NCBI GenBank assembly: GCA_020847095.1
Contig: JADLCR010000088.1
Location: forward strand, 46,871 to 110,870
Source: Oligoflexia bacterium
GTDB lineage: Bacteria; Bdellovibrionota; Bdellovibrionia; JABDDW01
DNA length: 64,000 nt
Reading direction: 5' to 3'
In this document: positions 1 through 64,000 of the stretch, one piece after another
Numbering within the stretch: the first letter of the stretch is position 1
Layout: every line of letters starts with the position of its first letter
Translations under genes and position numbers: made by a program
The notes under the pieces: generated by a model
Told to the model about the DNA's origin: nothing
Databases searched by the model: none
The model's input: the letters and a program-made list of their open reading frames with translations, nothing else

Positions 1-2
1 AG

Positions 3-1253
3 TCAAGGCACGATGGTGAAATTTAGAATTTTAAACGCGATGCGTCTTACCCCTTCTCGTTCGACGATGACTTGACCAGGCGCCATCCCCTTTTTCTTTC
101 GGACAAATTTTCGCGGCGTGACGATGAAGTCGAGTTTTTCACCCGGTAAAAACGGGTGTTTTTTTCGCTGACTCAATTGAGCTACAACGAGACAAGCCTT
201 TTCGATTAAATGTTCTGGCGGTGATGCCTTCTTTGACCCTCGAATAACTCCGTGGGCACCAGGGTAATCACGAAGATGAATCCACAGATCGTGGGGTTGC
301 ACGGCCTTAATCAATTCGTCATTTTGTTGGGCATTGCGACCTACCCAGAGTTCCCACTCCGGATCAAGACTGACTTGAATACCCTTCCATCGTTTTTCAA
401 TCGGGGCCACCGTTTGTTTTTCTAAACTCGCTTCTGTATTTGATGGCAAATCTTGCAATTCTCTTTGAAGCGCCCCAAGCCGCTCCTCGCTCACTCGACG
501 TTTTGTTTTTAATGTATGGATCTCGCCATAAATTTTTTGAAGCTTGGTCCCGAGCCGCCCCCCACGCCCCTTAAGAGCTTCTGCTTCGTCCAACAGATTA
601 TTAATGGATTGCTCGTAGGTTGGATCATCTAAGCTCTTCTGCAAATTTTGAATGGCACGCTCAAGTTTAGCCGCTTTTTTGTTTTCTTTAACGGCCGCGG
701 GCCTTTCGGGCGCGTTTTCTAAGCTCATCACTTCCTGACTCTTACTAAACTCTGACCGAGGCTCAGGCTCAACAAAGGCGACATTGACGAGCTCGCCCCA
801 GAGATTCGTTTTTAAACGAGGTTGGACGACTTGTTTATCGTTGGCCTCGAGTCCGATTTGGCAGCCATGGGGAAACACTTTAAAATAAAGGCGTCGAATG
901 CCTTCGGACGAATCAAAATCTAATCTCAGCAATCGATTAGGCTTTTGTGCAACGGCTATTCCTAAGAATTCAAGTCCGACAAAATGAGCTCTTAAAAAAT
1001 TGATAACCGGGGTGAGAACGACTTTTCGAGGACGACTTGCTTTTGCCGAACCTTCGGCATCCACCCCAAACCAAGGGCGAGACGGCTTTAAACAAAGGAC
1101 GAGCGCGTAAGTTTGACCTGGAGTTCTGAACTCTAAGACAACGGTGTGGGCATCAATACCATAAATCTTTTGAAGTTGGCCGCCCTTAAGTGATTGTGTC
1201 TCTTCAGCCAACGTATAGACATCATCATAATTCAAGACTTTAGACTGGGTCAT
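3..1253 (-). CDS. rqcH: RqcH/FbpA family protein (NFACT-N domain plus DUF814/NFACT-R), partial; C-terminus runs off the window start
   Basis: The N-terminus resembles the NFACT-N start (LQKIYGID...VLEF). The C-terminal block PGAHGVIRG...FIVTPRKFVRKKKGMAPGQV is typical of DUF814. The ORF reaches coordinate 3 with no stop. The ORF track starts at 1310, but the internal Met at 1253 (MTQSK) fits the family N-terminus better. Confidence 0.72.
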   Translation of the reverse strand: MTQSKVLNYDDVYTLAEETQSLKGGQLQKIYGIDAHTVVLEFRTPGQTYALVLCLKPSRPWFGVDAEGSAKASRPRKVVLTPVINFLRAHFVGLEFLGIAVAQKPNRLLRLDFDSSEGIRRLYFKVFPHGCQIGLEANDKQVVQPRLKTNLWGELVNVAFVEPEPRSEFSKSQEVMSLENAPERPAAVKENKKAAKLERAIQNLQKSLDDPTYEQSINNLLDEAEALKGRGGRLGTKLQKIYGEIHTLKTKRRVSEERLGALQRELQDLPSNTEASLEKQTVAPIEKRWKGIQVSLDPEWELWVGRNAQQNDELIKAVQPHDLWIHLRDYPGAHGVIRGSKKASPPEHLIEKACLVVAQLSQRKKHPFLPGEKLDFIVTPRKFVRKKKGMAPGQVIVEREGVRRIAFKILNFTIVP

Positions 1254-1308
1254 GCCACATATTACTTCACGAAATAAAGAATCAATAAGAAATTCCGATC
1301 CAATAGGC

Positions 1309-1593
1309 ATGATGCACCGGAAGTCAGACCCATTAGTGAAGATTTTAGAAAGGTACCTTCTTCAGGTGACCATTGGGGAAAAACTCTCTAATACGATGAT
1401 TGAGGCCATTGTGGCCGAATACTTAGAACAGCTCAATGCGCAAGGGGTGCATATTCCTGGTCCGGTACGGAATGTTTTTATTCAAGACATAAAGGAAGAA
1501 ATCAAAGATCTCGCAACGCAAGCCACTTTGGGTGCCATCTCGACGGAAGATCAATCTGAATCTCAGCCCCGCCAACCGCGAAAAGCAGCATAA
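1309..1593 (+). CDS. hypothetical small protein (uncertain)
   Basis: A 94 to 113 aa ORF lies in the 580-bp gap. Its ATG overlaps the divergent rqcH start at a shared CATG. No recognizable motif. Confidence 0.25.
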   Translation: MMHRKSDPLVKILERYLLQVTIGEKLSNTMIEAIVAEYLEQLNAQGVHIPGPVRNVFIQDIKEEIKDLATQATLGAISTEDQSESQPRQPRKAA

Positions 1594-1801
1594 AAAAAAG
1601 AGGCCGCCTGCATCCACAACCCAAATCAACAAACGGGCAACTCAGCGCAAAAATTCGGATGCTGCGACCTCAACGAGCCCAACGCTCATGTATTCCTTAT
1701 TCAAGATTCGTGCACAATCCATTGCCAAGTGATTAGGAGATGATCGCATTCCGACCGGTCAAGTTCTAAACAGTGAGCCATTTTTGTCGTTCGATATATT
1801 G

Positions 1802-1836
1802 AAAAAAAATCGGGTTCCCTTTTAAAGGAACCCGAT
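1802..1836 (-). terminator. rho-independent terminator for the lipoprotein gene
   Basis: Hairpin atcgggttcc..ggaacccgat. On the minus strand it is followed by a T-run (plus-strand A8 at 1802-1809). Confidence 0.5.
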
Positions 1837-1893
1837 CACAGAGGAGAGAGAGGTCAATTCGCCGTCCTAGCGAAACTTAAAATTCGATTTTAA

Positions 1894-2904
1894 CTATTTC
1901 TTTTGTTCAAGCTTGATATCAATGATCACAGGAGGAAGTTCTTTTCCGCCAGCCGTTGCAGGAATTGTAACCTTGGCTGTTTTCTCTTGGTCATTGCGAT
2001 CAACGCGGAATGTTCCGTATGTGATAGCTTCGTTGGTTTTTGATAAATCAGGCAATCGATAGACTCGCACGCTCTGAACAAGAGAATCAGAAATTTTCTC
2101 TTCTTCACCAGCGAGGTTTTTAGCCTTCGCAGCGCCGCTCAATTTTGAAGCATCGATCTTTAATGTTCTTACAACAAGCCCTGCTTCTTTCTTCAAATCG
2201 TTGAGCGCGAGCATTTCCTCTTCTGCGCCTACGGCAACAGGCTCGCCGTCAAACTTGGCCGTTCCTGAATAGCCGCGAATGACTTCGCGCTTAATCACTC
2301 GATTAATTTCTCGACCAGCCTTATCTTTTTCAATCGTCACTTCAATAACACCGCTGTTGAGGTCAACCATGTTTTCAGGCATAGTTACTTTTCCGGTAAC
2401 AGGAGCGTCTTCTAAACCTTTTTCAACCTGAACGATTTGCGCCTCACCAGGCTTTGAAATTCTCACACGAAATTGCGATGTGGAATTGTCTGCATGTTTT
2501 AATGTCAAAAGGACGGCATTAACGCTTTTTGATTCTGCATCAACAGATTGCGTAGCCGATACTGACGTTACCGGTGAAACTTCTTTTTTTGTATCGCTTC
2601 CTTCAGTTGAAGCTGCAGGAGGCGCTGCTGGATCTGCGGGATCTGCACTAGCGTCCGTACCTGCGGGCGCCGATGTACCACCATTATTATTGGTTGCGCC
2701 GGGAGCCCCTGAAGTACCTGTCGGTGCCGGGACCTGATCTGTTATTGCGGGATTTTGTCCGCCTGTGCCTTGGGTATTTGCGTCACCTGGCGCCTTGGGA
2801 GGAACTTTACCGTCATTGCTTGCTCGTCGCTTTGGAGCGCAACCGGAAGCCATGACCGCTACTAACACAAAACTTAAAACAACGTACATTTTCGATTTCA
2901 TCAT
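1894..2904 (-). CDS. lipoprotein with Pro/Gly/Thr/Ala-rich disordered N-terminal region
   Basis: Lipobox signal MMKSKMYVVLSFVLVAVMASGC. Low-complexity PAPTGTSGAPGAT region, then a structured C-terminal domain. Confidence 0.7.
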   Translation of the reverse strand: MMKSKMYVVLSFVLVAVMASGCAPKRRASNDGKVPPKAPGDANTQGTGGQNPAITDQVPAPTGTSGAPGATNNNGGTSAPAGTDASADPADPAAPPAASTEGSDTKKEVSPVTSVSATQSVDAESKSVNAVLLTLKHADNSTSQFRVRISKPGEAQIVQVEKGLEDAPVTGKVTMPENMVDLNSGVIEVTIEKDKAGREINRVIKREVIRGYSGTAKFDGEPVAVGAEEEMLALNDLKKEAGLVVRTLKIDASKLSGAAKAKNLAGEEEKISDSLVQSVRVYRLPDLSKTNEAITYGTFRVDRNDQEKTAKVTIPATAGGKELPPVIIDIKLEQKK

Positions 2905-3147
2905 ACTCTCCTATGTGAATACGAACCGAATCATGGCCCTTTTGAGCAATCCAAAGGCCACGTCGATTTGCCGTCAAACCCCCGCCATTGCCTATTGAGG
3001 TGAATTTGGCATTTTTTGGCTGGCAAAATTAGGCGATCAGTGACATTGAACGGCACTGGAAGTCTGAAAACTTTGCCTCAAAGTGCATTCATTTGGTCAG
3101 GGGCAGGCTTCATATTTGAATAAATAAAGATTTGAGAAGGTGTAGAG

Positions 3148-4923
3148 ATGGGATCCATATCCAAGTTGATTCTTATTACTTTGCTATTGGTATTAGCCAA
3201 TCCGATGAAAAACCGTCTATTGGCTCAAGAACCCCCTTGCTCAGAAGACCTCAAAATCATGGGTCGTGCCTTTATCCTAAACAAAGATACCGACCTTGTA
3301 TGGCAAGACAACGACCTTGCTCTACTCGCTAATCCTGACGTCATCCAGTACGGAGCCTTGTTGAGGCCTTATACAAACGAGCAAGCGCGCATATATGATG
3401 TGACCGTTTCATCACCAGATAATTGCTTGGCGCTAAAAAGTCTTGAGAGCGCCGTGAGCACGGGCGAGTTTAGCGAACCATTTGAGCTCTCAATAGATTC
3501 TTCTGACCCTAATGATTTAAGCCAGTATTTCAATGGCCTTAACGTAAAGAGAATTGAAAGCCGGTTGCCTGTTGAATCCGTATCAAAGAAACTGATTAAT
3601 ACAAAATCGGGCCCAGTCTATTTGTTCAAATGGAAATTGAAAAAGGAATATCAGCCTCACCTCTCAGAAGAAGTCTCTTACACAATTGATGGTCAAACGG
3701 TCATTGTGGCCTTGAGATCTTCAAAAGATCATATTGAAAAAGCAGGCGATGAAGCTGAGCCGTCTGATGACACTGAAGATGCCATCATTGCCCCTCCTGC
3801 TAAATCAGAGCTCCCCAAATTTCGAATGCCTGTCGATGGATCCCCTTGGATCACTCGATTCTTTGGCCCGTACCTTTGGAGAAGCGGAGGCATCTATAAT
3901 AAGCTTCCGTCGTTGGCACCCGATGTGGTCGATGCGATGTATGCGGCCTCGCCAAGACCAATTCCCGGACACAAGACAACACTCACGACTCTTAAAAAGT
4001 ACTTTCAACGTCACACAGGTATCGACTTTAGCGTTCCAACGGGCACAAAAGTTTTTGCTCCATATAACGGAGTTGTCTATGCCGTGGGACATATGGGCTG
4101 CACAGGCAACACCGTCATTGTTGAGCATCTGCTGCCTGACTCATCGAGAATGTATTCAGTTTACTATCACCTTAAAGGCTACAATCAGATGGTTCAGGAG
4201 CCCAATGGCACTCCCAAATTGAAAACTCCTGGCGCCAAATACAAAAAGGGAACAAAGCTCGTCAACCTTAAGGTTGGACATAAAATCGAACAGGGAGAGG
4301 TTCTTGCCTTTTCTGGATTTACAGGAATCCCAGTGAGCTTTTCAAAGGGACGAAAATCCGGTTGCGTGCAAGGTCCGCATTTGCATTTCGAGCTCAAAAA
4401 ACCTTTAACTCAAGATGATATCGCCGAAATAGAAAAATTCTCCAATCCAAATCAAAGAAAGAGATTCTCTCACTTTGTAGGTCAAACAGCTTTTGTTAAT
4501 CCGTCCGAATTTATTCCTTATGTGGATGATGCCTGCTACCGCCGACGGCGCGCCGAACTTCGAAATGCAGTTCGACTTGAGAAGGCCATGGGTAAAAAGT
4601 ATTTGCCCGTGATGACCGCCGGCCCTTGCAGTCAAAGAACGGAAATCAAAATTCGCGAAGAAATAGCCAGTGAGCTTAAATCTGAAGGGATCAGGCTTTT
4701 GCCGACTGATGAATCAACATTGCCAGCTTTGTATCAAGTCAAATCAAGTGATCAGATTGAACTCATATTCAGTGAGTTTGTTAAACCTACACAAACTCGT
4801 TCGGCAAGTGCAGGTCGTCCCCAGAACTCCACAGGTGTAACGACTTCCCTTCGGCCAATCAAAAGATCGAAATCAATGTCTAAGGCACCGCAAAAGTCGC
4901 AAACTTCTGGAGGTGGATCATGA
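3148..4923 (+). CDS. secreted M23 family metallopeptidase (LytM-like)
   Basis: N-terminal signal peptide. M23 motifs HTGIDFSVPTGTKVFAPYNG, YYHLKGY and GPHLHFELKK. Confidence 0.8.
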   Translation: MGSISKLILITLLLVLANPMKNRLLAQEPPCSEDLKIMGRAFILNKDTDLVWQDNDLALLANPDVIQYGALLRPYTNEQARIYDVTVSSPDNCLALKSLESAVSTGEFSEPFELSIDSSDPNDLSQYFNGLNVKRIESRLPVESVSKKLINTKSGPVYLFKWKLKKEYQPHLSEEVSYTIDGQTVIVALRSSKDHIEKAGDEAEPSDDTEDAIIAPPAKSELPKFRMPVDGSPWITRFFGPYLWRSGGIYNKLPSLAPDVVDAMYAASPRPIPGHKTTLTTLKKYFQRHTGIDFSVPTGTKVFAPYNGVVYAVGHMGCTGNTVIVEHLLPDSSRMYSVYYHLKGYNQMVQEPNGTPKLKTPGAKYKKGTKLVNLKVGHKIEQGEVLAFSGFTGIPVSFSKGRKSGCVQGPHLHFELKKPLTQDDIAEIEKFSNPNQRKRFSHFVGQTAFVNPSEFIPYVDDACYRRRRAELRNAVRLEKAMGKKYLPVMTAGPCSQRTEIKIREEIASELKSEGIRLLPTDESTLPALYQVKSSDQIELIFSEFVKPTQTRSASAGRPQNSTGVTTSLRPIKRSKSMSKAPQKSQTSGGGS

Positions 4924-5465
4924 AGTCTGTCATCGCTGTGGGACTATTCTTTATTTTTTCGATTGCATCCATAGTTGAAGCTCAGCCGCAGCTTGCAGCG
5001 CCTCAAACAACAGCACAAATTGATAACCTAGGCCTCACGCGGCCGTCGGGACGATTCAAAATGACAATCGATCCCTTTGCACTTTTATTTGGCGGGGTGA
5101 GCGTTGGAGTGGATTCTGACTTCGGGCCGTTGTGGTCTGGATCGGCAAATTACACTCAAGTAGGCGCAGGCGGTGGAAATGCACTTATGGCGTACGCCCT
5201 CAACTCGTTTAGGGTTTCTCTTCGCAGACACTTTCGCGGAAAATCCACAGGTTCTAGTTTTATGATGGGCCCTGAACTGGGTTACGCCTCGGCTCAAGGC
5301 GATGTGCTCTGGGTTAAAGGAAATAAAACCGGCCTCATGGCGGGAGCATATGCAGGCTTTCAATTCGCACTGACAGACTTTTACATGCAGCTTGGCGCCA
5401 GCGGAGGTGTTCTTCAGTCCTCTTGGTACGCCATCCCTGATCTTCGAGTCGGATGGCTATTCTAA
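4920..5465 (+). CDS. hypothetical outer-membrane beta-barrel protein
   Basis: Signal peptide, Gly/Ala/Ser-rich alternating pattern and a C-terminal ...RVGWLF aromatic end. Its start overlaps the M23 stop (ATGA). Confidence 0.5.
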   Translation: MKSVIAVGLFFIFSIASIVEAQPQLAAPQTTAQIDNLGLTRPSGRFKMTIDPFALLFGGVSVGVDSDFGPLWSGSANYTQVGAGGGNALMAYALNSFRVSLRRHFRGKSTGSSFMMGPELGYASAQGDVLWVKGNKTGLMAGAYAGFQFALTDFYMQLGASGGVLQSSWYAIPDLRVGWLF

Positions 5466-5483
5466 TATTTGAGCTTTTTTAAT

Positions 5484-6041
5484 CTATTTAACCCAGCGAA
5501 CTTTACAGGTAGCCTCTTTGATCGTCGCCACTTCTTTCGACCATCGTTCGCCAATGGCCATAGCTAACGCAGCCGGTTTAATTTGGAGATCTTGCAAGCA
5601 TGAAGTCTTCACAGGCGTTCCTTCATTTGAGATGTTTATTGCAAAATGTATTAAACAGGAAACCGGCGAAGAAGTGGCAATGCTAATGCTGGCCTTGCCA
5701 TCAAGCCAAAAAAGATCATCACCATCCCGTTGAATTTTTAAATCAGACCTTAATCTTTCAATTTCTTCTTTTACGATACAAGCCAATAACCGTTGTCTTG
5801 TGACGGCGAATTCAAGGTTTCGGCCAAATTCTTCGACAATAAAATGGAGCATGTGACTGCCGCGAATTTCCGATTTGGCCAACAGATCTTCGCCATCCAC
5901 CATGTGATCAAAGCTCACCGAACATGGTCCCTCGAAAGCGATCATAGAATCGCCTAGAACGCCATGATTAAGGTAGGCATACAAAGAAACAAGCTGAGTT
6001 CCATCATAAGCGAGTTTGTTATCCAGAAACTTAAACTTCAT
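5484..6041 (-). CDS. conserved hypothetical protein translationally coupled to queC
   Basis: Likely start MKFKFLD overlaps the queC stop by 4 nt. No QueD (CxxxHGH) or QueE (CxxxCxxC) motifs. Confidence 0.55.
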   Translation of the reverse strand: MKFKFLDNKLAYDGTQLVSLYAYLNHGVLGDSMIAFEGPCSVSFDHMVDGEDLLAKSEIRGSHMLHFIVEEFGRNLEFAVTRQRLLACIVKEEIERLRSDLKIQRDGDDLFWLDGKASISIATSSPVSCLIHFAINISNEGTPVKTSCLQDLQIKPAALAMAIGERWSKEVATIKEATCKVRWVK

Positions 6042-6688
6042 GGCCGAAACTCCTTTAATCCTCGTGCTGATCGCTGGCAACTTTCACAGCGCCCGCACGG
6101 TTGAGAGCCGCTTTGATAGCAACTCCAAACATGAGCAAGATCCACACCCAATTCAAATGCTCTGCCCACCATTTGGGTTTTATTGAGCTGGGTCGTAAAT
6201 GAAATGGCTTTAACTTGGCTCATTGTACTTAACTTGAAGGCAAGAGTTGTTTGATCCAAAAATGCTTGAGTGTTGTCTGGAAACGTAGCCGCTTCTTCAA
6301 TATTAAATCCAGGAATCACCGCTTGGGCTCCCAGGCTTTCAGCAAAGCTCGCCGCAATATTGAGAAAGACGCCGTTTCGGTTTGGAACCCAGACAGCCTT
6401 CGCCGATTCATCGGCCTCTCGTTTATCATCTAGATTTTTGAGCTCAGGCATGGCCGATTCATTGTTAACTAGTGCGGTTTTGGTAATGGAGGCCAACCAA
6501 GGAATTTCGATGACTCGATGGGGGGCTTTAAGTTTTTCGCAAAAAAAACGGGCCGCTTGAATTTCATTCTTAGCCGCCCGTTGCCCGTAATCGAATGTTA
6601 AGGCGAGAGTGACCTCCCCTTTTTGTTTAGCCTCGTAGAGGTTTACAACAGAATCCAGTCCACCACTGAGCAAAACGACAAACTTCAT
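6038..6688 (-). CDS. queC: 7-cyano-7-deazaguanine synthase
   Basis: PP-loop VVLLSGGLDS and the C-terminal zinc site CGRCESCQRSARG. Length 216 aa. Confidence 0.9.
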   Translation of the reverse strand: MKFVVLLSGGLDSVVNLYEAKQKGEVTLALTFDYGQRAAKNEIQAARFFCEKLKAPHRVIEIPWLASITKTALVNNESAMPELKNLDDKREADESAKAVWVPNRNGVFLNIAASFAESLGAQAVIPGFNIEEAATFPDNTQAFLDQTTLAFKLSTMSQVKAISFTTQLNKTQMVGRAFELGVDLAHVWSCYQSGSQPCGRCESCQRSARGLKEFRP

Positions 6689-7038
6689 GTTCCGGTTTTT
6701 TTAGTGGCTCTTCTGGTTTTTCTCTTGGTGAGTGGTTTAACTCTAGTGCGCACTTCCTTCACAATTTGATTAGCTTTCTTACGTGCTTCTTTCTCAAGAT
6801 GTTGTAACTGGTCGGCTACGTGGTTGAGTCGATTAATAACGTGTTTAACTTGAGGATCCTTCATGAAGTCCTGAGATTTAACAAATTCCACGAGCCCCTC
6901 AACTCGCTTGACGATTTCACTGTGACTGAGATCCCTCTGAGCTCGTTTTGCAATGCCTTCGATTTGCTTCTGAGCAGTTGCGGCTCGGGAGCGGATCGTC
7001 TTCTTGATTTCTTCGACATCTAATGAAATTCGAGCCAT
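6685..7038 (-). CDS. hypothetical coiled-coil protein with basic C-terminal tail, first gene of the queC operon
   Basis: The stop overlaps the queC start (ATGA). AGGAGG Shine-Dalgarno 7 nt upstream. Alpha-helical, K/R-rich tail. Confidence 0.55.
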   Translation of the reverse strand: MARISLDVEEIKKTIRSRAATAQKQIEGIAKRAQRDLSHSEIVKRVEGLVEFVKSQDFMKDPQVKHVINRLNHVADQLQHLEKEARKKANQIVKEVRTRVKPLTKRKTRRATKKTGT

Positions 7039-7044
7039 GGTAGG

Positions 7045-7089
7045 CCTCCTTTAGTTTGAGACCCAGGAGATTAGCACAGAGCGTCTCAA
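7045..7089 (-). promoter_or_regulatory. candidate RBS-sequestering leader hairpin (riboswitch-like) upstream of the queC operon
   Basis: Minus-strand RNA: UUGAGAC, a 20-nt loop containing CUCCU, GUCUCAA, then ACUAAAGGAGG-N6-AUG. The loop anti-SD can pair with the SD as a pseudoknot. The ACUAA-GG tail is reminiscent of preQ1-I. Confidence 0.25.
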
Positions 7090-7115
7090 CCAACAAGATG
7101 GCAAATGTTAAGCTT

Positions 7116-8813
7116 TTATTGATGAAGGGGCCTAAGAGCGCGAATCATCAGCTGAATCCGACGAGAACCCTGCCAGTAATTCCATGAAGGCTCTACAATG
7201 GCCTCCATCTTTTCGCCTACTTGAACGTCAAATTTGCCCCTGGCAAAAAAGGCAATCCCTTCCATTCGAGCCGTTCGATCATTAAGGATGACTTTCAAAT
7301 GCTGGTCTTTGAGCCATTTCGCCGATGTCACATACACTTGAGGGAGTCTAAAAAGCGGTTGCGGGTTTTCCACGCCAAACGGTCCTAAATGCTTGAGCCA
7401 ATCCATAAAATTTTCGCTAAAGTCCTTAAGCTCAGCATCGACATCATAAGTTTCTCCACCCAAAATGGCGGTCGTCTCATTTTCCGAATAGTATTGAATG
7501 ACCGAGCTTCTAAAATCGCTGAATTTATCGGCTTTCATGCTAAAACCAGCGGCCTGAGCATGGCCCCCAAATCGCTCCAAATGGGCGGATGCAAATGATA
7601 GGGCTTGGGGCAAAATGTGATGCTCCAGGCCTCGGGCACTTCCCGTTCCCTTTTGGTCCTGCCAAGCAACCACAAACGTGGGAAGCCCCGTGATACCGGC
7701 CACTTTTGTAGCGACGAGTCCGACTACTCCCGGATGTCCCGCAGCTCCGAAAACAGCGGCGGCTTGAGGATTTTCCTTATCCAACTGAGCAAGAACTTTT
7801 TCCTCAAGAACACTTTGAAGGTGTTTGCGTTGGGCATTGAGATTAACCACTTGTTCAGCCAACACCTCCGCTTGTCGGTAATCTTCGCACAAAAAGATAT
7901 CTAGCGGTCTTAGACCCTGTTCGAGCCGACTAAGGGCATTGAGCTTCGGAGCCAAACTAAATCCGATATCATAACTATCTAGGCTGCGGTTTTCTAACGA
8001 CAGACGGCGCACCAAAGCCTGAAGGCCAGGACGCTTAGTCTCCGCAAGTCGTTTGAGTCCCAATTTAACTAACGATCGATTCTCGCCCTTAAGCGGGACC
8101 ATGTCACTGATCGTCCCAATAGTGAAAAAATCGAGCACCTCTCGCGGATCAAAATCCGTTACGCCCATGCGGTTCTTTATGGCCAGCAGGAGATAGAATC
8201 CAACTCCAACACCTGCAAGATGCTGAAGCTGAGATTCGCAGTCTCCCCTATTTGGGTTCACAACAGCCACACAATCGGGAAGAATAATTTCAGGCTGAGA
8301 TCGAGGCAAATGATGGTCCGTGATAACAAGATCGAGCCCGAGTTCTTTCGCAAACGCCGCCTCTTCGATGGCTGTTATCCCGCAATCAACGCTGACAACC
8401 ACCTGCGCACCGCGCTCGCGAATGGTCTTCAACGCGTCTTTATGGATTCCGTATCCTTCGGTAAATCTCGACGGTTGGTAGTACTGAACATTTTCAAAGC
8501 CCAACCCTTTTAATCCGTAATAAAGAAGTGCAACACCTGTACTTCCATCAAGATCATAGTCGCCATAGATGCAGATGGTTTCGCCGCTCATTCGGGCCAA
8601 AATCAATCGATCGACGGCTTCATCAATGTCCTTTAATGTAAAGGGACTAGCGAGTTTCGATAGCGATGGACTAAGAAATCCTCCCACCTCTTCTGAGCTT
8701 ACATACCCGCGAGATTTTAATAATTTCCAAATGAGCGATGGCATCGGCATTGGCGGAGATTCAGCCAAAGGCGATATTCTACCCTCAGAACGGGATTTCC
8801 AGATTGGTTCCAT
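7116..8813 (-). CDS. recJ: single-stranded-DNA-specific exonuclease RecJ
   Basis: DHH family motifs ICIYGDYDLDGSTG and DLVITDHH, followed by a DHHA1 region. Length 565 aa. Confidence 0.9.
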   Translation of the reverse strand: MEPIWKSRSEGRISPLAESPPMPMPSLIWKLLKSRGYVSSEEVGGFLSPSLSKLASPFTLKDIDEAVDRLILARMSGETICIYGDYDLDGSTGVALLYYGLKGLGFENVQYYQPSRFTEGYGIHKDALKTIRERGAQVVVSVDCGITAIEEAAFAKELGLDLVITDHHLPRSQPEIILPDCVAVVNPNRGDCESQLQHLAGVGVGFYLLLAIKNRMGVTDFDPREVLDFFTIGTISDMVPLKGENRSLVKLGLKRLAETKRPGLQALVRRLSLENRSLDSYDIGFSLAPKLNALSRLEQGLRPLDIFLCEDYRQAEVLAEQVVNLNAQRKHLQSVLEEKVLAQLDKENPQAAAVFGAAGHPGVVGLVATKVAGITGLPTFVVAWQDQKGTGSARGLEHHILPQALSFASAHLERFGGHAQAAGFSMKADKFSDFRSSVIQYYSENETTAILGGETYDVDAELKDFSENFMDWLKHLGPFGVENPQPLFRLPQVYVTSAKWLKDQHLKVILNDRTARMEGIAFFARGKFDVQVGEKMEAIVEPSWNYWQGSRRIQLMIRALRPLHQ

Positions 8814-8835
8814 CCCCTTACCCCTAATATCTGAC

Positions 8836-9774
8836 TTAGGTTGCTAGCCGCCTGCGTCCAATCGACTCGATCCGTGCCAGACGCCGCTTTTCCATAAATA
8901 CGACAAGCGAGTTTGCCACGAAGATCGTCGAGAACACGCTGATGACAAAACCAATCAACATGCAAAGGGCAAAGTCAGAAAGTACGGGCCCACCCAATAA
9001 CCAAATGCTAACAACAACAAAAAGTGTGCAGATAACTGTCAATACCGTACGACCCAAGTTTAGGTTGATGGATTTATTGACGATCTTTTCAATCGGCCAA
9101 TTTGAATTGGTTTTTGAATAATCGCGAATACGGTCATAAATAACGATCGTATCGTTACATGAATAGCCCGCAATGGTTAAAATTGAAGCAAGAGTGGTGA
9201 GATTAAACTCGCGACCCATTAAGACCCAAATTCCAAGGGTACTCACCATATCAAAGAGCAAAGCTCTCAAAATTCCAGGGGCGAATCGAAAATCAAATCT
9301 CAGAGCAATATAAATGACAATACCAAGACCGGCGTAAAACAAACTTAAAATAGCCGATTGTTTGAGCTTGCTACCTGCCTGTGGCCCAACCACATCGGCT
9401 CGTTTGATTTCGTATTGCCCAGCTTGAAGCTGAGCTGCGAGAGCCTTTTCAACTTGCTCAGAAACGCTCTTAATCTCGTTTGGCAGTGCTTGAATCTTAA
9501 CCAAGAACTCGCTTTGCGCTTCTTCACCAATTTGAACAACGGTGGGGTCGTTGATACCACCTTTGCTTAGCTCTTCACGAACGCGATCAATTTTCCAATC
9601 ATTCGGAACTCGAATATGAACTTCGGCGCCCCCAGTGAAGTCGATGCCATAATTGAGTCCCGGCTTAACCAACAATACGAGGCTAAGAAGCACAAACAGC
9701 GTCGACACGATCACAAACGGTCGGCTGATTTTAAGAAAATCAATTTCTAGGTTAGTTGGAATCAAGTGAAACAT
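8836..9774 (-). CDS. secF: protein translocase subunit SecF
   Basis: Six-TM SecD/SecF family sequence. Lies directly after secD. Confidence 0.9.
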   Translation of the reverse strand: MFHLIPTNLEIDFLKISRPFVIVSTLFVLLSLVLLVKPGLNYGIDFTGGAEVHIRVPNDWKIDRVREELSKGGINDPTVVQIGEEAQSEFLVKIQALPNEIKSVSEQVEKALAAQLQAGQYEIKRADVVGPQAGSKLKQSAILSLFYAGLGIVIYIALRFDFRFAPGILRALLFDMVSTLGIWVLMGREFNLTTLASILTIAGYSCNDTIVIYDRIRDYSKTNSNWPIEKIVNKSINLNLGRTVLTVICTLFVVVSIWLLGGPVLSDFALCMLIGFVISVFSTIFVANSLVVFMEKRRLARIESIGRRRLAT

Positions 9775-9784
9775 TCATTTCTCC

Positions 9785-11500
9785 TTAGATGCTCAAGCTC
9801 TTGAGTTCACCCTTTTTAAAAGCAATGTAACCATCAAAAATCAGCTTACAAACTGTGACAGCGGTAAAGAGCGTTGTCACAATGCCGATGAGCAGGGTGA
9901 CAGCAAATCCCTTAATCGGACCTGTTCCAAACTGAAGCAAAATGATCGCGACAATGCCGTGGGTGATATTCGCGTCAAAAATACTGCTAAACGCTTTGTC
10001 AAATCCCGCCTCAATCGCGCGAGCCGGGCTCTTACCTTCTTGCAGCTCATCTCGAATTCGCTCAAAGATGATGACGTTACTATCAACAGCCATTCCAATT
10101 GTAAGCGCTAGGCCCGCAATTCCTGGCAATGTCAGTGTCGCATCTAGGCTCACAAGCGCTGCGAACGCAAAAAGTCCGTTGAGCATCAATGATAGAACGG
10201 CCACCAAACCACTGGCTCGATAGTAAAAGGACATAAAAATAAATATTAAGGCACAGCCCACAATTCCCGCTGTTAGCCCTTGGCGAATACTATCTTGCCC
10301 CAATGAGGGTCCGATAACCCGCTGCTCGACTAAATCGAGCTGAGCCGGCAAAGCCCCTGCTCGAAGAACAATGCTCAAATCCTTTGCTTCTTTCATCAAC
10401 TCTTCATGATTGCCTTGACCCAATGTAATCTGCCCATTGGTAGAAATTTCGCTTTGAATGACAGGAGCCGAATAGACGACATTATCCAAAACAATAGCTA
10501 ATCGCTTTTGCTTGTTTTCTCCCGTAACCTTTTTCATTGCCGCTGCACCGGCCGGATTCATTTGAAACTCGACAATGGGGCGACCGTAATCTTGATCGAT
10601 ATTCATACGAGCGTCTTGCAGATCGTTTCCAGTCACGTCGACTTTCTTGAAAAGCAAATACGGAACCCAGGTGGCAGGAACATTTGGGCCGGAGCCGCGA
10701 GAGGTTTTTTCAAACACAATCTCTGAGTCCTCAGGAATTTTTCCTTTTGCGAACTCATTAATTTTCTCGACGTACTCTGAAAACTTTTGTCCCTCTTTGT
10801 ATTGGACGCCATGATCTTTTTCAATTGAAGCCACTAACGCGGCGATTTGTCCGCCTTGCATGGCCGAATCATTGACGATTTTAAATTCTAACTTAGCCGT
10901 TCGACCAATAAGTTGTTTAGCACGCTCAATTTCTCGCACTCCCGGGAGCTCAACGACAACCCGCTTGCTCCCTTGGCTCGAAATCCCCGGCTCAGTCACA
11001 CCGAAAGTATCAATACGATTTCTGATAACTTCGATAGATTGTCGAACCGCATTGTCACGAATATCATTTCGATTGGTGAGGGTCAGTGCCAATTCCAACT
11101 CTCCGGCCTTCTCACCTAAGATGATCATATTCGGATAATAGTCTTTCAGTAGCGTCTTAATTTCACCCGTTTGCGCTGCTTCAAAAGTGAGAAACCCGCG
11201 TGGGTCATCTTCCTCGGAATAGGTCCCTAATCTCCATTGGCTCGGGAGTGCTTTACTTGTGGAAAGCACCTTAAGGGACTCTAGTTGGCGCTCCATGTTT
11301 TCCTTAAAGAGCTTTTTGATGTCAATTTCGAACACCATGTAGAGCCCACCTTGAAGATCGAGCCCTAAATTGACCTTCTTCTTGACGGGAAATTTTGATG
11401 TATCTGGATTCAAATTACTCAAAGTAGGATAAACGTACAAAACGCTTATCGTCGTGATGATCATCAAGATCCAAAACTTAGCCCACCAGATTCGCTTCAT
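9785..11500 (-). CDS. secD: protein translocase subunit SecD
   Basis: Length 571 aa. N-terminal TM, large periplasmic domain and C-terminal TM bundle, in the conserved yajC-secD-secF order. Confidence 0.9.
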   Translation of the reverse strand: MKRIWWAKFWILMIITTISVLYVYPTLSNLNPDTSKFPVKKKVNLGLDLQGGLYMVFEIDIKKLFKENMERQLESLKVLSTSKALPSQWRLGTYSEEDDPRGFLTFEAAQTGEIKTLLKDYYPNMIILGEKAGELELALTLTNRNDIRDNAVRQSIEVIRNRIDTFGVTEPGISSQGSKRVVVELPGVREIERAKQLIGRTAKLEFKIVNDSAMQGGQIAALVASIEKDHGVQYKEGQKFSEYVEKINEFAKGKIPEDSEIVFEKTSRGSGPNVPATWVPYLLFKKVDVTGNDLQDARMNIDQDYGRPIVEFQMNPAGAAAMKKVTGENKQKRLAIVLDNVVYSAPVIQSEISTNGQITLGQGNHEELMKEAKDLSIVLRAGALPAQLDLVEQRVIGPSLGQDSIRQGLTAGIVGCALIFIFMSFYYRASGLVAVLSLMLNGLFAFAALVSLDATLTLPGIAGLALTIGMAVDSNVIIFERIRDELQEGKSPARAIEAGFDKAFSSIFDANITHGIVAIILLQFGTGPIKGFAVTLLIGIVTTLFTAVTVCKLIFDGYIAFKKGELKSLSI

Positions 11501-11847
11501 GGATTCCCCTCTTTAGCAAGTCCCGCAATTTGTGATTTTAAAATTCGAATTCTAACATTGTCAGCGATTTGCAGTGTAACAACACGATCGGTTGTTCCTG
11601 CAACTTCACCCAAAATCCCGCCTGAAGTGATTACTTGATCACCGCGCTTGATCCCCTCTAGGAGCTTTTGATGTTCTTTTTGCTTCTTGCCCTGAGGCCG
11701 AATAATCAAGAAGTAGAAAATCACAAACATCGCGGCGATCGGAAATACCATCTCCAAGACGGACGGTTGAGCCGGGGTCACGGCGCCTTGTTGTGCCCAT
11801 GCAATTGAAATCATTTTGAAACTCCTCCAAAGCTTCGAAAGTCCCAT
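11497..11847 (-). CDS. yajC: preprotein translocase subunit YajC
   Basis: Small single-TM protein. Its stop overlaps the secD start, and it follows tgt as in the canonical operon. Confidence 0.85.
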   Translation of the reverse strand: MGLSKLWRSFKMISIAWAQQGAVTPAQPSVLEMVFPIAAMFVIFYFLIIRPQGKKQKEHQKLLEGIKRGDQVITSGGILGEVAGTTDRVVTLQIADNVRIRILKSQIAGLAKEGNP

Positions 11848-11874
11848 TAAGCGGTTAAAGAATCAAGCTTGTTG

Positions 11875-14061
<2,187 letters not shown>

Positions 14062-14078
<17 letters not shown>

Positions 14079-15276
14079 CCGAGTTCACTAATACGGCCTG
14101 GGGGTAATAGTACTTTAAAATTTTGCGGAAATCCTTCCCACTCAGGGCTTGCTTGCGCGCTCCCCATTGGCAAAGTCCGCTCCCATGGCCGAATCCATGC
14201 CCTCTAAATACAATAAATTCGCCAGAATTTTGCACTGTAAAGAATGTACTACGAAGCTTTCCATACCCTAGTTTTGACCTCAGATCGTTCCCCGTAATCA
14301 TATTGGCCGTCGAGCGCGACGTAACCGCCAATAAAGCCACCCGCCCGCTTCCAGTTCGGGTCACCACGCGAAGTGCTAAGTCCGAAGGGCTTGTCCCATT
14401 GAGCTCGGGGTAAAGTGATTGAAATTCGAGTTTGCTGACTTTTAGCTCCCAATGGTCGGAGGGGTTGCCTTTGCAAAACGGGTCCGCAACACTTTGAAGG
14501 TCCACTGAATCTGACCCACCCCAAACATCGGACGAGCGCTCCGTGTGCCCGCCGCATGCGGAATGATAATAGGCTTTAAGCACTTTTCCGGATTTAGACA
14601 AAACCATCCCTTTGGTCGACTCCACTGCGGTTTTCAGCTTCTCCAAATTGGGATGAAGTTCTGGGTGGCGATACACTTGATCGACGGTGGTTGACTCGAC
14701 GTCATACCCACTCATGAGGCGCGATTGCATTTGAGCTAACACGTAAGAGCGCGCCGCGACTGCTTGCGCCTTAAGAGCTTCAATGGGCCAAGACGTTGGC
14801 ATTTCCCCTTCAAGTACTCCCATGACGTACTTTTCAAGACTTATAAGCACGATCGCTTCAAGGCGATCTTGAGTTCGCTTTAATAAAATCGGCGACGGCA
14901 ATTTTTGATTGTTGATTTGGATTTCGCCTGATTCCGATTCGAGCATCACCTCTGAGTCAGCGAGACGGTGGCTAGAACCCTTTAAGTCCTTTGCCACTAA
15001 AGAGGACATTTGCTTCATGAGCACCAGCTCTCGCACGCCATTGTAAGCCACGGGCCTTAACACACGCTTCGAAGGCGTAGCCAAAGTTAAACCTTCAGCC
15101 TGGACTTTTACCGGAAACTCCACTGACTTTATGCGCATTCGGATACGAGGCGGCTCATCGACGATCAGCAGTTCTTGGTCAACGGCACCAAAAGCCAGAG
15201 CGGACTGAAGCATCCCAATCAAGACGATAAACGCGGTCAACTTCACCCCCATCCTTGGTAGGAAACAGTTATTCAA
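14062..15276 (-). CDS. SpoIID/LytB domain protein (secreted)
   Basis: SpoIID motif AYYHSACGGHTE. Signal peptide after an internal Met. Confidence 0.8.
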
Positions 15277-15301
15277 TTAGATCTTGATTGGAGAAATCTG
15301 A

Positions 15302-16003
15302 CTAGGTGACCTTAGGTCTAGGCAGGCCCAGTTGCTCCATAACAATCTGAAGGTCTTGCCAAACGGTCTTTTTTTCTTTTGGATTTCTCAACAGATAGCT
15401 GGGATGAAATGTGGCCAGGACTTTGATCCCGTTTTTTTCAACGAGCTGGCCGCGGCATTCTGAAATCTTTTTTGTCGTTGCTAAGAGCGTTTGAGCCGCC
15501 ACAGCGCCCAACGCAACCACGATTTTTGGATTCACGAGTTTGATCTGCAAATTTAAAAATCTTCCGCACTCAACGACTTCTTCGGGTTTTGGAGTTCTAT
15601 TCTCTGGCGGACGACATTTAACTATATTTGCCAAATAAACTTGGTCACGGGTTAAACCCATGGCCTCAATCATCTTGGTCAACAGCTGACCCGACGGTCC
15701 CACAAATGGGATTCCGACCCGGTCTTCATCTTCCCCTGGAGCTTCTCCAATGAACATGATTGGAGAATTTTTTGGTCCAGTTCCGAAGACTGACTTGGTT
15801 CGAGTTGAACCTAACGGACATCGCTGACAGTTCTCCGCCTCACCTTGTAAGTCGCTCAGGGAAGGCGTTTCTGCCAATTCACCACTCTCTGCGACGGGAA
15901 CGTCCTGGGAAAATTCTGCCGGTCCCGGCAAGAAATTCCGGATTCCTAGAACTTCACGAAAAAAGTTAAGATGGTCTTTTAGCTCTTCACTCATATTACT
16001 CAA
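15302..16003 (-). CDS. uracil-DNA glycosylase, family 4 (Fe-S)
   Basis: Motifs [21 protein letters not shown] and HPSYLLRNP. Confidence 0.85.
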
Positions 16004-16054
16004 GTTTCACGTTACCTCTCCGATGAAGAGGGTGTCAGTCAGGAGGACAGACAC

Positions 16055-16261
16055 ATGGATATCACAAATTTAAATAAGAGCTATATGATTCCCGAAGTTC
16101 CACGAGAAGATTTCGTGGAATACCTCGAAACATGCTGCATCTGCGGCTCCAAGCTTCGGTTTACCCACCAAACCGACTACTTGCAACTGCAAGTACAAGA
16201 AGAAGCCCGATGTCCAGATTGCGGCATTCGTAACAAAACGACTAACTACACATTACAGTAA
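16055..16261 (+). CDS. small zinc-ribbon protein (hypothetical)
   Basis: 68 aa with a CCICGS...CPDCG CxxC pair. Sits between divergent udg and convergent uvrC. Confidence 0.4.
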   Translation: MDITNLNKSYMIPEVPREDFVEYLETCCICGSKLRFTHQTDYLQLQVQEEARCPDCGIRNKTTNYTLQ

Positions 16262-18166
16262 TCATTCGAGATTTTGGGCCTGCTCATCGGTTTCAGAAAG
16301 CTGAAGCAAAATGCGCTCAGCTAAAACCCGATTGAACCCGGGAACTTCTGCAATAGCTTCGGCAGTGGCCGTGCGTATTTGATCAATTGACTCGAACTTC
16401 TTAAGAAGGGCTTTCTTTCGCTTTTCACCAAGGCCAACGACATAATCCAATTCGCTCTCAAGACTTTTATTCTCTCGCAAATGACGATGATAGGTGATGG
16501 CAAAACGATGGGCTTCGTCTCTTATTCCAGTCAAGATATGAAGTGCCTCCGAATTTTTTGCGAAAACCACAGGGTTTTGCCGTTCGGGCAAAAATACTCG
16601 CTCCTCGGTGCCTTTGACATCTTTATCGCTAAAGCGACCCTGAGTTCTTGCTTTAGCGAGCCCACAAACGGGTATCGTTTTACCCATCTCCGCTAAAACT
16701 TCAATGGCCACAGACAGCTGCCCGCGCCCACCGTCAACCACCAGAAGGTGAGGATCATCAAGCTCTTCGTGCTTAAAACGCCTCGATAAAACCTCTTTCA
16801 TCATGGCGAAATCGTTTTGACCCTGAACTGATTTTATTTTGTAGCGTCGATAGTCGTCCTTAAGTGGGACGCCACCTTCGAAAACCACCTGACTTGCAAC
16901 GGCTTCATCACCTTGAAAATTAGAAATATCATAGCACTCAATGCGAATGGGAAGACTTGGCAAATTCAGTTTCGCTTTTATCTCTTCAAGCCCTTGATTC
17001 TTCTTTTCGCTTTTTGAAACATAGGTTTTAAAATGATTTGTCGCATTGGCATGGGCCATTTCAATCAGCTGAGCTCCATCCTTACTGGTTGGAAATCTCA
17101 CCAAGACTTCACGACCCGATCTCTCAAAAAGCACCTGACCCAAAAGTTTATTCAGGTCTTTTCCCAGATCCACCGGTACCAAAACCTCATCTGGAATGAC
17201 ATTTTCAGCGTAGTACTGATTGATAAAGCTCACCAGCCAATCTTGAACGCTTTCATCAGGCGATTGAGGATTAAGTAGGGGCACAAAATGGGGCTGACTT
17301 CCAAGGACCTTTCCCTGTCTGACGTGAAGCACTTCGATGGTGCATCCTCTATCGTCGCCGTCAAAACCAATGGCATCCTGGTCCTTTTCTCGCATCGAAT
17401 CGATCACCGATTGCTTTTGCAGAATGGACTTTAGCGAATTAATCGAATCACGCAGCTTTGCCGCATATTCAAACTGCTCCTGATCTGCAGCGACCTTCAT
17501 TCTCTTTTCAATTTGCTTGACGAGTTGCTTATCGCGACCTCTCAAAAATAGGATCGCGCCCTCAAGCTCCTCACGGTATTGCGACTCATCAACCAGCGCC
17601 ACACAAGGAGCCGTGCAGTGACCAATCTGGTGTGTGAGACACGGACGCGTCCGATTTTTCATGAAATGATCTGCGCAATCGCGAATGCGGAAGGTGCGAT
17701 TCAAAAATCTAATGGTCTCCCAAACCTGAAGCCCAGAAGTAAACGGACCGAAATACTGGGAACCGTCTCTTTTAACTTTCCTGGCCAAATAGAGCCTGGG
17801 AAATTTATCGGTCATACTCACTCGAATGTAGGGATAGGATTTATCGTCCTTGAGCAGGATATTGTATTTTGGACGATGCTTTTTTATCAGCGAGGCCTCT
17901 AAGAGTAATGCCTCTACTTCCGTTCTAGTGACTATGTACTCGATTCGATCGATATGACTGACAAGGTGATAAGTTTTGACACTTTGTTCAGTATTGTTGA
18001 AATAGCTGCGCACTCGATTCTTAAGCGATTTAGCTTTTCCGACATAAATGATCTTCTCAGCGACGTTTTTCATCAAATAAACGCCAGGATCTCCCGGAAA
18101 TCTTGAAACGAGCTCCTTAAGCTCAGTAACTTTTTGATTGAGTTTTGAGGCGTTAAGCTTCGCCAT
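16262..18166 (-). CDS. uvrC: excinuclease ABC subunit C
   Basis: N-terminal GIY-YIG (GVYLMKN...IIYVGKAKSLKNR) and C-terminal RNaseH-like/HhH region. Length 634 aa. Confidence 0.92.
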   Translation of the reverse strand: MAKLNASKLNQKVTELKELVSRFPGDPGVYLMKNVAEKIIYVGKAKSLKNRVRSYFNNTEQSVKTYHLVSHIDRIEYIVTRTEVEALLLEASLIKKHRPKYNILLKDDKSYPYIRVSMTDKFPRLYLARKVKRDGSQYFGPFTSGLQVWETIRFLNRTFRIRDCADHFMKNRTRPCLTHQIGHCTAPCVALVDESQYREELEGAILFLRGRDKQLVKQIEKRMKVAADQEQFEYAAKLRDSINSLKSILQKQSVIDSMREKDQDAIGFDGDDRGCTIEVLHVRQGKVLGSQPHFVPLLNPQSPDESVQDWLVSFINQYYAENVIPDEVLVPVDLGKDLNKLLGQVLFERSGREVLVRFPTSKDGAQLIEMAHANATNHFKTYVSKSEKKNQGLEEIKAKLNLPSLPIRIECYDISNFQGDEAVASQVVFEGGVPLKDDYRRYKIKSVQGQNDFAMMKEVLSRRFKHEELDDPHLLVVDGGRGQLSVAIEVLAEMGKTIPVCGLAKARTQGRFSDKDVKGTEERVFLPERQNPVVFAKNSEALHILTGIRDEAHRFAITYHRHLRENKSLESELDYVVGLGEKRKKALLKKFESIDQIRTATAEAIAEVPGFNRVLAERILLQLSETDEQAQNLE

Positions 18167-18169
18167 AGG

Positions 18170-20290
18170 TTACGTTTCCGATTCGCCTTCGCCCAGGGTC
18201 ACCGCCGCGCGCATTTGAAGCTCTTGTAACTCCAGTCGCTTGATTTCATCGCGGATATTCGCCGCTTCCTCAAACTCGAGTTTTTCCGATGCCTTTTTCA
18301 TGGCTTTGCGAAGTTTCACAATCTGTTTGGATATAGACTCTGGATCCACTGCATACAAAGTTTTTGGACTTGAGGCCTTCGAGGTTTTTGAGACTTTTTG
18401 GGTCGCGGTCGGTTCAAAGTACGGGGCGTCTGCCGAATAAATATCCTGGGTGCTTTGTGCGATGGCCTTTTTTATAGACTGAGGAGTAATGGAATGCTCT
18501 TCGTTATATTTCTTTTGAATTTCACGACGACGATTTGTTTCAGTAATGGCCTTATTCATTGAATCGGTCATTTTGTCAGCATAAAGAATGACTTTGCCAT
18601 TAAGGTTTCGTGCTGCCCGCCCAATTGTTTGTATTAAAGAACGCTCCGATCTCAAAAACCCCTCTTTATCCGCATCCAAGATGGTCACAAGACTCACTTC
18701 AGGAATATCAAGTCCCTCGCGAAGCAAGTTAATGCCAACCAAAACATCGAAAACTCCAAGTCTTAGATCCCTGATAATCTGCGATCGCTCCAAAGTTTCC
18801 ACGTCACTATGAAGATACTTTACTTTGACGCCTGCGCCTTGCAAATACTCAGTCAAGTCCTCGGCCATGCGTTTGGTCAAGGTCGTTACCAGAACTCTTT
18901 CACCCAACTGAACACGCGCTTTGGCTTCCTTTAAAAGGTCATCCACTTGAAATTTAGCTCCGCGAACTTCGACCTCTGGGTCAATCAACCCGGTGGGACG
19001 AATGATCTGCTCAACAATGAGACCTTGGCTGCGCTTGAGTTCATATGCCCCAGGTGTTGCCGAGACGTAAATCACCTTATCCATCAGCTTTTCAAATTCT
19101 TCGAAATTGAGAGGTCTATTATCCAACGCACTCGGTAGGCGAAACCCGTGCTCAACAAGAGTCATTTTTCTCGAACGATCGCCACGGTACATTCCACCCA
19201 CTTGAGGTACGGTTACGTGACTCTCATCAATAAACATGAGGTAATCTTTTGGAAAATACTCAATCAAGGTGGGGGGAGCTTCGCCCGGTTTACGCCCCGT
19301 AAAATGTCGCGAATAGTTTTCAATGCCGGGACAAAACCCAATCTCCTCGATCATTTCGATGTCATAATAAGTTCGTTGCTCAAGTCTTTGGGCCTCTACT
19401 AATTTCATTTGCCCTTTGAGTTCCTTAAGCCGTTCACGTAGCTCCTCTTGAATTGTCAAAATCGCTCTTTTACTTCTATTTTGATCCGTTACGTAGTGAC
19501 TCCCCGGATATATGGTCACTCTTTCCAGCTTTTGAAGCGTAACCCCACGGAGAGGGTCAACGACACTTAGGTTTTCTACATAGTCTCCAAAAAACTCTAC
19601 CCTCACGGCTCTTGCATCTTCATAGGGCGGGAATATCTCCACCACGTCTCCGCGAACGCGAAACGTTCCCCGATGAAAATCCACATCGTTTCGATTGTAT
19701 TGCATATCCACAAGCCGTCGCAATAACTCGTCACGCTTCAAGTCGCGCCCGACCTCAATAACTACAAGCATCCCTTCGTAGGCTTCAGGACTTCCAAGTC
19801 CGTAGATACATGAAACACTGGCCACGATAATAACATCGGTTCGGTCAAACAAAGAACGTGTTGCCGAATGGCGCATGCGATCGATCTGCTCATTGATTGA
19901 AGAGTCCTTTTCAATGAACGTATCAGTGCTCGGTATGTAGGCTTCAGGCTGATAGTAGTCGTAATAACTTACGAAATATTCAACAGCGTTGAGGGGAAAG
20001 AGCTGCTTGAACTCAGCATAAAGCTGACCAGCCAGAGTTTTATTGGGTGCTAAAATGATTGCAGGCCGCCCCATGCGTGCAATGGTGTGGGCCATTGTAA
20101 ATGTTTTTCCTGAGCCAGTTACACCCAAGAGCACTTGATGCTTTTGCCCGTGTTTTAAATTCTCAACGATCTGATCAATGGCCCTGGGTTGGTCGCCTTG
20201 TGGTTTATAGTCAGTAACGAGTTGAAATGGCCGACTCTCTCGAATCTTCTTTGAAATCTCAAATGGCGGGTTTATTTCTTCACTTCCCAT
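18170..20290 (-). CDS. uvrB: excinuclease ABC subunit B
   Basis: Walker A GVTGSGKT, helicase motifs and a C-terminal UVR domain. Length 706 aa. Confidence 0.95.
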
Positions 20291-21756
20291 TCGCAGCCTT
20301 CCTGGGAATCGCGAACTTCAATTCCAAGCCTACTCAGTTCATCCCTCAACGAATCGCTCGTCGCAAAGTCCTTTGCCAAACGAGCCTTCCATCGCAAGTC
20401 CACTTTGCTTTGAATCTCTGCTCGCTGTAGACCCTTTTCATTCAAAAGCAAATCATCCAGTGAGTTTAAAAAAATCTCAGGTTCCTTCTCAAAAAGACTG
20501 AGTAGTCCACCAACATCCCTTATTTTTTCGATAAATAAACGACATGAGTTAGCTAATTCAATTGATGGTTTGATCCCTGGCTTCAATATGGCATTAAAAC
20601 TTCTCACCAAATTAAAGATCTCAGCAAAGATTTCTGGCGTGTTAAAATCATCCTCACTGGCCTTTTGAGCCATTGGCCAAAGTTCACCGGCCTTCACGGC
20701 GAACACCTTATCGTCCAACGTTTTGCCCACAGACTCCCCGCGCAAACCCTGGGTTTCGCATCGCTTGAGCTGCCGATTGGCTTGCGCAAGCGCAGAATAA
20801 ACTCTTGCCAACCCATGAATAGAGTGGCTGATCACATTATCAGAGAAATCCGACGGCGAACGATAGTGAGATGACAAAATCAAAAATTTTAAAATTTCGC
20901 CGTTATACCTTGTTAAAAAATTGCGGGCCGTAAAGATATTGCCCAGACTTTTGGACATTTTCTCTTTACCCATATTTATGAAGTTATTGTGCATCCAATA
21001 GTTTACGAATGGCTTTCCGTTTCCTGATTCACTTTGAGCAATTTCATTTTCATGGTGCGGAAAGATCAAATCAATACCCCCACCATGAATGTCAAAGGTG
21101 TCGCCCAAGTACTTTTTCGCCATTGCTGAGCACTCAATATGCCAACCTGGCCGGCCCTTTCCCCACGGACTTTCCCAAAATGGCTCTCCAGGCTTCGCCG
21201 GTTTCCAGAGGCTGAAGTCGAGAGGATTTTTCTTTTTTTCGCCTATTTCGACACGGGCGCCGGCTTGAAGTTCATCAATGTTCTTATGTGAAAGTTTGCC
21301 ATAATCCTTGATCTTACTCACGCTGCAGAAAACTTCGCCATCAACCACATAACCTGCCCCACTTGATATGATATTTTCAATCAACTTAATGATTTCATCC
21401 ATGTGGGTGGTGACTCGGGGATTAAAAGTGGCAGATTTTAGACCAACTCCGGCAAAGTCTTTTTCGAACTCTTTTATATACCTCTGAGCGATTTCGTCAG
21501 AAGTAGTTTTTTCCTCGTTTGCTGCCTTGATAATTTTATCGTCAACATCGGTGTAATTGTAGACGTAGGTCACTTTTTGGCCGGTACGCTCAAAAAAATT
21601 CCTCACGTAGTTAAAAAATATCGGCCCACGAAAATTGCCGACATGAACAAGATTGTATACGGTTGGCCCGCACACGTACATTTTGACGTGACCCGGCTCT
21701 AACGGTCTAAATTCTTCCTTCTTCTGGGATAATGTATTGTAAATCTTAAGTCCCAA
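20272..21756 (-). CDS. cysS: cysteine--tRNA ligase
   Basis: HIGH-type motif (HVGNF), KMSKS and zinc Cys ligands (GWHIECS). Confidence 0.93.
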
Positions 21757-21764
21757 GACTCACC

Positions 21765-23243
21765 TCAACTCATTTTAGAAAGAACTTTTTGCGCCCGATT
21801 AATCAGACTTTCTCTGAAAAGCAAAGGAATCAAAAGTTTAAGCTCTGTACCATGAGGTTTACCCACGATCGCCACTCGAAGAGCTTGGAAAAATTCCTTT
21901 CCCTTGACCTGACATTCTAGTTGGATGTCCTTTTGAAGCTGAGTGAACTCCTCTTCAGTCAGAGCGGACTGAGGATTGCCCTTTTTCAGTTCTGAAATCC
22001 AAACTTCAATGACTCGTTTAGTAGTAGGCCAACCCAATACGGGCGCTGCTTCTTCTCCCACTGAAAATCCACTGTCTGAAAGTGGGTGAAATAAGGGAAC
22101 ACAATCAACCAACGTTTCCATTGATGTCTTAAAAGCCGCAACCGCCGACTTAATCCAAGCTTCTGAACTTGTCGAGAAATCCAACCCATGTTTTTTCAAA
22201 ATGGGTTCAATCATTTTCCAAAGTTCCAGTTCATCCATGGCGCGAAGATATTGCGAATTCATCCACTTAAGCTTTACCCCATCAAAAACAGCAGGCGCCG
22301 AGTTAATGCGGTCGGTTCCGAATAAAGCTACCATTTCATTGAGCGGCAAAATTTCACGATGATCTGGTGAACTCCACCCAAGAAGCGCAATGTAATTGTT
22401 AATCGCTTCTTTTAAATATCCATTTTCTTTATAGTCATTTACACTCGTAGCACCGTGTCGCTTTGATAACTTTTGTTTATCTGGGCCCAGAACCACCGAC
22501 ATGTGGCCAAAATCCGGCGGCGTCCATCCATAGGCTTCGTAAAGCATCAACTGCCTAACTGTATTTGAGAGATGCTCTTCTGCTCGCAGAACATGAGAAA
22601 TTTCCATTAAATGATCATCAATGACACAACAGAAATTATAAACCGGCATTCCCCCTGTACGAAGAATCACGAAGTCACCAACCATGCCTTCTTGAAATTC
22701 AATTTCGCCACGGATCAAATCCTTGAGTTTGTAAGCTTTTGGATTTTTTATCCAAAAACGGACAGCCCCTTTTTCTCCTTGGGCCAAACGCTTCTGGGCA
22801 TCTTGTGGCGAAATGGCTCGGCACTTACCGTCATAGTGAGGCGGTCGACCTGATGCCAATGCTAGCTTTTTCTTTTCCTCAAGTTCGGCGTCCGTACAAA
22901 AGCAGTAATAAGCATGACCCTTATTTAACAAAACTTGAGCGTGCTCGGCATAGATGCTCATGCGTTCACTTTGACGATAAGGGCCAAATGAACCAACCGA
23001 AGGCGTCTCCAAACCAAGTCCCGGACCTTCATCCCAAGGTAGTCCAAGCCATGCCATGTCTTGCTTTTGCATTTCTTCAAATTCTCGAGTGCTGCGGGCC
23101 GTATCGGTGTCTTCCACTCTCAAAATCATGGCGCCCCCATGATGACGAGCAAAGAGCCAATTAAACAAAAATGTTCTCGCTCCACCCACATGAAGGTAAC
23201 CGGTAGGAGATGGTGCGAATCGAACTCTAACGGGTCGACTCAT
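21765..23243 (-). CDS. gltX: glutamate--tRNA ligase
   Basis: FAPSPTGYLHVGGART and KLSKRHG. Start taken at the internal Met MSRPVRVRF. The ORF track extends to 23285. Confidence 0.85.
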   Translation of the reverse strand: MSRPVRVRFAPSPTGYLHVGGARTFLFNWLFARHHGGAMILRVEDTDTARSTREFEEMQKQDMAWLGLPWDEGPGLGLETPSVGSFGPYRQSERMSIYAEHAQVLLNKGHAYYCFCTDAELEEKKKLALASGRPPHYDGKCRAISPQDAQKRLAQGEKGAVRFWIKNPKAYKLKDLIRGEIEFQEGMVGDFVILRTGGMPVYNFCCVIDDHLMEISHVLRAEEHLSNTVRQLMLYEAYGWTPPDFGHMSVVLGPDKQKLSKRHGATSVNDYKENGYLKEAINNYIALLGWSSPDHREILPLNEMVALFGTDRINSAPAVFDGVKLKWMNSQYLRAMDELELWKMIEPILKKHGLDFSTSSEAWIKSAVAAFKTSMETLVDCVPLFHPLSDSGFSVGEEAAPVLGWPTTKRVIEVWISELKKGNPQSALTEEEFTQLQKDIQLECQVKGKEFFQALRVAIVGKPHGTELKLLIPLLFRESLINRAQKVLSKMS

Positions 23244-23245
23244 TT

Positions 23246-23725
23246 TCAAAGTCCTCTCTCTCGTAATAACACGACAGCTTGACAAAAAATTCCCTCAGCG
23301 CGACCGATAGCCCCGAGCCCTTCGCAAGTTGTTGCCTTAATTCCAATATTTTGAGCTGGGACGTTTAAAACGCGGCCAATATTCTGAACCATTTCAGACG
23401 TATATCTCATGATCTTGGGCTCTTCTGCCATGACGACCATATCTGCATTGACAATAGAAAAGCCCTTTTCCCAAACAAGCTGGGCGACCTCTGCTAATAT
23501 TTCAAGACTCGAGCGATTCTTGTTTTTCTTATCTCCAGGAAAGTACTTCCCAAGGTCCCCAAGCGCGCAAGCTCCTAACAACGCATCAGACAGCGCGTGA
23601 AGAAGCGCATCCGCATCTGAATGCCCATCAAGTCCCTTGTCGTGCGGAATAACAACTCCGCCTAACACAAGATCTCTTCCTTTTTTAAAGGGATGGATAT
23701 CGCTCCCTAAGCCAATTCGAAACAC
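23246..23725 (-). CDS. ispF: 2-C-methyl-D-erythritol 2,4-cyclodiphosphate synthase
   Basis: Motifs GLGSDIHPF and SDADALLHAL. Length 159 aa. Confidence 0.9.
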   Translation of the reverse strand: MFRIGLGSDIHPFKKGRDLVLGGVVIPHDKGLDGHSDADALLHALSDALLGACALGDLGKYFPGDKKNKNRSSLEILAEVAQLVWEKGFSIVNADMVVMAEEPKIMRYTSEMVQNIGRVLNVPAQNIGIKATTCEGLGAIGRAEGIFCQAVVLLRERGL

Positions 23726-24404
23726 GCTGTCGGTCCTCTGGATAAGTTACTTTGACATTATCATGGCTTCCTTCAACCACAACGACCTTGTACCCCATTT
23801 TTTCAATGAGGCAAGCGTCATCAGGCGCATTGAAACCCTTATGAAGCTCAAGCGCTCGAGAAAGAATATCCACTCTTATAAGCTGGGGCGTTTGAATCGT
23901 ATAAAGATCTTCCCTATTAAGCGTCTCGGAAACAATTGGCCCTGCGCCATTTTTCTTAACGCGCTTAATAGTTTCACGAACCGGCAATCCCGGAATGACG
24001 GCTCCAACTCCAAGGCTCTCGGCATTTGATTTCGATGCCCAGAGTCTATTCAGAAGCTCCTCGTTTACGGCCGGTCGAGCGGCGTCATGAACAAAGACCC
24101 AAGAAGCCTGAGAATTTAGGGCACGCAGTCCATTTTCGACTGACTCTTGCCGAACGGCTCCTCCAGGGCAAACCAGTATGCGATCTTGATTGATTAAAAT
24201 GGAAAGACTCTCTTTGAACGCAGCCACCCAGACCTCAGGAACCACGACGCAAATTCGACCCGCATGCTCCCAAGAGGCAAAGACTTCAAGTGACCAAAGC
24301 ACCAAGGGCTTGCCGTGGATGGGTTCAAACTGTTTTGGCAGCTCTCCGCCAAAGCGAGTTCCGCTTCCTCCAGCTACTATGATGATGTCACAATTTTCAC
24401 TCAT
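23685..24404 (-). CDS. ispD: 2-C-methyl-D-erythritol 4-phosphate cytidylyltransferase
   Basis: IIVAGGSGTRFG glycine-rich loop. Length 239 aa. Overlaps ispF. Confidence 0.88.
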   Translation of the reverse strand: MSENCDIIIVAGGSGTRFGGELPKQFEPIHGKPLVLWSLEVFASWEHAGRICVVVPEVWVAAFKESLSILINQDRILVCPGGAVRQESVENGLRALNSQASWVFVHDAARPAVNEELLNRLWASKSNAESLGVGAVIPGLPVRETIKRVKKNGAGPIVSETLNREDLYTIQTPQLIRVDILSRALELHKGFNAPDDACLIEKMGYKVVVVEGSHDNVKVTYPEDRQRVSNWLRERYPSL

Positions 24405-24420
24405 TACGTCTTCTTCAAAT

Positions 24421-24450
24421 AAAAAACGGAGCGTTTTACCGCTCCGTTTT
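24421..24450 (-). terminator. rho-independent terminator after carD
   Basis: aacggagcg-tttta-cgctccgtt, flanked by an A-run and a T-run. Confidence 0.5.
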
Positions 24451-24473
24451 GAGTCGAACCTCTCTCTTGATTC

Positions 24474-24992
24474 TTAAGCCTCTTCAGCGGCAGCCTGGGG
24501 TTGGTCGAGTCCGAAGATATCCTTCACTTCGTCTTCGACCTTCTTTTCATTGATTCGTTTAGCAAGAGCTAATTCTTTAATAAGTAAGCTTCGCGCCGTA
24601 TCTAACATTTTGCGCTCACCAAAACTTAATTCCTTATCAACCTTAAGCAAGAAAAGATCTCTCAAAACCTCTGCAATTTCGTAGATGCTTCCGGTTTTAA
24701 TCTTTTCCATATACTCGCGATAACGGCGATTCCAAGTTTGGTTATCAATCTTAATATTTTTCTTACGAAGAATCTTAAAAACTTCGTTCGCTTCTTTTTT
24801 CGAGATGATGGCTCGAAGACCTACGCTTTCCACGTTTTCCTTAGGAACCATGATCTTCATTCCGTTATCCAGACTCTTGATCGAATAAAATGTCTGCTTT
24901 TTTCCAAAGATTTCTTTGGTCTCAATGGCCGTAACAACGCCTACGCCATGTCCTGGGTAAACCGCATTATCACCCACTTTAAAAGATGCCAT
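24474..24992 (-). CDS. carD: CarD/CdnL family RNA polymerase-binding transcription factor
   Basis: N-terminal FKVGDNAVYPGHGVGVV, matching the CarD_CdnL_TRCF domain. Length 172 aa. Confidence 0.85.
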   Translation of the reverse strand: MASFKVGDNAVYPGHGVGVVTAIETKEIFGKKQTFYSIKSLDNGMKIMVPKENVESVGLRAIISKKEANEVFKILRKKNIKIDNQTWNRRYREYMEKIKTGSIYEIAEVLRDLFLLKVDKELSFGERKMLDTARSLLIKELALAKRINEKKVEDEVKDIFGLDQPQAAAEEA

Positions 24993-25106
24993 TAAGAGTT
25001 CCTCCTGAATGAAAAGCTTCTAAACGCATTGCGCCAAATTCTTTGGCGAGCGATCGGACTTTTATATCACGAGTGACGATAATCGTCAACGCACCGGGAA
25101 CAAAGT

Positions 25107-25134
25107 AAAAGGCGACCCCTTTAAAGAGGTCGCC
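25107..25134 (-). terminator. rho-independent terminator after the S8 protease gene
   Basis: ggcgacc...ggtcgcc hairpin. T-run on the minus strand. Confidence 0.5.
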
Positions 25135-25160
25135 TGAAGAAAAAACCGTGAAATAATTTC

Positions 25161-27338
25161 TTAGTTGAGAGTGAACACTAAGGCATAGGGTTGGGCATTT
25201 GTATCAGGTCGCCCAACGGGAACGTTTTGCGCCGAGATTCGAACAGTGTACTCGCCATCATGGGGAGCCACCATTTCAATCATTTCCGTATTGTTCACCT
25301 TGTCTGGTGCCTTCAAGCGATTCGGGAAGAAAGTGTCTCCCCCTTGATCAACAACACTTAAATCTAAATCGTTAACCAAAGCTTGAGCCGCTCCAGCAGA
25401 TCCGGGAGCATCGGTGTACACCAAAGTCACTTGGATCTTTTGGCCCTGCTTTGCATAAAACTGGTAGTTTCTCATTCCACCGGTTGCAAGACCTTCGCGC
25501 TCATCGATCAAGTTCTCTCTCTTGAGAGTGACCATTTTTTCCAAATCGACGCGACCGAAACCTTCATTGGTATTTGGACGCGGGGTTTGGAACTCTTGCC
25601 CTTTTCCAAAACCAAATTGGCCCGGGAAAAGATCAAATGCCGTATGCAGCATCGACGCCTTTAAAAGCGCCGCACTGGGGCGGGTCACACCAATGGATTG
25701 GAGGTACTCGCGCGATACAGCAGCGGCTCCAGAAGTCAACGGCGTTGCCATCGAAGTTCCACCGGCATAGGCATAGTGTTGATTGTAAGCACCCCAAAGT
25801 TTGCTGGAGCGCTTATGCTGCGACTGGAGAGAAACGATGTTCGTTCCTGGCGCCACGATTTCTGGCTTGATTCGTCCATCGCGCGTCGGACCTACGCTGC
25901 TAAATGCTGCCATCCCGCCAGGATTATCAGACAGACGACTTGAAGCCAGTGGTTCAACGCCCCACTTTCGTGCCCCGTCACGTAGTCCCTTCATTTGTTC
26001 TTGGATTCCACCAAAATTTGCCAAGTTTTTGCTCGCTCCTACAGTCAGAACATTCTTGGCGGTTCCGGGGCTGCTCACGCTACCCGGATCGATATGCCCG
26101 TCGCGATCAAGATCTTGTCCGCTATTTCCCGCAGCAAAAACGATTAGCAAATCTGGATTGTTCCAGGCCACATCGTCAACTTTTGATGACATCATGTCGT
26201 AGCTTCCAAGGTCTCGCGCCGCACCCCAGCTATTGGAGTGAACTGTTGCGCCTTTTTCGACATGGGCTTTGACGAAGAGCTTATTGAAATCCGGTGTAAT
26301 AAAAATATTGTTCAGTAGAGCATTCCATAAATGTTCGAACACGAGTTTAGCACCGTAAGCGCCACCCCGGATGCGCCCTCCTGAAAGTGCCCCGTTTCCG
26401 ACAACAGACCCCGAGACGTGGGTTCCGTGCCCTTGAGGATCCGACCAGCGTGGCAAATTCCATTTTTGGAAGGCCGTAATTCCAAAAAACCCTAATGCGT
26501 AAACAGAATCCAACTGCCCTTGAAAATCTTTAAGAAGCAATTGAGAATTCCCAACGTCAAGACCGGTGTCGGCCACGGCAACTTTTTGTCCTTGCCCACT
26601 GAGACCTCGCGCGTATGCCGCATCGAAGTTCATAAGCTTGGTTCCGGACTCATAACCCGTGAGATCCGAATAATCACCCTTAGGTTGCGCACCCTTAGAA
26701 GGCTTCTTGCCTTGAGTGTCGTCATTTTCGAACAAAAAGTTTGTCAGTCGCGGAGCGGGCTCAACAAACTCCACACCTTCTAGATTGGCAATAGCCTTAG
26801 CCGCCGATCCATTGGCGTCGACAAGAAACATTTCGGGAGCTACTTTTTCGATTCTTAGATCCAGAGCAAAAAGTTTGGCTGCCGAATATAACGAATCAAT
26901 GGGCGCATCTTTAAATGCCCGTACCAAAACCGCTTGGCGCTGGGAATTGTATTTAAAGTGCTCCGACAATCGGAGTCGCACCGAATATGGCACCACGGCG
27001 CGCACGTTAGCCTGCGCATTGAGAGCAGCCCATTGATAAGTCTCGGTGACCCGAACAATAAAAGCGTCATCGGGAACATAGGTATGAAACTTAATTCCTG
27101 CGCGCTCGAGTCTTTGCTTCTGAACGGGCCGAACCGGTTCAGTAAATTGAACTATATAATACTGTCGCCCTGCGGTTGGCGCGAAACGGGTCCCCCATGC
27201 TTCGGTTCCACTAAGTTTCTGATTGATGGATTGATCATTGAGACGAAGTGTTTCAGTTTTGAACTTGATGACCTCGCCTGCTGACAGCGTAGAGGCCGTT
27301 AAAAGCACCCCCAGAAAAGCAAAATCCCTTGCCCTCAT
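25161..27338 (-). CDS. secreted subtilisin-like serine protease (peptidase S8)
   Basis: Catalytic triad motifs VAVADTGLD, HGTHVSGS and GTSMATP. Signal peptide after the internal Met MRARDFAFLGVLL. The ORF track extends to 27416. Confidence 0.88.
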   Translation of the reverse strand: MRARDFAFLGVLLTASTLSAGEVIKFKTETLRLNDQSINQKLSGTEAWGTRFAPTAGRQYYIVQFTEPVRPVQKQRLERAGIKFHTYVPDDAFIVRVTETYQWAALNAQANVRAVVPYSVRLRLSEHFKYNSQRQAVLVRAFKDAPIDSLYSAAKLFALDLRIEKVAPEMFLVDANGSAAKAIANLEGVEFVEPAPRLTNFLFENDDTQGKKPSKGAQPKGDYSDLTGYESGTKLMNFDAAYARGLSGQGQKVAVADTGLDVGNSQLLLKDFQGQLDSVYALGFFGITAFQKWNLPRWSDPQGHGTHVSGSVVGNGALSGGRIRGGAYGAKLVFEHLWNALLNNIFITPDFNKLFVKAHVEKGATVHSNSWGAARDLGSYDMMSSKVDDVAWNNPDLLIVFAAGNSGQDLDRDGHIDPGSVSSPGTAKNVLTVGASKNLANFGGIQEQMKGLRDGARKWGVEPLASSRLSDNPGGMAAFSSVGPTRDGRIKPEIVAPGTNIVSLQSQHKRSSKLWGAYNQHYAYAGGTSMATPLTSGAAAVSREYLQSIGVTRPSAALLKASMLHTAFDLFPGQFGFGKGQEFQTPRPNTNEGFGRVDLEKMVTLKRENLIDEREGLATGGMRNYQFYAKQGQKIQVTLVYTDAPGSAGAAQALVNDLDLSVVDQGGDTFFPNRLKAPDKVNNTEMIEMVAPHDGEYTVRISAQNVPVGRPDTNAQPYALVFTLN

Positions 27339-27544
27339 TATTCCCCCTTCATTAGGAGCCTGAAATAGCGCTCGGTTGTGAGGATTAAGTAGATCGACCC
27401 TCCAGACCTTCGTCAAGACTAAGGTCTAGAATATTTTCACGTTTTTTACAGACAACTTAAGATATTGATTTTCTTATGATTTTTTCTTGCGTGAAGCATG
27501 AATTATCGATAAATCTCCAGAAAATTTTCCTTGGGGGAGGAATC

Positions 27545-27973
27545 ATGGGGACAAGAAATTCATTAATTTTACTCTCAGTGCTTCTCGCAACCAATTTGGC
27601 TCAAGCGAAACAAACCCAAAATGGAACTAGTTTGAGCTGCGCCAACAATCCTCAAGCACTGGTCGTAAAGTGCAAAGTCACTGAATCAACCGGACTCAGT
27701 CTTGGAGATGAAGTTGGCCTTTGCCAAAGCGAGGACGGCGAATTTTCAATTGCTCTTTCAAATAGCGAACAAGAAGATGTCTTTCCTGCCGAACTCATCC
27801 CCGTTCCAAGTGATGTGGACCTTCAGTTTCGGGCCGTTGTGGGAAAATCGTATATCCAACTCTCTGTGGTCAAAAGCCGGGGACCCTTTAACTCAAGTCT
27901 AGTCATTCATAACTACGACGGTAATACGACTGACTGGGGTTCCATGTCGCAGCTTCGTTGCAAGTCGAACTAA
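27545..27973 (+). CDS. hypothetical secreted protein
   Basis: Signal peptide MGTRNSLILLSVLLATNLAQA. Four Cys. No recognizable motif. Confidence 0.5.
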   Translation: MGTRNSLILLSVLLATNLAQAKQTQNGTSLSCANNPQALVVKCKVTESTGLSLGDEVGLCQSEDGEFSIALSNSEQEDVFPAELIPVPSDVDLQFRAVVGKSYIQLSVVKSRGPFNSSLVIHNYDGNTTDWGSMSQLRCKSN

Positions 27974-30063
27974 CCAATTTGAGCAAATAATAGTGCGGGT
28001 CGCCTTCCCTGCAGGATGGCGTTTTTAAGCTTTAAGTTTTCTGCTTTCTTAAGTTCTGGATCGGTCTCAATGACTTTGAATGCCGCTTTTCGAGCCAATG
28101 CCAGAAGCTCAACGTCACGAACTAGATTTGCCAACCTAAACCCTGGCAATCCCGATTGTCGGGTCCCCATAAACTCTCCCGGTCCGCGAATGAGAAGATC
28201 TTCTTCGGCAATTCGAAACCCGTCTTGAGTTTGTTCCATAACTGAAAGTCGCTTTTTCCCTTCATCGGAAAGTGCGTAACCCGATATCAAAATACAATAG
28301 CTCTTATGAGAACCTCGGCCAACACGCCCTCGTAGCTGATGAAGTTGAGCTAGGCCAAATCGCTCTGCGTGTTCAATGACCATGACCGTGGCATTGGGGA
28401 CGTCGACGCCGACTTCGACAACGGTAGTGGAGACCAAAACGTGAATCTCTCCTCGCTTGAATCGTCCCATTAACTCTTCTTTTTCTTGAGGCTTCAGTCG
28501 GCCGTGCACAAGACCCACTGTGTAGGGTTTTAGCTCTTCAGTGAGTTGAGCAGCGGCATCCGTTGCGTTTTGAAGATCCATTTTTTCGGTTTCTTCTACC
28601 AATGGATAAATCACATAGGCTTGACGGCCCTTGCCTATTTGATCGCGCACAAAATCGAAGACCTGTTTTTTCTTATTGTCGTGAACCACTCGCGTCGTGA
28701 TGGGAATTCGGCCCTGGGGTAATTCCTTAATCACACTGACGTCAAGATCACCATACACGCTCATAGCTAACGTTCGCGGAATGGGCGTTGCCGTCATGAT
28801 AAGCATATGGGGATGCCCACCCTTTTGCTTGAGTTGCGCCCGTTGTTTCACACCAAAACGATGCTGTTCATCGATAACGACAAGTCCTAAATTTTTAAAA
28901 CTCACATTTTCTTGAATCAAGGCGTGCGTTCCAATAACAAGTTGAATATTCCCCGATTCGACTTCATCTCTCATCTTTTGAGATTCTTTTTCTTTGAGTC
29001 CTCCCGACAAAAAGCCCAACTTGATTCCCAAATGGCTAAAAATTTCTTGGGCTTTTTTGAAATGCTGTTCAGCCAAAATTTCCGTTGGAGCCATAATGGC
29101 GACCTGAAAACCGTTATCAAGAACCAGTGCTGCTGACAAAAATGAAACGATGGTTTTTCCACATCCAACATCACCTTGCACAAGCCGGTGCATCGGATGA
29201 GGTTTCAATAGATCCCCCGTAATTTCAGCCAAGCAGCTTTCTTGACCATCGGTAAGTTTAAAAGGCAGGTCGGCACGAATCTTTTGGGCTAATCCAGCCA
29301 CTGGCTTCATCTGAAACCCTTTTTCTTTGATGGCACTTACTTTTGACCGAGCCAAAAGCAACTCCATCCAAAAAAATTCTTCAAAAATAAGGCGACGATG
29401 GTGGGGCGTTCGAAATTGTTGCCATGTTGTCACGTCTTCTTCACCTGGCTGATGAACTTTCATCAGCGATTCATTTAATGGAGGCAAATCAAAATCTTTC
29501 AAAATCCACTCAGGCAATGTTTCTTCAACCAACCCACCCGCATCGCCAATCACCGTTCCGACTATGCGACGAATGAGCTTTTGATTTAACCCTTCTGTTT
29601 CTGAATAAATGGGAAGCAATCCCGATTCGACTTCCTCGCTATCACCTTCGGTCAATCGCACCTCGGGGTGATGAATCTCAGTGACCCCACGGTAATTTTT
29701 AACTTCACCGGTTACTCGCACCTGAGAGCCTGGAGTAAAAGCTTTGAAATAGTCCTTAAAAGGAACACGAAACCACTTGCAGGCAATTCGTCCAGTAGCG
29801 TCTTTTACGACTAATTCATAAATCCTTCGTCTAGTTCGCCCCATTTGAATATCGCGACAAATGAGTATTTCCCCCACAAACGAAACCAACTGCCCCGGTC
29901 GAAGATCAGAAATCTGTTTGGCAGCCCGCCGGTCTTCATAGCTACGCGGAAACCATTGCAACACATCCCCGACCTTGTGGATGTCTTTTCGAGCAAGCAA
30001 AGCAGATATCTTGGGGCCTACCCCTTTGATAAATTGAACCGGTGTGTCGAGTTGAATTCCCAT
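27970..30063 (-). CDS. recG: ATP-dependent DNA helicase RecG
   Basis: Wedge/OB domain, Walker A GDVGCGKT, DEQHRFG and helicase C motifs. Length 697 aa. Confidence 0.92.
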   Translation of the reverse strand: MGIQLDTPVQFIKGVGPKISALLARKDIHKVGDVLQWFPRSYEDRRAAKQISDLRPGQLVSFVGEILICRDIQMGRTRRRIYELVVKDATGRIACKWFRVPFKDYFKAFTPGSQVRVTGEVKNYRGVTEIHHPEVRLTEGDSEEVESGLLPIYSETEGLNQKLIRRIVGTVIGDAGGLVEETLPEWILKDFDLPPLNESLMKVHQPGEEDVTTWQQFRTPHHRRLIFEEFFWMELLLARSKVSAIKEKGFQMKPVAGLAQKIRADLPFKLTDGQESCLAEITGDLLKPHPMHRLVQGDVGCGKTIVSFLSAALVLDNGFQVAIMAPTEILAEQHFKKAQEIFSHLGIKLGFLSGGLKEKESQKMRDEVESGNIQLVIGTHALIQENVSFKNLGLVVIDEQHRFGVKQRAQLKQKGGHPHMLIMTATPIPRTLAMSVYGDLDVSVIKELPQGRIPITTRVVHDNKKKQVFDFVRDQIGKGRQAYVIYPLVEETEKMDLQNATDAAAQLTEELKPYTVGLVHGRLKPQEKEELMGRFKRGEIHVLVSTTVVEVGVDVPNATVMVIEHAERFGLAQLHQLRGRVGRGSHKSYCILISGYALSDEGKKRLSVMEQTQDGFRIAEEDLLIRGPGEFMGTRQSGLPGFRLANLVRDVELLALARKAAFKVIETDPELKKAENLKLKNAILQGRRPALLFAQIG

Positions 30064-30130
30064 AAAGTTCTACTATTTAGCCGCGCCTTTCGTTGACAGT
30101 CAACGAGGCGGATCGTCATACTTAAAGAAT

Positions 30131-31078
30131 ATGGATCAAAACGGGGGCCAGAAGTACTTTAAAATTCGCCTTGCCAGCATGCACCCCAATCGCAAAGTAG
30201 CTTTTGATGTTTTTATTCTCATCAACGGGCGCTACGTGCTTTACATGAGATCTGGCGCCACCTTTGAAGGTGAAAAGCTCGAACATTTTAAATCCAAACG
30301 AGCTGATGTCTTTTTTGTTAAAGAGGAAGACCGTGCCGCCTACAAAACCTACATTCGCGATCGCATTGGTGATGATGAACATTCACCCGAAGAAAAAGCA
30401 CTCATTTTAAAGGAGTCGTCATTTTCACTTGTTGAGGAACTTTTTGAAAATCCCAAAATCGATCAAGCTCTCGAAGAATCTAAATCCGTCATTTCAAATT
30501 TCGTCGATTTCATTGATGCCGAGCCGACGGCCGTCGCCAATCTTATTGGTCTTAGTAGCCATGACTTCTATACCTACAATCATTCTCTAGATGTCGCGGT
30601 GTACTCGTTGGGTCTCGCATTGAAAGCGGGTTACAAAAATAAGAACGACTTAATGGAAATTGGTCGCGGCGCACTATTTCATGACGTCGGAAAACGAAAA
30701 GTATCCGTCGAGATCATCTGCAAAAAAGGTGGTCTTGATGATAACGAGTGGGCCCAAATGAAGCGCCACCCCTTGTATGGCCTTCAAATACTAAATGAAT
30801 TTCAGGGCATTCCAGACGGAGTCAAGGCTTGCGTTTTTGAACATCACGAAAATCATATTGGTAACGGCTACCCGCAAGGCTTAAAGGGAAGTGAAATTCA
30901 TCCAATGGCGCGGATTGTGGCCCTTACTGACACTTACGACGCGCTCACGACAAAACGATCGTACAACGACCCTATGAGTCCATCAGACGCACTCACGCTC
31001 ATGAAGGAAAAATTAGCCGGACGCTTTGACCCTGATCTGCTCAAGGCCATGTACAGTGTCCTTTTTAAATTGAAATAA
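30131..31078 (+). CDS. HD-GYP domain cyclic-di-GMP phosphodiesterase
   Basis: HDVGK, HHENHIGNGYP and DTYDALT motifs. Confidence 0.85.
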   Translation: MDQNGGQKYFKIRLASMHPNRKVAFDVFILINGRYVLYMRSGATFEGEKLEHFKSKRADVFFVKEEDRAAYKTYIRDRIGDDEHSPEEKALILKESSFSLVEELFENPKIDQALEESKSVISNFVDFIDAEPTAVANLIGLSSHDFYTYNHSLDVAVYSLGLALKAGYKNKNDLMEIGRGALFHDVGKRKVSVEIICKKGGLDDNEWAQMKRHPLYGLQILNEFQGIPDGVKACVFEHHENHIGNGYPQGLKGSEIHPMARIVALTDTYDALTTKRSYNDPMSPSDALTLMKEKLAGRFDPDLLKAMYSVLFKLK

Positions 31079-31579
31079 TCAGTTGGAACTTCTGAGATAA
31101 ATTGAGCCGCAAATTTCGGGTGCTGGGTTGAAAACGGTTTCAACGGTTTTAAACTGCGAAATATTATCATAAGCCTGCTTGACGCCGTCGGCATCACAAG
31201 AAAGATTTTGAGTAGAAGTTCGACAAGCTACTGCGGTAGAAAAACTCGGAACAATGCTTTCTGAAGCTTCCAAGGCAATGACTTCGCGAAAAGTGGGTTC
31301 GACTTCGTCACTAGCAACGACATATCCAAGCCGAGTGGAAACGGCATTTGAATTGAAGTAAGCCTCATAACATTCTGGCAGCCCCATTGCGGGATAACAT
31401 CGCTTCAACAAACCACATGCATCGGAAATCAAAGTTTCTCCGACCGTTTTTTCATTCAGAGGATTGCCCGTGCTCGTGCCGCGTCTTCGAAAAGCGTCAG
31501 GGTTTCCACAATTGCTATAGGCCACAAACAAAACAACGATAAAAATTAACGCTACAGCAATCTTTCCTACATTTTTCAT
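31079..31579 (-). CDS. hypothetical secreted Cys-rich protein
   Basis: Signal peptide. Eight Cys. Its start overlaps the upstream TIGR02147 gene stop (ATGA). Confidence 0.5.
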   Translation of the reverse strand: MKNVGKIAVALIFIVVLFVAYSNCGNPDAFRRRGTSTGNPLNEKTVGETLISDACGLLKRCYPAMGLPECYEAYFNSNAVSTRLGYVVASDEVEPTFREVIALEASESIVPSFSTAVACRTSTQNLSCDADGVKQAYDNISQFKTVETVFNPAPEICGSIYLRSSN

Positions 31580-32436
31580 TGTTTCAAATCTCCGTCTTCT
31601 GCATCGTCTGTCAGCGGGAATAGCTGAAAGTTAAGCTGATAAACGACTGTTGGTGACGGATCTTGTGCCATCACTTCCATAACCTCTTTTCGGAACCTTT
31701 GAACCATTTCCTTAACAGTCTTGGCTGTCCGAGCCGATATACCGACCGTTACAGAGCTAATTTCACGCTTATCTCTCGTAAAACGATCAATGGACTCCCC
31801 AGCTTTTTGAAGCATTTCTTTATGAAATTGAGCGATTGACGCCGAAGTCACTTCATCTTGGGTGGCGATATTTTGATGAGTTTGAAATAGCTTTCCCGTA
31901 GATGGGTCGCGGCCAATGAGGCCTAATTCGATGAGCTCATCAAGGGCCTTTTTGGCATCTGCTGGTGCGATATTTGGCTGAACCCTTTTAGCAATCCAAT
32001 TGGGATCTTCTTGAAATCCTTTAAGACCAACGAGCTCACGAATGGCCACAAAATACCAATGACGGAAATAGTTAAATTGCTGCTCTCTTAATGGGTGAAT
32101 ATTTCGATAAGATTTTGACCTCAATAACTGTTCGGCATGGAATTGCTTTTCGCCTGATGTTGTAGCCTGGCAAAAAAGCACAAGATGCCGAAAGAACTGG
32201 GTTTCTTCGCCAGTCATTGCGAGACTTTGAGCGCAGCGCTCAATACTGAGTTGAGACAGATTTCTTTGACCGTCCATCACGAGCTTAATAAAGTTTGGAG
32301 AAGTAAACCCAGCTGCTCTAGAAAAAGCTCTAAATGAAAAGCCTCCAGGTGCTGACTTCAGCTTCATATAAGCGTCCTTCAAAAAGGACCGGTAATCTTC
32401 ATAATCAAATACTCGAACTGGCGCTTTCGTAATCAT
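31576..32436 (-). CDS. TIGR02147/DUF4423-like putative HTH regulator
   Basis: N-terminal DYEDYRSFLKD...FSFRAFSRAAGFTSPNFIKLVMDGQRNLS resembles the TIGR02147 paralogous family, recalled from memory. Confidence 0.5.
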   Translation of the reverse strand: MITKAPVRVFDYEDYRSFLKDAYMKLKSAPGGFSFRAFSRAAGFTSPNFIKLVMDGQRNLSQLSIERCAQSLAMTGEETQFFRHLVLFCQATTSGEKQFHAEQLLRSKSYRNIHPLREQQFNYFRHWYFVAIRELVGLKGFQEDPNWIAKRVQPNIAPADAKKALDELIELGLIGRDPSTGKLFQTHQNIATQDEVTSASIAQFHKEMLQKAGESIDRFTRDKREISSVTVGISARTAKTVKEMVQRFRKEVMEVMAQDPSPTVVYQLNFQLFPLTDDAEDGDLKQ

Positions 32437-32563
32437 GGAATCATTATAACGCTTATAGTCACAAAGTCAACATATTTTGTATTCAATTAGAATATTTTTA
32501 ATAACATGATTTACAATAATAAGTTAATTATTTCAATGCGTTATATACATTTATTGTATACTG

Positions 32564-32591
32564 TTGACAAATATTGTCATTTTAGTAGAAT
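32564..32591 (+). promoter_or_regulatory. near-consensus sigma70 promoter (TTGACA-16-TAGAAT) overlapped by palindrome TGACAAATATTGTCA
   Basis: Lies in the 210-bp AT-rich divergent intergenic region. The -35 sits inside a perfect 6-3-6 inverted repeat. Confidence 0.45.
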
Positions 32592-32672
32592 ACTAATTAA
32601 GGCAGCACGTCTCTTTTGATTACAGTTAAAAGCTAATCCTTTTATTTGGACAGGAGTCCAAGAGGAGTACTT

Positions 32673-33602
32673 ATGAAGCGCTTACTATTAGCGTTGCTGA
32701 TTTCGAGCTCATTGGCAGGTTGCTCGGACTATAGCTTTGAGGATTCAAAGTCTCAGGCCCCAGCTCCAAACTCAGATCCTGGGGTTATCACCCAAGAGAC
32801 TCTGGGACTTCGTTATGACATTGAATTTGATCCCGTGAGATTGACGTCGCTCTCACCCCGAATCAGTACCGCAAACTCGAATGACGATATATATGGCGGC
32901 AAGCCATTTGTGCTTGGCTTTGCCACCGTAGACCCGATCGACACAAACCCGTTTAGCTTTCAAGGCCACGTGCTTGCGATTTATAGCCCAAAACTCATCA
33001 CTTCAAATGCGGATAGCACTCAAAGATGTGTGAGATTGGGTGAACAAGCAAGACTTGCGGGTCTAGGACTTAGAATTAGAGCCAACGTACAAATTAAGAT
33101 GAATCAAAAATTGAGACCTGAAGATCGGCTCAATGTTCATATGGTTACAATTCAGCGACTTGAATCTTGTGAGCTTAAACAAGTGCCCATTCCCCCACCT
33201 AAAGTGACAACGTTAGCCTTTGATCATATTAACGACATTCGTGGGCCCCTTGAACCCCCGTATCCCACTTTCGCAGCCGCTACCTATGGCGAAATTGAAG
33301 GGCATCTCTTTACTGGCCTACCCTACGTCGATAACGAGCTCGCAGGCCTTAAGGATTTATATGCGATCGCAAGATTTGATATGGTGGGCGAAAAAGGTCG
33401 GGATTGCTTTGCAAAAGCAAAAAGGGCAAAAAATTCTGGCGGCTTGTTTTCGATTTCCGGAATAGCCCAACAATTAAGATCGCAACCCATCTTATACTTT
33501 GCACCTTGTACGGACAGATACTGCCCTCAAGAATATCGAATTTATGTATTTGATTCTTCAGCTACTTGTAACGTGGAGTTCCCAATCGTCGTTCCCCAAT
33601 AA
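32673..33602 (+). CDS. hypothetical lipoprotein
   Basis: Start MKRLLLALLISSSLAGCSD (lipobox). The ORF track begins upstream at 32646. Confidence 0.6.
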   Translation: MKRLLLALLISSSLAGCSDYSFEDSKSQAPAPNSDPGVITQETLGLRYDIEFDPVRLTSLSPRISTANSNDDIYGGKPFVLGFATVDPIDTNPFSFQGHVLAIYSPKLITSNADSTQRCVRLGEQARLAGLGLRIRANVQIKMNQKLRPEDRLNVHMVTIQRLESCELKQVPIPPPKVTTLAFDHINDIRGPLEPPYPTFAAATYGEIEGHLFTGLPYVDNELAGLKDLYAIARFDMVGEKGRDCFAKAKRAKNSGGLFSISGIAQQLRSQPILYFAPCTDRYCPQEYRIYVFDSSATCNVEFPIVVPQ

Positions 33603-33624
33603 CCCAATCCCTTTACCCAAATGT

Positions 33625-33656
33625 AAAAGGCGGCTCTTAGGAGTCGCCTTTTTTTT
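33625..33656. terminator. bidirectional rho-independent terminator
   Basis: aaaaGGCGGCTC-ttag-GAGTCGCCtttttttt between convergent genes. Confidence 0.55.
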
Positions 33657-33990
33657 GAATTTCGATTTCAGCCGTAACTTTGAATTTGTGATTTTCGGCA
33701 AACTTGGATGCTTCCTTAACAATATCAATTTTGCTTAAGATTGTTCCTATTTCCTTACTCACTCTTCCAACTAATTCTTCTTTACCTTTATTAGCGCTTT
33801 GTATGACAAAACCCAGAACATCTTTAGGAAGCTTCACTTCGCCTAAATACTGTCGAATACTTTCTTCGGTCAGAAATGCGGCACTTAACCCTACCGAAAA
33901 CAATTTCTTAACTGTTTCCAGCACGGGGCCCGATTGCTTTTCTTCAAATTCTACGTTTGGATCGTTATTCTCTTTGTCATCCTTTGACAT
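33637..33990 (-). CDS. hypothetical protein
   Basis: Acidic, helical 117-aa ORF. Its stop lies in the terminator loop. Confidence 0.4.
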   Translation of the reverse strand: MSKDDKENNDPNVEFEEKQSGPVLETVKKLFSVGLSAAFLTEESIRQYLGEVKLPKDVLGFVIQSANKGKEELVGRVSKEIGTILSKIDIVKEASKFAENHKFKVTAEIEIQKKGDS

Positions 33991-34009
33991 TTGGTCCTCC
34001 TGATTTGAA

Positions 34010-34438
34010 CTAGGCTATCCCCTCAACTTGCTCTTTAAAGGCTCTCATCATGGTGGGTAAGTTAACCTCTACTAGTTTTTTTTCGATCATCCCGGGGACA
34101 AACAACGTGAGTTTAATATTGATGTTGTAATCAACCTGACACTTGCCGTCTGGCAAATCGCGAAATGTCCATTTACCCCAGTTTTCTTTGAAAAGATCAC
34201 CTGAATGTAACTTCCAGCTTATTTCACTGTACGGCTTTTCGTAAGTCATGAGTTGATACCGAAAGGTCTTAATGACCTGAAGCTCATATTCGACCAGTTT
34301 TTTATCTGGTCCTGAATCGATTATGGAAATTCGCTTCACTTCAGGAAGGATCTCCGGATAGCGACTGTAATCGGAAACAACTTTAAATACGGCTTTGGCT
34401 GGTGCATTAAACACGTCGGAAATGGTTGCGGATGTCAC
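34010..34438 (-). CDS. SRPBCC (polyketide cyclase/RatA-COQ10-like) family protein
   Basis: About 142 aa with a Bet v1-like pattern. Confidence 0.65.
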   Translation of the reverse strand: MTSATISDVFNAPAKAVFKVVSDYSRYPEILPEVKRISIIDSGPDKKLVEYELQVIKTFRYQLMTYEKPYSEISWKLHSGDLFKENWGKWTFRDLPDGKCQVDYNINIKLTLFVPGMIEKKLVEVNLPTMMRAFKEQVEGIA

Positions 34439-34731
34439 TGAGGTTTTCCTTTCTTAAAAAGAGCTTCTGCGGCGAACTTAGGATCGGCTTTCATGGCTGC
34501 TGAAACAGGCCCTTGCCTTGGTTGGAAGAAGTCGCAAAAATTGGCCTTCTCCTTATCAACAACCCGATCGGCCGCTGGCTCTTTACACTCATTATATGCA
34601 CGAGGATCATAGAATTGGCAATTTCGACAAACGCGCACGTCAATGCGACAAAATTGACATACGTCACCTCGCCCCACCTTTTCACCAATGCCCGCGTCTT
34701 TTCCGCAGCTATAACAGTTAAGAATGGCCAT
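34435..34731 (-). CDS. small Cys-rich (multi-CxxC) putative zinc-binding protein
   Basis: CYSCG, CQFC and CRNC motifs plus extra Cys. Overlaps both neighbours by 1 to 4 nt. Confidence 0.55.
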   Translation of the reverse strand: MAILNCYSCGKDAGIGEKVGRGDVCQFCRIDVRVCRNCQFYDPRAYNECKEPAADRVVDKEKANFCDFFQPRQGPVSAAMKADPKFAAEALFKKGKPQ

Positions 34732-35690
34732 TAGAGAGACTTAAAGTTGAGTTGATGCTCGGCATGAATGTCTCGCACAGTCCCTGTCTTAGAGCGCATG
34801 ACGATTGAATGAGTATAAGCGCGATTCCCCGACGACAATCTGACGCCCCTCAAAAGGCTGCCATCGGTAACTCCGGTCGCACAAAACATGACATTGCCTC
34901 GAGCTAATTCGTTAATTCCATAGACTTTATCTAATTGAGAAATACCCATTTTTTCAGCTCTTTTACGTTCTTCATCATTTCGAAACTTAAGGCGCCCTTG
35001 CATATCACCACCAACACAGCGCAAAGCGGCCGCGGCGATAACTCCTTCTGGGGCCCCTCCAATTCCGATGAGTAAATCAACACCGGTCACGTCACGGCAG
35101 GTTGCAATGGCCGCGGATACATCTCCATCAGTGATGAGTTTTATCCGCGCTCCAGTTTTTCTCACGTCTGAAATTAGCTTTTCATGGCGAGGGCGATCTA
35201 AAATAATAACCGTTACATCTTGGACATCTTTTCCAAGTGCCTTAGCGACCGCTCGAATATTGTCTTCCGCCGGAGCTTCGATATCAATTTTTCCAACCGC
35301 AGCCGGACCAACGGCGATCTTATCCATGTAAGTATCAGGCGCATGAAGAAAATTGCCGTTTTCAGCAACTGCTATGACGCTGATTGCATTTTCACCACCA
35401 CGCGCACAAATAGTTGTTCCTTCAAGAGGGTCTAAGGCGATGTCCACTTTCGGCGCATCGGCAGTCACACGCCCAACTTTTTCTCCGATGAAAAGCATGG
35501 GGGCTTCGTCGCGCTCACCCTCTCCAATGACTACAGTTCCGTCAATACGAACGGTATCAAAAGCTTTTCTCATGGCATCTACGGCGGCCTTATCGGCGAG
35601 CTTTTCGTTTCCACGACCCATGTGACGTGCACATGCCAGAGCGGCGGCTTCAGTAATCCGCACAAACTCCAAAGCTAAGTTTCTATCCAT
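34731..35690 (-). CDS. glpX: fructose-1,6-bisphosphatase class II
   Basis: Typical GlpX N-terminus (LEFVRITEAAALA...). Length 319 aa. Confidence 0.9.
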   Translation of the reverse strand: MDRNLALEFVRITEAAALACARHMGRGNEKLADKAAVDAMRKAFDTVRIDGTVVIGEGERDEAPMLFIGEKVGRVTADAPKVDIALDPLEGTTICARGGENAISVIAVAENGNFLHAPDTYMDKIAVGPAAVGKIDIEAPAEDNIRAVAKALGKDVQDVTVIILDRPRHEKLISDVRKTGARIKLITDGDVSAAIATCRDVTGVDLLIGIGGAPEGVIAAAALRCVGGDMQGRLKFRNDEERKRAEKMGISQLDKVYGINELARGNVMFCATGVTDGSLLRGVRLSSGNRAYTHSIVMRSKTGTVRDIHAEHQLNFKSL

Positions 35691-36081
35691 GATTTTCTCC
35701 TTTAGTCATCGCATCGAGAAGGTCTTGCGGCGGTTCAATCACTTTTAATTCATCATTGACGGGCACATGGTGGGTATAACCGGTTGCCACCAACTCTCCG
35801 GTATTTTTGTTTATCATTTCATAATCAAAAACAAAACGAACCCCCTGGCGACTCACTTTAACAGACACTTCGAGAAGGTCTTCAAAGCGCGCAGGTCGTC
35901 GGTAGCGGCAGTGCGACTCCACGAGAGGTAAATGAAACCCCTTATCTGTCCAGTCTTTATAGTTTACGCCGCGAGCTCTTAAATGGTGAATGCGCGCTAC
36001 TTCAAAGTAGCGAAAGTGATTGGCATGATGAACGACACCCATGGCATCTGTATCAAAAAAAGGAACGCGAATCTCGGCCAT
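35683..36081 (-). CDS. acyl-CoA thioesterase (4HBT/YbgC-like hotdog)
   Basis: VPFFDTDAMGVVHHANHFRYFE matches the 4HBT active-site region. Confidence 0.8.
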   Translation of the reverse strand: MAEIRVPFFDTDAMGVVHHANHFRYFEVARIHHLRARGVNYKDWTDKGFHLPLVESHCRYRRPARFEDLLEVSVKVSRQGVRFVFDYEMINKNTGELVATGYTHHVPVNDELKVIEPPQDLLDAMTKGENHG

Positions 36082-36112
36082 GCCATGAAATTACGGGGCG
36101 AGAGTCCGCATA

Positions 36113-36736
36113 TCAATTAGATTTTTGCTCTCGAGCCCAATCTTCTTCAATTGAACTTCTCATTCTTGATGCCATGCGGCGACCAGCAAATTCCAGTGCC
36201 AATGACGTAATGATTTTAGGAATTGGCAGGTCCTCAGCCTTGAACTCCCCTTCCATTGAAATTTCCGTAAATCGCGCACCATCGGCGTCTTCGGTCACAT
36301 GTCCCTTCATCCCTACAAAGCTACCGCTTATCACTTCAAACTGGGTCCTATAACCTTGAGTCGTTTTGAGTGAGCTCATGGCCATAGTCATTCGGGCGTG
36401 AAATCCCAAAAGTGAGCAGTGAATGAACAACTTTTTAGTGACCGGGTCGTATTTGCTTTCTTCAATATAGGGAAGCAGCTCTGAATAGCGATCATAAGAT
36501 GTTACCCTTTCGTGGACAAAATCTATGGGAGCGCGAATTTGTCCTGCCGATTGCATTAAAAGAGATTCCAATCCTTGGCTTTCCAGAGTCTTAACATTAA
36601 CCAAAACCTCCCGATCTTCTTTAATGGCCTTAACCAGGTGCGGCTTAGTCTTCCAATATGGCGGTGGCGTGGCAGCAAGATTCGATGCAACGACGGCGGC
36701 CTTCAAAAAGAAGATACTAAGAATTATTTTAGTCAT
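36113..36736 (-). CDS. hypothetical secreted protein, possibly SRPBCC-like
   Basis: Signal peptide. Overlaps the 5'-nucleotidase gene stop by 8 nt. Confidence 0.45.
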   Translation of the reverse strand: MTKIILSIFFLKAAVVASNLAATPPPYWKTKPHLVKAIKEDREVLVNVKTLESQGLESLLMQSAGQIRAPIDFVHERVTSYDRYSELLPYIEESKYDPVTKKLFIHCSLLGFHARMTMAMSSLKTTQGYRTQFEVISGSFVGMKGHVTEDADGARFTEISMEGEFKAEDLPIPKIITSLALEFAGRRMASRMRSSIEEDWAREQKSN

Positions 36737-38303
36737 TGAGTTCGCGCACTCGCCCTAGTCCGGGGGGACTTATTTTGGGCTGCAGCTTAAGATGGTTCAA
36801 AATCAATTCTCGAATATCGGGACCAACTCGCCAACGAGGAAAGGGACAATCGGAGATCTCAAAAAACTCCTCACAATGTGTGGCCACGTAGTGGGGCATG
36901 GCAATTTTGATGGGATCTCGATTTCCCGATAGAAAAACCGAAATTCTTGGATTTTGTTTTAGTCCAGTCATTCTGATTGAGCCCGGTGAAACTCCAAACC
37001 CAATCATTGTTGTTTTAGCCCACTCTCTCTGAAGAGCCCGATCAAACATGGCCTCAAATTGAGCGCGCTTCATTGTTACATCTACCAACTCGCCCGGATA
37101 TGGCAAAGCCATCAGCAAATTTTCCTTGTCCACAGTCCCTTTTTGAATTTCTTCACGTAACATTTGGCGATTAATAAATGAAAAATCCGTTTTCGCCGAC
37201 TTACGAATAATATCGGCAACCCAGTTGTGAAGTGTCCCCTCTTTTGGATTTTGGGAATTAATGAGCGACAACTGCCCCATGGCTTCGGCAATCGGTTTTC
37301 GAGCCTCTGGCGCCCATTTGTTGTAATGACTTTCGATGAGTTGCGCAATTTCTACATCTGCGAGTTGATTGAGCACCGGCCCAACCGCCCAATGCGAAAA
37401 CTCAGACTGCACCACGGTCTTTTTATTAACATCATAGTCCAAATGCACAACACCGATTTGCCTGCCGTATTCTCCAGCCTCGACAACCAAGCCTTTGCCC
37501 GTGAGTTTTTGTTCTGGAGATAAAATGTGAGAGTGCCCACCTAAAACCAAGTCTAACTCGGGAAATTTCGAAGCGAGGCGATCGTTCAATGAGTGATCCA
37601 AATGAGCCGCCAAAACAAGAATATCAACTTGCGGCCTTAATTCTTTTATGAGCTTTGGTAGCACTTCTTCGGCTTGAAGAATTCGAAAGGGAGCGCCAAC
37701 TCCTTTTGACTGATCTTTAGCCTCAATTTCGAAAGAGTGCGTGAGTCCGATAAAGCCAATTTTGACACCCAAGCGGCGGACAACAACATAAGGATCGAAC
37801 GGCCTCTTCCCGTCTTTATCGACCAAATTGGCCGAAATGAGCGGAGCAGGTTCATATTTTTTTGCCCAAGAAAAAAGATTATCGAGCCCGATTTTCACTT
37901 CATTATTGCCCACAACCCTGAAGTTAAAGGCAGGCAATTTGGAAACAATTTCTGCCATGGTTTCGTCATTGCTCAATTGAGCGGGCTGACTTCCTTTTTT
38001 ATACATATCTCCGACATCAATTAAAATGGCGTCCGGGTCCCCCTCTCGAATTACTTTTAGGGTGGTTGCCAAATAAGCAAGGCCCCCTCTTCCGTTTCGA
38101 CTGGGCATATAGTGCGAGTGGATATCGTTTGTATGAAATATTTTAATAACCCTAATCGGATCGGTTGATTTTTGTGATGATGAGCATCCAAGAACTAGTG
38201 AAAGAACTAGAAACCAAAGAAAAAACCGAATAGGGTGAATCATGACTTCGATATCATCACAGAGTTTGCCTTTTTGGAAGAGGCAGCTACCAAACATCAT
38301 CAC
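36729..38303 (-). CDS. 5'-nucleotidase/metallophosphoesterase family lipoprotein
   Basis: Calcineurin-like motifs HTNDIHSHY and GNNE plus a C-terminal 5'-nucleotidase domain. A probable lipoprotein start at the internal Met (38243). Confidence 0.8.
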   Translation of the reverse strand: MMMFGSCLFQKGKLCDDIEVMIHPIRFFLWFLVLSLVLGCSSSQKSTDPIRVIKIFHTNDIHSHYMPSRNGRGGLAYLATTLKVIREGDPDAILIDVGDMYKKGSQPAQLSNDETMAEIVSKLPAFNFRVVGNNEVKIGLDNLFSWAKKYEPAPLISANLVDKDGKRPFDPYVVVRRLGVKIGFIGLTHSFEIEAKDQSKGVGAPFRILQAEEVLPKLIKELRPQVDILVLAAHLDHSLNDRLASKFPELDLVLGGHSHILSPEQKLTGKGLVVEAGEYGRQIGVVHLDYDVNKKTVVQSEFSHWAVGPVLNQLADVEIAQLIESHYNKWAPEARKPIAEAMGQLSLINSQNPKEGTLHNWVADIIRKSAKTDFSFINRQMLREEIQKGTVDKENLLMALPYPGELVDVTMKRAQFEAMFDRALQREWAKTTMIGFGVSPGSIRMTGLKQNPRISVFLSGNRDPIKIAMPHYVATHCEEFFEISDCPFPRWRVGPDIRELILNHLKLQPKISPPGLGRVRELND

Positions 38304-38826
38304 AGGATTGCGCGCCTTTTTTGTGCTTCCCGTAGTAGCGCTGTTGATGACTGATTCATACTGGCCGAACTTTTGGGCGACCGGGCTTTTTATCGTGGCC
38401 TCGGTAAGCGACTATTTTGATGGTTATTTCGCGAGAATTTACAAAATCGAATCGATTTTCGGAAAATTTTTAGATCCCGTAGCTGATAAGCTTTTGGTTA
38501 ACGGTGCGTTGATCATGCTCATCCCGTTGGGCCGAGTGCACCCCATTTTGGTTTTTCTTATACTATCTAGGGACATCTTTATTAACGGGCTTAGGGCCGT
38601 AGCCGCTTCAGAAAATCTTGTCATTGGGGCGGGGTGGACCGGCAAGTGGAAAACGGGCACGCAAATGACGGCCATTCCTTGCATTATGCTAAAGGAACCA
38701 CTTTTTGGGGTTGTCCCCATATTAGAAATAGGACAGGTCCTTTTGTGGGTGAGCTTTGGATTGAGCGCCATTTCTGGGGTCCAATACGCTCTGTATTTCT
38801 TTAAGAAATCTCGCTACATGCGCTGA
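38242..38826 (+). CDS. pgsA: CDP-diacylglycerol--glycerol-3-phosphate 3-phosphatidyltransferase
   Basis: CDP-alcohol phosphatidyltransferase motif DYFDGYFAR...GKFLDPVADK. Confidence 0.8.
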   Translation: MTSISSQSLPFWKRQLPNIITGLRAFFVLPVVALLMTDSYWPNFWATGLFIVASVSDYFDGYFARIYKIESIFGKFLDPVADKLLVNGALIMLIPLGRVHPILVFLILSRDIFINGLRAVAASENLVIGAGWTGKWKTGTQMTAIPCIMLKEPLFGVVPILEIGQVLLWVSFGLSAISGVQYALYFFKKSRYMR

Positions 38827-38887
38827 AGTCTTTGCCATTGACATCAATGTCCTTCCCGATTTATTTGATTAGTTCATTTTCAAGAGC

Positions 38888-38964
38888 GCGGGTTTAGCTC
38901 AGTTGGCTAGAGCGGTACCTTGCCAAGGTACAGGTCGAGGGTTCGAGCCCCTTAACCCGCTCCA
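38888..38964 (+). tRNA. tRNA-Gly (anticodon GCC)
   Basis: Hand-folded cloverleaf: acceptor GCGGGTT/AACCCGC, D-stem GCTC/GAGC, anticodon stem GTACC/GGTAC with loop TTGCCAA, T-loop TTCGAGC, and an encoded CCA. Confidence 0.93.
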
Positions 38965-38976
38965 TTTCAGAAAATA

Positions 38977-39010
38977 AAAAGGCTACCCAAAGGGTGGCCT
39001 TTCTTGTTTT
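38977..39010 (+). terminator. rho-independent terminator after tRNA-Gly
   Basis: ggctaccc-aaa-gggtggcc followed by tttcttgtttt. Confidence 0.5.
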
Positions 39011-39161
39011 CTGAGTTGAGGTTAAGGGGCGAGAAGGGAAAATTCGGCCGCGATAAGCACGACATTAGGAGTGCCTATGGCGGCAAATCAAGCACGAAGC
39101 TAGATTTAGAATTTTCCGGGAGGCTACGCAGGAGTGAGCGTGACGCGAACGACGTAGTAGC

Positions 39162-39185
39162 CGAGCCCCTTAACCCGCTCCATTT
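39162..39185 (+). repeat. 24-bp direct repeat of the tRNA-Gly 3' end (att-like remnant)
   Basis: cgagccccttaacccgctccattt is identical to 38943..38966 (T-loop through acceptor plus 3 nt). Confidence 0.8.
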
Positions 39186-39240
39186 ATAAACTCCAAAAAC
39201 TGCTCCAAATAGTTCACTGACCAACCGATAAGCCACTGGC

Positions 39241-39942
39241 ATGCTGGACAAATTCGCACTAACTAGACTTTCAGCCATTCTCTTGTCTCTGCTTCTGGCT
39301 CAAGCGAGCTTTGCCGATAAAATCTGCCAACCATCTGAAGTACAGCTCATTCTAAGGCAACTGATAGATTCAATTGGCCCACATACAAAAGCGACCGTTC
39401 CGATAAAGACTTGCCCCCATTGCTCAGACTCCCTTTATTTGGGTAAAAACGGAAGAGCCCATTCCGAACCCCATTTCATGAACGCTTATTCAGGTCACGC
39501 GTCACTTGAGAGTCAACTTGGAGAAAAGGCTCGCGACGGATTGTCGACTACGGTTTTCTCACCTGAAATCAGCGTTGACGATGTTATAGATTCTCTCAAA
39601 AAACCTTCGTCTTTTAAACTCAGTCGACGCGACCATGACCTTTTAAATTCGCTACCAAAAAACTTAGATGACGCTGACAAGGTGATTTCTGCAGGAGGAG
39701 GCAAAATTGCGTTTGAGGCTGAAGTACTGATCAAAGGCGAAACTTACCAAGTGCGAGTGGTTTCGTGTCAGGCGGACCAATGTGTTGATGGACTTCAGAG
39801 GAGCTACTCAAAAGGAGAGATTATTTCGCTTATTCCCATTTGCGGGCCCTCGGGATTTAAAGTAATTTCAAGAAGATCCGGAGCTAAGGTTGTGCCGCTC
39901 AAAAGTTGCAACTCTGATGCTGGGATCTCAATTTCCCATTGA
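39241..39942 (+). CDS. hypothetical secreted Cys-rich protein
   Basis: Signal peptide. Multiple Cys. No known motif. Confidence 0.5.
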   Translation: MLDKFALTRLSAILLSLLLAQASFADKICQPSEVQLILRQLIDSIGPHTKATVPIKTCPHCSDSLYLGKNGRAHSEPHFMNAYSGHASLESQLGEKARDGLSTTVFSPEISVDDVIDSLKKPSSFKLSRRDHDLLNSLPKNLDDADKVISAGGGKIAFEAEVLIKGETYQVRVVSCQADQCVDGLQRSYSKGEIISLIPICGPSGFKVISRRSGAKVVPLKSCNSDAGISISH

Positions 39943-40048
39943 GAAAGCCGCCACCATATTCAACATTCGAACTTCCTAGGTTTTAATATTGACGAAATCC
40001 TGATTTTGGATACCTTGCTTCAATAAAAAGTAACAAGGGGTATAGGGA

Positions 40049-40981
40049 ATGAAACTAATATCAGTTTTGGCTTTGGGGCTTATTGCTTTTGAATTGTCGA
40101 ACGCTGAGGCCCAAGGCATCCGAGGTCAACAGCAAGTTCAACCTCAGCAGTCGCGTCGTCCAGCAGCGATGGAGCCCGATATGGATGAATCTGATGAAGG
40201 GACACCATCACCTGGTGCCAACAGGTCAACTAGCCCTGGAGCTGTTCCGTCACCCTATCGATACTCACTTGGCTATGAATCCTCAACTACGGGAATCATG
40301 GCGCAGAACTATATCGTTGGGGGCAAATGGCTGAGTTCCAACTTTGGAATTGATATTTATTTTGGCTTCACTAAATCTGCCGACACGACGGCCACGTCAG
40401 TAGCAACATCTACAAATGCTTTGACCAATGCTCGCACCATCACGACAACCTATTCGGGTTCGGCAAATCCAAACGTATTTACCTTGGCCGCTTTTCCAAA
40501 GTGGAAGCTATTTCGAAACAACTGGCTTTTCGTATTTGGTGGTCCTTTTGCCGGGGTCAATTATTTAACCAAAGTTGAATATCCAAATGGCGGAAACACC
40601 GTCGAAACAATCCCTAATGCCAATGACCCTACTAACAAGTCCGTAGTCGACACCAGTATCGGGACGACGACAATCGAATCCCGAATGCATATTGTTGCCG
40701 GACCCCGTATTGGAGCGGAAATTTTTCTCAAATGGTTCCCCCAAATTTCAGTGGGTATGGCCACCGGAATCGCCACAACCATTGGGGCAGATACAAAACA
40801 AAAAACATCGACTCGTTCACGGACGTATAATGTGGTTAACGGCGTAGATCAGGCTCCTACCGCAGATTCCAACGCGGTCACTGAAACAACGACTAAGCCG
40901 GGGATTTCATCTTCTACGTTTGGGTTGGGCGGAACTCAATTCAATCTCTTTGGAAATTTCACGATCAGATATTACTGGTAA
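40049..40981 (+). CDS. hypothetical secreted protein, possible outer-membrane beta-barrel
   Basis: Signal peptide, Thr/Ser-rich, C-terminal ...RYYW. Confidence 0.5.
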   Translation: MKLISVLALGLIAFELSNAEAQGIRGQQQVQPQQSRRPAAMEPDMDESDEGTPSPGANRSTSPGAVPSPYRYSLGYESSTTGIMAQNYIVGGKWLSSNFGIDIYFGFTKSADTTATSVATSTNALTNARTITTTYSGSANPNVFTLAAFPKWKLFRNNWLFVFGGPFAGVNYLTKVEYPNGGNTVETIPNANDPTNKSVVDTSIGTTTIESRMHIVAGPRIGAEIFLKWFPQISVGMATGIATTIGADTKQKTSTRSRTYNVVNGVDQAPTADSNAVTETTTKPGISSSTFGLGGTQFNLFGNFTIRYYW

Positions 40982-40992
40982 TCAAACGAAAC

Positions 40993-41020
40993 ACAACGGC
41001 CCCCGAGCAGGGGCCGTTGT
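40993..41020. terminator. bidirectional terminator hairpin between convergent genes
   Basis: acaacggcccc-gagca-ggggccgttgt. Confidence 0.45.
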
Positions 41021-41042
41021 GAAATACAATTCAACTTTTTAA

Positions 41043-42338
41043 TTAATGAGTACGGTCAGCTAAAAATTTGGCCTTCTTAACCGCTTCGCCAACATTCAAG
41101 AAACCGCCGCTTGATACTTTGTCGGTAAGAAAAGTCTTCTTTGTGCTCGTTTCTAGTAAAATAGCTTTAACTTCGTTCCATTTTAGATTGGGGTTAGCTG
41201 CTAACATGAGCGCAGCCGCACCGGCGACGTGCGGTGACGCCATCGAGGTTCCACTTAAATACTGAAACCACCCCTTACTCACAGTGTTTCTTAATGGGGT
41301 ATCTAAAGAATAAATGGTATCGCCAGGGGCCACAATATCGACGCTCACTTTGCCGTAGTTAGAAAAGCCCGCGAGCTCCCCTTTATCATTGTAGCTTGCT
41401 GCAACTGAAACAATGTTATCAAGATCATAAGCCGCCGGGTACATAGGAGTCTTGTCGGCGTTGCTACTATCATTGCCAGCAGCCGCTACAAATAGCATTC
41501 CTTTGTCCATGGCGTACTTGATCGCATCATAAAGGGCTGGGTTTGCTTCGTCACTTCCCCAACTGCAATTAATGACTCTTGCACCATTATCCGCAGCGTA
41601 CACGATTGTTTTAATTGCGGCTTCGTCAGTTCCAGAACCATCGGCACCTAGAAATTTAACTGTCATAATGCTTGTGTACCAATTGACACCAGATATTCCG
41701 GACTTGTTCCCACCAACCGCTCCAATGGTGCCCGCTACGTGGGTGCCATGATAATGATTTTCATTGGGCGACGGTGAATTGGTCTCAAAGTTATAACCAT
41801 TCACGTCATCAATGTACCCATTGCCATCGTCATCAATTTTGTTTTTAGATTTATCTTTTCCGTTGGCGTCTTTTCCGAATTCTCCCGGGTTGACCCAAAT
41901 ATTATCGCCAATATCAAAATGCTTCATGAAGGTTCCGGTGTCGGATACGGCCACAACGATCTTTCGATCGCCTTGAGTGATTTTCCACGCCTCAAAAGTG
42001 TTTGAGGCCTTTATCCCCCAAGTGCCTCCGGCCTCTGATTCCATTTGGGAGAGCGTAGGAACGGAGTCGTTCGAAACCAAACGAACTCGTCCATTTCTTG
42101 CGATATACAGAATTTCTCCGGCAGATTTTTCGCCGATTCGGCTCACCGGAAGGCCTTGCCCCTTAATCACCGCCATATTTAGCTGAGGAATAAATGTTTT
42201 GACCGACTGAAATCCATCGAGCTCTTTTAGAGCTTTAATTCCTTTGGCCGTATCTCCACGAAACCGGACAATATATTCCGCGGCACTTCCAACATTGCTG
42301 ATGAGAATTAAAATTAACCCCACAAGACCTGCTCGCAT
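41043..42338 (-). CDS. secreted subtilisin-like serine protease (peptidase S8)
   Basis: VAVSDTGT, HGTHVAGT and GTSMASPHVAG. Signal peptide from the internal Met MRAGLVGLILIL. The ORF track extends to 42407. Confidence 0.88.
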   Translation of the reverse strand: MRAGLVGLILILISNVGSAAEYIVRFRGDTAKGIKALKELDGFQSVKTFIPQLNMAVIKGQGLPVSRIGEKSAGEILYIARNGRVRLVSNDSVPTLSQMESEAGGTWGIKASNTFEAWKITQGDRKIVVAVSDTGTFMKHFDIGDNIWVNPGEFGKDANGKDKSKNKIDDDGNGYIDDVNGYNFETNSPSPNENHYHGTHVAGTIGAVGGNKSGISGVNWYTSIMTVKFLGADGSGTDEAAIKTIVYAADNGARVINCSWGSDEANPALYDAIKYAMDKGMLFVAAAGNDSSNADKTPMYPAAYDLDNIVSVAASYNDKGELAGFSNYGKVSVDIVAPGDTIYSLDTPLRNTVSKGWFQYLSGTSMASPHVAGAAALMLAANPNLKWNEVKAILLETSTKKTFLTDKVSSGGFLNVGEAVKKAKFLADRTH

Positions 42339-42446
42339 GCCCCCTCCTTGGCTCGTTGTTAGAAACTCGACTACGGATAAAAGCCTAGCATGAAAGGGGC
42401 AAAACAATAATGAAGCGGAAAGAAAACTGGACGAACGGCGGGTTGG

Positions 42447-43166
42447 TTAAGGTCGGTCAGTAACGATCGCGGCTTCACCATCTTCATTCAGAAGCCTCTG
42501 GAGATAACGATAGGGAAGCCATGACTGCGGATAGTTAGTTCCCCAACTATTGATGATCTTAACGGCTTGTCTCTCGTCGCTTGCGCCGATGATACAAACG
42601 CAATGTCCTCGATTTCGCTCGTGCCGACCGAGTCCATTTTTTGCGATCCAATAATCTCCTGATATGAGCTCGGGCGAATCCATGTTGTTATACCATTTAA
42701 CGCCAATTGTGACGGGCGTTCCTTTTGAAATGGCGGTGCGAATCTGATCAACATTCTCAGCCCACCTGTTTTCAAGGATCCCTTCCTTTTTATTGGGTCG
42801 GTAGCGCCGTTGGCCCACCACTCGCACATGTCCAAGGCCTCTGAGAATGTCCATGGCCGCCATAACGGTTGTGCCATTTTGATCACCAGGGTTTGTGTCA
42901 GGCCAAATATCCACCTCTTTTGCCATATTCCAAAGCCAACGGGCATCATAATAACGCCGATTCAGAATAGACATCATCCAAGATGAGCCAAAGCCAACGC
43001 AGGCGCCTTCAGAACCTTGATCATATTTCGAAATATAATTTTTGTTAACTTTCAGAACTTTTTCAACGCGGGTCGCGGTCCTTGGAACCAAAGCTGAATA
43101 AGCCCAAAGTCGCTGGTGATCCGTATTATAAGGCGGCTTCCAACCCAGAAGTTTCTTCTTTCCCAT
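42447..43166 (-). CDS. papain-like cysteine peptidase (C1-like), no signal peptide or prodomain
   Basis: Gln six residues before the Cys in QGSEGACVGFGSSW. HCVCIIG and NSWG with papain-like spacing: Cys to His about 135 residues, His to Asn 17. N-terminus MGKKKLLGWKPPY. Confidence 0.6.
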   Translation of the reverse strand: MGKKKLLGWKPPYNTDHQRLWAYSALVPRTATRVEKVLKVNKNYISKYDQGSEGACVGFGSSWMMSILNRRYYDARWLWNMAKEVDIWPDTNPGDQNGTTVMAAMDILRGLGHVRVVGQRRYRPNKKEGILENRWAENVDQIRTAISKGTPVTIGVKWYNNMDSPELISGDYWIAKNGLGRHERNRGHCVCIIGASDERQAVKIINSWGTNYPQSWLPYRYLQRLLNEDGEAAIVTDRP

Positions 43167-43171
43167 CTGCG

Positions 43172-43978
43172 CTAGCCCACTTTCCTAATAGAAATCCGAT
43201 TCTTTAACATGGGGTTGAGAAATCTCTCTTTATCTTGAAGTACTTTGATAGCCTCAGGCTCCACTATCATTCCTGTGGCTTCACTCAGTTTGTCGCTGAG
43301 CGCTTTTGGATCTTTATCTACAAATTCCTCAACATCTTTAATTCCAGCTTTATCAAATAGTTTGCTGATCTCGCGTGGAAGCACTTTCGAAGCCACAAGT
43401 CCGGACTTGCCAATTTTAGTTTTCCAATCCACCTGGCCGTTAACCTTTTTTAACGCCTCTAAACCACCGGCTTTATTTGTAACCCGTTGAAAATCATCGA
43501 CTGAGAAAATTCGATTCTTTTTAAGGGTCTCTATTGTTTCCGCAGGTAAATCCAGTGACTCGATAGGTTCGTGCTTTTCAAGCATCAAAGGCACTTGTGC
43601 ACCAACAACAGGTCTCACTTTCAATCTGAATTGGCCAACACCAGGGCCCGCCTTTTCGCTATCAGCAACGCTAGCAACAATTTGCCCCAAATTGTCTACA
43701 CGTGCCTTGATTGGCAGAACAATGTCGATTTCATCCACCAAAAAAGCGGCGGTTCCGTTTTGATATTTTGTCAGTTCATTTTGCACGCTTGAGAGAGATA
43801 GGGCAATGCTTTCTCCTAGTTCGTGCAACACAACTTCTCCAGTCGTGATGTTTGGACCGCCGGAGTTACCAGAATTTGGGGGAGTGGTAGGGTCCCCGAA
43901 TCGTATCAATGACTGGTTCTTTGCTCGACGTTTGATTGCTTTCTTAGCTATTTTCTTCCGTGATTTCATCTGTCCCAC
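43172..43978 (-). CDS. hypothetical protein with poly-basic N-terminus and RFGDP motif
   Basis: MGQMKSRKKIAKKAIKRRAKNQSLIRFGDP. No signal peptide. Shares its N-terminal architecture with the 45521..46693 product. Confidence 0.5.
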   Translation of the reverse strand: MGQMKSRKKIAKKAIKRRAKNQSLIRFGDPTTPPNSGNSGGPNITTGEVVLHELGESIALSLSSVQNELTKYQNGTAAFLVDEIDIVLPIKARVDNLGQIVASVADSEKAGPGVGQFRLKVRPVVGAQVPLMLEKHEPIESLDLPAETIETLKKNRIFSVDDFQRVTNKAGGLEALKKVNGQVDWKTKIGKSGLVASKVLPREISKLFDKAGIKDVEEFVDKDPKALSDKLSEATGMIVEPEAIKVLQDKERFLNPMLKNRISIRKVG

Positions 43979-44279
43979 TCTCTGTCATCGTCTCTACGGG
44001 CCTTTCCAACCGCCTAACCCCGATTCCAATTCCGGCCGTCATGCGCTCGGATGGTATAAGATCAAGCGTCGATGATACTCCCGCTGAATTTTTTGCAACA
44101 GTAATTGCTGAGATATTGAATCCTAGTTGAATTCGATTCCATACGAAATGACGAGTGGGTGTTCCCACTTGATCTGAAATGAGTTTTGATCTCTCGGCAG
44201 ATTGATCTAACTGGTACTGTGAATCAACGATATGAGCTGCGATTGCGCCCAAAACATTTTGTGCCTTTCGCGACATCAC
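43944..44279 (-). CDS. hypothetical small protein (uncertain)
   Basis: 111-aa ORF. Its start overlaps the upstream gene stop (ATGA) and its end overlaps the next gene start by 35 nt. Confidence 0.35.
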   Translation of the reverse strand: MMSRKAQNVLGAIAAHIVDSQYQLDQSAERSKLISDQVGTPTRHFVWNRIQLGFNISAITVAKNSAGVSSTLDLIPSERMTAGIGIGVRRLERPVETMTESGTDEITEENS

Positions 44280-45502
44280 GCAACCTCGCGATCGGTTATG
44301 GGCTGAGGAATCTCAAGGTGATAGGCCGGATCCTCTTTTGGCTTCAAAAACTTACTGATTCGCTTTTCTTCGGCTACTACTCGCTCAAATGCCACACGAT
44401 CTTTTAGAGATTTCGGATCAATATCAATAACATTGAATTTTTTTGGATCTGCAAGATGTAAAGAAACAGTGCTAGGTCCGATTTCATTTATCTTTCGTTC
44501 CATTTGCTGAATGACTTCTGCCCGCTGTAGATCTCGCGCAATTCCCTTTTCGTAAACTTCTATGATTTTTCTCCCGGGTCCCTTATAGAGTCCTTTCATG
44601 TGTGCCACGCCATGCTTTGCGCAATTGTCATACATGATACGTGCCTGGTCTGCAGGCTTTCTTGCCGTGCTCGTGATGAATGCTCCATGCTCATTACAAG
44701 CTACTAGAATATCTTCCAGAACTCCGAGCGAATAGGTTGAAACCAACTCTTTCTTTGCATTTGGGCCAAACTGAATTTCAATTTTCGCACGTGATTTATT
44801 CAAAGCATTTCTGGTTGACGGCGGAATAGCATTGCCTTCGCGAATCTCTGGGCCGCTAGATTCGATGGGAGCATTGAGTAAATCCATGATGGTTACAGAG
44901 GGGGCAACTGAATGATGTTTGAGCACGTAAACGGCGTCATTAAAAAACTTAATAAACCGATCGCAATGCTCACCAGTGCCTATCGGGTACTGTTTCATTT
45001 TCCATCTGTTTCGAGCCCCGTTGTTGCGCTTAACGCCTCCTGCGTTGTAGGCAGCTGCAACGCGTGGAGGATCAAATTCAGTAACCCTTGACTGAAACGC
45101 GATATAAGCCGTCCCAGCTTTAATCGAATTTCTCGGCTCAAAAAGCCATTCACGACTCACGCTTTGTCTCAGGGTATCGCTCGCCGTTGAAATCAGAGTC
45201 TGCATCAGTCCTGCGCTGATCCGGCTCGGCGTTGCCGAGTCCGACCGAAAACCTGGCTCTTCCCGAACAGCCCTGGGGTTTCCGCTTGATTCCGTACAAA
45301 TGGTGGCGATGATAAGTTCACAGGGAACACGATACTGAGAAGCTATATCGTTGATTATTTCACAATAGGAGTCCCAAACACGTCCAACGGTTCGTGGAGC
45401 ACCTCGAGTGCGCTCCACGCCCGACCCTTCCACCTCGATACCGTCTCTCGTTAAACGCCATCGTGTGCCATTATTAAAATTGTGAAATCGTCCAAGCGAC
45501 AT
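44276..45502 (-). CDS. lytic transglycosylase (SLT domain) fused to an uncharacterized C-terminal domain
   Basis: Family-1 LT motifs TESSGNP, AGLMQ and AYNAG in the N-terminal half. About 200 aa of C-terminal sequence of unknown type. No signal peptide. Confidence 0.72.
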   Translation of the reverse strand: MSLGRFHNFNNGTRWRLTRDGIEVEGSGVERTRGAPRTVGRVWDSYCEIINDIASQYRVPCELIIATICTESSGNPRAVREEPGFRSDSATPSRISAGLMQTLISTASDTLRQSVSREWLFEPRNSIKAGTAYIAFQSRVTEFDPPRVAAAYNAGGVKRNNGARNRWKMKQYPIGTGEHCDRFIKFFNDAVYVLKHHSVAPSVTIMDLLNAPIESSGPEIREGNAIPPSTRNALNKSRAKIEIQFGPNAKKELVSTYSLGVLEDILVACNEHGAFITSTARKPADQARIMYDNCAKHGVAHMKGLYKGPGRKIIEVYEKGIARDLQRAEVIQQMERKINEIGPSTVSLHLADPKKFNVIDIDPKSLKDRVAFERVVAEEKRISKFLKPKEDPAYHLEIPQPITDREVA

Positions 45503-45520
45503 GTGCTTTTGAGATCCGTG

Positions 45521-46693
45521 TTAAATGAGTACCGCAATTTTCTTCGCCAAAACGCCCCATGTCACGGTCACGTTTACCAATGTTGGCTTGTCCTTTTTTT
45601 CTTCGTATGAATATCCAGATCGGGTAATTCTAAAAATGATAGAACCATCATCATTGGCTGGCTGAGAATCGGCAACATAGGATTCTGTTGTGCCTTGCAA
45701 CTTCTTATAAGTAATTCTCATAAACGGATCATCCACATTGACTGTGATTTTTTGCCCTTTATTTCCAACATAGCCAACTTCGTTTCCACCGGTGCCGCCT
45801 TCGGTTCGAGGTGCCTTTTTCAAAACAGCCTCAAATTGATGGTAGCGCCCAATGATCACTGGTTCAGCTGGAACCGTAGGATCATTTGAGACTCCAGGTT
45901 TGGTGACGTCGCCTGATCCTGTCAAATCCACGGCCATCGTTGCGCCCGATTGGATAAGAAAGGGCTTTGGAGCTTCAATTTCTTTTCGCGGCTCAAGAGT
46001 AGCTTCCATATGCATATTGCCAACGGAAGATGTGACAGTGGTGCTCGAATCAGTTGAGCTGCTGTAATTGCTATTATTGTACCCAAGGCTTCCGCTGATG
46101 CTACCGCCGGTCATTCCATAACTGCCATTCACACCAACTTTGAAAGACTCAGATCGGCCTTGGATTTTAAATCCAGTATCAGCATCAAAAGATGCCACTT
46201 TCATATCGGCCTGAAGATGAACTCGGCTCCATTGATAAGAAACTGGTGGTAAAAAGCTAATGACGGGAATCTGACTCTTGATCACTGTTGGAGTGTCGTA
46301 AGTCCCGTCGTCTTTAACTTTTTGCTCTATAATTGTTGGAACTTCTATGTTTGTTTTCGAGAGCTCTTTTGCAGTTTCTACCATGTTTTTATCAAGTGCT
46401 TCTTGAGCATCGGCCACGGCATGACCAATTTTTCCGACGAATTCTCCAAATGCAGGAGTCACATTTGATAACCCAGCAGCCGTGCGCTTAGCCGCATCGG
46501 CGGCCCTAGGGTCACCAAATCTAAGTGCTCCTTTGTTTTTGGCACGAGCTTTTGCTTGTCGCTTCAAGTCTTCTACGATCGCCAAAGCTTCTTTTGTGTC
46601 CTTTGGGAGAGCTTTTAAAAGCTTCGCCGTTTCCTTTTTCACAAATGATGCACCGACAAAATTTTTCTTAAGCTTTCTTGCTGGTTTTCCCAT
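45521..46693 (-). CDS. hypothetical protein with poly-basic N-terminus, RFGDP motif and Gly/Ser-rich beta-rich body
   Basis: MGKPARKLKKNF...KGALRFGDP. Ser/Thr/Gly-rich central segment. No signal peptide. First gene of the five-gene module. Confidence 0.55.
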   Translation of the reverse strand: MGKPARKLKKNFVGASFVKKETAKLLKALPKDTKEALAIVEDLKRQAKARAKNKGALRFGDPRAADAAKRTAAGLSNVTPAFGEFVGKIGHAVADAQEALDKNMVETAKELSKTNIEVPTIIEQKVKDDGTYDTPTVIKSQIPVISFLPPVSYQWSRVHLQADMKVASFDADTGFKIQGRSESFKVGVNGSYGMTGGSISGSLGYNNSNYSSSTDSSTTVTSSVGNMHMEATLEPRKEIEAPKPFLIQSGATMAVDLTGSGDVTKPGVSNDPTVPAEPVIIGRYHQFEAVLKKAPRTEGGTGGNEVGYVGNKGQKITVNVDDPFMRITYKKLQGTTESYVADSQPANDDGSIIFRITRSGYSYEEKKDKPTLVNVTVTWGVLAKKIAVLI

Positions 46694-46910
46694 TTTTTTG
46701 GACTCCTTTTTGAAAAACGATTATTTATTGACGATCTTGAACACTCTGAACTATCGGCGCATCCAAAAAAATATGAACCCTCAACTCGGCTTTTTTATTA
46801 AATCAATCGCTAACCCCGACTTTGGCTCAACACATCATGAACATCGACTCGCTACCAGGTAGTGCCAAGTTTTTTTGCTTTTATGCTGAAAAAATCATAA
46901 GTTCCCGAAG

Positions 46911-47735
46911 ATGACTTGCTGCTCCATATGCGAATCAGAAAAATTCACTCGCGTCTTTGAGAACGCGCAAAGAAAAGTTGTGCAGTGCGACCAGTGTAAA
47001 CATGTGCAATGCATTAAACCCTCAAAGCAAGTCCTGATTTATGACAAAGAATACTTGAACCATCACCACAACTGGTTCAAGTATCCACCAAAGAAAATTT
47101 ATCGAAAAATTATTACCAGAATAACTCGAATAATAAATCCACAAACGCTTCTGGATTTAGGAAGTGGGCTAGGTTCGTTTCTGATTGAGGCGCGCAAAAG
47201 CATTCCTAAAATTCTTCTTACCGGCGTTGACCAAGGTTACGATTCTCCATCACCAGATCTTCAATGGTACAAATCCGATTTTATGTCAGAAAATGAACTT
47301 CAAATTTATGACGTCATTTCACTGATCTCAGTGGTCGAAAACTATCACCAGAACCTAGATGCTTTGCTTATCAAAATCTATCGGCACCTCTCTGATTCTG
47401 GACTGATCGTCATTGTGACTCCAAATGCTTCAAGCTTAATAAGCCAAATTTCGATTCAAATGTCGCGGCTGGGATGGTCGATTCCAGCTCAACTTGTTTT
47501 TTCAGAAGAAAATCCACAAACCTTCAGCCAAAAATCGCTTAACCTTTGGCTTCTTAAAAATGGATTTAAAGTGATACAGGAATGGGGTGAAACGTTACCT
47601 TGGAAAACTCGAGATACCCATTTGGACTCTAAAATTCTTCATTTTTTAGTTAATGCTGGAATTGGCTTTTTATCAGAAGCGGGGCGGCTTATAGGCCGCC
47701 CTTATCTAATTTGTATCATAGCACAAAAGGCCTAA
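46911..47735 (+). CDS. class I SAM-dependent methyltransferase with N-terminal zinc ribbon
   Basis: CSICES...CDQC pair, then methyltransferase motif I LLDLGSGLGSF. Confidence 0.75.
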   Translation: MTCCSICESEKFTRVFENAQRKVVQCDQCKHVQCIKPSKQVLIYDKEYLNHHHNWFKYPPKKIYRKIITRITRIINPQTLLDLGSGLGSFLIEARKSIPKILLTGVDQGYDSPSPDLQWYKSDFMSENELQIYDVISLISVVENYHQNLDALLIKIYRHLSDSGLIVIVTPNASSLISQISIQMSRLGWSIPAQLVFSEENPQTFSQKSLNLWLLKNGFKVIQEWGETLPWKTRDTHLDSKILHFLVNAGIGFLSEAGRLIGRPYLICIIAQKA

Positions 47736-48107
47736 TTACTTTTTTGCTTTTGGCTGCCAAGAACCACATGAGCCTGCGGCCGCAACTAGCCCCGCGGTAA
47801 GCATTTGGCACTTACCCCATCCTGCATTTGATGCGGTGTAGAGTGCGCAATTATCGCAAATCATGTTTTTCTTTTTGAGGTCCTTAAATTGGGGATATTT
47901 TTTTAAGTCCATGGCCTTGGCGTCTTTTTTATAACCAAGGGCAGACGCAACCGCATCCGACTCAGACACTTCCTTTTCACCAGCTGGCAATGCCACTTCA
48001 CCTTTGGCCAATGCCCAAGTGCTTCCAATTGCCTGCACCACTGGGATCGCCGCAGTCACGATCAGGGCAGCTTTCAAGACTTCTCTCCTAGATGTTTCAT
48101 CTTTCAT
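47736..48107 (-). CDS. high-potential iron-sulfur protein (HiPIP) with Tat signal
   Basis: SRREVLKAAL twin-arginine signal. HiPIP Cys pattern CDNCALY...C...C. Confidence 0.8.
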   Translation of the reverse strand: MKDETSRREVLKAALIVTAAIPVVQAIGSTWALAKGEVALPAGEKEVSESDAVASALGYKKDAKAMDLKKYPQFKDLKKKNMICDNCALYTASNAGWGKCQMLTAGLVAAAGSCGSWQPKAKK

Positions 48108-48128
48108 AAAGTTCTCCTATCAATTTTG

Positions 48129-48365
48129 TTATGTTGATTTGACAATCTCGAATCCAAAAAACTTTGCGATTTTCTTAGATCTTTTCTTCAGCTTTTTAGC
48201 CTGCTTTTTTAATTTCTTGCGCCGCTTTTTTACGGAAACTCTTGGTTCGACCAAAAATTCACCAGCAATTCCTGAGTCCCCTCTAAAAAATTGAACTAGC
48301 GGAATCGCCGCAAAGAAAAGCAAAATGGATTTGAGCAATTCCCGTCTTGAGCTTTCACTTTTCAA
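48129..48365 (-). pseudogene. truncated HiPIP-like paralog: Tat-type signal plus poly-Lys tail, HiPIP domain missing
   Basis: MKSESSRRELLKSILLFFAAIPLVQ parallels the HiPIP N-terminus, with DNA-level similarity (GCGGCGATYCC...). It continues into KKRRKKLKKQAKKLKKRSKK. Lacks the HiPIP Cys pattern (no Cys). Confidence 0.35.
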
Positions 48366-48652
48366 GCGCTCAACCCTCTCATTTTATAGTCTATTAATTT
48401 ATTGTGATCAATCGCTACGCAAAGGTCAATAAATTTGAGCGCCCCGAAAACGCAGGTCCCTTTAAGAAAATGTAAGAGGTAGGAATAATTTCACCCTAGT
48501 TCCAATTGAGTCCTGGTTTTTGGCGCGAAATTCAAGCCGCGGCCCCTAGCGTCGACATAAGGATTGGCACAAAGGTTGGAAGACACAGCCATCAAACAAC
48601 AAACTTTCCATTCAAAGTGCGTATACGGGAAAACATTTAGAGAGGGTAAATT

Positions 48653-50530
48653 ATGAATAAACTAGTTAGAACAGGTGCGTTGGTGGCCCTGCTTGTCAGC
48701 AGCCTGGCAACAGCAGAAATCACGCCGGTTGAAAATGGCTACCAGTTAGAAAAGTGCGGTTTTGGATCTGGTACACCGTTCACAGCCACAGTGCGCGAAA
48801 CCAACGACAGCATCTCGGGCCAAGTCTCGCCATCAGGGTGTGTGAAAACCACATTTAGAAATGGCCGAGCAAAACCGGGCAACAACATCATTGTTGAAGT
48901 TGGATCACAGAAGTTTTCTGAAACTATTCCTGGAGGCGCCCCTGCACCGGGCCCTACGAACCCAGGACTTCCATCGGTTGATATTCGCGACGTCGAAAAA
49001 TCAGCGTCTGATAATGCTCGCATGATTGCCAACCGCGTGGTTGAAATATACGGCGAAGCAGAAAACTTTCGCTACAACCTCTATCTTGGACTTCGAGAAG
49101 GAGTTGCTCTTTACAACTGGACAGCAGCTTATTCCTACGAAGGAACTGGCGACTATCGCTCAGGCTATGCACTCGGACAAAACGAGGGCCGCGATCAGGG
49201 TTACCGCGCTGGAGAGTCGGCGGGACGCTCTGAGGGGTCCACTAACGGTGGGATCGAAGCTTCGTCTCGATATCATGCTGCTGTTGATCGAGGCACAAGC
49301 CCTGATTTGACATTAAGAGTTCCTCAAGCCAATTATGCCGGAGCCCAACCTTCTCTCGGTGAAATCAAAAGCATTGATGCCCGAATTCAGGATCGCGCTG
49401 AAGAAATTCGTCGCTCTCTGAGCCGGTATCAGTACTTTGACAATACAGATTTCATGACCATCTATCGTTGGAACAACTACCAACATGATTTGGTTAAGGG
49501 TTGGTACCGTGAAGACTGGGCTTGGGAAGCGTGGCGAAAGCAAAGTCTCGGCGGAAATTATCAAAATGCTTTGGATTATTACGCTAAAATTTCTGACTCC
49601 TCACGAACGGCAAATGCCGGTGAAGCGTCTTCAGCATTTAGACGCAAATTCAAATCGACTTACGATCTTGTTATTGACGAAAAGTGGGATCGCTCCGTAA
49701 GAGCGACGAATCCTACAGCCCGAACTCTGGGCCTCGCTGTGGGCCAATCAGTAGCCCGCGAAATGGCCCGTGATTTGGGGTATCGCGCCGGTTACAGCCA
49801 ATCCTATCAAGCGTCTTCAATTCCAGCATATCGATCAGTGTACGAGTCTGCATTTCGTGAAGCATTCGATAGACGTGTGGTTCACCACAATAACAATGTC
49901 GTCGTCGAAAATGTTCAAGGTCGAGTCGTTGATACCCAAGGTGGCATTAATTATTTCGTACCGGGCCACCCGATGACAGTTATTTTAGATCGCGTCAGCA
50001 ATGCTGGACTTCTAAAAGGTCGTATTGATGTTTCCGTGCGTGGAGCAGGCGCGTCAGTAGGACCTGCGCAAAGCTTCGAGCTCGAAGGGCTCTCATCCAA
50101 CAAAGGGGTTCCTGTAAAGCTGAGTCCTGTCGGCACTGTTGCGGACATTGCCCCCTATCAAGATGTTCAAGTTGAAATCGTTATTGGAGCCCATCGATTG
50201 GCGCAAAATATTCGAGTCAACTTCACCAGTCTTGTTTGGGCTTTGGGTTCTGAGGGAAAACGACAATACGTTGACTACCTTAAGAAGTACCTCAAACTTG
50301 AATGGGATAAAGCATCTGGAGATGCTTATAAACCTGGTAAGAATTCTTTGCTGGAGCAATTGGCCCGAACTCATCTTCAAATGAGTCCAAGTCAACGCCT
50401 TCAAGTCGCTCAGGTTCGAGAAGAGCTGCGAACGGTGTATGGCGCTAAACCCGGCATGCTCTCGAGCATTTTTACCAATAAAGACGTCCGTTACAAAGAC
50501 GCTCAAGCCTACATTGATCAGTTGAAATAA
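48653..50530 (+). CDS. hypothetical secreted protein with internal GYRAG-type repeats
   Basis: Signal peptide MNKLVRTGALVALLVSSLATA. Repeated QGYRAGESAG and LGYRAGYSQS segments. Confidence 0.55.
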   Translation: MNKLVRTGALVALLVSSLATAEITPVENGYQLEKCGFGSGTPFTATVRETNDSISGQVSPSGCVKTTFRNGRAKPGNNIIVEVGSQKFSETIPGGAPAPGPTNPGLPSVDIRDVEKSASDNARMIANRVVEIYGEAENFRYNLYLGLREGVALYNWTAAYSYEGTGDYRSGYALGQNEGRDQGYRAGESAGRSEGSTNGGIEASSRYHAAVDRGTSPDLTLRVPQANYAGAQPSLGEIKSIDARIQDRAEEIRRSLSRYQYFDNTDFMTIYRWNNYQHDLVKGWYREDWAWEAWRKQSLGGNYQNALDYYAKISDSSRTANAGEASSAFRRKFKSTYDLVIDEKWDRSVRATNPTARTLGLAVGQSVAREMARDLGYRAGYSQSYQASSIPAYRSVYESAFREAFDRRVVHHNNNVVVENVQGRVVDTQGGINYFVPGHPMTVILDRVSNAGLLKGRIDVSVRGAGASVGPAQSFELEGLSSNKGVPVKLSPVGTVADIAPYQDVQVEIVIGAHRLAQNIRVNFTSLVWALGSEGKRQYVDYLKKYLKLEWDKASGDAYKPGKNSLLEQLARTHLQMSPSQRLQVAQVREELRTVYGAKPGMLSSIFTNKDVRYKDAQAYIDQLK

Positions 50531-50552
50531 TTGATCACAAACTGAAGAAACG

Positions 50553-50584
50553 AAGGCCCCAGATCAACTGGGGCCTTTTTATTT
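50553..50584. terminator. bidirectional rho-independent terminator
   Basis: aaggcccc-agatcaact-ggggcc followed by tttttatttt. Confidence 0.6.
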
Positions 50585-50608
50585 TGTGCAGATTTATTCT
50601 AAACTTTT

Positions 50609-51100
50609 TTAACCTTGGTCCTGACAAACAACGCGAGTGGAAACGGTTTTCCCTCGGTTCGGGAATTTAAGTTCACCCAAAAATTTTCCAGAACTGGGGT
50701 CTTTTTGATGTCTCGCCACCCTTAGACTTAAAGGGCCTTGCTGAAAATCATCAAACACCTCGCCTTTTTGCCCAACCAAACGGCGCACCTTAACGTCGTA
50801 AGTTCCTTTGAATAAAAGTGGCGTTGGACTTCCTACGACGCGCGAATACAAATTGATTGCGGTATGGGCTGATAATCCTCCCATTTCAACCGATGCGGCG
50901 AGCGCCCCATTTTGACCGATATTAGGGTCATGACAAAACATTCGTGGCTGCATTCGATTGGCATAAATCAGTGACATCCCTGCCGCGGTCATTACTAATC
51001 CGAAAACGATTACTCCAATTTTCTTAGTCATAAGTCCCCCGCAAATAATGCGTTGCTTCATTATTTTATTGTACTGCGTCATGATGAGGGCGACAATCAA
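50609..51100 (-). CDS. hypothetical signal-anchored/secreted protein
   Basis: Hydrophobic N-terminus after the internal Met MTKKIGVIVFGLVMTAAG. Confidence 0.45.
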   Translation of the reverse strand: MIVALIMTQYNKIMKQRIICGGLMTKKIGVIVFGLVMTAAGMSLIYANRMQPRMFCHDPNIGQNGALAASVEMGGLSAHTAINLYSRVVGSPTPLLFKGTYDVKVRRLVGQKGEVFDDFQQGPLSLRVARHQKDPSSGKFLGELKFPNRGKTVSTRVVCQDQG

Positions 51101-51164
51101 ATCTTTAAGAAAATTAGAGGTTTAAGAATGTTGTCAAATCATTGATCAATATCTAAAAACTCGA

Positions 51165-51491
51165 TCAGGGGATTTCGACAACAATGTCTTTTTCGCCGCT
51201 AGGAACGCATTGGCAAGACAGGCGGGACTTCTCGGTTTTTCCCGAAGCCACATCCAATTGATCTTGTTCTTCAGAGGACACGGCCGAACATGTCTCAAAT
51301 CCTTCGATAACGCGCACGTGGCAAGTCGAACAAGCAATATTGCCTCCGCACACGTGTTCAAGATCGACACCGTTGGCAAGCGCAATATCGAGAATGCTTC
51401 CTGGAAGCCCGGTTTCACCATAGGGGATCTTCGAGGGATCCACTTGGATTGTCACGTTGTTAGGTTTAAATGTCAGTTTAAAGGGCTTCAT
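51165..51491 (-). CDS. 2Fe-2S ferredoxin (adrenodoxin/Fdx-like)
   Basis: CGGNIACSTCHV...C cluster-binding pattern. Length 108 aa. Confidence 0.8.
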   Translation of the reverse strand: MKPFKLTFKPNNVTIQVDPSKIPYGETGLPGSILDIALANGVDLEHVCGGNIACSTCHVRVIEGFETCSAVSSEEQDQLDVASGKTEKSRLSCQCVPSGEKDIVVEIP

Positions 51492-51698
51492 CGTTTTTCT
51501 CCTTAGAGCAAATATTCTTACCTTTTAATGCATAGTCGTTCACGGACTCAAGGAAAAGTCATTTATGGTTCAAAATTCTGTCTAAGTTTCTTTCGAAATT
51601 TCAAAACTTCAAGGCTCCATCCCGATCAAGTTCTAGTGCGACCCTGACGATAGTTTGGTTAGGGGCCACTTCTCTAAGGCCCGTGTGGGGACATTCAA

Positions 51699-53129
51699 AT
51701 GCTAACAAATTACCGCGCTTTGGTCGCTTCACTTTTTCTTTTGACGGCATGCGCTCAAGATCGTTTTCCATATCAAAAGATTGAAAATCTGACTCGTGAA
51801 TCCATCGGCATTGCTCCCCAACCATCACCGACTCCTCATCCAACAGGCACGCCACCTCCGGCTCCCCTTCAACAAGGTTTAATCATTCACCCTCAAAATC
51901 CTCATTATTTTTTGGATCTCGAATCTGGCCGCCCCTTACTCATTGCCGAGTACTCAACCCTTGCACCAAGCTCGCCCTCCTATGTGGCGGCAAACGAGAT
52001 CGAAGTGATTCGCCAAAATGGTGGCCGCTATACTCGCATTTGGCATTTGCTCCCCTGGGAGCGAGGGACCTTTTGGCCCTGGGCAAGAAGCTCTACGCCT
52101 GGTGCGCCCATGGGCGGAAATAAGTATGATTTCAATCTGTGGGATCCAGTTTATTGGGGTCGGCTTAATGAGACTTTGAAAATCGCCACCGAATCAAGAA
52201 TCACGTCTGAGATTCACCTCTTTGATCGATGTGGACTTTCACCAGCTTCAGTGGATCGCTATGAGGGTAACCCCTGGGCCAGCGATAACAATATTAATGG
52301 TTTAGAGCTGCCAAGAGCTAATTCAGATGGAACTCCGGAATTCTATCAGTATCGACTGCGACCCAATTTGCGAGCCCAACAAGAAAAGTACGTTCGGAAG
52401 ATGATTGATGAGACCGTCTCTTTTAACATCATCTACGAAATTGAAAATGAGCACTGGGAGTTGAATGATCCAGACTTCGCTGATTACTATGCTCAATTCG
52501 TAAAAAACCATATCGCCACTCATTATCCCAATCACCGTCGCCTGATTTCGTACAGTAGCCTTGAAGATGATCTGGAAGCATTTTACACCCGAAACTCTGT
52601 CGATATCGTGAACAAGCATTTTGGAAACGATGTCGAAGATAATCCAGATTTGCTGAATCAATATCTTGAGCCTCGGTGGAGACACAACAAGCCCATCAAC
52701 ATTGATGAATTTGCCAATGGAGTCACAAGCCCTGATGTATTGAGAAAGATGGTTTGGATAATCGTGACAAGTGGCGGTCATTTTCATATTGAAGACGCAA
52801 GAGACGAATCCAACCCTTGGGGTGTGGTCAATAATCTGCGAACTTTCATAGCTGATTCAAACTGGAATTTTATTAGCGCTTCACCTAACCGATCGATGAG
52901 TTCGGGCTATTGTATGCAAAATCCAGGTACGGAATATTTTTGCTATTTTCTGCCGTCCAAAGCATCAAAGACTCTAAACGGAATTCCCTCAGGAAACTAT
53001 CGCGTACGATGGTGGAATCCTCGGGCCGGTGGTTGGGAAAAAGAAGAGGCCGTCAATTCGCAAGGATCCCTCACGATTACGGCCCCTGATAAGCAAGACT
53101 GGGCGTTATTTATTCAACGTCGCAACTAA
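51699..53129 (+). CDS. hypothetical lipoprotein, possibly TIM-barrel glycoside-hydrolase-like
   Basis: Lipobox LFLLTAC. IYEIENEHW resembles a GH5-type NEP region only weakly. Confidence 0.45.
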   Translation: MLTNYRALVASLFLLTACAQDRFPYQKIENLTRESIGIAPQPSPTPHPTGTPPPAPLQQGLIIHPQNPHYFLDLESGRPLLIAEYSTLAPSSPSYVAANEIEVIRQNGGRYTRIWHLLPWERGTFWPWARSSTPGAPMGGNKYDFNLWDPVYWGRLNETLKIATESRITSEIHLFDRCGLSPASVDRYEGNPWASDNNINGLELPRANSDGTPEFYQYRLRPNLRAQQEKYVRKMIDETVSFNIIYEIENEHWELNDPDFADYYAQFVKNHIATHYPNHRRLISYSSLEDDLEAFYTRNSVDIVNKHFGNDVEDNPDLLNQYLEPRWRHNKPINIDEFANGVTSPDVLRKMVWIIVTSGGHFHIEDARDESNPWGVVNNLRTFIADSNWNFISASPNRSMSSGYCMQNPGTEYFCYFLPSKASKTLNGIPSGNYRVRWWNPRAGGWEKEEAVNSQGSLTITAPDKQDWALFIQRRN

Positions 53130-53130
53130 G

Positions 53131-54375
53131 TCAGTTCCACGTCAGTGGCCGAACCTGACCAATTGGATCACCCAGCTCTACGATGAAGGCTGCTCCTAAA
53201 GCGACGAATTTCATCGCGTGTGGAACGCTAATATTCGCCATGACATCTCGGTCGGTATGGAGCGTTCGGTTCATGTTGTTGAACGACGCTTCAAACGGAA
53301 AAGCCGCAGGATAACCGGCACGGTGCCATGAAGCGTGATCGCTGCAGGCGTAACCACAGCTAGTCTGTCCAATCCGATCAGGAGTAATTCCCAAGTATTT
53401 CTGAGCGAGAACAGATAAGAATCGAGTTAAATCGGGATTCACATTGTCCGTAATCAGAAATAATTCTTGGGGATCCCGAGGAGAGTCAAAGCCCGTCATG
53501 TCATATTGCAGAACACCCTTGAGGGTAATACGCCGAGCTTCAAACTCTTTCACGACCCTTTGAGATCCTACAAGACCCCGCTCTTCTGCGGCGTAGAATG
53601 CAAAATAAATGTCTCTTTTAAACTTCAGTCCGCTGCTGACCGTAGCCGTTAAAAGTTCGAGAACCGTTGTGGTCCCGCTTCCGTCGTCGTCAGCTCCTGG
53701 CTTTTTCTCAAACGTATCCATGTGTCCGCCCAAGAGAACACCCGGTTCTTTTGGATCAGCTCCTGGCAATCGGATAACAACCGAATCCTGCTTGTATCCA
53801 CCGCCTGTTGGAATATTGATGACCTGAATGTCATTGCGACCAACCTGAGCGCCAAGCTGCTGGGCAAATTGACCAAGCCAAAGAGAAAATTTCTTGCCTG
53901 ATTCTGTATAAGCAGAACGATCCTCAAAATTTGCGATAATACCGTTCAGCGTTTGAGCCCAGCGATCGGCACTCAATCCAGAAAGCATCCGCTTTACTTC
54001 GTTAGGATACTGAGGTGCGCGCGGTTCAAAGCGAGAAATAATACTGGGACCATGCGCTTGCCATTCAAGAGCTTGGGCTAAAGTCATTCCCCTTTGCTCG
54101 GCTTGAACTTGGATATCGGAAAACCCCCCGCAAATACCCACCCGGTGGTGAATCTCTTCACTCAACGACTGAACCTCTTCTGGAGTCAGTCGCAAAAGTG
54201 AAAATCCTGGAGTGACAGCCAGTGGAGCTAGGGCCAAAGACCGCCCTTGAATCATGGCCAAATATTGATTGGGAACCATGTAAAAGCGTCCCTGCGGTGC
54301 ATTGGTGAATCCCAACTGCAAGCAACTTATTAAAATGACTGATGAAAACAGAACTCGTGTCAGTGTTTTCTTCAT
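53131..54375 (-). CDS. secreted M28 family zinc aminopeptidase
   Basis: GGHMDTF...DDDGSGTTTVLELL and AAEE motifs. Signal peptide. Confidence 0.85.
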   Translation of the reverse strand: MKKTLTRVLFSSVILISCLQLGFTNAPQGRFYMVPNQYLAMIQGRSLALAPLAVTPGFSLLRLTPEEVQSLSEEIHHRVGICGGFSDIQVQAEQRGMTLAQALEWQAHGPSIISRFEPRAPQYPNEVKRMLSGLSADRWAQTLNGIIANFEDRSAYTESGKKFSLWLGQFAQQLGAQVGRNDIQVINIPTGGGYKQDSVVIRLPGADPKEPGVLLGGHMDTFEKKPGADDDGSGTTTVLELLTATVSSGLKFKRDIYFAFYAAEERGLVGSQRVVKEFEARRITLKGVLQYDMTGFDSPRDPQELFLITDNVNPDLTRFLSVLAQKYLGITPDRIGQTSCGYACSDHASWHRAGYPAAFPFEASFNNMNRTLHTDRDVMANISVPHAMKFVALGAAFIVELGDPIGQVRPLTWN

Positions 54376-54495
54376 TAGATATTCCCCCTATTTATAGAGC
54401 AAATCAGCACGACTAAAGTCGGTCAATGAAATCTTTAAAAGAAATTGCATTTGCCTTGTGAGTGCCTTAAATAGAACTGAATTAGTACTATATTC

Positions 54496-54513
54496 GGACT
54501 CAACGGAAAGTCC
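54496..54513 (+). promoter_or_regulatory. candidate Rrf2 operator GGACT-N8-AGTCC upstream of the rrf2-suf operon
   Basis: Perfect 5-bp inverted repeat 12 nt upstream of the rrf2 ATG. A TAGTACTA palindrome and a TATATT -10-like hexamer lie just upstream. Confidence 0.35.
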
Positions 54514-54524
54514 TTGGAGCCCCT

Positions 54525-54977
54525 TTGTTAAGATTAAGTAAACTCACCGATTATGGAATTGTCCTGCTCACGCATTTTGCCAAAGACAGCGAATCGGTTT
54601 TGACATCAACGGACCTCGCAGAACGCACTCGAGTTCCCCTGCCTACGGTAGGAAAGCTTCTAAAGCTTCTGACCAAAGGCGAAATATTGGTTAGTCACCG
54701 GGGCAGCCTTGGGGGATATAAACTTTCGCGCGAACCTAGAGCAATTAGCGTTCATCAAGTAATTCATGCGCTTGAAGGGGCTCCACAGCTCACCGATTGT
54801 AGCGTTGGAGAATCTGGAAATTGCGATCTTGAAGGTGGATGCCCGGTTCAAGGACATTGGACAAAGCTCAATCTCGCTATTCGCAAGTCACTGGAAAACC
54901 TCACTCTTGAGGACCTCACCCAACCCCATGCACCGCGATTGGAAGTAATCAATGAGCAAAACACCATCGGCCATTAA
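54525..54977 (+). CDS. Rrf2 family transcriptional regulator (IscR/SufR-like)
   Basis: N-terminal [15 protein letters not shown] wHTH and the Cys cluster [15 protein letters not shown]. Directly precedes sufB. Confidence 0.85.
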
Positions 54978-56400
54978 AGATTTAACAGAAAAAGAATATC
55001 AGTATGGATTTGTCACGGCTCTAGATCAAGAAGTGATCAAGAAAGGGCTTAGTGAAGACGTTGTTCGTCTGATCTCTTCAAAAAAAAATGAACCAGAGTT
55101 TTTGTTGAATTGGAGACTCAAAGCCTATCGCCATTGGCTGACCATGACTGAACCAAATTGGTCGCAGGTGAAATATCCTAAAATTGATTATCAAGACATT
55201 ATTTATTATGCGGCTCCGAAAACAAAAAAAGACGGCCCAAAATCTCTCGACGAAATCGACCCCGAAGTACGAAAAATGTTCGATAAGTTGGGTATTTCGC
55301 TTGAAGAGCAAAAAAGACTTTCGGGAGTCGCAGTTGATGCTGTGGTTGACAGCGTGTCGGTGGCCACAACTTTTAAATCAAAATTAGCTGAGTTGGGTAT
55401 TGTGTTTTGTTCATTTTCTGAGGCGGTTCATAGCCACCCAGATTTGATTAAGAAATATTTGGGAACCGTCGTCCCATACACTGACAATTATTTTGTAGCC
55501 CTAAATTCTGCCGTTTTTAGTGATGGATCGTTTTGTTTTATTCCGAAGGGCGTTCGATGCCCGATGGAGCTTTCCACTTACTTCAGAATTAATGCCGCTG
55601 ATACTGGTCAATTTGAACGAACCCTCATCGTGGCCGAAGAGGGAAGCTACGTCAGCTACCTTGAGGGTTGCACAGCTCCCCGCCGAGACAAAAATCAACT
55701 TCATGCCGCGGTGGTTGAACTCGTCGCCCTCGATAATGCCGAAATCAAATACTCCACTGTTCAAAATTGGTACCCCGGAGATAAAGAAGGCAAGGGCGGA
55801 ATCTACAACTTTGTTACAAAACGCGGAATTTGCCGAGGCCACAAATCGAAGATTTCATGGACGCAGGTTGAAACCGGTTCAGCTATTACTTGGAAATACC
55901 CAAGCGTCATTTTGAAAGGCGATAATTCTGTCGGAGAATTTTATTCGGTTGCGCTGACAAACAATTACCAGCAGGCGGATACCGGAACAAAAATGATCCA
56001 CTTAGGCAAAAACACGTCATCAACTATAATCTCCAAAGGAATTTCAGCAGGTCGCGGTCAAAATACTTATCGAGGCCTGGTGCAAATTCAAAAAACCGCG
56101 ACCAACTCAAGAAACTACACTCAGTGTGATTCGCTCTTAATAGGTGATCGTTGCGGAGCTCACACGTTTCCTTACATCGAAGTCAAAAATTCGGGCTCCC
56201 AAGTAGAGCACGAGGCTTCAACTTCAAAAATTGGAGAAGATCAGATTTTTTATTGCAAGAGCCGCGGACTCTCTGAAGAAGACGCCGTGTCTCTCATTGT
56301 CAACGGATTTTGCAAAGACGTATTTAAGAAATTACCTATGGAATTTGCCGTAGAGGCTCAAAAGTTACTAGGCGTCAGCCTGGAGGGAAGCATTGGATAA
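54952..56400 (+). CDS. sufB: Fe-S cluster assembly protein SufB
   Basis: 482-aa SufB/SufD-family beta-helix sequence. First suf gene. Confidence 0.93.
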
Positions 56401-57157
56401 TCTAATTCTAAAAATCGAAAACCTAAATGTGAATGTCGCAGACCGCGCCATTTTGAATGGATTAAATCTCGAAGTCCGATCAGGTGAAGTTCACGCTATA
56501 ATGGGCCCCAACGGTTCAGGGAAAAGCACTTTGGCGTCGGTTCTTGCCGGAAGAGACTCGTACACGATCACTGGTGGATCCATTACTTATATGGGACAGG
56601 ATTTGACCACCATGGCCGCAGAAGACCGGGCAAGAAATGGAATTTTCTTGGGCTTTCAGTATCCGGTTGAAATTCCGGGGGTGGGTAACACCTATTTTCT
56701 CAAAGCCGCGCTCAATGCGATTCGCAAACACCGTGGCGAAAAAGAACTCGATGCTATGGAGTTCCTTAAAGTCGCAAAAGAGAAAATGAAAATTGTTCAA
56801 ATGGATCAAAAGCTCATGGAGCGCGCCGTTAACCAAGGCTTTTCGGGTGGCGAGAAGAAAAGAAATGAAATTTTCCAAATGAGCGTGCTTGAACCACGCC
56901 TTGCCATTCTCGATGAAACTGACTCAGGACTGGACATTGACGCTCTTCGCATTGTGGCCAACGGGGTCAACTCATTGCGCTCAAAAGATCGAGCAATCGT
57001 TCTCATCACCCATTATCAACGACTCTTGGATTACATCGTACCCGACCATGTTCATGTGTTAGCCGGAGGGCGAATCATTAAGTCAGGTAGCAGAGATCTC
57101 GCGTCCGAACTCGAAAAAACAGGCTACGAAGCCGTTGTGGCGGGAGCTGGACGATGA
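56393..57157 (+). CDS. sufC: Fe-S cluster assembly ATPase SufC
   Basis: Walker [10 protein letters not shown] and ABC signature FSGGEKKR. Confidence 0.93.
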
Positions 57158-58437
57158 GTTGGGCAGCTCAAATTGAGCAACACTCCCGGTCATCAAAAGC
57201 CAACTGGTTAAAAAATTTGCGCCAGCATGCTCTAAATGAATTTAATTCTAAAGGGTTACCCACGCGGCATATGGAACCATGGAAGCATACTAAACTGTCC
57301 CTGATTCCGTCGAATCCCTTGCAATGGCCGCAACAAAAAACAGAACTACTCGGTTTTGGACTAAAACTAGAGCCAAAGAAAATTCTGGATCATGTTTTAA
57401 AAGGCCTCGACTGCTATTTGGTGACATTCGTTGACGGACATATCAATGAGTCCCTGTCAAACTTCCCCAAGGATCAAGGAGTACAGTTTTCTTCAATCGG
57501 ACACCTAAGCGACGAAGATGTGGTCAGCTTTAAGACCAAGTCTTCTCAACACGGAGTTCATTCTATCAATGCAGCGCTTTTTCAAACTGGAATTTTTCTT
57601 AAGCTTGATAAAAACGCGGTTCTTACGAAGCCCTTTGTTCTTTTTCATTTAAGCTCGGAGAACAAGTCCCCAACGATGAAACATTTGCGGCATTTCATTG
57701 TGGCCGGCGAGAAATCTCAAGCAACCATTATTGAATTTCACATGGGGTTTAATTCAAATGACGAGTTTGAAACAAGTTACCTCAACTTAGTTGCTCAACC
57801 GGATTCTAATATTCTGCACTTCAAGATCCAAGAGGCGAGCATGTCGTCGACTCATATGGGCACATTGGACGCTAAACTCGAAGCTGGCGCAGTGCTCAGA
57901 AGCTATCTCCTCAACTGGGGCGGCCGCCTGGCGCGACAAGAATACTATGTGGCCCTAGATGGAAAAGGGGCAGATTGCTCACTTAAAGGACTTTTTTTCG
58001 GAAAGAACGAGCAAAACTCAGAGGTCATTATTGATCTTCAACATAACTCTTCAAATACCAAGAGCGAACAGAACTTCAAAGGCGTCCTTGAAGACAAGGC
58101 CCACGGAGTTTTTTATGGCAAAATTCTTGTGCAAAAGGACGCTCAGAAAATCAATGCTGACCAAAGCAACAAGAATATTCTATTGAGCGACGACGCCATC
58201 GTTAACACAAGACCCCAGTTAGAAATTTACGCTGACGACGTGAAGTGCAGTCACGGTGCAACGATTGGCCGCCTCGACGAAGGCGCGCTTTTTTACTTGA
58301 GAAGCCGCGGAATTGGGAAGAAAGAAGCAGAACATATGTTGCTCCTTGGCTTTGCTGAAGAAATATTAATTGATATCGATCAAAAATTAATCCCAATCAA
58401 AGACCGCCTTCATCACTTACTTGAGGCGACATTATGA
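57154..58437 (+). CDS. sufD: Fe-S cluster assembly protein SufD
   Basis: Length 427 aa. C-terminal SufBD signature region. Overlaps sufC and sufS. Confidence 0.85.
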   Translation: MSWAAQIEQHSRSSKANWLKNLRQHALNEFNSKGLPTRHMEPWKHTKLSLIPSNPLQWPQQKTELLGFGLKLEPKKILDHVLKGLDCYLVTFVDGHINESLSNFPKDQGVQFSSIGHLSDEDVVSFKTKSSQHGVHSINAALFQTGIFLKLDKNAVLTKPFVLFHLSSENKSPTMKHLRHFIVAGEKSQATIIEFHMGFNSNDEFETSYLNLVAQPDSNILHFKIQEASMSSTHMGTLDAKLEAGAVLRSYLLNWGGRLARQEYYVALDGKGADCSLKGLFFGKNEQNSEVIIDLQHNSSNTKSEQNFKGVLEDKAHGVFYGKILVQKDAQKINADQSNKNILLSDDAIVNTRPQLEIYADDVKCSHGATIGRLDEGALFYLRSRGIGKKEAEHMLLLGFAEEILIDIDQKLIPIKDRLHHLLEATL

Positions 58438-59657
58438 GTTTTGACGTCAACAAATTGAGGTCTCAATTTCCGATACTTGCGACTTCAGCAAGAGGGCGCC
58501 CGCTAGTTTATTTGGACAATGCGGCTACCACTCAAAAGCCATTGAGAGTTATCGAAGCTTGTCAAAACTATTATTTGAAAACTAATGCCAACGTTCATCG
58601 GGGAGTTCATTACCTCTCAGAGAAGGCCACTCAAGAATACGAAGACGTACGAAAAAAACTTACCAAGTTTATCAATGCTTCAAGTCACGAGGAAATCATC
58701 TTCGTAAGAGGCACCACTGAGGCTATTAATCTGATCGCAAGCAGTTTCGGGTCAGCCTTTTTAAAAACTGGTGACGAAATACTGATTACGGCTATGGAAC
58801 ACCACTCCAATATTGTTCCATGGCAGTTGGCTTGCCAAAAAGCAGGAGCAAAATTAGTCGTTGCTCCAATCACCAAACGAGGAGAGGTCGACGTCGCAAA
58901 GTTCAAAGAACTTTTAAGTCAGAAAACTCGGCTCGTGTCGTTTGTTCACCTTTCAAACGCATTAGGAACCCTAAACGACGCTCAAACACTCACTCGCTGG
59001 GCCAAAGAAATTGGTGCCCTCGTCCATATTGATTGCGCCCAATCCGTGAGTCACTTACCTGTCGATGTTCAAAATCTCGGCTGTGACTTCATTTCCTTTT
59101 CGTCTCATAAGATGTACGGACCAACAGGCGTTGGAGTTTTGTGGGGACGAAAGGATATTTTGAATAAATTGCCTCCGTATCAAGGTGGAGGCGATATGAT
59201 TCGAACTGTCACCTTCGAAAAAACTGAGTACGCCGATCTTCCACATAAATTTGAAGCTGGCACGCCGAACATTGAGGGAGTGATCGGGCTTGGCGCGGCC
59301 ATTGATTTCTTAAATGAAGTCGATCTCAAAAATATTCACGAGTATGAATCGGAACTTCTCAAAACGGCCATTATGAAGCTCTCAAAGGTTCCTGGGCTTC
59401 GATTTATTGGAGAGGCCGAATCTCGAGCCAGCGTCATCTCTTTTGTGCTCGAAGGAGTTCATCCCCACGACATCGGGACTATTGTGGACCAGCAGGGCGT
59501 CGCGATTAGAACAGGTCATCATTGTGCTCAACCGGTGATGGACTTCTTTGAAGTTCCGGCAACTTGCCGCGCATCCTTAGGCCTTTACAATACCGCAAGT
59601 GATATCGATTCACTGGTTGAAGCTCTTTTAACAGTCAGAAAGGTTTTCCGACGATGA
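58434..59657 (+). CDS. sufS: cysteine desulfurase SufS
   Basis: PLP-lysine motif SFSSHKMYGPTG and catalytic Cys region RTGHHCAQP. Confidence 0.92.
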   Translation: MSFDVNKLRSQFPILATSARGRPLVYLDNAATTQKPLRVIEACQNYYLKTNANVHRGVHYLSEKATQEYEDVRKKLTKFINASSHEEIIFVRGTTEAINLIASSFGSAFLKTGDEILITAMEHHSNIVPWQLACQKAGAKLVVAPITKRGEVDVAKFKELLSQKTRLVSFVHLSNALGTLNDAQTLTRWAKEIGALVHIDCAQSVSHLPVDVQNLGCDFISFSSHKMYGPTGVGVLWGRKDILNKLPPYQGGGDMIRTVTFEKTEYADLPHKFEAGTPNIEGVIGLGAAIDFLNEVDLKNIHEYESELLKTAIMKLSKVPGLRFIGEAESRASVISFVLEGVHPHDIGTIVDQQGVAIRTGHHCAQPVMDFFEVPATCRASLGLYNTASDIDSLVEALLTVRKVFRR

Positions 59658-60112
59658 GTCTAAGAGAGCTTTACCAAGAGGTTATTGTAGATCACTCCCA
59701 AAATCCTAGAAATTTTGGAGTGCTCGAGCGAGCCCAATACCAAGGGAACGGCCACAATCCGCTTTGTGGCGATCGCCTGACTGTCTTTTTAAATTTCAAA
59801 GACGACAAAGTTTCGGAAATAAAGTTTCAAGGGTCCGGCTGTGCTATCTCGACGGCTTCAGCTTCGATGATGAGCGAATCTCTTTTGGGACTTACAAAGA
59901 CACAAATCGAAAGTCTATTTGATAAATTTCACAAACTTGTGACCAGTAGCCTTGACGGTGGCAACGATTCAAACGATTCCGGAGATCTTGGAAAACTGGA
60001 GGTCTTTGCTGGAGTCGGTGAATTTCCGGCAAGAGTAAAGTGCGCCACTTTAGCTTGGCATACAGTGATGTCGGCAATTAAAGGGGCTCGGGAAGTAGCA
60101 AAAACGGAGTAA
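59654..60112 (+). CDS. sufU: SUF sulfur-transfer/scaffold protein SufU (IscU-like)
   Basis: CGD, GSGCAIS and a third Cys in KCATLAWH. Confidence 0.85.
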   Translation: MSLRELYQEVIVDHSQNPRNFGVLERAQYQGNGHNPLCGDRLTVFLNFKDDKVSEIKFQGSGCAISTASASMMSESLLGLTKTQIESLFDKFHKLVTSSLDGGNDSNDSGDLGKLEVFAGVGEFPARVKCATLAWHTVMSAIKGAREVAKTE

Positions 60113-60115
60113 AAA

Positions 60116-60664
60116 ATGACTAGAGAAACTGTGAAACTAACTCGAGATTGCGAGGCCACCCAAATTCCTAGTGGAGTTAAAGTTCGTCTTCAAGAATCCA
60201 CCGAAGTGACGATCACTCAAAGCCTCGGAGGCTCGTATACAGTCCTCGTAGAAGATGGATTTTTGGCGCGCATCGGAGCCGAAGACGCCGATGCTCTAGG
60301 CAAAGAAGTAGCTTCAATTGGAGTTACTGGAGACTCAAATGAGGTCACCAAAGAAAGTGTAGAGACCCAAGTTTGGGATCGCCTTAAAACCTGTTATGAT
60401 CCAGAAATTCCCGTCAACATCGTGGAATTGGGGCTCATTTATAACTGTTCCATCAAGCCCCTGGAAGATGGCTTCGAGGCGTTTATCGAAATGACCTTGA
60501 CGGCTCCAGGATGCGGAATGGGCCCGACTCTACAACTAGAAATTGAAGATAAGATTAGAAAAATTCCTGGAATTAAGAAGGCTCAAGTCATGCTTGTTTG
60601 GGATCCGCCGTGGGACCAAAGCATGATGTCCGAAGCCGCCCGTTTGCAATTGGGCTTCTTCTAG
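60116..60664 (+). CDS. sufT: DUF59/MIP18-family Fe-S assembly protein (SufT-like)
   Basis: C-terminal DUF59 core (DPEIPVNIVELGLIY...TAPGCGMG). Confidence 0.75.
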   Translation: MTRETVKLTRDCEATQIPSGVKVRLQESTEVTITQSLGGSYTVLVEDGFLARIGAEDADALGKEVASIGVTGDSNEVTKESVETQVWDRLKTCYDPEIPVNIVELGLIYNCSIKPLEDGFEAFIEMTLTAPGCGMGPTLQLEIEDKIRKIPGIKKAQVMLVWDPPWDQSMMSEAARLQLGFF

Positions 60665-60827
60665 ATTTTATCCGCTGACATTGGTCACATTGGCAAATGC
60701 GTAGACAGTGGACGTGCCCCTCAAAACGGCGTAAGTCCATGTATCTTGTAAGAATACGACGGGCACGGTATTTGTAATGTCCCCTTTGTTATAATAAGAA
60801 ATCGCTTTTACTTTTCATGAGGTAACT

Positions 60828-61202
60828 ATGAAATCTGGCCTTATTGTTCTACTTATGATTCTTATTTCTGGCGCTGACGCGGTGGCCAGCGTTAAAGCTG
60901 CCATTGTTCTAATCAATTACTCTTCAGACCATGGCGGTGGTGCCACAGTCATTAAAGAAAACACCAAACTGCCGTACAATATGATTCTCGGCGGAAAGAC
61001 TTGCTATTTTCTGGATGCCAAAGAAAAGGTTCAGGGCACCTTGGAAAGAATGATTCGAAATCATCAGTTTGCAAATGACGCAAAAACAACTGTTGCCGTC
61101 ACTTTTAGCGAATTCGCCGCCAATCGGCAAGTAGCGACTGTCGTCATTCAAAATAACTCAGAAAGCATCACACTTGAATTTGAGCCCTGTGAACTCAATT
61201 AA
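60828..61202 (+). CDS. hypothetical secreted protein
   Basis: Signal peptide MKSGLIVLLMILISGADA. Confidence 0.45.
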   Translation: MKSGLIVLLMILISGADAVASVKAAIVLINYSSDHGGGATVIKENTKLPYNMILGGKTCYFLDAKEKVQGTLERMIRNHQFANDAKTTVAVTFSEFAANRQVATVVIQNNSESITLEFEPCELN

Positions 61203-61205
61203 TGA

Positions 61206-61847
61206 TTAAAGGCTAAATTCAAAATAGTCTGATGCATCGGTGCCTTCGCAAGTATAGACGCGAAATCCATGTTCATCACGCAGATCCGAATGCGGTTTTG
61301 CTGTAACTCTATGAGTGCCGCCGGTGAGCGGGCCTACTTTTATTAAGAATGGATTGCGGTTCATATTCCATGCCTGTGATGTCCCACTATAAGCAATTGA
61401 CGGTCCTCTCGGATCTTCGCAATGTCTGCCGCCACAAGAATCGTGTTCGGCATTGCAGGGGCCACCGCGCGTGTCACCATCAAAACGCTGAAACCGAGGA
61501 GTTGTGTCGATAACTACGTACCCACCGACCACAGGTTTCTCAACTGGCTGGTTATTCCCATCCATCACATTGAGAAACCCTTGGCTAACTCCCCATTTGA
61601 TCAAGCATGGGCAGGCGATCGGCGTAGAGCTCGGTGTCGGTGTCGCTGATGCGCTGACCGTTGGTGAGGGCAATGGTGTCAAAGTTGGCTGCGGAGATGG
61701 TGAAATTTGTTGAGTGCCATTTGACTGATTCTTGATTTCCGCCGGCAATTTAAAAGTAGAATCCTGGGCGCACCCCGAGCTCACAACAATTGCTACCAAA
61801 CCAATAGCAAATAAGATGACTGAATTGATATCCCATTTTCTTTCCAT
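61206..61847 (-). CDS. hypothetical secreted protein with Pro/Thr/Ser linker and Cys-rich C-terminal domain
   Basis: Signal peptide followed by SGCAQ. PT-rich linker. Ten Cys. Confidence 0.5.
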   Translation of the reverse strand: MERKWDINSVILFAIGLVAIVVSSGCAQDSTFKLPAEIKNQSNGTQQISPSPQPTLTPLPSPTVSASATPTPSSTPIACPCLIKWGVSQGFLNVMDGNNQPVEKPVVGGYVVIDTTPRFQRFDGDTRGGPCNAEHDSCGGRHCEDPRGPSIAYSGTSQAWNMNRNPFLIKVGPLTGGTHRVTAKPHSDLRDEHGFRVYTCEGTDASDYFEFSL

Positions 61848-62063
61848 ATAAACTACCCCTCAACGTGAGGAGCTACAAGAACCGAACCAAATTATGGCCC
61901 CAAGGGACCAGCAGGTGCGACCAGAGACACTTAATTTTTTAACGTGCTGTTAATTTTTAAGACATTATTGGGCAATACAGATCGTGAGCCGCAAGTTCTT
62001 GTGAATCTACGAGAGGATGTGCAATGATCGATTTTTCGTCTAAATTCGCGACGCAACAGAATC

Positions 62064-63206
62064 TTAGACGTAAACGCCTTTTTTGATTTTTTCTACAATG
62101 ATCTTCTCGGGCATGATTGGATCTCGTGGATTTACAGTGAATAGGGCTTGCTGTTCGCAACGTCTCTTATTTTTCAGCAACCACTTAAGAATTTCCGAGA
62201 CCTCTTTATTTTTCTTATCTTTAAAGAAAGGGTCATTTTTAAGTGCGTCGTCGGCTTTCTTAAGCGCTCGCACCTCTTGAATGTCGTTTTCTTTGACTGG
62301 GTAATCACTGAGATCATACTTCTTGATGTCTTCAGGTAACACGCCCAAAAAGCGAACTTCTGGAGCCGAAAAATCTGAATTTCTAATCAAGCTCGAGGCA
62401 GATCCGGCTTTCAACGTTCGATAAATATTCTGCATGGTGTACGCGTCAAGATCTCCGAAAAAATAAATTGGAATCCGCAGCTCTTCTTGAATCAATCTCG
62501 ACCAACCGCGAACAGCATTACTAGGCACCCCTTGGGCACCCATTAAGATGGCATTGTTGCGCTTACAAAAGCCATTAGCCACCAATGTATTTGCGGTACC
62601 CTCAGATTCAACGATTAGACAAAAATCGATTTTCTTCTTGGCCTTGAGTTTCAAACTCTGTGGGCGATTCTTCGGCTGAAATGGCGTCGTCCCTAAGGTA
62701 CTTAAGTCGACGACCGCTTTGTCGCCATCTGGAAGCGTCTCTGTAACAACCAACTGTTGCGAATAGGTTTGACCGCCTCGATCATTGGCATAGCAATTGA
62801 GATCTTCGCGGTAACACTCCATCATCTCGCAAATAAAATCGATAATAGAATCACTCTCATCTTGGTCGGCGAAATCCAATGGTTTCAATTCGGGGTTATG
62901 TTTAATTTCACCTTTAGAAATGTAGTACAACTCTCTTTTGGTGTTCACAGCTCCGGTCTCAATGTTTCGAAGCAGGATCTCTAGCATAAAAATCGCCCGA
63001 GACATTTTTTGGACCGACGAAACATTCAGTTCCGTTCGGACCTTCTTCGGGCCGGGTGTTAGGTAGCCGCGTTTAAAATCATAGCGGCTGTTGTCGAGAG
63101 AGCACTTAGTTGCTTCAAGAACAGGCCTTCGAGCGTTTTCTAAATCGCGCAAAAGCATTGTGCAAAGTTCTTTAGATACCTTAACGACGTGTTCACCACG
63201 AGCCAT
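62064..63206 (-). CDS. top6A: type IIB DNA topoisomerase VI subunit A (Spo11/Top6A family)
   Basis: Catalytic-Tyr motif TKRELYYIS in the 5Y-CAP region. Toprim Glu LIVESEG and DxD YFFGDLD. Length 380 aa. Confidence 0.85.
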   Translation of the reverse strand: MARGEHVVKVSKELCTMLLRDLENARRPVLEATKCSLDNSRYDFKRGYLTPGPKKVRTELNVSSVQKMSRAIFMLEILLRNIETGAVNTKRELYYISKGEIKHNPELKPLDFADQDESDSIIDFICEMMECYREDLNCYANDRGGQTYSQQLVVTETLPDGDKAVVDLSTLGTTPFQPKNRPQSLKLKAKKKIDFCLIVESEGTANTLVANGFCKRNNAILMGAQGVPSNAVRGWSRLIQEELRIPIYFFGDLDAYTMQNIYRTLKAGSASSLIRNSDFSAPEVRFLGVLPEDIKKYDLSDYPVKENDIQEVRALKKADDALKNDPFFKDKKNKEVSEILKWLLKNKRRCEQQALFTVNPRDPIMPEKIIVEKIKKGVYV

Positions 63207-63218
63207 GATTCACTCCTC

Positions 63219-63956
63219 TTACGCGCTTTTCTCAGCTTGTTTTGATTTTTTCTTTGATGTGGAAACTTTTTTACCAACAGCCTTTTTGGCGACCTTTTTG
63301 GCGGCTTTTTTGCCGGTGGGCTTAGTTTCTACGACTTCGGCATTTTCATCCGCCTCAGTCGGAAGCTCTTGGGCCTCATCGCCTGATTCACCTAAGATCT
63401 TCTTTTGCTTAGCCGCAAGCTCTTCTTTCCCGATCATTGCAACTTTCAGCTCTTTTTCGGCCTCTCGACTTTCTCTACCCAAAAGCTTCATCAAACCTTC
63501 GGTAGCTTTCTTTTTACGAGCTTCGGGAGCCCCTAAGATGCGACAAACCCCGCCCACTAGAATTGGGCCAAATTGCTCGATATGCCGAATCTTGTTTTCC
63601 AAGTCGATAGCCCGGGCTTCTGCTCTTATATGTCTCGATAATTTTTGACCTGCCTGTATTAACGCCAGTCTTAGCTCATCAACAAGTTCATCTGAAGCAT
63701 CCACGGTCTCTTTAGATGCATTTTTAAACTTAATAAAGGGCGACACCAAACTCACGGCAATGACATATGGGCCTAAAGGCAACGAATCTTTCGGCTGTCC
63801 CAGCCCATAGGTTTTCCAATTAACACTTTCAATGGCCTTCACTATGGCACATCCGGATTTATCGAACTGAAGAGGAACCCGATTCGCAAAGCGAAGAACC
63901 TGCACAGAAGAATCAGAATGTTCTTGGCTCCGTTCTTGTAGCCTCGCCACGGCCAC
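63219..63956 (-). CDS. top6B: DNA topoisomerase VI subunit B, C-terminal transducer domain plus Lys/Ala-rich tail; N-terminal part not in this ORF
   Basis: VQVLRFANRVPLQFDKSGCAIVKAI...NWKTYGL matches the Top6B transducer region. The ORF begins at GTG. An in-frame stop lies at 63972-63974. The N-terminal GHKL/H2TH part must be upstream and in another frame. Confidence 0.72.
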   Translation of the reverse strand: MAVARLQERSQEHSDSSVQVLRFANRVPLQFDKSGCAIVKAIESVNWKTYGLGQPKDSLPLGPYVIAVSLVSPFIKFKNASKETVDASDELVDELRLALIQAGQKLSRHIRAEARAIDLENKIRHIEQFGPILVGGVCRILGAPEARKKKATEGLMKLLGRESREAEKELKVAMIGKEELAAKQKKILGESGDEAQELPTEADENAEVVETKPTGKKAAKKVAKKAVGKKVSTSKKKSKQAEKSA

Positions 63957-64000
63957 TTCAACAACGACAGGTTTAAAGTCACAAATCGTGGGCCTGCGAG

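What the first reader, a model, noticed from the sequence alone, without database searches (positions are those of the whole stretch)
38943..39185. 24-bp duplication of the tRNA-Gly 3' end about 200 bp downstream: integrative-element att remnant at the edge of an accessory zone
The tRNA-Gly 3' segment cgagccccttaacccgctccattt (38943..38966) recurs exactly at 39162..39185.

Direct repeats of a tRNA 3' end are the signature of tyrosine-integrase-mediated insertion (attL/attR). Here only about 195 bp lie between the copies and no integrase is present. That suggests a decayed or mostly deleted island, or tandem att sites.

Downstream of the second copy, 39.2..48.4 kb reads as accessory: secreted hypotheticals, an S8 protease, the effector-like module, a methyltransferase and HiPIP copies.
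Basis: seen in the sequence. Interest (0 to 1): 0.55.

Follow-up and report, generated by a model that had tools for sequence, protein, structure and literature searches.

The report
Tiny gene-less att-flanked element at tRNA-Gly
The last 21 bases of a glycine tRNA gene (plus 3 more) are repeated exactly 218 bp downstream, bracketing a small non-coding, hairpin-forming DNA module that is best read as the footprint of a gene-less integrating element; this is a modest curiosity, not a new biological system.

Summary
The repeat is real. CGAGCCCCTTAACCCGCTCCATTT occurs at 38944-38967 (one base right of the stated start) and at 39162-39185, with 0 matches expected by chance. It runs from the T-loop of tRNA-Gly(GCC) through CCA plus 3 nt, the classic shape of a tRNA att core.

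None of the window ORFs scanned against Pfam (nearly all of those >=150 aa) hits a recombinase family, and there is no third core copy. Copy 2 is not a decayed tRNA.

The 194-bp spacer is not random debris. It holds the tRNA terminator, an inverted partial copy of the core, and two hairpins. The inverted copy pairs with copy 2 in a 16-bp stem (RNA fold z = -6.8).

A distant Oligoflexia MAG (PgsA 46% identical) has the same layout, built from its own tRNA variant, with the same T-loop boundary and the same AGC junction. A third genome has a collapsed hairpin. The closest relative (82%, identical tRNA end) and at least seven other lineages lack it.

Synteny is conserved upstream and lost in every relative exactly at the tRNA, but 39-48 kb is not compositionally foreign.

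Best reading: a compact, integrase-less, att-flanked mini-element, similar to a cis-mobilizable element (confidence 0.5). A structured tRNA-trailer RNA is not excluded.

The parts
38242..38826 (+). pgsA-like CDP-alcohol phosphatidyltransferase. It is the last gene of the conserved syntenic block and the anchor used to fetch relatives.
   Evidence: PF01066, E = 4e-38. Orthologs lie upstream of tRNA-Gly in L001-L005, L044, L046, L135 and L141.
38888..38964 (+). tRNA-Gly(GCC), complete, with encoded CCA.
   Evidence: ARAGORN; Rfam RF00005, 66.7 bits.
38944..38967 (+). Direct-repeat copy 1: tRNA positions 56-76 plus TTT. On the integration model this is the attL-type core.
38967..39014 (+). Intrinsic terminator of the tRNA (core stem 38978-39002, then a T-rich tail), extended into a long imperfect palindrome.
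   Evidence: Terminator scan; inverted repeat I6.
39013..39035 (+). Inverted partial copy of the core (GAGTTGAGGTTAAGGGGCGAGAA). It forms the 5' strand of stem P1. It contains the 12-mer AAGGGGCGAGAA, which is the reverse complement of the tRNA segment TTCGAGCCCCTT with the central TC changed to GA.
   Evidence: Inverted repeats I3 and I12; fold. The motif sits at the same relative position in L001 and L005. Its 11-nt exact inverted run is the longest among all tRNAs surveyed.
39037..39117 (+). P2: a branched hairpin domain closed by GGAAAATTC/GAATTTTCC. It is the variable interior of the element.
   Evidence: Minimum-free-energy and centroid structures. Not alignable with L005.
39122..39162 (+). 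P3: a hairpin (GGCTAC...GTAGCC with an inner GCG-TGA-CGC hairpin) ending in the AGC|C junction with copy 2. This is the conserved right end of the element.
   Evidence: Fold. Similarity to L005 anchored at the junction: 15/2000 shuffles and 2/2000 genomic segments score as high. Pairs are kept, with 3 double changes, in the 2-sequence alignment fold.
39162..39185 (+). Direct-repeat copy 2 (attR-type core). Bases 39165-39180 form the 3' strand of the 16-bp stem P1.
39241..39942 (+). First ORF downstream (233 aa). It is an ORFan and marks the start of the lineage-specific region. It is context, not shown to belong to the element.
   Evidence: Only a self-hit among 5.8e9 proteins. No Pfam, PHROG or NCBIfam hit. 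Unrelated to the 233-aa ORF at the same position in L044.

Best explanation
The repeat is the pair of att cores left by site-specific recombination into the T-loop and 3' half of tRNA-Gly(GCC). Copy 1 completes the working tRNA, and copy 2 is a non-functional 3' fragment.

What the cores bracket is a defined, gene-less mini-element of about 190-220 bp, not a randomly eroded island. It consists of little more than the two ends of an integrative element:
- a left end that supplies the tRNA 3' end, a terminator and an inverted copy of the core;
- a right-end hairpin that stops at an AGC|C junction in the T-loop.

This makes it a miniature counterpart of a cis-mobilizable element (CIME). It would have been made, and could only be moved, by a tyrosine-type integrase encoded elsewhere. 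The tRNA is a recombination hotspot at which each lineage has acquired a different downstream region.

Shown: the repeat, its boundaries, the self-complementary architecture, its recurrence in a distant genome built from that genome's own tRNA sequence, its patchy distribution, and the synteny break.

Inferred: involvement of a recombinase, mobility, and that the conserved ends are att arms.
For: - The repeat starts inside the T-loop (C56), runs through CCA and continues 3 nt beyond the mature tRNA. In L005 it continues 6 nt beyond (TTTTTC). That is identity at the DNA level, not mimicry of the mature RNA.
- L005 (PgsA 46% identical) has the same layout. Its 27-nt repeat matches its own tRNA variant (A59, G67). 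The left boundary at C56 is the same, AGC precedes copy 2 in both, and the inverted-core 12-mer also tracks its own tRNA (AAGGGGT vs AAGGGGC).
- The 50 nt abutting copy 2 are more alike in W (the window's element) and L005 than chance: 15/2000 shuffles and 2/2000 genomic segments score as high. The interiors are unalignable. Conserved ends with a free interior is the pattern expected of recombination-site arms.
- Dehalococcoides ssrA islands show the same pattern: a conserved element motif directly upstream of each direct repeat, a mid-T-loop insertion point, and 15 att-flanked units without an integration module, interpreted as CIMEs (PMC3146451). The CIME definition is (PMC5704250).
- Distribution is patchy. 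The full element is in W and L005 and a collapsed form is in L001. It is absent from L044/L045 (82%, identical tRNA 3' end), L046, L135, L141 and L002-L004. Only 2 of 22 tRNA-Gly(GCC) loci have the repeat.
- The repeats are perfect in W and L005, but the L001 hairpin no longer matches its own tRNA. This fits recent events in W and L005 and an older one in L001, rather than one ancient conserved structure.
- Collinearity with relatives (about 25-38.8 kb) ends exactly at the tRNA, and nothing downstream matches in any relative. Downstream genes are orphans here. In relatives they are TA or defence-type genes: Fic/HTH in L046, Zeta/ParD in the P0018 contig, AbiEi-like in L001.
- The element is richer in GC than its host in both genomes: 53% vs about 45%, and 72% vs 57%.
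- Two independent MAG assemblies show the same architecture, which argues against an assembly artefact.
Against: - No integrase or other recombinase was found among the ORFs scanned in the 64-kb window, in 3.4 kb downstream in L005, or in 10 kb downstream in L001.
- No autonomous relative or attP was found. The core has 0 exact hits in IMG/VR. The second-copy form (core not preceded by the T-loop T) has 0 hits in JGI metagenome contigs. Phage and plasmid BLAST gave only terminator noise or nothing.
- The flank after copy 1 (terminator plus inverted motif) resembles the tRNA flank of relatives that lack the repeat: L001 0/1000 shuffles, L044 33/1000. The flank after copy 2 shows no convincing match, its best being a marginal 16/1000 to L001 at a very low raw score. 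Simple integration predicts the ancestral flank after copy 2. The model survives only if those relatives also keep an element-derived left end.
- No true empty site with the same right flank could be found.
- The very stable fold (z = -6.8) and kept pairs in P3 are more typical of a structured RNA or a hairpin DNA substrate than of duplex att arms.
- Only two full examples exist, and overall spacer homology is not significant.
- 39-48 kb has ordinary GC, GC3 and tetranucleotide usage.
Confidence: 0.5

Rival explanations
1. The module is a functional structured RNA linked to the tRNA gene: a roughly 170-nt trailer or independent RNA. Its closing helix pairs an anti-tRNA segment with a copy of the tRNA 3' half. 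It might switch between pairing with the real tRNA 3' end and with the decoy copy, or present a tRNA-like minihelix end to processing enzymes. The repeat would then be kept identical to the tRNA by selection.
For: - The fold is very stable: -78.4 kcal/mol, z = -6.8, 0/200 shuffles. The + strand is favoured over the - strand (-70.5 kcal/mol).
- The element is GC-enriched relative to the genome, as structured RNAs are.
- The inverted motif and copy 2 change together between W and L005 (C:G to T:A).
- The P3 hairpin keeps its pairs, with three double changes.
- The 12-mer motif is as conserved as the tRNA itself across W, L001 and L005, and occurs only at this position.
- In the fold of the whole transcript, the 5' arm can pair with either copy.
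- The E. coli tyrT trailer repeats (RtT RNA) are a precedent for tRNA 3'-end copies in a trailer (own knowledge).
Against: - An intrinsic terminator lies between the tRNA and the module, and no promoter-like site was found on either strand.
- The L005 version folds only marginally better than shuffles (z = -2.1), and its complementary segments are arranged differently.
- Identity extends beyond the mature tRNA end by 3 nt in W and 6 nt in L005, which RNA mimicry does not require.
- The module is absent from the closest relative and from most lineages.
- In L001 the hairpin does not track its own tRNA.
- There is no Rfam match of any kind, RtT included.
- With n = 2, covariation cannot be assessed statistically.
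Confidence: 0.2
2. This is the reader's literal version: an ordinary large island or prophage integrated here and was then almost entirely deleted by random deletions. The result is two att cores 194 bp apart, with 39.2-48.4 kb possibly a further decayed island.
For: - The repeat has an att-core shape.
- Synteny breaks at the tRNA and the genes downstream are orphans.
- Partial tRNA genes normally arise from integration of mobile elements (PMC9897764).
Against: - Random deletion does not explain why two very distant lineages keep the same parts at similar sizes: spacers of 194 and 159 bp, the same motif 56-65 nt after the tRNA, and the same right-end hairpin and AGC junction.
- It does not explain why the remnant is so strongly self-complementary.
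- No third core copy bounds 39.2-48.4 kb, even with 3 mismatches.
- That zone shows no compositional anomaly and no phage- or integration-type genes.
Confidence: 0.13
3. The feature arose locally with no mobile element involved. One route is a former tandem pair of tRNA-Gly genes in which the second lost its 5' two-thirds. The other is replication template-switching around the terminator quasi-palindrome, which created the inverted and direct copies.
For: - In W, and roughly in L001, the inverted copy lies symmetrically about the terminator loop. Positions 38944-39035 form one long quasi-palindrome, the kind of substrate on which template-switch mutations act (own knowledge).
- The L003 terminator stem also copies the acceptor stem.
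- The flank after copy 1 looks ancestral.
Against: - Copy 2 is a perfect 24-nt copy that includes TCCATTT, for which the imperfect inverted arm provides no template. It therefore cannot have been copied from that arm.
- Nothing upstream of C56 at copy 2 resembles a tRNA.
- The identical C56 boundary and AGC junction in L005, together with repeats matching each genome's own tRNA, would need either an ancient event plus continual homogenisation or two identical accidents.
- In L005 the motif is not symmetric about a hairpin.
Confidence: 0.12
4. The repeat is a chance match or an assembly artefact of a metagenome-assembled genome.
For: The source is a MAG, and conserved tRNA sequences can cause chimeric joins.
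Against: - 0 of 100 shuffles give even one extra match.
- The 194-bp spacer is unique sequence with no internal repeat that could create a graph loop.
- An independent MAG from another study (L005) has the same architecture.
Confidence: 0.03

Closest known systems
Cis-mobilizable elements (CIMEs) of Firmicutes ICE/IME systems (reviewed in PMC5704250)
   Same: [quoted passage not shown] It sits at the 3' end of a target gene, can serve as a landing pad for further elements, and depends on an integrase supplied by another element.
   Different: No related autonomous element or integrase is known here. This module has no genes at all and is only about 0.2 kb. It is dominated by a long hairpin built from an inverted copy of the core. 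Mobility is untested.
Dehalococcoides ssrA genomic islands without an integration module (PMC3146451)
   Same: [quoted passage not shown] A conserved element-derived motif lies immediately upstream of each repeat. Some att-flanked units lack a recombinase. The repeats sit in a highly variable region downstream of the target gene.
   Different: Those units are arranged in tandem and carry genes (rdhA and others), and use a serine recombinase encoded in sister islands. Here there is a single gene-less ~200-bp unit and no known recombinase.
Partial tRNA genes (attR fragments) left by integrated phages or ICEs (PMC9897764; Williams 2002 sublocation classes, own knowledge)
   Same: [quoted passage not shown]
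   Different: The cases described in that paper span about 9-23 kb of integrated DNA. Here the two copies are 194 bp apart and nothing is encoded between them.
E. coli tyrT operon trailer repeats / RtT RNA (Rfam RF00391; own knowledge)
   Same: A copy of the tRNA 3' end lies about 200 nt downstream of the tRNA, within non-coding trailer sequence.
   Different: There is no Rfam match. There is one unit, not a tandem array. A terminator separates it from the tRNA. The taxon is unrelated. An inverted core copy and a long closing helix are present here.
Folded single-strand recombination sites: integron attC and the CTX-phage attP hairpin (own knowledge)
   Same: Two imperfect inverted copies of a recombination core pair into a stem with extrahelical bases and a variable, sometimes branched, terminal structure. 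Structure is conserved rather than sequence. An inverted site pair lies next to the distal direct repeat.
   Different: There is no IntI or Xer context, the target is a tRNA T-loop, and there is no cassette or phage genome. The resemblance is purely architectural and no test of single-strand recombination was possible.
MITEs (miniature inverted-repeat transposable elements)
   Same: About 170 bp, terminal inverted repeats, a strong hairpin and no coding capacity.
   Different: No second copy was found in the window or in 1.17 Mb of related loci. The 'terminal repeat' is the tRNA's own 3' end. The flanking duplication is 24-27 bp, far longer than any transposase target-site duplication.

Membership tests
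tRNA att duplication made by integrase-mediated integration (attL/attR) | A direct repeat identical to the tRNA 3' part, starting in the anticodon loop or T-loop and reaching or passing the 3' end. | tested here: met
   24 nt from C56 through CCA plus TTT, exact, with 0 expected by chance. The boundary is the same in L005.
tRNA att duplication made by integrase-mediated integration (attL/attR) | An integrase gene between or next to the repeats. | tested here: not met
   No recombinase family hit among the window ORFs scanned (nearly all >=150 aa). None in the L005 or L001 downstream flanks.
tRNA att duplication made by integrase-mediated integration (attL/attR) | Occupied and empty sites among related genomes. 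| tested here: inconclusive
   The second copy is absent in L044/L045 (identical tRNA end) and in 20 of 22 tRNA-Gly(GCC) loci. No relative shares the right flank, so a true empty site is lacking.
tRNA att duplication made by integrase-mediated integration (attL/attR) | The ancestral downstream flank follows the distal copy. | tested here: inconclusive
   The copy-1 flank resembles the L001 flank (0/1000) and the L044 flank (33/1000). The copy-2 flank has no convincing match, its best being 16/1000 to L001 at a low raw score. The L005 vs L003 flanks are not significant.
tRNA att duplication made by integrase-mediated integration (attL/attR) | The inserted DNA is compositionally foreign. | tested here: inconclusive
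   Spacer GC is 53% against about 45% for the genome, but the spacer is short and structured. 39-48 kb is not distinct.
Cis-mobilizable element (CIME) | attL and attR retained, integration and transfer genes lost. | tested here: met
   Two perfect cores, with no gene between them.
Cis-mobilizable element (CIME) | A recognisable relationship to an autonomous ICE, IME or prophage that uses the same att site. | tested here: not met
   0 hits for the core in IMG/VR and 0 for the second-copy form in JGI metagenome contigs. Phage and plasmid BLAST found only terminator noise or nothing. The search space was limited.
Cis-mobilizable element (CIME) | Excision or mobilisation by a helper integrase. | not testable with these tools
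   Needs reads or experiments.
Second, degenerate tRNA gene | tRNA-model similarity or cloverleaf remnants upstream of the repeated 3' end. | tested here: not met
   Only one tRNA by ARAGORN and Rfam, even at E <= 10. Sequence upstream of C56 at copy 2 is unrelated to the tRNA.
RtT RNA / tyrT-type trailer repeats (RF00391) | A match to the family model, with tandem units each ending in the tRNA 3' end. | tested here: not met
   No RF00391 hit at E <= 10. There is a single unit only.
Hairpin-type recombination site (attC / CTX attP-like) | Imperfect inverted core copies that fold into a stem with bulged bases and a variable terminal structure. | tested here: met
   A 16-bp stem with two single-base bulges encloses a 134-nt branched domain. 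Single-stranded DNA fold z = -5.3.
Hairpin-type recombination site (attC / CTX attP-like) | A cognate recombinase (IntI or XerCD-type) and cassette or phage context. | tested here: not met
   No recombinase hit among the window ORFs scanned.
MITE | Multiple dispersed copies and a short target-site duplication. | tested here: not met
   No other copy in the window or in 1.17 Mb of loci. The duplication is 24-27 nt. The rest of the genome was not available.

The most novel reading that the evidence does not exclude
The module represents an undescribed class of tRNA-linked hairpin elements in Oligoflexia/Bdellovibrionota. A copy of the tRNA 3' half and its complement fold into a duplex that mimics the tRNA gene's T-arm and acceptor segment. 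It would work in one of two ways:
- as a folded single-strand att site, like integron attC or the CTX-phage attP, but aimed at a tRNA T-loop;
- as an RNA that toggles between pairing with the real tRNA 3' end and with its decoy copy.
Probability: 0.15. Interest if true: 0.7.

Novelty: new variant of a known kind. Interest (0 to 1): 0.35.

Why it matters
If the reading is right, tRNA-Gly(GCC) next to pgsA is a recombination hotspot in an uncultured Oligoflexia lineage. The locus then supplies the exact core, crossover boundary (T55|C56) and arm sequences needed to look for the responsible integrase in these poorly known predatory-type bacteria.

A 0.2-kb unit consisting only of att ends would be about the smallest natural att-flanked element I am aware of. 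It would be a useful caution for island finders and tRNA annotators, which expect kilobases and an integrase between a tRNA and its fragment.

The recurrence of a strongly folded module in two distant genomes leaves open a more interesting function as an RNA or a hairpin-DNA substrate. As it stands, the finding is a well-characterised oddity and not a new system.

Tried and rejected
- Second or degenerate tRNA, tmRNA, or any Rfam family: rejected.
- Protein-coding. A 61-aa ORF (39004-39189) spans the element. It starts at a TTG inside the terminator stem. The matching frame in L005 has upstream stops, and the only shared peptide comes from the tRNA-derived core. Rejected.
- Overall homology of the W and L005 spacers. 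My impression by eye did not survive a shuffle test (score 27 vs mean 28). Only the junction-anchored right end and the 12-mer hold up.
- L005 copy-2 flank vs the L003 tRNA flank as an empty-site match. They look alike by eye, but the similarity is not significant once the shared TTTTTC is removed.
- Empty-site search through the right-flank genes. ORF 39241-39942 is an ORFan, and the two homologues of ORF 40049-40981 are not next to a tRNA.
- Apparent strain polymorphism among L135, L136 and L138. It is one sequence with different gene calls.
- Collection scans for second copies or attP gave 0 hits in viral contigs and 0 in metagenome contigs.
- The PgsA-alignment scan of metagenomes returned mostly distant relatives, useful only as background.
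- Phage and plasmid BLAST hit only the terminator hairpin or nothing.
- Profile searches with both element ends over 1.17 Mb found no further members.
- Guide-RNA idea (scaffold plus 3' guide matching the tRNA, as in TnpB/Cas12k homing). No such nuclease was found among the ORFs scanned, and the 'guide' is buried in a 16-bp helix. Dropped.
- Compositional island at 39.2-48.4 kb: not supported.
- Phage-like content there: only generic protease, peptidase and transglycosylase hits.
Full report
OBSERVATION

The 24-mer CGAGCCCCTTAACCCGCTCCATTT occurs exactly twice in the window, at 38944-38967 and 39162-39185. No further match appears at up to 3 mismatches, and 100 dinucleotide shuffles give none.

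ARAGORN and Rfam place one tRNA in the window, tRNA-Gly(GCC), at 38888-38964. The repeat therefore runs from T-loop position C56 through the encoded CCA and 3 nt beyond. The copies are 194 bp apart.

The upstream gene is a pgsA-type CDP-alcohol phosphatidyltransferase.

WHAT LIES BETWEEN THE COPIES

The spacer is organised. In order it contains:
- an intrinsic terminator for the tRNA (stem 38978-39002, T-rich tail), extended into a longer palindrome (38967-39014, I6);
- an inverted partial copy of the core (39013-39035), with an exact 11-bp complement, GGTTAAGGGGC against GCCCCTTAACC (I3 and I12);
- a branched hairpin domain, P2 (39037-39117);
- a hairpin, P3 (39122-39162), whose last base is the first base of copy 2.

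Folded as RNA, 39010-39185 gives -78.4 kcal/mol with z = -6.8 (0/200 shuffles). The inverted copy and copy 2 form a 16-bp closing stem with two single-base bulges. The opposite strand (-70.5 kcal/mol, z = -5.8) and single-stranded DNA (z = -5.3) also fold well.

The inverted copy can pair equally with copy 1 across the terminator. In a fold of the whole tRNA-to-copy-2 transcript, the tRNA 5' part is predicted to pair with copy 2. That is a prediction only.

Other readings of the spacer fail:
- Rfam finds nothing but the tRNA, even at E <= 10.
- No promoter-like site is present on either strand.
- A 61-aa ORF spans the module but is not credible as a gene.
- Sequence upstream of C56 at copy 2 has no similarity to the tRNA, so copy 2 is not a decayed second tRNA.

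WHO ELSE HAS IT

The window comes from an Oligoflexia MAG: its PgsA is 100% identical to an NCBI MAG protein on a 126.7-kb contig. GTDB representatives reach only 59% PgsA identity.

Among loci anchored on PgsA, the gene order pgsA then tRNA-Gly(GCC) is common. Across 131 sources (the window and 130 fetched loci), only two of 22 tRNA-Gly(GCC) genes have a downstream duplicate of their 3' end: the window and L005 (repeated on 143 sources).

L005 is a different MAG from a different study, and its PgsA is only 46% identical. Its repeat is 27 nt (CGAACCCCTTAGCCCGCTCCATTTTTC, at 11421-11447 and 11607-11633, spacer 159 bp) and matches its own tRNA variant (A59, G67). It starts at the same T-loop base and is preceded by the same AGC. 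It is accompanied by the same 12-mer, AAGGGG(C/T)GAGAA, 56-65 nt after the tRNA, which is the reverse complement of each genome's own TTCGA(G/A)CCCCTT with the central TC changed to GA.

L001 (59%) has the terminator plus a collapsed hairpin, GAGGTGATGGGGCGAGAAAAAGAGCCCCACC, at the same place and no intact second copy.

That 10-mer occurs four times in about 0.76 Mb of fetched sequence. Three of those are at this position and on this strand.

The module is absent from:
- the nearest relative L044/L045 (82%, identical tRNA 3' end);
- L046/L047;
- L135/136/138;
- L141;
- L002-L004.

HOW ALIKE ARE THE TWO FULL COPIES

Less alike than they first looked. A free local alignment of the two spacers is no better than shuffles (27 vs 28 +/- 5).

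The 50 nt abutting copy 2 are similar when the alignment is anchored at the junction: 15/2000 dinucleotide shuffles and 2/2000 random genomic segments reach the observed score. In a two-sequence alignment fold, the P3 hairpin keeps its pairs with three double changes. With n = 2 that is only suggestive.

L005 folds only marginally better than shuffles (z = -2.1), and its complementary segments are ordered differently.

Both modules are GC-richer than their hosts: 53% vs about 45%, and 72% vs 57%.

The picture is conserved ends and junction, a free interior, and self-complementarity.

SURROUNDINGS

The window is collinear with relatives from about 25 kb to pgsA. None of the relatives' genes downstream of the tRNA has a match anywhere in the window. 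The 233-aa ORFs that follow the tRNA in the window and in L044 are unrelated.

ORF 39241-39942 has no homologue other than itself in 5.8e9 proteins, and ORF 40049-40981 has two distant ones, neither near a tRNA.

Downstream content in relatives is also variable and partly of TA or defence type.

However, 39.2-48.4 kb has ordinary GC. Its tetranucleotide distance is only marginally at the top of the range, and GC3 does not differ significantly (p = 0.15). It encodes secreted-hydrolase-type proteins and orphans, with no phage or integration functions, and it is not closed by a third core copy.

No integrase, recombinase or transposase family is hit among the window ORFs scanned, which include nearly all of those >=150 aa, or in the available flanks of L005 and L001.

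Scans for the core or for second-copy junctions found nothing in IMG/VR or in JGI metagenome contigs. Phage and plasmid BLAST hit only the terminator or nothing.

INTERPRETATION

The shape of the repeat is what site-specific integration into a tRNA gene produces. It begins in the T-loop, covers the whole 3' end, and extends beyond the mature RNA by 3 nt here and 6 nt in L005. The identical C56 boundary and AGC junction in two distant genomes point to one kind of recombination event, not to accidents.

The Dehalococcoides ssrA islands are a close precedent. They show a mid-T-loop insertion point, a conserved element motif immediately upstream of every direct repeat, and many att-flanked units without an integration module, read as cis-mobilizable elements (PMC3146451; definition, PMC5704250). 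Partial tRNA genes are in general attributed to such integrations, although the described cases span kilobases (PMC9897764).

Four observations fit recurrent, fairly recent events at a hotspot better than a single ancient conserved structure:
- the patchy distribution;
- absence from the nearest relative;
- perfect repeats in W and L005, but a hairpin in L001 that no longer matches its own tRNA;
- the synteny break at the tRNA.

I therefore favour a compact, gene-less, att-flanked mini-element that is essentially the two ends of an integrative element (confidence 0.5).

I keep that as a rival at 0.13.

WHAT DOES NOT FIT

No recombinase and no autonomous relative was found.

The flank after copy 1 (terminator plus inverted motif) is the one that resembles the tRNA flank of relatives lacking the repeat: L001 0/1000, L044 33/1000. 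The flank after copy 2 shows no convincing match. Simple integration predicts the opposite. It can be reconciled only if the left-end module, which now supplies the tRNA's 3' end and terminator, persists in those relatives after loss of the right end.

The extreme foldability and the paired inverted core are not expected of duplex att arms. They recall structured RNAs, or hairpin recombination substrates such as integron attC and the CTX-phage attP. A functional tRNA-trailer RNA (0.2) and a purely local origin by template switching or decay of a tandem tRNA (0.12) therefore remain open.

The local-origin rival is weakened because the perfect 24-nt copy 2 includes TCCATTT, for which the imperfect inverted arm offers no template.

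An artefact is unlikely because two independent assemblies agree (0.03).

VERDICT

The att-type origin is plausible and partly supported. The 'decayed island' and 'edge of an accessory island' parts are not demonstrated.

The feature is best filed as a new small variant of a known kind: integrase-less att-flanked elements at tRNA genes. A minority possibility is that it is something more interesting, such as a hairpin att module or a tRNA-linked RNA.

Interest: 0.35.

Noticed in passing
window 31079-33602: A ~2.5-kb stretch (ORFs 31079-31579; 31576-32436, DUF4423; 32646-33602, no family) with a GC dip to 0.41-0.42. It is missing from the otherwise collinear relatives L001, L046, L131 and L135, which go straight from the HD-domain gene to the homologue of 33637-33990. 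It is a lineage-specific insertion inside the conserved block.
   Followed up: partly
window 62064-63956 (- strand): Adjacent genes for topoisomerase VI subunit A (TP6A_N plus Toprim) and a Topo VI B transducer domain in a bacterial (Oligoflexia) MAG.
   Followed up: no
window 39241-39942 and 40049-40981: The two ORFs right after copy 2 are near-orphans. The first has no homologue but itself in 5.8e9 proteins. The second has only two distant homologues (45% and 40%) in unrelated contexts.
   Followed up: yes
L003 1097-1120: The terminator that follows tRNA-Gly in this relative has a stem, AACCCGC/GCGGGTT, identical to the tRNA acceptor stem. It gives a 9-nt inverted match to the tRNA 3' end and may be a miniature or decayed version of the same theme.
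   Followed up: partly
L136 ~1927-1990 / L138 ~1136-1200: A tRNA-like fragment (GGTTAGAACGCTGCTCATTTTAAAGAGCAGAGGTCGCGAAGTTCAAACCCC) about 270 nt downstream of tRNA-Gly, not called by ARAGORN. It may be a decayed tRNA or an att fragment of another tRNA.
   Followed up: no
L046 10615-12096; L005 10721-11311; L004 10582-11142: In some lineages a gene has been inserted between pgsA and tRNA-Gly: a 422-aa hypothetical in L046, and a cobalamin adenosyltransferase in L005 and L004. The pgsA side of the tRNA is therefore not fully fixed either.
   Followed up: no
L001 11550-12566; L046 12266-15581; P0018 contig (no DNA held): Downstream of tRNA-Gly, several relatives carry defence or toxin-antitoxin-type genes: AbiEi/HATPase-DUF4325, HTH_3 plus Fic, and Zeta toxin plus ParD-like. 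None has an integrase within reach.
   Followed up: partly
window 39004-39189 (+): A 61-aa ORF exactly spans the element and stops just after copy 2. An 8-codon mini-ORF with a good AGGAG-ATG signal sits at 39066-39101. Neither is conserved in L005.
   Followed up: yes

What the first reader, a model, noticed from the sequence alone, without database searches (positions are those of the whole stretch)
42447..46693. Five-gene co-directional module encoding leaderless cell-wall- and protein-attacking proteins (candidate undescribed effector or lysis system)
The module is five tightly packed minus-strand genes, 4.25 kb in total. Three pairs of neighbours overlap (two by 4 bp, one by 35 bp) and the other two gaps are 5 and 18 bp.
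- 45521..46693: 390 aa, unknown.
- 44276..45502: N-terminal family-1 lytic transglycosylase (TESSGNP / AGLMQ / AYNAG) fused to an uncharacterized domain of about 200 aa.
- 43944..44279: 111 aa, unknown.
- 43172..43978: 268 aa, unknown.
- 42447..43166: papain-like C1 peptidase with Gln/Cys/His/Asn spacing matching papain.

None of the five has a Sec or Tat signal peptide. Their neighbours do: the S8 protease, the outer-membrane-protein-like gene and the Cys-rich proteins.

Three of the five begin Met-Gly followed by a poly-Lys/Arg stretch. Two share an RFGDP motif 30 to 55 residues in.

The pairing of a muramidase domain with a eukaryote/virus-type cysteine protease and three unknowns under one promoter suggests a delivered enzyme set. 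Possibilities are predatory prey-envelope attack, a phage-derived ejection or lysis cassette, or contact-dependent effectors. It does not match any operon I can name.
Basis: partly seen in the sequence, partly recalled or inferred. Interest (0 to 1): 0.8.

Follow-up and report, generated by a model that had tools for sequence, protein, structure and literature searches.

The report
Conserved pore-protein, wall-hydrolase, protease operon
The five genes are a real, unnamed operon that recurs in the same gene order from actinomycetes to an archaeon, and it most likely makes three related pore-type proteins, a phage-style cell-wall hydrolase and an interchangeable protease that together lyse the cell that carries them.

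Summary
The five minus-strand ORFs exist as described. They are tightly packed and have no signal peptides or transmembrane segments.

They are not peculiar to a predator. The order g1-g2-g3-g4-g5 recurs in about 25 distinct loci from Bacteroidota, Acidobacteriota, Chloroflexota, Actinomycetota (including cultured Planotetraspora and Herbidospora), Spirochaetia, Gemmatimonadales and Methanosarcina. The neighbouring genes are unrelated from locus to locus.

- **Core:** g1, g3 and g4 are in every locus that is complete across the block. They share one domain, an amphipathic helix followed by amphipathic beta strands. [quoted passage not shown]
- **g2:** an SLT lytic transglycosylase fused to an undescribed domain. 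Both halves occur separately in viral contigs. g2 is missing in the archaeon.
- **Position 5:** always a protease when occupied, but the type is swapped (g5-type papain fold, Pfam Peptidase_C1, or trypsin-like). S8 subtilases lie next to the block or are fused to g1-like proteins. About half the complete loci have no protease there.

Best reading (confidence about 0.4): a horizontally spread, protease-licensed pore plus wall-hydrolase autolysis module. The predation and contact-effector readings are not supported. No searched library or paper describes this module.

The parts
46694..46910 (-). Upstream intergenic region, the presumed promoter region. A Shine-Dalgarno-like AAGGAG lies at 46703-46708, 9 nt before the g1 ATG. 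The next gene upstream is divergent, on the + strand.
   Evidence: Sequence read. No sigma-70 consensus match falls inside this region, so promoter function is inferred only.
45521..46693 (-). g1, 390 aa. Lys/Arg-rich leader (residues 1-62, ending in RFGDP at 46508-46522). Core domain (residues about 78-250, 45944-46462): a long amphipathic helix, beta strands and a Gly/Ser/aromatic-rich beta-hairpin region. C-terminal invasin/intimin-type Ig-like domain (residues about 251-390).
44276..45502 (-). g2, 408 aa. Conserved N-terminal extension plus SLT lytic transglycosylase (residues 1-200; SLT at 44999-45358). Undescribed C-terminal domain (residues about 236-408, 44279-44797) with invariant S278, R281, S347, H349 and D360, and nearly invariant Q286, D391, H395 and E397.
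   Evidence: Pfam SLT 1.1e-16. About 50% identity across phyla. Alignment of the C-terminal domain with viral relatives is A9. The C-terminal domain has no Pfam, PHROG or PDB-sequence match.
43944..44279 (-). g3, 111 aa. A small paralogue of the g1 core: a helix ('A.AQ..LD'), amphipathic beta strands and a short acidic C-terminal tail.
   Evidence: Present in 22 loci by HMM. Profile comparison of g3 with the g1 core gives probability 84% and P 7.6e-6. The g1-core HMM hits g3 proteins at E 1e-4 to 8e-3.
43172..43978 (-). g4, 268 aa (265 aa from the annotated ATG). Lys/Arg-rich leader with RFGDP (43889-43903). Core helix plus three-strand domain (residues about 47-123, 43610-43840). Two helix-hairpin-helix units (residues about 136-268).
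42447..43166 (-). g5, 239 aa. Papain-fold cysteine protease with catalytic Cys56 (42999-43001) and His188 (42603-42605).
   Evidence: Invariant Q50/C56/H188/N206/W208 and 47-56% identity across phyla. Matches 3OIS at E 4.8e-6 and phrog_16701. In other genomes the same position holds Pfam Peptidase_C1 (L047) or a trypsin-like protease (L049, L069).
41043..42407 (-). Possible sixth gene: an S8 subtilase with a signal-like N-terminus (probable start at Met23, 42339-42341), 39 bp downstream of g5 on the same strand.
   Evidence: Pfam Peptidase_S8 1.9e-61. No strong terminator lies between g5 and this gene. S8 genes also follow g5 in L013, precede g1 in L054 and lie next to the block on the opposite strand in L019. 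S8 domains are fused to g1-like proteins in P0088 and P0140.
40992..41021 (-). Strong intrinsic-terminator-like hairpin (13-bp stem, 9 G-C pairs, followed by a T-run). It is the first convincing stop signal downstream of the block.

Best explanation
The locus is a compact operon, spread by horizontal transfer, whose conserved core is three paralogous non-enzymatic proteins (g1, g3, g4).

**Anatomy**
- Each core protein carries the same small domain: an amphipathic helix followed by amphipathic beta strands.
- The domain carries a different appendage in each protein: an Ig-like domain in g1, only a short acidic tail in g3, and a double helix-hairpin-helix unit in g4.

**Proposed mechanism**
1. 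The three proteins oligomerise into a membrane-perforating beta-barrel, working like the Pepco/Trypco2 pore.
2. The co-encoded protease licenses them by clipping a leader or a tail. The protease is g5 here, and a Peptidase_C1, a trypsin-like enzyme or an S8 subtilase elsewhere.
3. The membrane lesion then lets the leaderless, phage-type wall hydrolase g2 reach the peptidoglycan, so the cell lyses.

Functionally this would be a chromosomal holin-endolysin analogue used for regulated self-lysis (abortive infection, or release of cell contents).

**Shown**
- Gene content and gene order.
- Paralogy of g1, g3 and g4.
- Intact catalytic residues in the SLT domain and in g5.
- Swapping of the protease type at position 5.
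- Absence of export signals.
- The phage affinity of both halves of g2.

**Inferred**
- Pore formation.
- That the protease acts on the module's own proteins.
- The lytic outcome and its trigger.
For: **Conservation.** The order g1-g2-g3-g4-(protease) recurs in loci from at least 8 phyla with no other shared neighbour.

**Which genes are core.** g1, g3 and g4 are in every locus that is complete across the block. g2 is missing in 3 loci, including the one archaeon, which lacks murein.

**Paralogy.** g3 against the g1 core gives P 7.6e-6, and g4 core against g3 gives P 5e-4. In a control of 52 profile slices the true core slices rank first.

**Resemblance to Pepco.**
- The g4 core is the top match to a Trypco2 profile among the 52 slices: 24.4 and 21.4, against an unrelated maximum of 17.4, with 50 collinear columns.
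- The order of secondary-structure elements is the same (one search compared with the description).
- Helix amphipathicity is 0.38-0.46 against 0.42 for SsPepco, and the strands show alternating hydrophobicity.
- Pepco is experimentally a pore activated by a neighbouring serine or cysteine protease (10.1101/2025.11.14.688446).

**Protease position.** Position 5 holds three unrelated or only distantly related protease types. S8 subtilases are adjacent to the block or fused to g1-like proteins.

**No other export route.** The five proteins have no signal peptide or transmembrane segment.

**g2 is phage-like.** Both halves of g2 occur in viral contigs at up to 54% and 45% identity.
Against: - No Pfam Trypco2 hit for g3, g4 or the g1 core, even at E up to 1-10.
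- The profile similarity to Trypco2 is weak (probability 17%) and rests on only four Streptomyces sequences.
- About half of the complete loci have no protease in the operon (L006, L007, L009, L014, L016, L018, L048, L050, L067). Proteolytic licensing therefore cannot be universal, or it works in trans.
- No sensor domain is present.
- A Pepco-size barrel would be too narrow for a folded 45-kDa hydrolase. This point rests on my own knowledge of holins and pinholins.
- Ig-like and transthyretin-like decorations are more typical of extracellular or virion proteins.
- The AF2 monomer model of the g1 core is poor, and no solved structure matches the g4 core.
Confidence: 0.4

Rival explanations
1. 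The block is a non-lethal envelope or cell-wall-associated assembly. g1, g3 and g4 build a ring or fibre decorated with Ig-like, transthyretin-like and HhH domains. g2 is its dedicated wall-gap maker, as in VirB1 or FlgJ-type specialised transglycosylases. The protease matures the subunits.
For: Ig-like and transthyretin/CarboxypepD_reg-like repeats are typical of surface structures. Dedicated SLT enzymes accompany envelope-spanning machines (established knowledge; weak IagB and flagellar transglycosylase hits). Many loci lack a protease.
Against: There is no ATPase, no membrane protein and no export signal in any version. The block is only 3-6 genes long. The archaeal version has neither enzyme.
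Confidence: 0.2
2. The block is a domesticated or remnant phage cassette, either virion-associated proteins or a lysis cassette. g1 would be a decorated structural protein, g2 a virion or endolysin-type lysin, and g5 a maturation protease.
For: Both g2 halves and g5-like peptidases occur in phages. Leaderless proteins with Ig-like domains are common on virions (own knowledge). The module is clearly spread by horizontal transfer.
Against: g1 relatives are absent from 2.9 million IMG/VR contigs. g1, g3 and g4 have no PHROG. No viral locus carrying a g2 half carries g1, g3, g4 or g5. The flanks are ordinary chromosomal genes with no shared phage genes. GC content is the same as the surroundings.
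Confidence: 0.15
3. The block is an exported antibacterial or predatory effector set. The wall hydrolase and protease would be delivered into prey or competitors.
For: It combines a peptidoglycan hydrolase with a protease. The source is an Oligoflexia MAG. Bifunctional transglycosylase-endopeptidase T6SS effectors exist (titles and abstracts listed).
Against: There are no export signals. No Pfam, NCBIfam or PADLOC search of the five proteins returned a secretion-system or effector family, and the flanking genes listed carry none either. No immunity-like gene is conserved. The module is present in non-predatory phyla and in an archaeon that keeps only the non-enzymatic genes.
Confidence: 0.08

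Closest known systems
Pepco (Trypco1/Trypco2) and protease defence modules (Evans et al., bioRxiv 10.1101/2025.11.14.688446; Kaur et al., eLife 2020, PMC7159879)
   Same: Both have a small domain made of an N-terminal amphipathic helix plus amphipathic beta strands. In both it is encoded next to a serine or cysteine protease whose catalytic type varies. g3 (111 aa) is about the size of SsPepco (117 aa) and also ends in a charged tail. The g4 core is the best profile match to Trypco2 among the controls.
   Different: There is no Pfam Trypco2 match. Each operon has three paralogues instead of one. Two of them carry large appendages (Ig-like, double HhH) and g1 has a roughly 40-residue insert plus a Gly/Ser-rich hairpin. 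The protease is a small stand-alone enzyme with no STAND, Avs or FGE sensor. A peptidoglycan hydrolase is part of the operon. Half the loci lack a protease.
Phage holin-endolysin lysis cassettes
   Same: A leaderless muralytic enzyme of phage type is co-encoded with small non-enzymatic proteins that could breach the membrane. The genes are tightly packed and overlapping.
   Different: No transmembrane holin or spanin is present. The setting is not phage. A protease is included. The putative membrane-active proteins are soluble alpha+beta proteins.
Bacterial gasdermin-protease operons
   Same: The logic is a latent pore-forming protein next to an activating protease, as cited.
   Different: No similarity to gasdermin was detected in any family search. 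The domain here is much smaller and is triplicated.
Pfam DUF2589 (PF11655)
   Same: The helix and first strands of the g1 core align to profile positions 2-99 of 154. Seven of 76 relatives hit it, best E 7.7e-6.
   Different: The window protein is below the gathering threshold (14.5-16.9 bits against 23). DUF2589 itself has no known function; only two papers mention it, both in passing.
Bifunctional lytic transglycosylase-endopeptidase effectors such as Acinetobacter T6SS Tse4
   Same: A two-domain wall hydrolase with an N-terminal lytic transglycosylase (titles and abstracts listed).
   Different: The g2 C-terminal domain has no detectable similarity to known peptidases. There is no T6SS context.

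Membership tests
Pepco / Trypco2 (PF19631) | Match to the Pfam Trypco2 model | tested here: not met
   SsPepco scores 5e-18. The g4 core, g3 and the g1 core give no hit at E up to 10, and 14 g3 and 15 g4 relatives give no hit at E up to 1.
Pepco / Trypco2 (PF19631) | Profile-profile similarity to Trypco2 over the helix and strands | tested here: inconclusive
   g4 core against a four-sequence Trypco2 profile gives P 0.0015, probability 17% and 50 collinear columns. It ranks first and second of 52 control slices. g3 and the g1 core are not significant directly; they link only through g4 and g3.
Pepco / Trypco2 (PF19631) | Small protein or domain with an N-terminal amphipathic helix followed by amphipathic beta strands and a charged tail | tested here: met
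   The AF2 model of g4 has H51-71 and then three strands. Helix amphipathicity is 0.38-0.46 against 0.42 for SsPepco, and the strands alternate. The g3 tail is acidic.
Pepco / Trypco2 (PF19631) | Encoded next to a serine or cysteine protease | tested here: met
   A g5-type papain fold in 9 or more loci, Peptidase_C1 in L047, trypsin-like in L049 and L069, and S8 adjacent or fused. Absent in about half of the complete loci.
Pepco / Trypco2 (PF19631) | [quoted passage not shown] | not testable with these tools
   This needs multimer modelling or experiment.
Family-1 lytic transglycosylase (Pfam SLT, PF01464) | Model match above the gathering score, and the catalytic Glu in the E-S motif | tested here: met
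   60.9 bits against 21.3. E71 in CTES is invariant in 12 sequences, and the AGLMQ and AYNAG motifs are conserved.
Papain-like peptidase (clan CA, family C1) | Gln/Cys/His/Asn catalytic set in order | tested here: met
   Q50, C56, H188, N206 and W208 are invariant in 8 sequences from 5 phyla. Matches C1A xylellain (3OIS) at E 4.8e-6.
Papain-like peptidase (clan CA, family C1) | Match to Pfam Peptidase_C1 | tested here: not met
   Only a weak Peptidase_C39_2 hit at E 0.021. A true Peptidase_C1 occupies the same position in L047 and is only distantly related to g5 (g5 HMM E 1.7e-5).
LAS / M15 zinc peptidase (for the g2 C-terminal domain) | Sequence or profile similarity to M15 enzymes | tested here: not met
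   No Pfam hit in 12 relatives. No PDB hit with a 19-sequence profile. hhalign against E. coli MepK gives P 0.65. The invariant S..R, S.H..D and D...H.E residues only resemble M15 motifs by eye.
Phage holin-endolysin-spanin cassette | A transmembrane holin, and a location in a phage or prophage | tested here: not met
   No transmembrane segment in any of the five proteins. g1 is absent from IMG/VR. No phage genes are shared in the flanks.
Known anti-phage defence systems (PADLOC-DB 2.0) | Match to any system component | tested here: not met
   Only a chance-level PglX hit at E 0.039 for g3.
DUF2589 (PF11655) | Match above the gathering score | tested here: inconclusive
   The window g1 scores 14.5-16.9 bits against 23. 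Seven of 76 relatives hit, best E 7.7e-6.

The most novel reading that the evidence does not exclude
g1, g3 and g4 define a new branch of the Pepco/DUF2589-type pore formers. They co-assemble into a hetero-oligomeric barrel which, once licensed by whichever protease the operon carries, opens the membrane for a phage-derived wall hydrolase. This would be a self-contained, sensor-less 'protease-pore-lysin' suicide or lysis module, exchanged between bacterial phyla and even into Methanosarcina, where the murein-specific parts were dropped.
Probability: 0.35. Interest if true: 0.85.

Novelty: new variant of a known kind. Interest (0 to 1): 0.65.

Why it matters
If the model holds, holin-independent programmed lysis can be built from soluble beta-barrel formers plus an endolysin-like enzyme. 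It would also extend the recently discovered protease-activated pore logic (Pepco, gasdermin, EACC1) to a multi-paralogue system coupled to wall degradation.

It would give a function to a set of 'hypothetical proteins' that is rare (207 clusters at 50% identity among 1.84 billion representatives) but found in many phyla, and to a new phage-borne domain, the g2 C-terminal half.

Three cultured actinomycetes carry the module, so it can be tested directly.

Even if the lysis model is wrong, the strict gene order, the triplicated domain and the swappable protease mark a coherent molecular system that is not described in any library or paper searched here.

Tried and rejected
- **Exact-sequence look-ups.** The look-ups of g2 and g1 (P0001) found nothing.
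- **Family libraries.** PADLOC, NCBIfam and PHROGs gave nothing for g1, g3 or g4.
- **g2 C-terminal domain as a LAS/M15 peptidase.** This was my by-eye idea. It was not supported by Pfam, by PDB profile searches or by hhalign against MepK, so I dropped it as a claim.
- **Enlarging the Trypco2 profile.** A metagenome scan found nothing and plasmids gave only 7 Streptomyces copies. The Pepco comparison therefore stays underpowered.
- **An artefact I corrected.** An apparent g1-HMM hit to the window's S8 gene came from S8 columns in the 76-sequence alignment. I redid the search with a core-only HMM, which showed the L054 S8 gene is adjacent, not fused.
- **RFGDP as a general cleavage or target motif.** Rejected, because it is not conserved outside this genome.
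- **Upstream small genes.** Those in L001 and L046 are unrelated to each other.
- **Literature.** Searches for DUF2589, DUF4332 and for transglycosylase with defence or pore terms found no description of this module.

Full report
**1.

Five minus-strand ORFs sit at exactly the stated coordinates. The junctions are +18, -4, -35 and +5 bp. g1 has an AAGGAG 9 nt upstream of its ATG. The others lack clear ribosome-binding sites, which fits translational coupling.

The first strong terminator-like hairpin downstream lies at 40992-41021. That is after the next gene, an S8 subtilase 39 bp beyond g5. The transcription unit may therefore hold six genes.

None of the five proteins has a signal-like N-terminus or a transmembrane segment, whereas the S8 protein does have a signal-like N-terminus. 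GC content matches the surroundings.

**2. The block is conserved far outside predators**

The source is an Oligoflexia MAG.

- A word-indexed search found only 12 relatives of g1.
- An exhaustive profile search found 207 clusters at 50% identity.
- A scan of one genome per species gave 15 loci. They come from Acidobacteriota, Chloroflexota, Actinomycetota, Bacteroidota, Dormiibacterota, Spirochaetia, Gemmatimonadales and Methanosarcina. The actinomycetes include cultured Planotetraspora kaengkrachanensis, P. phitsanulokensis and Herbidospora mongoliensis.

Searching the ORFs of those loci with the five window proteins shows the same order, g1-g2-g3-g4-g5. Further loci from contig look-ups and metagenomes agree. 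All-against-all clustering of flanking ORFs found no other family shared by the loci.

| Gene | Occurrence |
|---|---|
| g1, g3, g4 | Every locus that is complete across the block |
| g2 | Absent from two actinobacterial MAGs and from Methanosarcina |
| Protease at position 5 | About half of the complete loci |

The enzymes are strikingly conserved: g2 is about 50% and g5 47-56% identical across phyla. The three 'unknowns' are at about 35%, 22% and 30%.

**3. What the proteins are**

*g2.* It is an SLT lytic transglycosylase: Pfam 1.1e-16, with an invariant catalytic Glu. It has a conserved 45-residue N-terminal extension and a C-terminal domain of about 170 residues. That domain matches nothing in Pfam, PHROGs or PDB sequences.

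Both halves occur separately in IMG/VR viral contigs. The SLT half reaches 45-54% identity. The C-terminal half reaches 25-45% identity, either as a stand-alone protein of 160-180 aa or at the end of proteins of about 750 aa. The extended alignment keeps S, R, H, D invariant and D, H, E nearly invariant, so it looks like an enzyme. My by-eye M15/LAS idea failed every test.

*g5.* It is a papain-fold protease with an invariant Gln/Cys/His/Asn/Trp set. Its nearest solved relative is xylellain.

*g1.* It has a variable charged leader and then a core whose first 100 residues weakly match DUF2589. A Gly/Ser/aromatic-rich stretch and an invasin/intimin-type Ig domain follow.

*g4.* It has a variable N-terminus: a Lys/Arg-rich leader here, and 0-5 transthyretin-like repeats elsewhere. 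A conserved helix plus three-strand core and two helix-hairpin-helix units follow.

*g3.* It is essentially the core alone.

**4. The three unknowns are paralogues**

| Comparison | Result |
|---|---|
| g3 vs g1 core | Probability 84%, P 7.6e-6 |
| g4 core vs g3 | P 5e-4 |
| g4 core vs g1 core | P 0.004 |

All three comparisons align in the same register, over the helix 'A.AQ..LD' and the following strands.

Against 52 control slices cut from all my alignments, forward and reversed, the true core slices rank first. A core-only g1 HMM also picks up g3 proteins at E 1e-4 to 8e-3.

**5. Link to a known mechanism**

A 2025 preprint shows that Pepco (Trypco1/2) has about 117 aa, an N-terminal amphipathic helix and beta strands. 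It forms 9-10-mer beta-barrel pores that are unleashed when a neighbouring serine or cysteine protease removes a charged tail.

I took the SsPepco sequence from the preprint's supplement and confirmed that it is Pfam Trypco2. The g4 core is the best match to a small Trypco2 profile: P 0.0015, 50 collinear columns, ranked first and second of the 52 controls. Helix and strand amphipathicity are comparable.

Pfam's own Trypco2 model does not hit any of the three families. I therefore claim 'works like', not membership.

**6. The protease is a swappable partner**

At position 5 I found:

- the g5 type in at least 9 loci;
- a bona fide Pfam Peptidase_C1 in L047, only distantly related to g5;
- a chymotrypsin-fold, GDSG-motif protease in L049 and L069, 45% identical to each other.

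S8 subtilases follow g5 in the window and in L013, precede g1 in L054, and are fused N-terminally to g1-like domains in P0088 and P0140.

Replacing one catalytic type by another at a fixed position argues that the protease acts on the module's own proteins rather than on an external target.

In this genome g1 and g4 also share a 19-residue leader segment ending in RFGDP, with score 61 against a shuffle maximum of 44. It is a candidate common processing site, but it is lineage-specific.

**7. Model and rivals**

The best-supported model is a protease-licensed pore, built from g1, g3 and g4, that gives the leaderless phage-type hydrolase g2 access to the wall. This makes the block a chromosomal self-lysis module. 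Loss of g2 and of the protease in Methanosarcina, which lacks murein, fits action on the producer's own envelope.

Weak points:

- No significant Pepco match.
- No sensor domain.
- Many versions without a protease.
- Decorations typical of surface or virion proteins.
- Uncertainty that such a pore could pass a 45-kDa enzyme.

Rivals:

| Rival | Confidence | Main evidence against |
|---|---|---|
| Non-lethal envelope structure with a dedicated transglycosylase | 0.2 | No ATPase, membrane protein or export signal |
| Domesticated phage cassette | 0.15 | g1 absent from IMG/VR; no PHROGs for g1, g3, g4; ordinary chromosomal flanks |
| Delivered predatory or contact effectors | 0.08 | Phyletic spread; no secretion-system or immunity family among the hits |

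**8. Context hints**

These are not conclusive.

- One locus lies beside TIR, CHAT and trypsin genes.
- One lies beside a PIN toxin-antitoxin pair and NOV_C.
- One lies beside a divergent BTAD/NB-ARC plus TPR regulator.
- Others lie among housekeeping genes.

**9. Novelty**

No family library (Pfam, NCBIfam, PHROGs, PADLOC) and no literature search describes this module.

I rate it a new variant of a known kind, namely the protease-associated pore effectors and lysis cassettes. It has three new features: a triplicated, decorated pore-like domain, an integrated wall hydrolase, and a new phage-borne domain.

Noticed in passing
window 41043-42407 (-) and 40992-41021: An S8 subtilase with a signal-like N-terminus lies 39 bp downstream of g5. 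The only strong terminator comes after it, so it may be a sixth operon member. S8 genes recur next to, or fused with, g1-like genes elsewhere.
   Followed up: partly
L020 8630-19800 and L063 6731-14585: An expanded variant of the module in a Gemmatimonadales chromosome and in a metagenome contig. It has three g1 paralogues, g2, large unknown proteins with no Pfam match where scanned (422 and 568 aa in L020, 856 aa in L063), a g3-like gene and, in L020, a divergent g4.
   Followed up: partly
L030-L045 (IMG/VR viral contigs): The g2 C-terminal domain is a phage-borne family not in Pfam. It occurs as a stand-alone protein of 160-180 aa and at the C-terminal end of viral proteins of about 750 aa, with invariant S, R, H and D and nearly invariant D, H and E residues. 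Only one carrier has a PHROG hit (phrog_3108, function unknown, on its N-terminal part).
   Followed up: partly
L046 2374-5642: In an Anaerolineae MAG, a BTAD/NB-ARC STAND protein and a TPR protein are encoded divergently, right next to the module. They could be a dedicated regulator or sensor.
   Followed up: no
JGI contig of P0003 (no DNA held): Here the module sits beside a TIR_2 protein, an rve integrase, two trypsin-like genes and a CHAT protease, which looks like a defence-island setting.
   Followed up: no
window 43889-43903 and 46508-46522: g1 and g4 of this genome share a 19-residue leader segment (K..K.RAKN....RFGDP) that is absent from their homologues in other phyla. g5 also starts with a Lys-rich stretch. 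This could be a lineage-specific processing or targeting signal.
   Followed up: partly
window 43967-43978: The g4 start is ambiguous. The longest ORF starts at GTG (268 aa, 35-bp overlap with g3). The public annotation starts at the ATG three codons later (265 aa, 26-bp overlap).
   Followed up: yes
window 38888-38964: A single tRNA-Gly(GCC) gene lies about 3.5 kb downstream of the module. No integrase or repeat was looked for around it.
   Followed up: no
L047 1366-2010: In one metagenomic version g2 is only 214 aa, the SLT half without the C-terminal domain, and the position-5 protease is a classical Peptidase_C1. The two g2 halves are therefore separable inside the module too.
   Followed up: partly

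What the first reader, a model, noticed from the sequence alone, without database searches (positions are those of the whole stretch)
42447..43166. Minimal papain-like (C1A-type) cysteine peptidase lacking signal peptide and prodomain
The protein has Q-x5-C (QGSEGAC), H (HCVCIIG) and N (NSWG). Cys to His is about 135 residues and His to Asn is 17. This spacing closely matches papain's catalytic residues Gln19/Cys25/His159/Asn175.

Bacterial C1A peptidases are uncommon and usually secreted with a prodomain. This one is 239 aa and starts MGKKKLLGWKPPY, so it is cytosolic or delivered.
Basis: partly seen in the sequence, partly recalled or inferred. Interest (0 to 1): 0.55.

Follow-up and report, generated by a model that had tools for sequence, protein, structure and literature searches.

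The report
Short xylellain-type papain-fold peptidase in operon
The gene really does encode a small cytoplasmic papain-type cysteine protease, of a short bacterial kind that is already known. The more interesting point is that it fills a swappable "protease slot" in a rare, uncharacterised five-gene operon that also encodes a cell-wall-cutting enzyme.

Summary
The ORF is real: 239 aa on the MINUS strand, 43166→42447. Its Gln50/Cys56/His188/Asn206/Trp208 are invariant in 30/30 homologues.

- Short, signal-peptide-less, single-domain xylellain-type C1A peptidases are widespread in bacteria and phages (Kordis & Turk 2023).
- The protein is not prodomain-free. It has a conserved N-terminal extension of about 45 residues that superposes on zymogen pro-regions.

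The gene is the fifth in a tightly coupled operon:
- A: unknown protein with a charge-poor β-hairpin and an Ig-like domain
- B: SLT lytic transglycosylase
- C: small paralogue of A, about 100 aa
- D: protein with a variable N-terminus
- E: this protease

The operon occurs sporadically in Oligoflexia, Spirochaetia, Bacteroidota and Actinomycetota. In other copies the protease slot holds a canonical PF00112 peptidase or a trypsin-like protease, often with extra S8 or M48 proteases.

I infer, but have not shown, that E processes or activates the operon's non-enzymatic proteins in a proteolysis-gated, envelope-breaching module. The enzyme itself is a new member of a known kind; the operon is uncharacterised.

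The parts
42447..43166 (-). Gene E: 239-aa short xylellain-type papain-fold cysteine peptidase. Gln50, Cys56, His188, Asn206 and Trp208 are the catalytic residues; residues 1 to about 45 form a conserved N-terminal extension.
42999..43019 (-). Codons for Gln50 to Cys56 (QGSEGAC): oxyanion-hole Gln and nucleophile Cys
   Evidence: Invariant in 30/30 homologues. Aligns with YDQGRIGSC of xylellain. Coordinates.
42543..42605 (-). Codons for His188 to Trp208 (GHCVCIIG...NSWG): general-base His, orienting Asn and shielding Trp
   Evidence: Invariant. Aligns with GGHAVLCVG...RNSWG of xylellain and NHGVLVVGYG...KNSWG of cathepsin S. Coordinates.
43172..43978 (-). Gene D: 268 aa. It has a basic leader, a conserved helix plus β unit (HELGESIA...VQNEL...FLVDEIDIVLP) and a C-terminal helix-hairpin-helix-like region. 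Its stop codon is 5 nt before the start of E.
   Evidence: Orthologues lie in the same position in all cassettes. Weak DUF4332 and RNA_pol_A_CTD hits.
43944..44279 (-). Gene C: 111-aa protein with an N-terminal helix (AQ..LD), β-strands and an acidic, Pro-containing tail. It is a paralogue of the N-core of A and overlaps both B and D.
   Evidence: hhalign of C against the A core: 92%, E 6.5e-7. The family has 105 representative clusters, none with a Pfam domain.
44276..45502 (-). Gene B: 408-aa protein with an N-terminal SLT lytic transglycosylase domain (catalytic Glu in CTESSG, residue 71), a conserved C-terminal domain of about 180 aa with no known match, and no signal peptide
   Evidence: PF01464 at E 1.1e-16. 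MltC structures. The C-terminal domain has no PDB or Pfam hit. Hydropathy.
45521..46693 (-). Gene A: 390-aa protein with a variable basic leader, a helix plus β-hairpin core (weak DUF2589 hit), a charge-poor Ser/Gly-rich amphipathic hairpin and a C-terminal Ig-like (Big_1) domain
   Evidence: Only 40 homologue clusters among 5.8 billion proteins. Alignment. AF2 model pLDDT 64. Pfam hits. Composition and period-2 alternation.
46508..46552 (-). Leader motif KARAKNKGALRFGDP in A
   Evidence: Shared with D. [LI]RFGDP occurs only twice in the six-frame window and zero times in about 3 Mb of other loci. The local alignment of the two leaders has z=8.1.
43889..43933 (-). Leader motif KRRAKNQSLIRFGDP in D
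41043..42338 (-). S8 subtilase with a signal peptide (MRAGLVGLILILISNVGSAAEY), 108 nt downstream of E; possibly a sixth gene of the operon
   Evidence: PF00082 at E 1.9e-61. Signal-peptide hydropathy. No terminator lies between E and S8. S8 genes also follow E in L014 and L189.
40992..41021 (-). Strong intrinsic-terminator-like hairpin (13-bp stem, 9 GC pairs) just after the S8 stop codon; the likely end of the transcription unit

Best explanation
Shown:
- The gene encodes a cytoplasmic, single-domain cysteine peptidase of the papain fold (clan CA, C1A-related, xylellain-type).
- It carries the full catalytic set: Gln50 (oxyanion hole), Cys56 (nucleophile), His188 (general base), Asn206 (orients the His) and Trp208 (shield).
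- It is the fifth gene of a tightly packed, probably translationally coupled operon A-B-C-D-E, possibly followed by a secreted S8 subtilase.
- This operon recurs, with all genes homologous, in unrelated phyla.
- The slot after D is filled interchangeably by this family, by a canonical PF00112 xylellain-like peptidase, or by a trypsin-like serine protease. Additional S8 or M48 proteases often follow.

Inferred:
- The conserved N-terminal segment of about 45 residues corresponds to xylellain's short pro-region and keeps the enzyme latent until it is removed or displaced.
- Once active, E acts as the operon's processing protease. It cleaves one or more of the non-enzymatic partners: A, C and D share a helix plus β unit, and A and D carry variable leaders that in this genome share a KxRAKNxxx[LI]RFGDP motif.
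- The processed partners then act on the membrane. A has a charge-poor, period-2 amphipathic hairpin like those of β-pore-formers.
- That gives the signal-peptide-less lytic transglycosylase B access to the murein.
- The result would be a proteolysis-gated module that breaches the envelope, for cell death/defence or for release of cell contents. The logic resembles the protease-effector pairs Pepco, EACC1 and gasdermin.

My confidence in each step: enzyme identity about 0.9; membership of the operon about 0.85; role as processing protease about 0.4; pore plus wall-lysis outcome about 0.3.
For: Enzyme:
- The five catalytic residues are invariant in 30/30 homologues.
- The AF2 model has pLDDT 93.4 and pTM 0.92.
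- The family profile hits 3OIS at E 1.1e-8 with the His/Asn/Trp block in register (its weak second stretch also pairs the Gln-Cys block); the cathepsin S hit is only E 0.36 but pairs the His and NSWG blocks.
- hhalign to a PF00112 protein gives 94.7%.

Cytoplasmic location: no signal peptide or transmembrane segment.

Pro-region: zymogens align over 195-214 residues and mature enzymes over 177-186.

Operon:
- Spacing is an 18-nt gap (A to B), overlaps at B/C and C/D, and a 5-nt gap (D to E).
- The only strong minus-strand terminator lies after the S8 gene.
- The same gene order occurs in Planotetraspora, Herbidospora, Streptomyces, and Bacteroidota, Spirochaetia and Actinomycetota MAGs.

Interchangeable protease:
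- L181 has a PF00112 peptidase (E 1.1e-15; 3OIS E 3.2e-38) immediately after D.
- L171 has a trypsin-like protease with a GDSG motif.
- S8 follows E in the window, L014 and L189. An X2+M48 pair occurs in L170 and L191.

Partner proteins:
- C and the N-core of A are paralogues (hhalign 92%, E 6.5e-7).
- A's central segment is 8% charged and 69% S/G/T/N/A/Y, with lag-2 hydropathy autocorrelation +0.38.
- A and D in the window share a leader motif (z=8.1).

Precedent: protease-gated pore-forming effectors paired with Ser or Cys proteases (bioRxiv 10.1101/2025.11.14.688446).
Against: - No cleavage, toxicity or activity data exist; every system-level step is inferred.
- No sequence link connects A, C or D to Pepco/Trypco, despite Pfam scans and two exhaustive searches.
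- The shared A/D leader motif is specific to this genome; other cassettes give z<=2.6.
- Some C orthologues have almost no C-terminal tail (RYEP, RYVP), which argues against Pepco-style tail removal.
- E has no sensor domain, so the trigger is unknown.
- E homologues of equal identity (52-57%) occur without the cassette, stand-alone (L002, L007) or in phage-like contigs (L006, L008). The A family has 40 clusters and the E family more than 524. E is therefore not dedicated to this cassette.
- Three cassettes show no adjacent protease: L172, L173 and L186.
- The model of A is poor in its central region (pLDDT below 50 for residues 150-232), and its fold search was uninformative.
Confidence: 0.55

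Rival explanations
1. E is itself a cell-envelope-degrading effector: an endolysin-like accessory peptidase that cuts peptidoglycan cross-links or envelope proteins. On this view it works in parallel with the SLT enzyme B and does not process A, C or D.
For: - One homologue (P0084) is fused to a PG_binding_1 domain and sits next to an Amidase_2 gene in a phage-like contig.
- Another lies about 1 kb from a GH25 muramidase.
- The family matches PHROG 16701 'peptidase', and 187 relatives occur in IMG/VR.
- E homologues keep 50-60% identity with or without the cassette, which suggests a universal substrate.
Against: - In sister cassettes the slot holds a trypsin-like protease or a canonical C1A peptidase. 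Neither class is known, to my knowledge, to cleave peptidoglycan.
- Small transmembrane ORFs are not enriched next to E in viral loci: 37/80 against 66% background.
- Phage contexts are heterogeneous.
- In the Pepco paper, PG-binding domains are listed among the sensor domains fused to the partner proteases, so the fusion does not discriminate between the two views.
Confidence: 0.22
2. E is a phage-derived gene (a phage maturation, host-takeover or anti-defence protease). It has been captured next to the cassette without any functional coupling to it.
For: - The family has many viral relatives and matches a PHROG family.
- Annotated 'peptidase' genes occur in Streptomyces phages Wakanda and Muntaha and in the jumbo phage XacN1.
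- The literature reports transfer of xylellain-type C1A peptidases to Caudoviricetes.
Against: - The window shows no prophage genes around the locus, and GC content is uniform.
- E sits in the same position, 5 nt after or overlapping D, in at least 9 cassettes from 4 phyla.
- Other proteases substitute for it in that exact slot.
- None of the 80 viral loci carries A-D.
Confidence: 0.1
3. E is a general intracellular protein-turnover peptidase, and its neighbourhood is incidental.
For: Stand-alone homologues lie among housekeeping genes in a Peptococcaceae MAG, in Amycolatopsis and elsewhere.
Against: - The distribution is sporadic and HGT-like: 209 hits in 185,579 species genomes, which does not suit a housekeeping enzyme.
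- Linkage to the cassette is tight and conserved: 7 of 11 sampled close homologues on long contigs are cassette-linked.
Confidence: 0.08
4. The protein is a catalytically dead papain-fold pseudo-enzyme, or the ORF is not expressed.
For: No experimental data exist. Pfam PF00112 does not detect the protein.
Against: - All five catalytic residues are invariant across 30 diverse homologues.
- The ORF is intact, and there are more than 500 homologue clusters of similar length.
- The predicted fold is highly confident.
Confidence: 0.03

Closest known systems
Xylellain (Xylella fastidiosa cysteine protease, PDB 3OIS): a short bacterial C1A peptidase
   Same: - Best sequence match: family profile E 1.1e-8.
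- Both are single-domain proteins without an I29 prodomain and with a short N-terminal region before the Gln-Cys motif.
- The YDQGxxGxC and GGHxV...NSWG blocks are shared.
- A true xylellain-like peptidase occupies the same operon slot in L181.
   Different: - Only about 21% identical.
- E falls below Pfam PF00112 thresholds.
- E has family-specific invariant motifs (TNPGDxxGT, NRWA, LGRRxPxDWxH).
- E is shorter: 239 aa against 291 aa.
- That xylellain's N-terminal region occupies the active-site cleft is my recollection of Leite et al. 2013 (cited as ref 70 in PMC10380794). I could not read that paper.
Papain and cathepsins B, L, S, H (eukaryotic C1A)
   Different: - No signal peptide and no I29 or cathepsin-B-type propeptide.
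- No conserved disulfide cysteines; only Cys56 is invariant and Cys191 nearly so.
- The motif around the nucleophile is EGACVGF, not CGSCWAF.
- The protein is cytoplasmic and bacterial.
Protease-effector defence modules (Pepco/Trypco, EACC1, bacterial gasdermin)
   Same: - A small non-enzymatic protein (C, 97-126 aa) with an N-terminal helix, β-strands and a charged, Pro-containing tail is encoded next to a Cys or Ser protease.
- The protease class is interchangeable.
- The neighbourhoods of some cassettes contain nSTAND, TIR and trypsin genes.
   Different: - No detectable homology to Trypco1/2.
- The protease has no fused sensor domain.
- The cassette has three paralogous partners plus a murein hydrolase, not one effector.
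- Some C orthologues lack a tail.
- No hit in PADLOC.
Phage-type lysis cassettes and holin/endolysin-dependent (type 10) secretion
   Same: A murein hydrolase without a signal peptide (B, SLT domain) is encoded alongside proteins that could permeabilise the membrane. Some homologues of E sit beside Amidase_2 or GH25 genes.
   Different: - None of A-E has a hydrophobic transmembrane segment.
- The window has no phage context.
- None of the 80 viral loci carries A-D.

Membership tests
Peptidase family C1, subfamily C1A (papain family) | Two-lobe papain fold (helical L domain plus β-barrel R domain) | tested here: met
   [not shown]
Peptidase family C1, subfamily C1A (papain family) | Catalytic Cys25/His159 dyad with Gln19, Asn175 and Trp177 equivalents in register | tested here: met
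   Gln50, Cys56, His188, Asn206 and Trp208 are invariant in 30/30 homologues. They align with the corresponding blocks of xylellain and cathepsin S and of a PF00112 protein.
Peptidase family C1, subfamily C1A (papain family) | Significant match to the Pfam PF00112 Peptidase_C1 model | tested here: not met
   No hit at E<=1 for this protein. 9/30 homologues hit below threshold, best E 0.0016. The link is recovered only by profile-PDB (E 1.1e-8), profile-profile (94.7%) and structure comparisons.
Peptidase family C1, subfamily C1A (papain family) | I29-type or cathepsin-B-type propeptide and a secretion signal (typical of eukaryotic members, not required of bacterial short forms) | tested here: not met
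   No Pfam hit. No hydrophobic N-terminus. Only a conserved extension of about 45 residues is present.
Peptidase family C1, subfamily C1A (papain family) | E-64-sensitive peptidase activity | not testable with these tools
   Needs purified protein.
Xylellain-type short bacterial C1A peptidases (Kordis & Turk 2023) | Single-domain short protein, no signal peptide when intracellular, sporadic HGT-like distribution that includes Caudoviricetes | tested here: met
   - 239 aa, single domain.
- No signal peptide.
- 50-60% identity across phyla.
- 209 hits in species genomes and 187 in IMG/VR.
- Description of the group in PMC10380794.
Xylellain-type short bacterial C1A peptidases (Kordis & Turk 2023) | Short N-terminal pro-region equivalent to that of xylellain | tested here: inconclusive
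   [not shown]
Pepco (Trypco1/2)-protease effector modules | Partner protein homologous to Trypco1 (PF19493) or Trypco2 (PF19631) | tested here: not met
   - No Trypco hit for C or D at E<=5.
- The C-family profile search of 5.8 billion proteins returned 10 proteins, none with a Pfam domain.
- Full HMMER over 1.84 billion representatives returned 105 hits; none of the 39 I scanned was Trypco.
Pepco (Trypco1/2)-protease effector modules | Small protein (about 100-120 aa: helix, β-strands, charged/Pro tail) encoded next to a Ser or Cys protease | tested here: met
   C is 97-126 aa with this layout. The adjacent protease is C1-like, PF00112 or trypsin-like. This is a resemblance of architecture, not evidence of homology.
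Pepco (Trypco1/2)-protease effector modules | Protease-dependent cleavage that unleashes membrane toxicity | not testable with these tools
   Needs co-expression and cleavage assays.
Phage-type holin/endolysin lysis cassette | Membrane holin with transmembrane segments next to a signal-less murein hydrolase | tested here: not met
   B is an SLT protein without a signal peptide. None of A-E has a 19-residue window above the 1.6 transmembrane cut-off except the C-terminal β-strand of A at 1.63. Small transmembrane ORFs are not enriched near E in viral loci.
NlpC/P60 or CHAP peptidoglycan peptidases | Match to NlpC/P60 or CHAP models or structures | tested here: not met
   [not shown]
Known anti-phage defence systems (PADLOC-DB v2) | Any cassette protein matching a defence-system model | tested here: not met
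   A to E have no meaningful hit (C only a chance-level PglX hit, E 0.039); only the neighbouring S8 matches a generic subtilase model.

The most novel reading that the evidence does not exclude
The A-(B)-C-D operon with its swappable protease slot may be a previously undescribed, horizontally mobile, proteolysis-gated system for breaching the cell envelope. The slot holds E-type C1-like, canonical C1A or trypsin-like proteases, with extra S8 or M48 proteases in some copies.

In this reading a minimal papain-type protease licenses a set of paralogous membrane-active proteins. These let a signal-less lytic transglycosylase reach the wall, for altruistic cell death/defence or for programmed release of cell contents. 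This would also give the first physiological role for bacterial short xylellain-type C1A peptidases.
Probability: 0.3. Interest if true: 0.7.

Novelty: new member of a known kind. Interest (0 to 1): 0.4.

Why it matters
Taken alone, the enzyme is an ordinary though divergent member of the short bacterial C1A peptidases. It mainly shows that Pfam PF00112 misses a sizeable subfamily: more than 500 clusters, including many phage copies.

The physiological roles of bacterial short C1A peptidases are almost unknown. According to Kordis & Turk 2023, functional data exist for only two species. The conserved linkage found here gives a concrete, testable hypothesis for what such peptidases do. The linkage is to a rare operon encoding a lytic transglycosylase and three paralogous proteins of unknown function, in which proteases of different catalytic classes replace one another.

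It also flags a candidate new protease-gated cell-envelope or conflict module that is absent from current defence-system catalogues.

Tried and rejected
1. Pfam, NCBIfam and PADLOC scans of E gave nothing significant; the only hit was a weak C39_2 match at E 0.021.
2. Prophage hypothesis for the window: the neighbours are metabolic or unknown genes with no phage hallmarks, and GC content is uniform.
3. Homology of C, D or A to Pepco/Trypco: not detected by Pfam scans, a profile search of 5.8 billion proteins, a full HMMER scan of 1.84 billion representatives, or Pfam scans of 39 distant hits. I keep it as an analogy only.
4. My guess that the C-terminal domain of B is a LAS/M15 metallopeptidase (S-x-H...D...YHLE): no Pfam or PDB support. 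It remains unassigned.
5. Fold search with the model of A returned only generic Ig-like matches at E>=0.018. The model is poor in its centre.
6. Holin-adjacency test in 80 viral loci: no enrichment (37/80 against 66% background). The method is crude because it relies on raw ORFs.
7. Inspection of the neighbours of close viral homologues: heterogeneous, with no consistent lysis cassette.
8. Conserved neighbours of the distant genomic relatives (Amycolatopsis and others): housekeeping synteny only, and ORF calls are noisy in high-GC DNA.
9. A shared A/D leader motif as a general cleavage site: significant only in this window (z=8.1) and not in other cassettes.
10. The primary xylellain structure paper is not in the library. 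The supplements of the Pepco preprint are not held.
11. A literature search for the cassette found no description of it.
Full report
**Observation.** The ORF at 42447..43166 is real but lies on the minus strand. It is 239 aa, starts with ATG and begins MGKKKLLGWKPPY. Cys to His is 132 residues and His to Asn is 18, close to papain's 134 and 16. The protein is identical to a hypothetical protein of an Oligoflexia MAG.

**Is it a papain-type peptidase?**

Direct family scans are nearly silent:
- Pfam gives no PF00112 hit at E<=1, only a weak C39_2 match at E 0.021.
- NCBIfam and PADLOC give nothing.
- PHROGs gives phrog_16701 'peptidase' at 3e-21.

Every more sensitive test agrees that it is:
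- A single-sequence search of the PDB finds xylellain (3OIS) at E 4.8e-6; the family profile improves this to 1.1e-8. The scoring stretch is GGH...NSWG (a weak second stretch pairs YDQGxxGxC); a cathepsin S hit (E 0.36) aligns at the same His and Asn-Ser-Trp blocks.
- In an alignment of 30 homologues (46-61% identity), Gln50, Cys56, His188, Asn206 and Trp208 are invariant.
- An AlphaFold2 model built on that alignment is very confident: pLDDT 93.4, pTM 0.92.
- Foldseek returns 79 PDB chains at E<=1e-3, nearly all C1A enzymes, led by xylellain at 1.3e-11.
- Nine of 30 family members give sub-threshold PF00112 hits.
- The family profile aligns at 94.7% probability with a bona fide PF00112 protein.

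The enzyme call is therefore secure. The protein belongs to a divergent subfamily that the Pfam model misses.

Second, the premise of rarity is outdated. Kordis & Turk 2023 (PMC10380794) report that short single-domain C1A peptidases are widespread in Bacteria and Archaea. They lack signal peptides when intracellular, spread by HGT, and xylellain-type enzymes were acquired by Caudoviricetes. Consistent with this, I found more than 524 homologue clusters, 209 relatives in species-representative genomes and 187 in IMG/VR. The absence of a signal peptide or transmembrane segment is confirmed.

**Genomic context.** E is the fifth gene of a compact minus-strand run:

| Gene | Coordinates | Size | Features |
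|---|---|---|---|
| A | 46693-45521 | 390 aa | no Pfam domain |
| B | 45502-44276 | 408 aa | SLT lytic transglycosylase, PF01464 at 1.1e-16, catalytic Glu in CTESSG, plus an unassigned C-terminal domain |
| C | 44279-43944 | 111 aa | small protein, no Pfam domain |
| D | 43978-43172 | 268 aa | basic leader, helix plus β unit, HhH-like C-terminus |
| E | 43166-42447 | 239 aa | this peptidase |

- Spacing is 18 nt, overlap, overlap and 5 nt.
- None of A to E has a signal peptide or transmembrane helix.
- An S8 subtilase with a signal peptide follows 108 nt downstream. The only strong minus-strand terminator lies after it, at 41021-40992.
- GC content is uniform, and the flanks are ordinary metabolic genes, not a prophage.

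**The cassette elsewhere.**

The same A-B-C-D-E order, with every protein homologous, occurs in two Planotetraspora species, Herbidospora, Streptomyces sp. PA03-1a, Bacteroidota, Spirochaetia and Actinomycetota MAGs, and metagenomic contigs.

Among the 80 best genomic relatives of E, only the six closest (over 50% identity) carry it. None of 80 viral loci does.

Of eleven close E homologues on long contigs:
- seven are cassette-linked (one of them decayed);
- two are stand-alone;
- two are in phage-like contigs beside Amidase_2 or GH25 genes, one of them fused to PG_binding_1.

The A family is very rare: 40 clusters among 5.8 billion proteins.

Starting from A instead of E shows that the core is A-(B)-C-D and that the next gene varies:
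- L181 has a canonical PF00112 peptidase (1.1e-15), close to xylellain (3.2e-38).
- L171 has a trypsin-like serine protease with a GDSG motif.
- L170 has two small genes plus an M48 membrane metalloprotease. The small-gene-plus-M48 pair recurs after E in Streptomyces L191.
- L172, L173 and L186 show no protease.
- S8 proteases follow E in the window, L014 and L189, where the 1200-aa gene overlaps E's stop codon. They lie nearby in L001 and L176.
- B is absent from L014, L180 and L186. L186 looks archaeal: it carries a proteasome-activating-nucleotidase-like AAA ATPase and has GC 0.38.

The replacement of one protease class by another in the same slot is the strongest evidence that proteolysis is integral to the system. 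It argues against E having been recruited for one specific chemistry such as peptidoglycan cleavage.

**The partner proteins.**
- C and the N-terminal core of A are paralogues (hhalign 92%, E 6.5e-7). They share a G..VA.AQ..LD helix and a PP..Y.WS.V.L strand. D's N-unit is only weakly similar (E 0.002, against 0.62 for a control).
- A has a variable basic leader of about 80 residues and a weak DUF2589-like region.
- A also has a conserved 49-residue segment that is 8% charged and 69% S/G/T/N/A/Y, with period-2 hydropathy alternation. AlphaFold predicts this segment as a long, low-confidence hairpin.
- A ends in a Big_1-type Ig-like domain, matched in 15/30 members.
- C proteins are 97-126 aa: a helix, β-strands and usually a short acidic, Pro-containing tail.
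- In this window only, the leaders of A and D share KxRAKNxxx[LI]RFGDP. The core [LI]RFGDP occurs twice in the six-frame window and zero times in about 3 Mb of other loci; the local alignment has z=8.1.

**Mechanistic reading.**

A recent preprint (10.1101/2025.11.14.688446) shows that small proteins encoded next to Ser or Cys proteases are latent pore-formers unleashed by site-specific cleavage. Its examples are Pepco (also called Trypco1/2) and EACC1. The present cassette has the same logic on paper.

My best explanation is that E is the processing protease of a proteolysis-gated envelope-breaching module. A, C and D would supply the membrane activity and B the wall hydrolysis.

I could not establish homology to Pepco/Trypco by any sequence method. 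Some C orthologues lack a tail, E has no sensor domain, and nothing has been tested experimentally. I put about 0.4 on the processing-protease role and about 0.3 on the pore-plus-lysis outcome, against about 0.9 on the identity of the enzyme.

The main rival is that E is itself an envelope or wall-degrading effector. The PG_binding_1 fusion and the Amidase_2 and GH25 neighbours in phage-like contigs support it. So does the equal conservation of E with and without the cassette. Against it stand the protease-class replacements, the clear C1A (not NlpC/P60 or CHAP) structural affinity, and the lack of a consistent lysis context in viral loci.

**Verdict.** The finding is confirmed as a real papain-fold cysteine peptidase, but of an already recognised kind: short, xylellain-type, cytoplasmic. 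It is a new, divergent member and not a new category. The uncharacterised operon with an interchangeable protease slot is the part worth following up. Interest is 0.4 overall. If the operon proves to be a protease-gated lysis or defence module (probability about 0.3), it would merit about 0.7.

Noticed in passing
window 46508-46552 (A) and 43889-43933 (D), minus strand: The N-terminal leaders of cassette proteins A and D share a 15-residue motif, KARAKNKGALRFGDP and KRRAKNQSLIRFGDP. [LI]RFGDP occurs only at these two places in the six-frame window and nowhere in about 3 Mb of other fetched loci. Other cassettes lack a shared leader motif. It could be a lineage-specific cleavage, docking or sorting signal.
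   Followed up: partly
window 44279-44815 (minus strand), C-terminal half of B; also L001:5045-5581, L004:5713-6258, L009:8407-8958, L013:7083-7625: The SLT protein carries a strongly conserved C-terminal domain of about 180 aa. Its invariant residues include STxRxPxxQAR, S-x-H-x-x-D and DP-x-YHLEIP. It has no Pfam or PDB sequence match. My guess of a LAS/M15-like metallopeptidase is unsupported, so it may be a new domain.
   Followed up: partly
L186 (fermentation metagenome contig, GC 0.38), about 9900-12300: A cassette copy with A, C and D but no SLT gene and no adjacent protease. It sits on a contig that looks archaeal, with a proteasome-activating-nucleotidase-like AAA ATPase upstream. Loss of the murein hydrolase would be expected in a host without murein, but L014 and L180 (bacterial or unknown) also lack B.
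   Followed up: partly
L170:13252-15720 and L191:8848-11951: A homologous gene pair recurs downstream of the cassette in two unrelated contigs, once after E and once without E. It consists of a 158-178 aa protein of unknown function and a polytopic M48 (HExxH) metalloprotease (blastp 1.4e-7 and 2e-16).
   Followed up: partly
window 41043-42338; L014:10849-12255; L189:8744-12346; also L001 and L176: S8 subtilases recur next to the cassette. They follow E in the window, L014 and L189; in L189 a 1200-aa S8 gene overlaps E's stop codon. The window's S8 has a signal peptide; the L014 S8 N-terminus reads as hydrophilic by eye (not scored). They could be a second protease tier or coincidence.
   Followed up: partly
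protein families: C (P0161-P0270) and A (P0121-P0160): The small C protein family has 105 clusters at 50% identity and the A family 40 clusters at 90% identity. If the difference is real, C-like proteins may also occur outside the full cassette. A few long multi-repeat proteins (such as P0255, with 4 stretches) scored against the C profile. The Pfam scan of the 39 distant hits returned only unrelated single-member families (PPR repeats, Ig-like domains), not attributed to individual proteins, so the long ones are probably false positives.
   Followed up: no
L190:1-4700: A decayed cassette in a Bacteroidota-like contig: a 42-residue remnant of A, an intact B and an intact E, but no C or D. Its flanks are syntenic with L004.
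   Followed up: partly
L001, L004, L013, L170, L172 and L191: N-terminal parts of D: D has a highly variable N-terminus. It ranges from about 20 residues (L009) to more than 450 residues made of repeated motifs of the type RVxGRVxxxxxxxGVxGLRVEAWD. By eye these resemble CarboxypepD_reg-like or transthyretin-like domains typical of surface proteins, yet there is no signal peptide.
   Followed up: no
L170 and L171 flanks: Two cassette copies lie among conflict-system genes: an nSTAND1/kinase/WD40 giant protein, TIR and ThsB_TIR proteins, Trypsin_2, a weak CdiI_5-like gene and IS elements. This hints at a defence-island setting. The window's own flanks are metabolic (HiPIP, a methyltransferase, a 5'-nucleotidase, a thioesterase).
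   Followed up: no
window 25740-26528, minus strand: A second, weak S8-like match (tblastn 1.2e-5, 25% identity to the cassette-adjacent S8) elsewhere in the window. I did not examine it.
   Followed up: no
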